Shown one piece after another: positions 1 to 15,722 of a stretch of 15,722 nt of DNA. Within the stretch, counting starts at the first letter, position 1. Every line of letters starts with the position of its first letter. This DNA is from a virus (lineage: Duplodnaviria; Heunggongvirae; Uroviricota; Caudoviricetes): the IMG/VR virus record IMGVR_UViG_3300028048_000122. The stretch is one strand, 5' to 3'. The translations under genes were made by a program, and so were the position numbers. The notes below the pieces were generated by a model. That model searched no databases. It saw only the letters and a list, made by a program, of their open reading frames with translations, and had not been told where the DNA came from.

Positions 1-3
1 CAG

Positions 4-213
4 ATGGACAAGAAGATCGATGCCGTTCTCTTGGACGCATGGCATGACTTTCCTGAAAAAGTGGATGTCAGCTGCGAAGCTTACGTTCATGAACTTGCCT
101 GGGAGATTATTCAACGCGTTTACGACTGGCTTCAGGAAGATAAAAATCTTGAAGGAATTAAGGCAGTTAAGCCGGCCGCGAAACTTCAGGACGAACCTTG
201 GAAGGCGGCGTAA
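4..213 (+). CDS. hypothetical protein (may be 5'-truncated at window edge)
   Basis: 69-aa ORF, first of a tightly packed + strand run (stop 213, next ATG 217); no recognisable motif. Confidence 0.55.
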   Translation: MDKKIDAVLLDAWHDFPEKVDVSCEAYVHELAWEIIQRVYDWLQEDKNLEGIKAVKPAAKLQDEPWKAA

Positions 214-216
214 GCC

Positions 217-561
217 ATGACGATAGATGGTTTACATAAACTGATTGATCGGGCAACCGTATTAGATCAAGAAATTAGGTATCTCGATAAGTACATTAAA
301 CAGGCTGAGCATATCAACAACGTATCTTTCGAGTATGCCATCTCAGACGAGATAGCTTATAGCGTTACCGTAGGAGAAACTACTCGTCCGCTTTATCGTG
401 TTAACAGCCTTCCAGCTTTAGAGAGCATTAAAGCTACCTACGTTAGGGAGCTTAAGGCTATTAAAAGCGAGACTGAATCCAAGTTAAATCGGATTTGCGG
501 AATTATCGAAGAGGCGGAACGGGCCTTGGGCAAGGTAGAAGCATTGGAGGAAACGGCATGA
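217..561 (+). CDS. hypothetical protein, coiled-coil-like
   Basis: 114-aa ORF whose TGA stop overlaps the next ATG (ATGA, 558-561), typical of translational coupling. Confidence 0.7.
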   Translation: MTIDGLHKLIDRATVLDQEIRYLDKYIKQAEHINNVSFEYAISDEIAYSVTVGETTRPLYRVNSLPALESIKATYVRELKAIKSETESKLNRICGIIEEAERALGKVEALEETA

Positions 562-1001
562 AACATTATATCGGCGTAAAAGAAATCGACGCAAAACCTA
601 TGACTCGCGGCGATTATAATAAATATCGCGGCTGGACTATTCCTGCCGACGAAAATCCAGGCGACGAAGGCTACTTGGTGAAATATCCTGACGGCTATGA
701 ATCCTGGAGTCCGAAAGAAGTGTTTGAAGAAGCTTACGTTGAATATGATGGTACGGGCCTCTTGAGCACCATCAAGGGCATGACCAGTCCTGATTACAAG
801 GAACGCTTTAAAGCTGAATACAAGCAGTTACAGATTCGCTGTGATAAACTCCGCGCAATGTTGGATAAATATCAAACCGGTGAGCTGAATTTCAAGCCGA
901 AATGCTCCTATAACCTGTTGCACGCGCAGTGCGTACACATGCAGGACTATTACCGCGACCTGTGTGTTCGCGCCGGCGCAGAAAACATTGAACTTCATTA
1001 A
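558..1001 (+). CDS. phage-type protein with an N-terminal YIGVK...GYLVKYPDGYESWSP domain (DUF2829-like) and a C-terminal crAss001_48-like domain
   Basis: GGAGG at 546-550, then ATG 558 (the 495 start in the ORF track is probably too early). Motifs MKHYIGVKEIDAKPMTRGDYN, GYLVKYPDGYESWSPKEVFEEAY and SPDYKERFKAEYKQLQIR..KL..ML recognised from memory as common in phage proteins. Confidence 0.75.
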   Translation: MKHYIGVKEIDAKPMTRGDYNKYRGWTIPADENPGDEGYLVKYPDGYESWSPKEVFEEAYVEYDGTGLLSTIKGMTSPDYKERFKAEYKQLQIRCDKLRAMLDKYQTGELNFKPKCSYNLLHAQCVHMQDYYRDLCVRAGAENIELH

Positions 1002-1017
1002 GAAAGGATTTTAATTA

Positions 1018-1353
1018 ATGGCAGAAATTAAGTACGATGAATTAAGAGAAATCATCGGAGATAAAGAAGTAATCTGCCCGTTCAACGATATCCTGTATAC
1101 GGATATCGTCGGTATGGGCCATAAAGAACATGACGCTTACGTTCAGATGGTAAAAGAAAAAGCCGGCGATAAGGAAGTCTTAATCATCGCCGCCATGAAA
1201 GCTGAAGACGATTGCGTAGATATCCACTACGTAGTTAAAAGCAATAAGAAATTCGAAAGAATAAGACGAATTACGGGCTATCTTACAGGGACAATTGACC
1301 GCTGGGGAAACGCAAAACGTGCTGAATTGCGTGATCGCGTAAAACACGCGTAA
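1018..1353 (+). CDS. small stand-alone protein with the class III (anaerobic) ribonucleotide reductase C-terminal glycyl-radical motif
   Basis: C-terminus FERIRRITGYLTGTIDRWGNAKRAELRDRVKH matches the NrdD RxxGYL...N..K..E..DR..H tail; only 111 aa, no catalytic barrel; RBS AAGGA at ~1004-1008. Confidence 0.8.
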   Translation: MAEIKYDELREIIGDKEVICPFNDILYTDIVGMGHKEHDAYVQMVKEKAGDKEVLIIAAMKAEDDCVDIHYVVKSNKKFERIRRITGYLTGTIDRWGNAKRAELRDRVKHA

Positions 1354-1364
1354 GGAAAATCGTC

Positions 1365-1508
1365 ATGGAAGAATACGTTGAATGGCTTCAGGCCATAATC
1401 ATCTTTGCGGGCCTTGGAGCAATTTGTGGAGAGACGGATAAAATCAGAATAGTATGCATGGCGGCAGTAGCCGCCGGCATGATTTTCTGGTATTCAATTA
1501 TCAAATAA
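1365..1508 (+). CDS. small hydrophobic protein, 47 aa, two predicted transmembrane segments (not in ORF track)
   Basis: My translation is MEEYVEWLQAIIIFAGLGAICGETDKIRIVCMAAVAAGMIFWYSIIK*. AAGGA upstream of ATG 1365; it fills the gap between the neighbouring genes. Confidence 0.6.
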   Translation: MEEYVEWLQAIIIFAGLGAICGETDKIRIVCMAAVAAGMIFWYSIIK

Positions 1509-1524
1509 AGGGGTGTTAAACAAT

Positions 1525-2262
1525 TTGAAAGTTACTTTATTAGCTCATACTCCTGAACCGGAGAAGCTGGTAGCTGCCGCGGCGAAACTCTGCTATTCGC
1601 AGAAGGTGAATATTGAGTCCCTTATGGATTCACTTACGCCGGACAACGTTGAAAAATTCGTAGGCAAGCTGGAGAGCTATGGGCACGGAAGTCCTTTTGA
1701 ACATGCTTCTTTTACCTTCGCTATCGAAGGTGTTAGCCGCGCATTTTTGGCTCAAATTACTCGCCATCGCGTAGGTACCAGCTTTTCCGTTCGTAGTCAG
1801 AGATACTGTTCGGAAGAGAATTTCGAGACGATTATGCCGCCCGCCGTTAAAGCTAACGACGAAGCTCGTATCGCATATCGTTCCGTTGAAGCTGATATCA
1901 AGAACGCTTATCATAAAATGAGAGAAGCAGGTATCGCTAACGAAGACGCTCGCAGCATTTTGCCAAATAGCTGTGAGACACGTATGATCGTCACGATGAA
2001 TGTGCGTCAGCTCTGGCATTACTTCAACGAGCGTTGCTGCACACGCGCACAGACGGAGCATAGACAAGTAGCTAATGAGATGCTGCGTTTGTGTAAAAAA
2101 GCCGCGCCGATCCTATTTCGTCATGCCGGTCCGAAATGCGTACAGGGTTACTGCCCCGAAGGCAGTATGTCCTGCGGCAAAGTTCCAACCATGGAGGAGC
2201 TTCAAAAAGCATACACTTTGATGAAGTTTGATGCCGCGATGGCAAAAGCTGCGGAGGCATAA
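1525..2262 (+). CDS. thyX: FAD-dependent thymidylate synthase ThyX
   Basis: HGSPFEHASFTF, RHRVGTSFSVRSQRY (RHR-x8-S-x-RY), EDARSILP, MNVRQLWHYFNERCC.RAQ.EHR. Start probably TTG 1525 (MKVTLLAHTPEPEKLVAAAAKLCYS) downstream of AAGGGGTG, rather than GTG 1513. Confidence 0.96.
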   Translation: MKVTLLAHTPEPEKLVAAAAKLCYSQKVNIESLMDSLTPDNVEKFVGKLESYGHGSPFEHASFTFAIEGVSRAFLAQITRHRVGTSFSVRSQRYCSEENFETIMPPAVKANDEARIAYRSVEADIKNAYHKMREAGIANEDARSILPNSCETRMIVTMNVRQLWHYFNERCCTRAQTEHRQVANEMLRLCKKAAPILFRHAGPKCVQGYCPEGSMSCGKVPTMEELQKAYTLMKFDAAMAKAAEA

Positions 2263-2633
2263 TGGAACAGGAATATGTTTATTATGCGCCCGTCCGCCTT
2301 CCCGTGCATGCACCGTTCATGTCTGAGCTGATTCGGTTGTTTGAGCAGCGTTATGGCTGGCGGGCAGAAAAGGATATCACGAAGAAGGGCTCGGACCCTT
2401 CCCGTATCGTCCGGGCTTTTGTTAGAGAGTGCGAAGCACACGACGGACGTGTGCGAACGACTCTTTACTGCAATACTTCCAGAGGGTTGACCCGAGTAGT
2501 GTTGTATGGCGAAGAATATATAGCCGAACTGGATCGCCTCTTGCGGAACCAGGAAACGGGAGTGAAAGATGGCTTTGTTACTAGCCAGCTCATCATCGGT
2601 AAAACGAAGTATGTCGTGTACCGAGAATATTGA
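2262..2633 (+). CDS. hypothetical protein
   Basis: ATG overlaps the thyX stop (TAATG); GGAGG upstream; 123 aa; no motif recognised. Confidence 0.7.
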   Translation: MEQEYVYYAPVRLPVHAPFMSELIRLFEQRYGWRAEKDITKKGSDPSRIVRAFVRECEAHDGRVRTTLYCNTSRGLTRVVLYGEEYIAELDRLLRNQETGVKDGFVTSQLIIGKTKYVVYREY

Positions 2634-2643
2634 ATAAGCAAAG

Positions 2644-2663
2644 AGCCGCCCAGGCGGGCGGCT
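2644..2663. terminator. GC-rich hairpin, candidate (possibly bidirectional) intrinsic terminator
   Basis: AGCCGCCC-AGGC-GGGCGGCT is a perfect 8-bp stem; the U-tract is weak on both strands (+ TAATTT, - CTTTGCTTAT). Confidence 0.5.
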
Positions 2664-2690
2664 TAATTTGCATTAAAGAGGTGAAACATA

Positions 2691-2906
2691 ATGAGATTAC
2701 GACCCGTAATGGGCAGCTTTGAAACCAGTTATCAGAAAAAGGCTTTTAAAGAATTACAGAAAGCGCTTTTAGCAAGCGGCATAAAAATCATTCTGAGAGA
2801 GCCTAATTGGGGAAGCAAAAAAGATTGGACGGATAAAGAAAAAATCATCCCGGAAGCGTTATCGCAAATCGGGATGATGTATTATGATCAGATTCCGGAT
2901 AAATAA
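2691..2906 (+). CDS. hypothetical protein
   Basis: 71-aa ORF with a good RBS (GAGGTG at 2678-2683); its 3' end overlaps the parB 3' end by 19 nt. Confidence 0.6.
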   Translation: MRLRPVMGSFETSYQKKAFKELQKALLASGIKIILREPNWGSKKDWTDKEKIIPEALSQIGMMYYDQIPDK

Positions 2907-3985
2907 CCCTGTTTCTTCAGGAGCTCTTTACTTTCGGGGGAAAGAGGTAAGGTCTTTAACGCGTCGATAATGGTATTGCGTACGAGATCGGAGTCCTTAT
3001 CCAATACGCAGAAGCCGAGGAGAGATGAATCCTTGGGCCGCGTAATAGGGAGCGTCAGTTTGTAAGTATGCGTCTTATGTTCCTCGGGAACACCGTCAAT
3101 TACTATCTTATCGATATCGTCGGTAGTATCGGCTTTTTTAAGAGCCTGTATCTGCCAACGGTTCATTTCGGTAATGTATCCGTTATCCACTATGTACTGC
3201 TGAAGTTTAACGGGAAGCTTGCATAGAACGGCGGCATCGGCGCGGGTCATTTCGCCGCGCGAGAAACGATCCAGTAACGGCGAGATGAGATTGCGCAAGC
3301 TGATATAGAAGAACGTAGTAGCACGCGAAGTCTTGAAATGCTCGGATACCTTGTTGAGTATATCCGTGCCAGAACCGTAGGAGCTCCGCTCCTTAGTAAG
3401 ACGGGCATATTCGGAATAACTCTTGACGCGAACCTTAGCGGACTCTTTCGCTCGCTGGGCGATATTGGACAGTATGATAATGCGCTGCGCATCATTTTCA
3501 TCGATGTCGTCAGCCTTATATATCTTGGCTGCGATAGCCAGATACTTGTCATCACCGGTAACCTGATACAAATCGTCGTAAGCAGATTCACGGGTATGTC
3601 CGGAAAGTATCATGTACTTCTGTTCAGGATTCTCGGGGTTCTCATGTTCCCATAGGATAATAGGACTCATAAGACCGTCCTGAGCTATAGAGCTTAGCAT
3701 GAGCATATAGGATTCAGAATCAGGTTTACCGAAGAAATTCCATGCGTCCGGCGCGCGATAAATAAGACGACGTTCGATAGGAGTCTCCTTGGATAAGTTG
3801 TCGTAATGAGCTCTTTGCAGTGCTGCGTCCGTTTCAGCCTCGGTGAATTTAACTTTAGCCTTAGAAGCGGTAGCTATCTTATTCTGGATAGCCAGTTTTT
3901 CTTCCACGCTCTTTTCTTCGCGGACATATTCCTCCAGCTTCTTAGTGGAGGTAGTAGACGTAAGCGGTTTATCGAATATTGACAC
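2888..3985 (-). CDS. parB: ParB-like partition protein (ParB N-terminal/CTPase-like domain plus HTH region)
   Basis: LSSIAQDGLMSPIILWE...YMILSGHTRESAY (GxxR motif), ILSNIAQR, and a downstream helical HTH-like segment; AGGAGGT RBS before the GTG start; directly follows parA. Confidence 0.85.
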   Translation of the reverse strand: MSIFDKPLTSTTSTKKLEEYVREEKSVEEKLAIQNKIATASKAKVKFTEAETDAALQRAHYDNLSKETPIERRLIYRAPDAWNFFGKPDSESYMLMLSSIAQDGLMSPIILWEHENPENPEQKYMILSGHTRESAYDDLYQVTGDDKYLAIAAKIYKADDIDENDAQRIIILSNIAQRAKESAKVRVKSYSEYARLTKERSSYGSGTDILNKVSEHFKTSRATTFFYISLRNLISPLLDRFSRGEMTRADAAVLCKLPVKLQQYIVDNGYITEMNRWQIQALKKADTTDDIDKIVIDGVPEEHKTHTYKLTLPITRPKDSSLLGFCVLDKDSDLVRNTIIDALKTLPLSPESKELLKKQGYLSGI

Positions 3986-4781
3986 GGGCGAGTACCTCCT
4001 CGGTAAGTTTTACGAATGCCTTGCTGGCCTTACTGTTGGGCTGACGGCGCGTAACGGGCTCGGATTCGTTAATAGCCTTCGCGACGGCTGCGCGATTATC
4101 TGGTATACGTGTTTTCAGTACGTCATCGCCCCATGCCTGACGGATAAACGGTTCTACCTTATGCGTAGAACTATCGTTATCGTAGGTGCGATTAAGGAAT
4201 ATGCCGGCAATCTTAAGCTCGGGGTTATCCTCGCGGGCATCAGAAATGAACTTCAAAGCAGTGTCAGCGCCTTCCACCGAGTCGGATTCCGCTATGGTAG
4301 GAATAAGAGCGTAATCGGTGGCTCTCAAGATGGCGCTCATCTCGTTACCGTAAGTCGGCGGCGTGTCAATAATAATGTAATCGTAATGATCAAGCTCGGC
4401 TATCTGATCAAATACACGCTTGAAGCTCTTAAGGGCTTTGGACGCGTTAACCGAGAAGATGTAATCATAACACTGGTTCTTCAGCTGCTTTCCGCCGACC
4501 AGAACATCCACGTTCTTATATTGGCCGGCGGGCGGCTTAAGATAATCCAGCGGATTAGGCTTGGAAGCTTCCATCACGACATCGGTTAGATAGTCACCTA
4601 ACGCGCCGCGACCATTGCTGATTTCCAGTCCGAATTTAGTCGCGCAGTTTCCTTGTGGATCCGTATCCACTAACAGGACGTTATGCTTGCGGCTGATAAT
4701 GTCCACCATGGCGGCGGCACTGGTAGTCTTACCAACCCCGCCCTTGTTGGACGTAATCGTAATAACGATCGGTTTTTTCAT
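3969..4781 (-). CDS. parA: ParA/Soj family partition ATPase
   Basis: Deviant Walker A SNKGGVGKTT, LLVDTDPQGN, Walker B YIIIDTPP, GIFLNR, C-terminal EPV....PNSKASKAF. Confidence 0.94.
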   Translation of the reverse strand: MKKPIVITITSNKGGVGKTTSAAAMVDIISRKHNVLLVDTDPQGNCATKFGLEISNGRGALGDYLTDVVMEASKPNPLDYLKPPAGQYKNVDVLVGGKQLKNQCYDYIFSVNASKALKSFKRVFDQIAELDHYDYIIIDTPPTYGNEMSAILRATDYALIPTIAESDSVEGADTALKFISDAREDNPELKIAGIFLNRTYDNDSSTHKVEPFIRQAWGDDVLKTRIPDNRAAVAKAINESEPVTRRQPNSKASKAFVKLTEEVLARVNIR

Positions 4782-4840
4782 AATAACTTACCCCCATAGG
4801 CTATTAAAAATAACAGTTATAACTTAAATAATATAACATT

Positions 4841-4851
4841 ATTATACTTTT
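4841..4851 (-). promoter_or_regulatory. candidate sigma-A -10 element for parAB (AAAAGTATAAT on the minus strand)
   Basis: ATTATA at 4841-4846 reads TATAAT on the minus strand, ~60 nt upstream of the parA start; no convincing -35. Confidence 0.5.
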
Positions 4852-4936
4852 TTCAAGTATAGCCGATAAAAGTATGTAAATGAAAACCCGAAAAGTGATA
4901 CAATAGAAACTAGAAAAGTATAATGCTGATACTTTT
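4843..4936. repeat. cluster of AAAAGTAT/ATACTTTT sites, including two inverted repeats
   Basis: ATACTTTT 4844-4851; TATACTT-n5-AAGTATA 4843-4861; AAAAGTAT 4868-4875; variant AAAAGTGATA 4891-4900; AAAAGTAT-n7-ATACTTTT 4914-4936. Confidence 0.7.
4896..4924 (+). promoter_or_regulatory. candidate sigma-A promoter(s) for the dnaE-helicase operon
   Basis: Extended -10 TG-A-TACAAT at 4896-4904 and a perfect TATAAT at 4919-4924, upstream of the AAAGGAGG RBS at 4943-4950. Confidence 0.55.
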
Positions 4937-4961
4937 TTGGAGAAAGGAGGATAAACAGAAA

Positions 4962-5408
4962 TTGAAGGAAACGGCTATCGAACGTGCATTACGGGAAATG
5001 CTTAAAGTGCAGAATTTCCTGGAACTCTTGGATACGGCCAAGAAGCAGAACGTTAAGTTTATCAACAAGGTACATGATATGAATGCTCAGCAACAGGACT
5101 TGCTGCACGAACTGGAACTAAAACAGTTCTACAGTTCCGAGGGTGCTAGAAAGGCTAAGATGCTGCGACAGCTCAGACAGGAACGCCGCGCCATTAAGGA
5201 TACGCTAGATTTATGGCGCCCGCTTAAGAACTTCGCCAATAAGCATCCTGAACTGAAAGAAGAATTAGGAGCTGTACTGCAGGAAGTAACCGACATCGTA
5301 AAGGAACAGTCCAACAGATATTACTGTCCGCGATCCAAGCAGGGCGAACCCGTAGCGTACAGACATTATGCGCCAACGAAAATAGATTTTGATAAAGCAT
5401 TGAATTAA
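4962..5408 (+). CDS. hypothetical coiled-coil protein, first gene of the dnaE operon
   Basis: Strong RBS AAAGGAGG at 4943-4950 points to TTG 4962, in frame with the 4923 ATG of the ORF track; charged helical sequence ending YYCPRS... Confidence 0.75.
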   Translation: MKETAIERALREMLKVQNFLELLDTAKKQNVKFINKVHDMNAQQQDLLHELELKQFYSSEGARKAKMLRQLRQERRAIKDTLDLWRPLKNFANKHPELKEELGAVLQEVTDIVKEQSNRYYCPRSKQGEPVAYRHYAPTKIDFDKALN

Positions 5409-5430
5409 GCTATAAAGAGGAGAGAGAAAA

Positions 5431-8400
5431 ATGAATAAGTATTACCCATTGCATGTACATACTGCTGGGGGGAGTGTAGGAGATTCCGTATTAACTATTC
5501 CGGAATATATTGCTAGAGCTAAGGAGTATGGACTGGATGCACTGGCTATTACGGATCATGGCTCTCTCAACGCAATGTATGAATTTTATGATGCCTGTAA
5601 GAAGGCTGAAATTAAACCTATCATCGGTATGGAAGCTTACGTTACCGATGATAATACCATCAAGGATACCGAGCATAAAGCCGGCTCTTCCTTCCATTTG
5701 ATTTTACTGGCTAAGAATGAAGAAGGTTTACGTAACCTGGTTAGTATTCATAATAACGCCGCTATCGACGGCTTTTATTATAAGCCGCGCACCGATTGGG
5801 AACACCTGCAGAAATGGGGCAAGGGCATCATCGCCTTATCAGCCTGTGTCGCCGGCGAAATTCCTCAGGCTATCCTTGAAAACGATGCCGACAAAGCCTT
5901 AGAACTTATCGACTTCTATAAGGGAGTATTCGATGAGTTCTACTTGGAGTTACAGCCAGGCTCTTTCGATGAACAGAAAACGGTCAACGAGGCATTAATC
6001 GAATTAGCGGCCGAAACCGATACTCCATTGGTTATCACTAACGACATTCATTATCTGGATAAGGAAGATGCCGTACGTCATGACTACCACGTAAAGCTGG
6101 GGCGCAGAAGTAAGAAGCTGGATGAGCAGATGATTTATCCTGATAGCTGCTACTGGTTCATGGACATCGAAGCTATTAAAGAAAACATGTCCATGGACGA
6201 GTATATTTTAGAGGAGGCTTTGAACAATGCCGCCCACATCGCTGAAGTATGCAACGTCGAAGTAGATGACTCATTGCATATGCCCCAGTGTGTAGACTTG
6301 CCGGAAAGCGTTACGGAAGAGGAAGCTCTTTACGAAATTTGTCACGAGCGCTTGGAAGAGCTGATTAAGGACAAAGACAATGCTCAGGTTTATATTGACC
6401 GCTTAGAACACGAACTCGAAGTCATTAAGCAGAAAGGCTTCTGTGGGTACTTCCTTATCGTGGCGGACTATATCGAATGGGCGCGTTCTCAAGGAATTCC
6501 CGTAGGCCCGGGGCGTGGAAGCGCCGCAGGTTCACTGGTAACCTACCTGTTGAATATCTGTCAGGCAGACCCCATCCAGCATGGACTGATGTTCGAACGT
6601 TTCTTGGATCCTTGCCGCGCAAGTATTCCAGATATCGACACGGATTTCGGAAGTTCTGGCCGCGACAAGATGTTTGATTATATGGTAGAACATTATGGCT
6701 ATGAACATTGCGCTATTATCTCCACTATGATGACGCGCAAAACCAAGGGGGCTATTCATGATGCTGCCCGTATCTTGGGCTATGAGCCAAAAGTAGGCAA
6801 CGAAATCGCAGCGCTCATCCCCGATGTTTATTACGGTGATGACGGCAATCAGAAGAAAGATTTGGATATCAAGACTTCCTTGGAAGTAGTACCTGAGCTC
6901 CAGAAAATGCAGAAGGCTTATCCGGACATTATCAAATTGGCCGGAGAACTGGCGGGGCTTCCATCAGCTAAAGGGATTCATGCTGCCGGCGTATTAGTTA
7001 GCCCGGTAGACTTAACTGAAGGAATGCCGCTCATCAAGCCTAGCCGTGAAGGTATTTTAGCATCCGCGCTGACATTGGAGGATGCTGAAAGACAAGCGGT
7101 CAAATTTGATTTCTTAGCTTTAAGCCATCTGGATATCTTAAAAGCCGTGGAAGATATGATTGATTGGCATTTTGATTTCCGTAACGAAGAATTATTCCAT
7201 GATGAAAAAGTTTGGGCCACTATCGGTTCCAATAATACTACTGGAATTTTTCAGATCGGAAGTAATACTTATAAAGCACGCATGCCGAGATTGGTACCGA
7301 CTACGTTGGACGAACTTGCTGCTTGCCTGGCCCTAGTTCGCGGCCCGTGTATTTCCAATAAGACGGACGAACTCTACATGCAGATTATTGAAGGTAAGGA
7401 AAAGATCCGTAAGGTGCATCCTATTTACGATGAAGTTATGAAAGCCACTAACGGGATTATGATATTCCAAGAGCAGATTATTAAGCTCATCGTAGCATTC
7501 GGCTTTGACTTGCCGACAGGATACACCGTGATGAAGTATGCACAGAAAAAGAAAGTGGAAAAACTTAAGGAATTCCGCCCTAAGTTTATCGAACAAGCTA
7601 AGACTAAGCAGTGCAATGAAAAGACTGCTAATAAAATCTTCGACATGATCGTTGACGCAGGAAAATACAGCTTCAACATGGCTCACGCTATCTCTTACGG
7701 TTCTATCACTTATGCCAGCGCTTATCTTAAGACGCATTATCCTTTGGAATTTGCCTGCGCCTTGTTGACTGATACATGGAGCCGCGGCAAGGATAAGGAA
7801 TATAAGGCCGTTTACGAAGATTGTGTCCGTAACGGTATTAAGTTCCTGCCGGCCAGCGCCAAGGAGAGTGAATGGAATTTCACGATTGAAGACGGCAAAA
7901 TCCGCGTAGGTTTATGTGCTATTAAAGGCTTGGGCGAAAAAGCCGTGGAAGTTCTCGCGGCGCATACCGAAGATCATTACGAGACTATCGCCGAGTTCGT
8001 AGAATGCCTGAATGAAGGAGAACCTCGGGTATTCAATAAGAAGGCCATGACCGTGGCTATTTATAGCGGATTGTTTGATTACCTGCTTACAGCCGATGAT
8101 ACGAGAACTGACCTTTATCAGCAGTATCTCGATTATCGCGGAGGTAAGGAAGAAGTGCCGGCGGAAATCAAGCTGGGCACTAAGGACTTCACCATTCATC
8201 CGGATGATGATAAGGCCACCTTGGAGATAGCATTTAGTGCGCAGCAATTCGTGTACAGCCAGATTAACTCCATGGAATCAACCAACTGGCGCCGTGTCAA
8301 GAATCATAATCTGTTTACCGAAGCCTACGGTATCATTCAGAAGGTAAAGAAAAGTAAGGATGCTTACGGCGATCAGATGGCTGAAATCACCATCGCTATG

Positions 8401-8547
8401 GGCGACGGCATAGTGGACGGAACCGTCGCTTATCCCGAGCTTAAGAAGTATGCCAAGCAAATCCGTAAGAATTCCCGTATAGTATTTTCGGGACTTAAAC
8501 GTAACAATAATGCCTGCACTATCGGTTCGGTAGTAAAGGCCGATTGA
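5431..8547 (+). CDS. dnaE: DNA polymerase III alpha subunit (DnaE family, C-family polymerase)
   Basis: PHP domain (LHVHT, ITDHG, GMEAY, SACVAGE, TNDIHY), GPGRGSAAGSLV, FERFLDP, PDIDTDF, GIHAAG, KFDFLAL, YSFNMAHA, IRVGLCAIKGLG; 1038 aa, no intein or intron seen. Confidence 0.97.
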   Translation: MNKYYPLHVHTAGGSVGDSVLTIPEYIARAKEYGLDALAITDHGSLNAMYEFYDACKKAEIKPIIGMEAYVTDDNTIKDTEHKAGSSFHLILLAKNEEGLRNLVSIHNNAAIDGFYYKPRTDWEHLQKWGKGIIALSACVAGEIPQAILENDADKALELIDFYKGVFDEFYLELQPGSFDEQKTVNEALIELAAETDTPLVITNDIHYLDKEDAVRHDYHVKLGRRSKKLDEQMIYPDSCYWFMDIEAIKENMSMDEYILEEALNNAAHIAEVCNVEVDDSLHMPQCVDLPESVTEEEALYEICHERLEELIKDKDNAQVYIDRLEHELEVIKQKGFCGYFLIVADYIEWARSQGIPVGPGRGSAAGSLVTYLLNICQADPIQHGLMFERFLDPCRASIPDIDTDFGSSGRDKMFDYMVEHYGYEHCAIISTMMTRKTKGAIHDAARILGYEPKVGNEIAALIPDVYYGDDGNQKKDLDIKTSLEVVPELQKMQKAYPDIIKLAGELAGLPSAKGIHAAGVLVSPVDLTEGMPLIKPSREGILASALTLEDAERQAVKFDFLALSHLDILKAVEDMIDWHFDFRNEELFHDEKVWATIGSNNTTGIFQIGSNTYKARMPRLVPTTLDELAACLALVRGPCISNKTDELYMQIIEGKEKIRKVHPIYDEVMKATNGIMIFQEQIIKLIVAFGFDLPTGYTVMKYAQKKKVEKLKEFRPKFIEQAKTKQCNEKTANKIFDMIVDAGKYSFNMAHAISYGSITYASAYLKTHYPLEFACALLTDTWSRGKDKEYKAVYEDCVRNGIKFLPASAKESEWNFTIEDGKIRVGLCAIKGLGEKAVEVLAAHTEDHYETIAEFVECLNEGEPRVFNKKAMTVAIYSGLFDYLLTADDTRTDLYQQYLDYRGGKEEVPAEIKLGTKDFTIHPDDDKATLEIAFSAQQFVYSQINSMESTNWRRVKNHNLFTEAYGIIQKVKKSKDAYGDQMAEITIAMGDGIVDGTVAYPELKKYAKQIRKNSRIVFSGLKRNNNACTIGSVVKAD

Positions 8548-8560
8548 GGAGGGTCTAAAA

Positions 8561-9961
8561 TTGCTTACCGCAATTTATAATATCAAGAATGCCGGCAAGC
8601 GCTTCGGCGCCGTGACGGAGATGCTGGAGAAAATCCAGAGAGGTAATAAGGTTCAGGTCGATGAAGGAACGATGTTCGGAAACATCAATTCAGCCTTCAT
8701 CGACATCTTCCAGGCATTTGATATGCTGGATTATATAACCGACCAAAGTAAGCTTATCGGAATCAAGATGGTCAAAGACATGTCCAAGATGGCTTATGAC
8801 CAGTATCGGTCCATGCGGGCGACGACGGATCGCCCGTTAACCGATTATATTTCGATCTTCTCCAATATGAAGAGTCTGACTGAGACGCTGAATAGCAATA
8901 CGTCGTTGGATTACCTGTCTTCCTACAACTTGGATAAGGACCATTTCTCGCATTGGAGCAGCGGGGCCAAGACAGTAAGCGCCGAAACTCTTAACAGCGT
9001 CTTTGCGCATATTGAGTATTCGGGTAGGTTCAACCTGGTCAGCATCAATTGTGGCACGGGCGAACAGCTGTTGGAATTTAAGAGACAGCATCCCGATGCT
9101 AACATGTATGCCATCAGTGCCAGTACGTATTCTCCGTTAGAGAAGGAAGAATATAATCAGTTCAATCGTTTTCTTTTGGGCGGCTTAAAAGGTATCAAAT
9201 CCGATAACGCCGCGTTCGACGTAGCCGTGGTAACACCGTGCATCAGTTTTACCCGCTATGAAGACGAAGTATTCGCGCCGGAAGAGAAAACGTACTTCGA
9301 CCGCGCGTTCAGCTGGCTTCGCCGCGGCGGCATAATGATTTACGTTGTGCCGCGCTTTTGTATCACTAAGTCCATGGCCACATTCCTGGCCAAGAATCTG
9401 GACAATATTCATATTTACGCCGCGCCAAACATGGAAGGCCATAAGGCCGTCGCCATAGTGGGCCGCAAGAAGGAAAGCATCTTCCGCGAACTGGATGCCG
9501 AAGCGTTCGCCCGCTTGCGTAACGTGTTCAACACGCCGGATCTCGTAGAAGAATCCGAAGACGTAGCATTCAGTCTCCCGAAAGGGATGATTACCATTCA
9601 GAAATTCCGTGGCGGTACGTTGGATGACGTACAGATGGAATCCATGATGGAAGACTCCGCCGCCATGAAAGATTTCTGGAAAGAACAGAAAGTGGAGAAG
9701 CTCTCGGAAAATTCGGCGCATCCACTTCTCCCGTTCAGCGTAGGACAGCTCGGCCTGGTATTGACCTCTGGCTGTCTCGATGGCGTAATAGAAGAAACTG
9801 GCAACTGTTCTCATGTTGTCAAAGGACGAGTAGTTAAACGAGTCGATACGGATAGAGAATTCAATGAGGACGGCACAAGAGTGCAGATTTCCTCTACGAC
9901 ATCTAACCGCGTCGAGATATCGATGTTTTTGCCGGACGGAACATTTAAGTGTCTGGCATAA
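8561..9961 (+). CDS. class I SAM-dependent methyltransferase-fold protein (DUF6094-like), catalytic motif degenerate
   Basis: Motif I-like SINCGTGEQL; motif IV position reads DVAVVTPCI instead of NPPY; motif VI-like AFSWLRRGGIMIYVVP; C-terminal PLLPFSVGQLGLVLTSGCLDG; GAGGAGG RBS and TTG start. Confidence 0.7.
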   Translation: MLTAIYNIKNAGKRFGAVTEMLEKIQRGNKVQVDEGTMFGNINSAFIDIFQAFDMLDYITDQSKLIGIKMVKDMSKMAYDQYRSMRATTDRPLTDYISIFSNMKSLTETLNSNTSLDYLSSYNLDKDHFSHWSSGAKTVSAETLNSVFAHIEYSGRFNLVSINCGTGEQLLEFKRQHPDANMYAISASTYSPLEKEEYNQFNRFLLGGLKGIKSDNAAFDVAVVTPCISFTRYEDEVFAPEEKTYFDRAFSWLRRGGIMIYVVPRFCITKSMATFLAKNLDNIHIYAAPNMEGHKAVAIVGRKKESIFRELDAEAFARLRNVFNTPDLVEESEDVAFSLPKGMITIQKFRGGTLDDVQMESMMEDSAAMKDFWKEQKVEKLSENSAHPLLPFSVGQLGLVLTSGCLDGVIEETGNCSHVVKGRVVKRVDTDREFNEDGTRVQISSTTSNRVEISMFLPDGTFKCLA

Positions 9962-9982
9962 TAAAGAAAGGATAATTGAAAG

Positions 9983-10900
9983 ATGTCATATTCATTAGCG
10001 GTTGGCAAGCAGCCGACTTTAAGAGCCAATATCGTAGCCGTAGATAATCAGCGTAATCTGGGAATCGCGTTCTTTAGCGCATTCGGTTATGCCTCCAATA
10101 TGGATGGCATCTGCAAGGAACTCAATCTTCGTAGTAAAGATATCTGCTTCGGCAGTCATTACTACAGCACCAATCCCGGCGGGCGCTATGAAACGATCGT
10201 GTCCCGCCTGCATAATTCTGATTATGCGCATTTGGTAGCTTTTAAGAAAGATCGTTGCTACACGGATGAGCGAGCCAACGAAGAGATTATGGAAGGCTAC
10301 GTATTCATTGACTCCGAAGAAAACATTCCCTACTTGGATACGTTCACCGCGTCCATCGAAACCGACGAAGAAATCCCGCAGCAGTTAATCGATGGATTTT
10401 ATGACAAGCTCTATAAGCTGTCGCCACTGCCGGTGATTAAAGAATGGAGTTCGTATCTTATCCATCAGCTGGAAGCGTACAATATGCTCGTGCCACTTAA
10501 GGTTACCAGCAGCGACCCGAATCATAAAATGTACGTTTTCGCTTTCAACGTAAAGGTACGTGACCTGCAGCAGCTCATTACTCAGGGATTGGCCAATGAC
10601 CGTATCGAAATCAGCCATGACCATAACGGCGTATCCGAAACCATGCGCAACGTAGAAGGTTTGGATTCTTACTTGGCCAGCTTCCGTGACGTATTGGCGC
10701 GTCGCATTCAGAATTCCTTCGTGCCGCATTTTATCCCTGGACAGGATGAATATTCTCCTATGCTCGAAGAGTTGGTGGAGTATGAAACCTACAAGGGAAA
10801 ACTGTCGTTATATGACGCACAGAAAGATGTAGTGCAGGCAACCTGCAATGCTTTAGGCAAACAGAAAGCTACATTCATTATAGGAGAAATGGGAGTGGGT
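9983..10900 (+). CDS. SF2 (SNF2/DEAD-like) helicase, exon 1 (306 codons, ends inside Walker A: ...FIIGEMGVG)
   Basis: Ends with the Q-motif-like LYDAQKDVV and ATFIIGEMGVG. The unspliced frame stops two codons later (AGA TAA). Joins in frame to 12397. Confidence 0.9.
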
Positions 10901-10929
10901 AGATAAGAATAGTTTCATGGTAATAGATA

Positions 10930-10953
10930 GACATAGGAGTTGATTCTTATGTT
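10930..10953 (+). promoter_or_regulatory. hairpin sequestering the SD and AUG of the homing endonuclease ORF
   Basis: GACATAGGAG-TTGA-TTCTTATGTT forms a 10-bp stem (3 G-U pairs) containing AGGAG 10935-10939 and ATG 10949-10951. Confidence 0.65.
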
Positions 10954-12079
10954 GATATTACAAAATCTCGAAGAAATCAAAAACGAATATTTAAAAGGTA
11001 AATCCCTCAGACAGCTTGAAAAAGAATATGGCTACGACAGAAAGATAATCTCTCGCGAGCTAAAAAAATACGGAGTTAATATTAAATTCCGCTTTAACCG
11101 GGAGTTTTATAGCAAAGCTCTTGAGCTTCGTAATGAGAAAAAATCTTTGACGGCAATCAGCAGAGAAGTAGGTGTGGACAGACACACTTTGGCAAAATGG
11201 TTTGAAAGCGAAGGCGCTCGTACCATTAAGCATAAAGAACTAAATACTTCTCCTGCTACTCAGAGTGTTCTTGAAAAATATCAAGAAGGAATGTCTGTCA
11301 TAGCGATAGCCAAAGATATTGGCAGGTCTTCCAACTATGTTTGGGAAACATTGAGAAATTATGGTGTTATCGATCAGAATAGAACTTCAAGGAAATATTT
11401 CTTTGATGAATCTGTTTTTGAAGAAATTGATACCGAGAAGAAGGCCTACTGGCTTGGTTTCTTATATGCTGATGGTTATGTGCCAGAAGATTTTAAGGGC
11501 ATAGAAATAGGCCTTAAGGCACAAGACAAAGGGCATCTTGAAAAATTCTTAGATTTTCTCAATATAAATCCTCGACCAGAGATAAGTACGAGAAACGTAA
11601 AAATAAACGGAAAGATTGCGAAAGCATGCCGGATAACTGTATGCAGCAATCGTTTGGCCCATGACTTAGCCAAGCACGGATGTGTTCCTCAAAAATCTCT
11701 TGTCTTGGAATTTCCAAAATGGTTGGATGAAGAACTACTGCCTCATTTCATGAGAGGATATTTTGATGGGGATGGGAGCTTATCTCTTCCAAAGCCACCA
11801 AAAGAAAGTCGCCGCCCTCAATTGCAATTTGGAATTGTGGGGACGGAAGAGTTTATAAATGACTATGAGGGTTATATGGTTGACATCGGTGTGCTTCACC
11901 AATGTGCAAAGCTACGCCCAGCTGGGCAAGCATTTCAGACCCGTCATGGTGGAAACAAACAAGCAAAAAAAGTTTTTGATTTCTTATACAAAGATTCAAG
12001 TGTTTACTTGGATCGAAAATATGAACTATTCACTGCCGTCCTTGGTGGAGACACCAAGAGACTATTAACGGGGAATTAA
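10949..12079 (+). CDS. intron-encoded double-motif LAGLIDADG homing endonuclease with N-terminal HTH repeats
   Basis: KAYWLGFLYADGYV and HFMRGYFDGDGSL are the two LAGLIDADG helices; KYGCVPQKSL-like segment KHGCVPQKSL; YLDRKY near the end; three HTH-like repeats in the first ~140 aa. AGGAG then ATG 10949 (TTG 10940 is an alternative start). Confidence 0.92.
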   Translation: MLILQNLEEIKNEYLKGKSLRQLEKEYGYDRKIISRELKKYGVNIKFRFNREFYSKALELRNEKKSLTAISREVGVDRHTLAKWFESEGARTIKHKELNTSPATQSVLEKYQEGMSVIAIAKDIGRSSNYVWETLRNYGVIDQNRTSRKYFFDESVFEEIDTEKKAYWLGFLYADGYVPEDFKGIEIGLKAQDKGHLEKFLDFLNINPRPEISTRNVKINGKIAKACRITVCSNRLAHDLAKHGCVPQKSLVLEFPKWLDEELLPHFMRGYFDGDGSLSLPKPPKESRRPQLQFGIVGTEEFINDYEGYMVDIGVLHQCAKLRPAGQAFQTRHGGNKQAKKVFDFLYKDSSVYLDRKYELFTAVLGGDTKRLLTGN

Positions 12080-12396
12080 ACTGGGAGGGGTAGCGGCCAG
12101 AAGGCCGCCCCTAATCAGAGTCCGAAGGCGCCGTATAAAACGGCTAAACCATGGTAACATGGCGACGGTAAGTATGCTTACCGGTCAGGCGCAACGCATA
12201 GCGGGTGAAATAATCCCGCCACGAGGCCCCGTCACTTCAAGATATAGGCTTGAACATGTGGATTTAACCCACCACATGCCTAACGTTATAACGAGGGTGA
12301 AAAGATATGCTATGCTGGGCTGGAATTAACCAGCCGATGAAAATGAGGGAAACCTCCAGAGGGCGAGATAAAAAGCTCGCCGTTAATAACAATCAG
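12035..12396 (+). ncRNA. group I ribozyme core (IGS to omega-G)
   Basis: IGS GCC 12035-37. P2 CTTGGTG-GAGA-CACCAAG 12041-58. P3 ACGGGG 12068-73 / CCCCGT 12227-32. P4 CTGG 12081-84 / TCAG 12115-18. P5 GCGGCC-AGAA-GGCCGC 12093-108. P7 A-(C)-GCATA 12194-200 / TATGCT 12306-11, preceded by J8/7 AAGA. P7.1 GCGGG/CCCGC 12201-19. P9 hairpins 12318-35, 12345-56, 12362-81. Confidence 0.88.
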
Positions 12397-14595
12397 AAAA
12401 CTGCTTTATCCATTACTTCAGCGTTTGCGCATAATGCTGATAAGAAGATCATGACTAATATCGTTATGTGCCCCGGTCACTTGGTAGAAAAATGGAAAAA
12501 GGAAATCGAACGCTTGGCGCCGCTTTCCGATGCCGTCATCGTAGACAATTTTGACAAATTGATGGCTCTTAAGCAACAGATTAAATCTAAGGTTCGCAAC
12601 CGTCATCTCTGGCTCGTTATCTCCAAGGAAACGGCCAAGTTCGGCTATAACGAACGTCCCGCAGCAGTATTCTCTAAGGCTGCCGGAGCCAAGGTAGGTC
12701 ATCCCGAAGGCGTATTCTGCTGCCCTGAATGTGGTCAGCCTCTTTATAGCGTACACTATGAAGGTCGTGGCCGTTGGCGTACACAGGTTCGCGATTACTT
12801 TACCTCTGCCGATGCGATGTCTTCCAAAAAAGCTGAAAATGCTTGCTGCATGAATACCGTCATGAAATACGATCCGGAAACGGGTTCAGAAGTAGAGGTA
12901 GCATGTGGCACGAAACTTTGGGAAGCGGCAGGTAAAGCCGGCGATGACAGCAAGTGGGTTAATCTCGGGAAAAGCGTAGGCTGGATGATGCGTGAGCATA
13001 TCGATTCTGAAATCAGACGTATCTCCGGTCTGAATAATCCTTCCAAGGAAGATTCTGCCCGCCTGTTCGTACTGGCTAAAGTTAAGCAGGACGGTATTCC
13101 GAGTTATCCAACGCCGATTAAGTACCCCTTGGGTAAGTACATCCGTAAGAACTTTAAGGGATATATCGACTACGCCTTAGTCGATGAGGTTCATCAATTA
13201 AAGGGGCGCGATTCCCTGCAGGGACAGGCTTTCGCCGACCTGGTATCTACTTCCCGCCATGCTTTATGTTTCACGGGTACGTTCCTTAACGGCTATGCCT
13301 CGGGTATCTTCTACCTCCTGTATCGCCTGTATCCGGGGCTCATGAAGAAGGAAGGCTTTGACTTCGATGGCGGCGGCGAACAAGAATTTGTCCGTCAGTA
13401 CGGCGTATATCGTCAGTCTGCTTGGCATGAATTCCAGAACGGTCAGCAGGGGAACCGTCAGGGGCAGATGAGCTTTAAACAGCTCCCAGGCGTATCTCCC
13501 ATCGTATTCACCAAGTTCCTGCTGGAAAATGCTTCATTTATCAGCCTGGAAGATATCGGAGCAGGTCTGCCGGGTTACGAGGAAATTCCCGTTCCGGTAG
13601 ATATGGACGCCGACCTGGCTGCCGCTTACGAGCGTCTGGAATACAATACGCGCAGCGCTTTCAGCCGTTTCCATGGCGGCATGAAAATCTTGGGACAGGT
13701 AGTGCAGATGCTCTCTATTTATCCCGACAATCCGTATGAACAGCCGCCGATTATTCATCCAGAAACGGGCAATATCGTGGCTACACCGGAAGAACTTTCT
13801 AAGGATGTACTCCGCAATAAGGACCGCGAACTTATCCGTATCGTACGTGATAAGGTAGAACACGGCGAGAAAGTACTGGTGTATTATTCCTGGGCCAATC
13901 GTACTGACCTGGGCAAACGTATCCCGAAAATTCTCAAGGATGAAGGCATCGAAGCGATTACGATGACGGCAAGCGTAAAGAACTCCGACCGCGAGCGTTG
14001 GATTCAGGAGAAAGTAATCGACAAGGACGTAGACGTATTGGTAGTTAATCCGACGCTGGTAGAAACCGGCCTGGATCTCCTGGATTTTACTACTATTATC
14101 TACTACGAAGTGGGTTATAATCTCTATACCATGCGTCAGGCTTCTCGCCGTAGTTGGAGACTTTCCCAGACGCACGACGTACAGGTATATTTCCTGTATT
14201 ATCGTCAGACCGTTCAGGAACAGGCTCTCAGCTTGATGGCCACCAAGCTTCAGGCTGCGATGGCTATTGAAGGCAAGTTCAGCGAAGAAGGATTGAACGC
14301 TATGTCCAATAACGAAGATATCCTGACGCAGATTGCCGCCAGTGTCGCCGACGGCATTAAAGACACAGTGGACGCTCAGGTGTTCTCCAAGAGCCGGGTA
14401 GAGAATACCCAGATCGAACATAAAGAAGATACGCGGCTTATTCTTAAGAGCCGCGACGAACATGTAGCGACTGTCTTGGATTCCTATGAAGAGTCCAAGA
14501 AGAAATCCCGTAAGCGGAAAATGGCTAGTAAGGCACTGGGCCTTAACGAGCGCCGCCTGATGGGTAATCTTTCACGGCTTTTCGCGGCCGTTTGA
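12397..14595 (+). CDS. SF2 (SNF2/DEAD-like) helicase, exon 2 (732 aa; spliced product 1038 aa)
   Basis: Starts KTALSIT (end of Walker A); motif Ia VMCPGHLVEKW, motif II ALVDEVHQLKG, motif III FTGTFLNGY, motif IV KVLVYY, motif V NPTLVETGLDL, motif VI RQASRRSWRLSQ. The 12307 ATG in the ORF track lies inside the intron P7 strand and is probably not a real start. Confidence 0.92.
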   Translation, partial: KTALSITSAFAHNADKKIMTNIVMCPGHLVEKWKKEIERLAPLSDAVIVDNFDKLMALKQQIKSKVRNRHLWLVISKETAKFGYNERPAAVFSKAAGAKVGHPEGVFCCPECGQPLYSVHYEGRGRWRTQVRDYFTSADAMSSKKAENACCMNTVMKYDPETGSEVEVACGTKLWEAAGKAGDDSKWVNLGKSVGWMMREHIDSEIRRISGLNNPSKEDSARLFVLAKVKQDGIPSYPTPIKYPLGKYIRKNFKGYIDYALVDEVHQLKGRDSLQGQAFADLVSTSRHALCFTGTFLNGYASGIFYLLYRLYPGLMKKEGFDFDGGGEQEFVRQYGVYRQSAWHEFQNGQQGNRQGQMSFKQLPGVSPIVFTKFLLENASFISLEDIGAGLPGYEEIPVPVDMDADLAAAYERLEYNTRSAFSRFHGGMKILGQVVQMLSIYPDNPYEQPPIIHPETGNIVATPEELSKDVLRNKDRELIRIVRDKVEHGEKVLVYYSWANRTDLGKRIPKILKDEGIEAITMTASVKNSDRERWIQEKVIDKDVDVLVVNPTLVETGLDLLDFTTIIYYEVGYNLYTMRQASRRSWRLSQTHDVQVYFLYYRQTVQEQALSLMATKLQAAMAIEGKFSEEGLNAMSNNEDILTQIAASVADGIKDTVDAQVFSKSRVENTQIEHKEDTRLILKSRDEHVATVLDSYEESKKKSRKRKMASKALGLNERRLMGNLSRLFAAV

Positions 14596-14604
14596 CATAT
14601 AGGG

Positions 14605-14650
14605 GAACGGGCGGAAGGGAAAAACCTTTCCGCCTAGTTCTTTTTTCTTT
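14605..14650 (+). terminator. Rho-independent terminator
   Basis: GGCGGAAGGG-AAAAA-CCTTTCCGCC stem (14610-14634), extended by GAAC/GTTC and followed by TTTTTTCTTTT. Confidence 0.88.
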
Positions 14651-14716
14651 TACATTCCGTAGAAAGGCAGGTAATAAATATAATGTATAATTCAAGTTAA
14701 GGAAGTGTTATATTCA

Positions 14717-15046
14717 ATGCTTACGCTACATCGTATCACGCGATTTAATGAAATGTTAAAATGCCGCGCATCGGGAGAAATCCTTATGTATGGCGACTTT
14801 TATCTGGAAGATGATGATGGTAACGTTATCTCGTATAAGTACTATCGCAATAAGCTGGATGAAAAGCGCCGTGATAACTGGCCCGGAACCAAGATACTGG
14901 AAAACTTCCAGAGTCAGAAGGACTATCAGGATGCTATGAGGGAGAAAGAGCAGGAATATCTTTCCAGTATTATGCTCGATCAGAAAGTAGTGGGCGCATC
15001 CCACGAAGCTACTAACTACGAAAAGGATGGACTCTACGATGCCTGA
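14717..15046 (+). CDS. hypothetical protein
   Basis: ORF from GTG 14705 or ATG 14717; AAGGA at ~14699-14703 and TATAAT boxes at 14679-84 and 14686-91 upstream; overlaps the next gene by 8 nt. Confidence 0.7.
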   Translation: MLTLHRITRFNEMLKCRASGEILMYGDFYLEDDDGNVISYKYYRNKLDEKRRDNWPGTKILENFQSQKDYQDAMREKEQEYLSSIMLDQKVVGASHEATNYEKDGLYDA

Positions 15047-15722
15047 CGAGAAGAAAGACGAAAAGCAAGAAGATAAAAAAGACGAGAAGAAAGACGAAAA
15101 TAAGCAAGCCCCGCAGCAAAATGCGCTAGGAAAAAAGGTTCAGGCCTTCATGGACTGGTGCATAAAAACATCCGAAGGACCAGCACTTTATGTCTGGGGT
15201 GCGCATGGTCCGGATAATTATGACTGTACAGGCTTTTTAAGTTGCGGTCTGCAGGCGGCCGGATTCGACATGCCTCCATGTCATGGCACGGCATTTGATA
15301 ATAATATCCAGGCGGCTGGTTTTACTCTTATCCCGTACGACGATAGCCAGGGTACCGCACCGTTGATGCCTGGCGACGTATTATCCAATCCTCATCACGT
15401 AGAACTTTATATAGGTAACGGCAATGTAGTCGGCGCGCATTCAAAAAACAAACCCGCCGCCGATCAGGTAAGCGTAGAACCATGGTTTGCCGACGACTGG
15501 ACGGAAATTTATCGTTGTACCGGAGCTACCGGCGTAACCAATGCTGACGGCTCTACTGCGGCTAATGCCATATACGGCCTTATGGGCGCGGCTAAAAGCA
15601 GCGATGGCGGTTTTCGTATTACACCAAGGGGAGGCGACACGGTTCATATCGTAAAACTTCCCGATAAGAAAACCTTCTGCGAGCCTATCTACCCTGACTA
15701 CGTGACCGTATCGGATACGGTT
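15039..15722 (+). CDS. NlpC/P60 family cysteine peptidase (peptidoglycan hydrolase-like), 3'-truncated by the window edge; absent from the ORF track
   Basis: My translation is open from ATG 15039 to the end: MPDEKKDEKQ...LYVWGAHGPDNYDCTGF...MPGDVLSNPHHVELYIGNGNVVGAHS. This has the YxWG, DCxG, PGD and H-V-x-L-Y-x-G-N-G catalytic motifs. Confidence 0.9.
   Translation, partial: MPDEKKDEKQEDKKDEKKDENKQAPQQNALGKKVQAFMDWCIKTSEGPALYVWGAHGPDNYDCTGFLSCGLQAAGFDMPPCHGTAFDNNIQAAGFTLIPYDDSQGTAPLMPGDVLSNPHHVELYIGNGNVVGAHSKNKPAADQVSVEPWFADDWTEIYRCTGATGVTNADGSTAANAIYGLMGAAKSSDGGFRITPRGGDTVHIVKLPDKKTFCEPIYPDYVTVSDTV
15045..15100 (+). repeat. 20-nt direct repeat within a low-complexity D/E/K linker
   Basis: GACGAGAAGAAAGACGAAAA at 15045-15064 and 15081-15100 (DEKKDE x2). 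Confidence 0.8.

Follow-up and report, generated by a model that had tools for sequence, protein, structure and literature searches.

A putative mobile group I intron in the Walker A motif of an SF2/SNF2-like helicase gene from a large phage-like element

The window, i.e. the whole stretch of 15,722 nucleotides that was analysed, contains a helicase gene of the SF2/SNF2-like type whose Walker A motif is, judging from the sequence, very probably interrupted by a mobile group I intron resembling those of type IA in phages (positions 10901–12396). The anatomy of the intron, the covariation of its helices, its membership of an RNA family, the existence of intron-less alleles and the recurrence of its insertion site were all observed.

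The ORF coordinates (Table 1) bear out the three ORFs listed in the preliminary description (307 aa, an endonuclease and 762 aa). The letters at the 5' boundary (10883–10906) are GGA GAA ATG GGA GTG GGT/AGA TAA and those at the 3' boundary (12391–12408) are AATCAG/AAA ACT GCT TTA, the slash marking the exon-intron border. As had been proposed, deletion of 10901–12396 restores the reading frame: joining 9983–10900 to 12397–14595 gives 3117 nt in frame, encoding 1038 aa with one terminal stop, and the product contains the motifs GEMGVGKT and DEVH. The only alternative boundary yielding the same product is a shift by +1, which gives A at both intron ends. Exon 1 aligns with residues 1–306 of uninterrupted homologues, one of which (P0001), also of 1038 aa, is 97% identical to exon 2. 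About 85 further uninterrupted homologues have 1007–1065 aa, and alignment of the joined exons with an intron-less locus (L001) shows no indel at the junction. The dN/dS value of the exons was 0.086, which indicates strong purifying selection on the helicase. Walker A, DEVH and a clear Helicase_C domain (Pfam, E=2.2e-10) agree with the assignment to SF2 helicases, except that the SNF2-rel_dom match of exon 2 alone (24.2 bits) falls just under the Pfam cut-off of 24.9; the precomputed records of full-length homologues carry PF00176, PF00271 and PF04851.

Table 1. Coordinates of the genes, exons and intron RNA elements at the helicase locus (a slash marks a splice site)
Feature	Position	Strand	Basis or remark
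DUF6094-type methyltransferase gene, upstream of helicase	8561–9961	+	Pfam PF19587, E=6.9e-7
ORF, 307 aa	9983–10906	+	program ORF list
Helicase exon 1, 306 codons	9983–10900	+	ends GGA GTG GGT (Gly of GxGK)
P1 5' strand, GGU/AG	10898–10902	+	5' splice site after U10900; pairs with CUGCC 12033–12037
Group I intron, about 1.5 kb	10901–12396	+	between Walker A Gly (GGT) and Lys (AAA) codons
In-frame TAA, two codons into the intron	10904–10906	+	ends translation of unspliced message
ORF, 379 aa from TTG, 376 aa from ATG 10949	10940–12079	+	program ORF list
Homing endonuclease, 376 aa from ATG	10949–12079	+	Pfam, PHROG; AGGAG at 10935–10939
Internal guide sequence CUGCC (P1 3' strand)	12033–12037	+	within UGCCGU element conserved in relatives
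P2 hairpin, CUUGGUG-GAGA-CACCAAG	12041–12058	+	minimum-energy fold
P3	12068–12073 with 12227–12232	+	RNAalifold, pair statistics with controls
J3/4, AAUUAA	12074–12079	+	enclosed by P3
P4	12081–12084/12115–12118	+	enclosed by P3
P5	12088–12112	+	enclosed by P3
P6	12127–12186	+	enclosed by P3
P7 5' strand, A[C]GCAU, bulged C then G-C pair	12194–12199	+	pairs with 12307–12311
P7.1, extra hairpin between P7 and P3'	12201–12219	+	enclosed by P3
Invariant CCACGAGG	12219–12226	+	enclosed by P3
P8 with three inserted hairpins	12233–12299	+	RNAalifold, pair statistics
J8/7 AAAAGAU and P7 3' strand AUGCU	12300–12311	+	resembles group I S element AAGAUAUAGUC
ORF, 762 aa	12307–14595	+	program ORF list; spurious, ATG 12307 inside P7 3' strand
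P9	12315–12359	+	
P9.2, conserved loop AUAAAAAG	12362–12381	+	
3' tail, terminal G at 12396	up to 12396	+	
Helicase exon 2, 732 codons and stop	12397–14595	+	begins AAA ACT (Walker A Lys-Thr)

The preliminary description had placed the helicase on a mobile element. The element, from cattle gut, is large and phage-like; a jumbo phage or a phage-plasmid is its most likely identity, rather than a conjugative element, and relatives of the helicase sit on jumbo-phage genomes of 220–263 kb. The methyltransferase-helicase gene order is also found in the intron-less locus L001. No match to the whole gene was found by megablast in phage and plasmid collections, and a helicase-profile search of genome contigs gave only distant relatives (at most 43% identity) and no host assignment.

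The core of the intron RNA, P3 to P9.2, is contiguous (12065–12396). From 14 related cores, RNAalifold recovered P3, P4, P5, P6, P7.1, P8, P9 and P9.2 unaided, with compensatory changes at 30 of the 45 pairs; over the 14 sequences, 93% of the cells were paired, vs 34–43% in register-shifted and 70% in column-shuffled controls. P7 crosses P3 to form a pseudoknot, and its pairing (12194–12199 with 12307–12311) is invariant in 14 of 14 sequences, so that covariation lends P7 little support; one compensatory change, from A-U to G-C, occurs in locus L074. In P7.1, 4 of 5 pairs show compensatory changes. This hairpin is extended in many relatives, and the extension may represent P7.1a; no separate P7.2 was found between P7 and P3'. 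A hairpin equivalent to P2, of different sequence, is present in the relatives. A scan for promoters and terminators around the intron gave results at chance level.

At the ends, the intron has the features described earlier for group I boundaries: the 5' exon ends in U10900, which is paired in P1 with G12035 as a wobble, and the last intron nucleotide, G12396, is a G also in those relatives whose exon boundaries could be inferred. Pairing of exon GGU with guide GCC is constant in the window, in loci L002, L074, L078 and L079 and in phage AR9, whereas the intron-side pairs of P1 covary (AG/CU in the window, AUUAUU/AAUAAU in L002 and AGUGA/UCAUU in L078 and L079). P1 of the window is short, with 5 contiguous pairs and a G-G mismatch at −4, and its two strands lie 1.1 kb apart. 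Inspection revealed no convincing P10, the 3' exon AAAACU having one potential pair 5' of G12035.

The covariance-model check gave a divided result. Rfam RF00028 found no match in the window, neither at its gathering score nor with the limit relaxed to E≤10. Nor did any family member match at the gathering score in the loci of ten relatives, where the scan detected only an unrelated canonical intron (L021:4687–4956); as controls, the td and nrdB introns of phage T4 scored 40.3 and 35.7 bits against a gathering score of 50. A model built from relatives (R1), including two AR9 gyrA introns and with the window left out, did match the window at 12065–12238 (93.7 bits, E=2.8e-23, model positions 1–143). 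It gave 130–132 bits on the two AR9 gyrA introns and no match at E≤1 on the T4 td and nrdB introns. RF00028 misses the whole family, including the annotated AR9 introns, and the alignment obtained here could seed a better model. In addition, the 3' part of the intron (12315–12396) is 81–85% identical to intron 3' ends in phages phiR1-37, AR9 and PBS1. An exact 16-mer scan of viral contigs gave 38 loci, about one third of which were discarded as chance matches without flanking elements.

The endonuclease ORF is intact and encodes three helix-turn-helix repeats and two LAGLIDADG motifs (LGFLYADGYV and MRGYFDGDGSL in the 376-aa product). It matches Pfam families HTH_38, HTH_23 and LAGLIDADG_3 (E=2.3e-6) and PHROG 4645 (E=4.8e-61). 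The ORF lies in the P1 loop, runs through the guide, P2 and the P3 5' strand, and has its stop codon in J3/4. L078, L079 and L002 have homologous endonuclease ORFs at this site, with 30–43% identity.

Intron-less alleles with contiguous exons, which the preliminary description had suggested looking for, were found in L001 and in three cattle-gut DNA runs from two studies (X2, X3 and X5). The allele in the three runs has exons close to those of the window, with 9 synonymous differences within 19 nt at the insertion site, both versions encoding VGKTALS. Compared with L001, the exons of the window are 92% identical outside a zone of roughly −168 to +42 nt relative to the site and only about 60% identical within it, the pattern expected of a co-conversion tract. 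The same G/K site is occupied in L002, L074, L078 and L079, which represent several distant helicase lineages. Many database proteins are truncated and begin just past Walker A, and the same intron accounts for truncation in about one third of the closest database homologues.

The td and nrdB introns of phage T4 belong to subgroup IA, are experimentally self-splicing and carry the genes of I-TevI and I-TevIII. They resemble the window intron in that i) they are located at conserved sites of phage DNA-metabolism genes, ii) they contain a homing endonuclease ORF, iii) P7 of td (A[C]GACUA/UAGUC) has the same layout of a first pair, a bulged C and a G-C pair, with an additional hairpin preceding P3', and iv) they score under the Rfam gathering score. 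They differ in P7 sequence (GACUA/UAGUC vs GCAU/AUGC in the window), in having the ORF in the P6a loop and of GIY-YIG or HNH type, whereas that of the window is in the P1 loop and of LAGLIDADG type, and, for td, in having both P7.1 and P7.2 instead of one covarying hairpin.

Closer relatives are found in gyrA of the Bacillus jumbo phages AR9 and PBS1 (g044, KU878088), which has two introns of the same RNA family, the CDS being annotated as a three-piece join. The AR9 gyrA introns share with the window the elements UGCCGU, AAUUAA, CCGAAGG, CAGGCGCAACGCAUAG, CCACGAGG, AAAAGAUAUGCU and GAUAAAAAGC, and in both cases the 5' exon ends in the Gly codon GGU. They differ in being compact and without an ORF, in residing in gyrA rather than in a helicase gene, and in their shorter P8 and P6. 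The paper on AR9 transcription mentions an intron only in g189. In crAss-like gut phages of the Delta and Zeta groups, core replication genes are split by group I introns bearing LAGLIDADG genes, which complicates annotation (Yutin et al. 2021, PMC7886860); the host genes listed there are MCP, PolB, primase and AAA ATPase, the SNF2-like helicase of the window not being named, and the phage lineage is different. Group I introns in recA, nrdE and nrdF of the Bacillus cereus group and its phages (Tourasse and Kolsto 2008, PMC2504315) are of IA type, the window intron being IA-like, and likewise lie at highly conserved sites, with a guide pairing with the last 4–6 exon nucleotides, asymmetric exon co-conversion and endonucleases that are gained and lost in cycles; they differ from the window intron in host genes and RNA lineages, and their splicing in vivo has been demonstrated. 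The novelty suggested in the preliminary description was overstated, since the family is annotated in AR9 gyrA and group I introns in gut-phage core genes have been published (PMC7886860). Our literature search for such introns in SNF2 helicases found nothing specific. The intron is an ordinary kind of element, and a well-supported one.

In the mechanism that we propose, the unspliced transcript would yield only a 307-residue fragment, because of the stop codon that, as predicted, lies two codons into the intron. After folding into a P1–P9.2 ribozyme with presumed catalytic activity, the RNA would be attacked by an external guanosine after U10900 and its exons joined after G12396, restoring GEMGVGKT and the full helicase; the ligated junction would read GAGTGGGT-AAAACTGC. 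The LAGLIDADG endonuclease would cut intron-less alleles at the conserved site, and repair would copy the intron and a flanking stretch of exon into the cut allele (homing). We know of no member of the AR9 gyrA-type family for which self-splicing has been demonstrated. One metatranscriptome run matched the locus with three short contigs, which cover endonuclease ORF positions 11640–11963 and exon 2 positions 13983–14204; none of the three lies at a junction, and DNA carry-over is possible.

A decaying or splicing-defective intron, with the helicase being a pseudogene in the genome of the window, would be in keeping with the weak P1, the lack of an evident P10 and the failure to see an RNA junction in the single matching metatranscriptome run; as intron-less alleles coexist in the habitat, helicase function could also be supplied elsewhere in the population. 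We nevertheless consider such decay unlikely, because all core helices of the window copy are intact, the reading frames of the endonuclease and of both exons are uninterrupted and free of frameshifts, the exons retain the low dN/dS value, and R1 scores highly across the full length. Phages are known to contain genes split around a free-standing homing endonuclease gene, and gene callers do report three ORFs here. That the two helicase halves are translated separately around such an endonuclease, with no RNA splicing, is still less probable, since it leaves unexplained some 330 nt of RNA that is non-coding and has conserved, covarying group I helices. Exon 2 lacks both a start codon and a ribosome-binding site at the junction, and ATG 12307, the first one in its frame, falls within P7. 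The break would also separate GxGxG from KT in a single P-loop, and the homologues are mostly single proteins of 1007–1065 aa.

As the window is metagenomic and the samples also contain related introns, an intron misassembled into the helicase gene has to be weighed. This has hardly any probability, given that the same architecture with the same codon boundary is present in independent assemblies from other samples (L002, L003, L074, L078 and L079) and that the boundaries restore the frame exactly; moreover, one run contains 99% of the sampled words of the stretch, though it is possibly the source sample. An intein was rejected because of in-frame stops in the insert, and a group II intron because the insert lacks both a GUGYG start and a domain V-like end and has a group I core.

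Beyond the locus itself, the mobile group I intron identified here can tentatively be placed in a wider scheme, which as a whole we regard as possible and rather doubtful. It would belong to a large group I lineage missed by Rfam, in which P7 (GCAU/AUGC) is non-canonical and the elements CAGGCGCAAC and CCACGAGG are invariant. The fixed guide GCC would confine this lineage to Gly GGU codons, and it may have spread among glycine-rich catalytic motifs encoded by jumbo phages, namely the Walker A G/K of several ATPases and motifs of GyrA and GyrB. In the same scheme, the nine clustered synonymous changes would reflect selected resistance to the endonuclease and not a passive scar of co-conversion.

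As had been anticipated, gene callers split the helicase at this locus into three ORFs; these calls, together with the homologues truncated by the intron, imply systematic errors at the helicase gene in the annotation and protein clustering of these jumbo-phage genomes. Cattle-gut samples contain alleles with and without the intron side by side, distinguished by closely spaced synonymous changes at the target. The mechanism is not new, and the locus offers a clean natural example of homing dynamics.

Joining window positions 9983–10900 and 12397–14595 gives 3117 nt in frame, encoding a 1038-aa helicase that contains GEMGVGKT and, downstream, DEVH; the two exons are separated by an insert of 1496 nt. 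The 5' boundary (10883–10906) reads GGA GAA ATG GGA GTG GGT / AGA TAA and the 3' boundary (12391–12408) AATCAG / AAA ACT GCT TTA; the sole other option with the same product, a boundary moved by one base, would leave an A at both ends. With exon 2 as the query, 448 homologues were retrieved, the best being P0001 (1038 aa, 97% identity), and the best 120 are mostly of 1007–1065 aa with GExGxGKT near residue 300. P0001 is encoded without an insert on L001, a 153-kb metagenomic contig sharing with the window the gene order ParA, DnaE-type polymerase, DUF6094 methyltransferase, helicase and NlpC/P60 protein, and the joined exons align to it without gaps over the junction. Thus the proposal in the preliminary description that excision of 10901–12396 restores the helicase agrees in both length and junction with the intron-less homologue, and the TAA two codons inside the insert, noted there too, ends the unspliced frame. 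The overall dN/dS of 0.086 between the window and L001 indicates that the gene is under purifying selection. The DnaE-type polymerase ORF (window 5431–8547) is likewise exactly 1038 aa, a coincidence between unrelated proteins.

ORFs and predicted intron helices in the window
Feature	Position	Strand	Remark
ORF, 307 aa	9983–10906	+	ORF list
ORF, 379 aa	10940–12079	+	ORF list
ORF, 762 aa	12307–14595	+	ORF list
P1	10898–10902 with 12033–12037	+	Exon GGU and intron AG with CUGCC; U10900 pairs with G12035
P2	12041–12058	+	3' of the P1 guide strand
P7	12194–12199 with 12307–12311	+	A[C]GCAU with AUGCU; crosses P3, the group I pseudoknot

A MAFFT alignment of 14 intron cores, folded by RNAalifold, recovered unprompted P3, P4, P5, P6, P7.1 (an extra hairpin 3' of P7), P8, P9 and P9.2, with compensatory double changes in 30 of the 45 pairs. 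By our own count, 93% of the cells were paired, as against 34–43% when the 3' partner was slid by 1–3 columns and 70% when the columns were shuffled. In P7, the initial pair is followed by a bulged C and then a G-C pair, exactly the layout of T4 td (A[C]GACUA/UAGUC); P7 is identical in all 14 aligned sequences, and in the helicase locus L074 it carries a compensatory change from A-U to G-C. Similarity to the RF00028 consensus was found in J3/4 (AAUUAA), the P4/P5 region (GCUGGAAGG ... UAAUCAGAGUCC) and J8/7 with P7 (AAAAGAUAUGCU). The boundaries follow the group I rules, as had been claimed, with the exon-end U in a U-G pair and the intron ending in G (...AATCAG). In the relatives, the exon end is always GGU facing a conserved GCC, and the intron-side pairs of P1 covary; P1 of the window is short, and no P10 was evident in its intron. 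Splicing is predicted from this RNA anatomy, and the element would act as phage group I introns of the classical kind do; the only metatranscriptome run with matches gave three short contigs, all off the junctions.

A like organisation is seen in L002, a locus with a distant helicase (about 49% identity): the gene is broken at the same point (GGT/AAA), and its non-coding 3' part has long conserved blocks in common with window 12065–12396. An exact 16-mer from one such block, scanned over viral contigs, yielded about 24 true relatives together with chance matches. By blastn against named phages, the 3' end of the intron matches Yersinia phage phiR1-37, Bacillus phages AR9, PBS1 and BpSp, and others; in AR9, both matched segments are internal to gyrase A, a gene whose annotation joins three pieces. 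The covariance-model search suggested in the preliminary description was divided in outcome: Rfam gave no match to the window at the gathering score or even at E<=10, but R1, a model built from 14 relatives with the window left out, matched 12065–12238 over its full length (93.7 bits, E=2.8e-23). R1 also matches the two AR9 gyrA introns (130–132 bits), placing the intron of the window in their family, and does not detect the T4 introns. The RF00028 negative is not decisive, since that model finds no family member examined, AR9 introns included, and the established T4 introns td (40 bits) and nrdB (36 bits) score below its gathering score of 50. Since the T4 introns are at least found at low E-values whereas those of the family are not, the family is a divergent branch. 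Both types coexist in one phage, as contig L021 has a canonical group I intron (4687–4956, minus strand; RF00028, 72.9 bits) and an Rfam-invisible family member. Taken as a whole, the intron reading is well supported.

The ORF within the insert starts at ATG 10949, with AGGAG nine bases upstream, and encodes three helix-turn-helix repeats and two LAGLIDADG motifs, matching Pfam LAGLIDADG_3 and, strongly, PHROG 4645 'endonuclease'. From the positions of the P1 strands, it lies in the P1 loop; it runs through the guide sequence, P2 and the 5' strand of P3 to a stop codon within J3/4. Homologous endonucleases (30–43% identity) occupy the same helicase site in L078, L079 and L002.

Among 23 helicase loci on viral contigs, L074, L078 and L079 have an intron exactly at residue 306/307. 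Fragments of ~690–750 aa starting just past Walker A make up about 35 of the 120 closest database proteins, some keeping a translated intron tail (e.g. ...DKKLAANNSQ/KT). Intron-less alleles with contiguous exons, anticipated in the preliminary description, do exist, in L001 and in contigs, with exons close to those of the window, from three cattle-gut DNA runs of two studies. In the latter, the 19 nt GGGTAAAACTGCTTTATCC of the window are replaced by TGGCAAGACTGCGCTCAGT, with nine differences, all synonymous, both encoding VGKTALS. Identity to L001 is about 92% on both sides of the insertion region and falls to about 60%, with no indel, over a stretch reaching from ~168 nt 5' to 42 nt 3' of the insertion point. 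The clustering of differences at the site could reflect a variant target sequence or, equally well, co-conversion from the donor. Contigs of related introns in cattle-gut run X5 match only parts of the core (window 12110–12396) and differ in their P6, P8 and P9 inserts, so that several members of the family are in circulation within the same samples.

Cattle-gut metagenomes are the source of the window. Helicase relatives with 43–50% identity lie on viral contigs of 220–263 kb, rated 94–100% complete, all with a large terminase, one with terminal repeats, and each with one or two family introns. Given these contigs and the ParA, ParB, ThyX and DnaE-type polymerase encoded in the window, our best guess is that the host element is a jumbo phage or phage-plasmid.

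Group I introns carrying LAGLIDADG genes in gut-phage core genes (PMC7886860), and guide-sequence pairing and co-conversion of Bacillus introns (PMC2504315), have been published. As to the novelty tentatively raised earlier, our literature search found no report naming this SNF2-like helicase family as a host of such introns; the intron family itself is already annotated in AR9 gyrA.

Other interruptions were also observed. On L080, a 241-kb viral contig, 4611–5832 marks a predicted second intron site in the same helicase family: a homologue with uninterrupted Walker A is broken at motif II (after ...FIADE) by ~1.2 kb bearing a LAGLIDADG ORF and group I-like P/Q elements. A further family intron in L001 (11617–11987; R1 at 11660–11842, 60.9 bits, E=2e-14) sits between a 246-aa ORF and a 506-aa Peptidase_M23 ORF; since the L002 homologue is one 738-aa ORF, an intron lacking an ORF probably divides the gene in L001. 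The DnaE-type polymerase, of 1038 aa in both the window and L001, is called in L002 (1–1782) as 535 aa with a separate fragment ahead of it and may also be interrupted, and the large terminase of L068 (263-kb viral contig, about 239525–242004), in two open frames of 435 and 178 aa ~2 kb apart, may contain another intron or an intein. Family introns in other genes (L004:7609–7909, L004:2922–3160, L027:2886–3122, L029 and L013:3617–3863) each follow a Gly GGU codon. Several are in or beside P-loops, with 3' exons starting AAAACG..., GTAGGAAAATCTGGAAAGACT and GGTGCAGCAGGTTCGGGTAAGAGC, AAA ACG being the sequence after family introns in L004 and L027; one is apparently at a GyrB-like GG/KF motif and others at GyrA HPHG/D. 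The fixed GCC guide sequence thus seems to limit the family to GGU codons.

Follow-up and report, generated by a model that had tools for sequence, protein, structure and literature searches.

The segment 10901..12396 (plus strand, 1496 nt) of the analyzed window, a 15,722-nt stretch of DNA from a Caudoviricetes virus (IMG/VR record IMGVR_UViG_3300028048_000122), is very likely (we put the probability at roughly 0.85) a mobile group I intron whose P1 loop holds an endonuclease ORF that runs on through the internal guide sequence, P2, and the 5′ strand of P3. Three kinds of evidence underlie this assignment: homology to introns in phage gyrA genes, a ribozyme core supported by covariation, and an exon junction given by alignment with an intronless allele. 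Self-splicing of the intron is predicted from its architecture and conserved fold. All features described below are on the plus strand.

The intron splits a predicted SNF2-like helicase gene between the Walker A G and K codons. Exon 1 (9983..10900) ends with GEMGVG, the first half of Walker A, on the codon GGU, and exon 2 (12397..14595) begins with the second half, KTALS; the frame opening at 12397 (KTALSITSAF...) carries the Helicase_C and SNF2-related domains. The ORF at 9983-10906 terminates with IIGEMGVGR at a UAA codon that is in frame with exon 1 and located 4 nt inside the intron (10904..10906). Between the exons lies a 376-aa ORF, followed by a G+C-rich 317-nt stretch. A search for longer homologs of exon 1 identified an uninterrupted helicase of 1038 aa (P0003), a length that matches the two exons joined (306 + 732 = 1038); residues 1-306 of this protein are 89% identical to exon 1, and its sequence at the junction (marked by a slash) reads ...ADMGTGK/TAMS.... 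In the alignment of the DNA encoding this homolog (the intronless allele, L114) to the window, the break falls after GGT 10898-10900 and before AAA 12397, so that the intervening 1496 nt start after U and end in G12396. This G, the last base of the intron and located directly before A12397, is the omega-G.

A blastn search of the phage collection with positions 12020-12420 matched 12294-12399 to phage sequences at 81-85% identity. The relatives interrupt gyrA in Yersinia phage phiR1-37 and in Bacillus phages AR9, PBS1, Goe21, and BpSp, terL in a Clostridium perfringens phage, and a tail gene in a Staphylococcus phage; in the AR9 record, gyrA is annotated as joined across the element. A 26-nt motif from the 3′ part of the intron is present in more than 107 IMG/VR stretches. 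A megablast search with the whole window gave no match in the phage collection, and a protein-level search of IMG/VR for close copies of the intron or its ORF gave 36% identity at best. The Rfam model Intron_gpI (RF00028) had no match in the window, either at the gathering threshold or at E values up to 10, and five related phage loci, searched at E values up to 0.1, likewise gave no group I match in Rfam. This silence of RF00028 reflects the sensitivity of the model, and an Rfam match is not a class-defining property of group I introns. A c-di-GMP-I Rfam match (E = 1.4) was dismissed as noise.

The core was examined in an alignment of 21 members (A1) that starts at the guide sequence and ends at the 3′ splice site and onto which the helices were written, with P3 and P7 counted in separate brackets as parts of a pseudoknot. 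Standard pairs form in 91.6% of the cells, vs 33-45% in controls with the 3′ partners displaced by 1-3 columns; 47 of the 67 pairs change on both sides, and none of 500 shuffles reached any of the five measures. Two of the elements lie inside the ORF, namely, the P2 hairpin (12041..12058; 7 bp with a GAGA loop, all seven pairs covarying, probability 0.999) and the P3 5′ strand ACGGGG (12068..12073; 6/6 pairs covary, 100% paired), the partner of which in A1 is CCCCGU (12227..12232). P4 (12081-84/12115-18) and P5/P5a (12087-12112) are found in both A1 and the full-length fold. In A1, P4 and P5 are 57-75% paired, the weaker column support being due to an alignment register that differs between two subfamilies, and in the full-length fold of this copy, both are intact. 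P6, which covaries in A1, is accompanied by inserted P6a/b hairpins (12122..12189). The P7 strands GCAUA (12196..12200) and UAUGC (12306..12310, preceded by J8/7 GAAAAGA) are 100% paired in A1 and include a compensatory A-U to G-C change. Pairing P7 as GCAUAG/CUAUGC was rejected, given that family variation and one to two compensatory changes mark this register as wrong. P3 and P7 cross as a pseudoknot, a feature of every group I intron.

The P7 5′ strand is followed by the P7.1 hairpin (12201..12219), in which 4/5 pairs covary. P7.2, which AR9 and other members have, is missing from this copy. Subgroup IA (IA2-like) is characterized by additional helices, P7.1/P7.2, inserted between P7 and the 3′ strand of P3, and the presence of P7.1 therefore places the intron, by its predicted fold, in subgroup IA and probably, more specifically, in IA2. 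P8 (CACUU/GGGUG, 5/5 pairs covarying) carries an inserted branched extension (12233..12299). The 3′ part of the core consists of P9 (12318-23/12330-35) and P9.2 (12362-67/12376-81), both covarying in A1, and a GAAA-capped hairpin (12345-56) that appears in A1 and in the full-length fold.

The preliminary description placed the guide sequence after the ORF body, in a P1 that includes the U10900-G12035 wobble and closes across about 1.13 kb of coding sequence, and our analysis bears out each of these points. The P1 5′ strand GGU/AG (10898..10902), with the 5′ splice site after U10900, is complementary to the guide sequence CUGCC (P1 3′ strand, 12033..12037, overlapping codons Thr362-Ala363), with the wobble and all coordinates as described, and the distance from the splice site to the guide G is 1135 nt. 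The guide aligns with the GCC of 20 related introns and is present in the full-length fold. Located directly before P2, GCC is invariant in 21/21 A1 members, partly by construction because these members were selected on a GCCGT match. The exon ends with GGU in all 18 introns for which the 5′ splice site could be placed (seven of them via GyrA homology or an intronless allele). Across the same 18 introns, position +1 pairs with the base before GCC, and this pair varies among A-U, U-A, U-G, and G-U, whereas position +2 forms A-U, G-C (this copy), G-U, or U-A pairs, with three mismatches. From one placed intron to another, the distance between the splice site and the guide G ranges from 10 nt, in a plain hairpin, to the 1135 nt of this copy. 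P10 had been estimated at about one pair, and we likewise find at most U12034-A12397; in each of three relatives inspected by eye, it has roughly two to three pairs.

Beyond a small internal loop, P1 continues into a 12-bp extension that the preliminary description did not include. Its 5′ strand (10907..10919) and 3′ strand (12020..12031, codons 358-361, YELF) are equivalent to the extension UUUCAUUGC/GCAAUGAAA of AR9/Goe21. In the duplex fold, 10907-10912 pair with 12026-12031 and 10914-10919 with 12020-12025, leaving U10913 bulged; in the whole-intron fold, the register of the extension is moved by one base. Such an extension would stabilize the pairing between the splice site and the guide. 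An unconstrained ViennaRNA fold of all 1518 nt forms both P1 and the extension, with a P1 pair probability of about 0.84. A duplex scan identified 12007-12050 as the best partner of the splice-site segment (rank 1 of 1445 intron windows), and in the reverse scan, the best partner of the guide segment was 10891-10920 (rank 1 of 2560 upstream windows), although the top duplex of the reverse scan is an alternative register and not P1. When the 5′ partner of the guide was sought in relatives by energy alone, the expected site ranked fifth in phiR1-37 and fell outside the top five in an ORF-bearing IMG/VR relative (L020); where P1 is minimal, energy-only partner scans are unspecific. The 5-bp P1 core alone is at the level of chance: 31 sites within the intron place a G opposite U10900 in a run of 5 or more contiguous pairs, vs 27.6 expected in shuffles. 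It is the homology, the pairs of introns with and without the ORF, and the thermodynamics that lift the P1 match above chance.

Given these 31 sites, the ribozyme could in principle use a different guide, either a local one, which would put the ORF in J1/2 or in the P2 loop, or one inside the ORF, such as G12002, where 9 contiguous pairs with the exon can form, four of them G-U. We regard this as very improbable: inspection of 10905-10930 by eye revealed no credible guide, the best candidate being four consecutive G-U pairs; the full-length fold and ensemble pick 12033-37; and only 12033-37 aligns with the invariant guide of the family directly before P2. G12002 itself lies within the conserved VYLDRK codons, and its surrounding nucleotides differ in relatives, whose exons differ as well. 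Another possibility concerns the alternative register encountered in the reverse scan, in which AGUGGGUAG (10894-10902; exon AGUGGGU plus AG) pairs with CUAUUCACU (12026-12034) and which might be the main pre-catalytic structure, acting as a misfolded trap or a regulatory conformer. As an isolated duplex, this is the best one (−17.8 vs −16.4 kcal/mol for P1), and it holds about 15% of the full-length ensemble. Nevertheless, it is the minority there (0.15 vs 0.84), it lacks the U-G wobble because U10900 faces A12028 in a U-A pair, and relatives, which have different exons, do not conserve it, all of which makes a role of this kind improbable.

The remaining alternative, that there is no splicing at all, would have the helicase produced as two polypeptides flanking a free-standing endonuclease gene and a decayed ribozyme. 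The failure of Rfam to find a group I match here would be in line with such decay, but the position and the state of the element argue otherwise. The break falls inside GxGK/T, such that neither half of the helicase keeps a P-loop; U ends exon 1 and G ends the intron; and all core helices are intact in this copy and fit the covariation of the family. Furthermore, the ATG frame listed at 12307 opens inside the core of the ribozyme, at the J8/7-P7 3′ strand and some 90 nt upstream of the first helicase-homologous codon. We therefore consider the absence of splicing extremely unlikely and retain the reading of 10901-12396 as a group I intron with P1 formed by 10898-10902 and 12033-12037.

The intronic ORF (10949..12079, 376 aa) starts with an ATG at 10949 behind a Shine-Dalgarno (SD) sequence, GGAG, at 10936-39 and ends with TAVLGGDTKRLLTGN before a TAA at 12077-79, in J3/4. 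It encodes a predicted LAGLIDADG homing endonuclease with three N-terminal HTH modules and a double-motif LAGLIDADG region. Domain matches are LAGLIDADG_3 (PF14528; 28.2 bits vs a cutoff of 22.5), HTH_38, and HTH_23, and residues 63-363 of 376 match phrog_4645, annotated as "endonuclease" (E = 4.8e-61). The translation contains both LAGLIDADG motifs, LGFLYADGY and FMRGYFDGDGS, the latter of which also appears in the alignment of homologous endonucleases. A PDB sequence search with the endonuclease identified no solved relative. The SD sequence and the AUG (10949-51) are covered by a 9-bp hairpin (10930..10953; −8.2 kcal/mol, z = −2.84), with pair probabilities of 0.95-1.0 in the full-length ensemble.

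That the ORF is inserted in the P1 loop, as proposed originally, is supported by pairs of introns with and without an ORF that differ by an insertion at this point. In AR9, BpSp, and several IMG/VR loci, all relatives that lack the ORF, this GCC closes a P1 hairpin of 10-65 nt. AR9 and Goe21 share one gyrA intron, inserted at an identical site, with a P1 span of 62 nt (hairpin) vs 994 nt with the ORF, and a second same-site pair is provided by two IMG/VR loci, L035 (10 nt, no ORF) and L020 (747 nt, with ORF). The Goe21 LAGLIDADG ORF shares 28.6% identity with the present one. In the Goe21 and phiR1-37 records, this P1-loop endonuclease layout is not annotated as such.

The last codons of the endonuclease ORF double as ribozyme, in agreement with the earlier proposal: the ORF covers the guide, P2, and the P3 5′ strand up to the TAA at 12077-79, and P2 and P3 covary. 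The dual-coded stretch does exist, but its start had to be revised to 12020, in the P1 extension, 13 nt earlier than initially placed, which brings the coding sequence shared with RNA structure to about 57 nt. The elements covered are, in order, the 3′ strand of the P1 extension, the guide, J1/2, P2, and the P3 5′ strand. Eight homologous P1-loop endonucleases all retain YLDRKY 5-8 residues before the guide; they read the guide GCCGU in three different frames, and 2-13 residues follow the codon that includes the guide G. In the present ORF, the guide G belongs to the GCC codon of Ala363, 13 residues follow, and the coding stretch that begins at the guide G and runs to the stop, 42 nt, is the longest in the set (7-33 nt in relatives). 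Considering that the phrog_4645 match ends at 363 and that the relatives use three frames, the tail VLGGDTKRLLTGN can be viewed as unconserved read-through, and the overlap as a whole gives the impression of read-through that enters the ribozyme, not of a true double constraint. Most likely, the frame was extended into the ribozyme by "core creep," and the tail residues would be of no importance for the protein. The core creep model of Edgell, Chalamcharla, and Belfort predicts variable extension lengths set by the next chance stop (PMC3073962), and the read-through pattern fits these published predictions.

This layout suggests how translation and splicing could interact. Ribosomes translating exon 1 would halt at the UAA at 10904-06, and P1 closure would wait until the ORF and the guide are transcribed. 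The SD/AUG hairpin would limit translation of the endonuclease, so that splicing dominates. A ribosome located at codons 358-376 would open P1 and P2 as well as the P3 5′ strand; therefore, translation and splicing of one pre-mRNA would be mutually exclusive, and we infer, as the preliminary description predicted and by analogy with the phage T4 td intron, that translation competes with splicing. For td and its endonuclease I-TevI, it has been reported that deregulated translation lowered splicing and that a premature stop restored it (PMC3073962, PMC3984707). The guide and the P1 3′ strand are inside the endonuclease coding sequence in 8/8 ORF-bearing members of the lineage, and the arrangement could conceivably represent a selected either/or switch and not an accident, in which a ribosome occupying the final 20 codons would prevent P1 from forming, and the folding of P1 and of the SD/AUG hairpin would stop translation; we find such selection rather doubtful. 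If the switch were real, each transcript would go one of two ways, serving as helicase mRNA or for synthesis of the endonuclease.

For annotation, these observations imply that the helicase is to be joined as 9983-10900 plus 12397-14595. More broadly, they point to a large family of phage introns (more than 107 IMG/VR loci with the 3′ motif) that goes undetected by the Rfam group I model. With its ORF-less members and its ORF-bearing members that have tails of 2-13 residues, in three frames, all with the same guide, the family is a natural series in which one could test what it costs splicing when ribosomes translate into P1, the substrate helix. The case introduces no new principle.

The closest counterparts are the gyrA introns of AR9, PBS1, Goe21, BpSp, and phiR1-37, which belong to the same ribozyme family: their 3′ core is 81-85% identical to that of the present intron, their GCC guide also reads an exon end GGU, and the P2-P9.2 layout is shared. 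Goe21 and phiR1-37 additionally contain a homologous LAGLIDADG ORF in the same P1 loop that also reads through the guide. The present copy differs from these introns in its host gene, a SNF2-like helicase interrupted at Walker A instead of gyrA, as well as in the extra P5a, P6a/b, and P8 insertions, the three N-terminal HTH modules, and the longest read-through.

Outside this family, reviews count P1 among the loops that host endonuclease ORFs. Table 1 of PMC3073962 lists the tRNA-fMet intron of Synechocystis PCC 6803 with an ORF (I-Ssp6803I) in P1 and an overlap of 61 nt with P1/P2. On these data, it resembles the present intron in that a P1 ORF overlaps P1/P2 (here, about 57 nt over the P1 extension, P1, P2, and P3) and differs in its PD-(D/E)XK enzyme, its location in a cyanobacterial tRNA gene, and its origin from another intron lineage. 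The same table includes the LSU rDNA intron of Physarum polycephalum, with the I-PpoI ORF in P1, and gives no core overlap for it; the ORF in P1 is shared, whereas the enzyme is of the His-Cys box type and the intron resides in nuclear rDNA. In the T4 td intron, the GIY-YIG ORF of I-TevI occupies the P6 loop and shares 20 nt with P6a/P7, according to PMC3073962 (where Gibb and Edgell 2010 is cited). As described there, td is also a phage IA intron in a protein gene, with the 3′ end of the ORF in essential helices and a hairpin that sequesters the ribosome-binding site, but its overlap affects P6a/P7, in contrast to the substrate helix P1 and the guide in the present case. The arrangement is thus already described in kind; its points of modest interest are the new host gene and site (helicase Walker A), the longest read-through in the set, and the membership in a large family that is invisible to Rfam.

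Two alternative pairings were considered near the 5' splice site. The first bases of the intron (10903-10910) are perfectly complementary, over 8 bp, to the segment around the AUG of the endonuclease ORF (10943-10950). At equilibrium, this pairing has virtually zero probability in the ensemble computed for the full-length pre-RNA; there, the P1 extension occupies 10907-10912, and the AUG sits in the local hairpin. The pairing could arise co-transcriptionally, before 12020-12037, which includes the guide sequence, is made. The second alternative involves the last eight exon bases (-8 to -1) together with intron position +1, which can pair with G12002 and its neighbours (11998-12009) in an unbroken run of nine base pairs that includes four G-U pairs. 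This cryptic guide-like site lies within the VYLDRK codons and is not conserved in relatives.

Two pairs of short complementary segments in the ribozyme are invariant in all 21 aligned members of the intron family: CGU(C) at 12037-12040, directly 3' of the guide sequence, with (G)AUG at 12336-12339, 3' of P9; and CUG at 12315-12317, 5' of P9, with CAG at 12357-12359, 3' of the GAAA hairpin. Because the segments are invariant, covariation neither supports nor rejects them as tertiary or junction pairings.

The Rfam model Intron_gpI fails to detect this phage intron family as a whole: it yielded no match, even at permissive thresholds, for the window intron (10901-12396) or for five related phage loci (L001-L005), although the family's 26-nt 3' motif is present in more than 107 IMG/VR stretches. 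Phage annotation would gain from a dedicated covariance model for the family. A megablast search of the whole window (1-15722) against 50,697 phage records produced no match; the nearest allele of the intron-split helicase gene was found on a 153-kb ENA metagenome contig, where it has the same neighbours as in the window, namely, DnaE, DUF6094, and NlpC/P60.

Relatives of the endonuclease from the same LAGLIDADG family are also hosted by other intron types. In one set of such loci (L119-L125), the endonuclease tail enters a td-like J8/7-P7 3' strand (~2133-2205; GAAGGTATAGTC), and in another locus (L118, 2169-2325), the still-open endonuclease frame covers about 150 nt of the ribozyme core.

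In the ORF-less gyrA intron of phage AR9, the 3' strand of the P1 extension corresponds to approximately the last 25 nt of the endonuclease ORF in the same intron of Goe21 (acttagcaatgaaattcttgccgtc; AR9, L002 2246-2310, compared with Goe21, L113 2075-2112). This remnant suggests that the AR9 intron lost the ORF through internal deletion, rather than never having been invaded. Compared with the compact core of the AR9 intron, the window intron differs by added hairpins in P5 (12093-12108, GCGGCC/GGCCGC), P6 (three, 12130-12183), and P8 (two or three, 12236-12293), which in the family alignment are shared only with L032 (P6) and L102 (P6 and P8).
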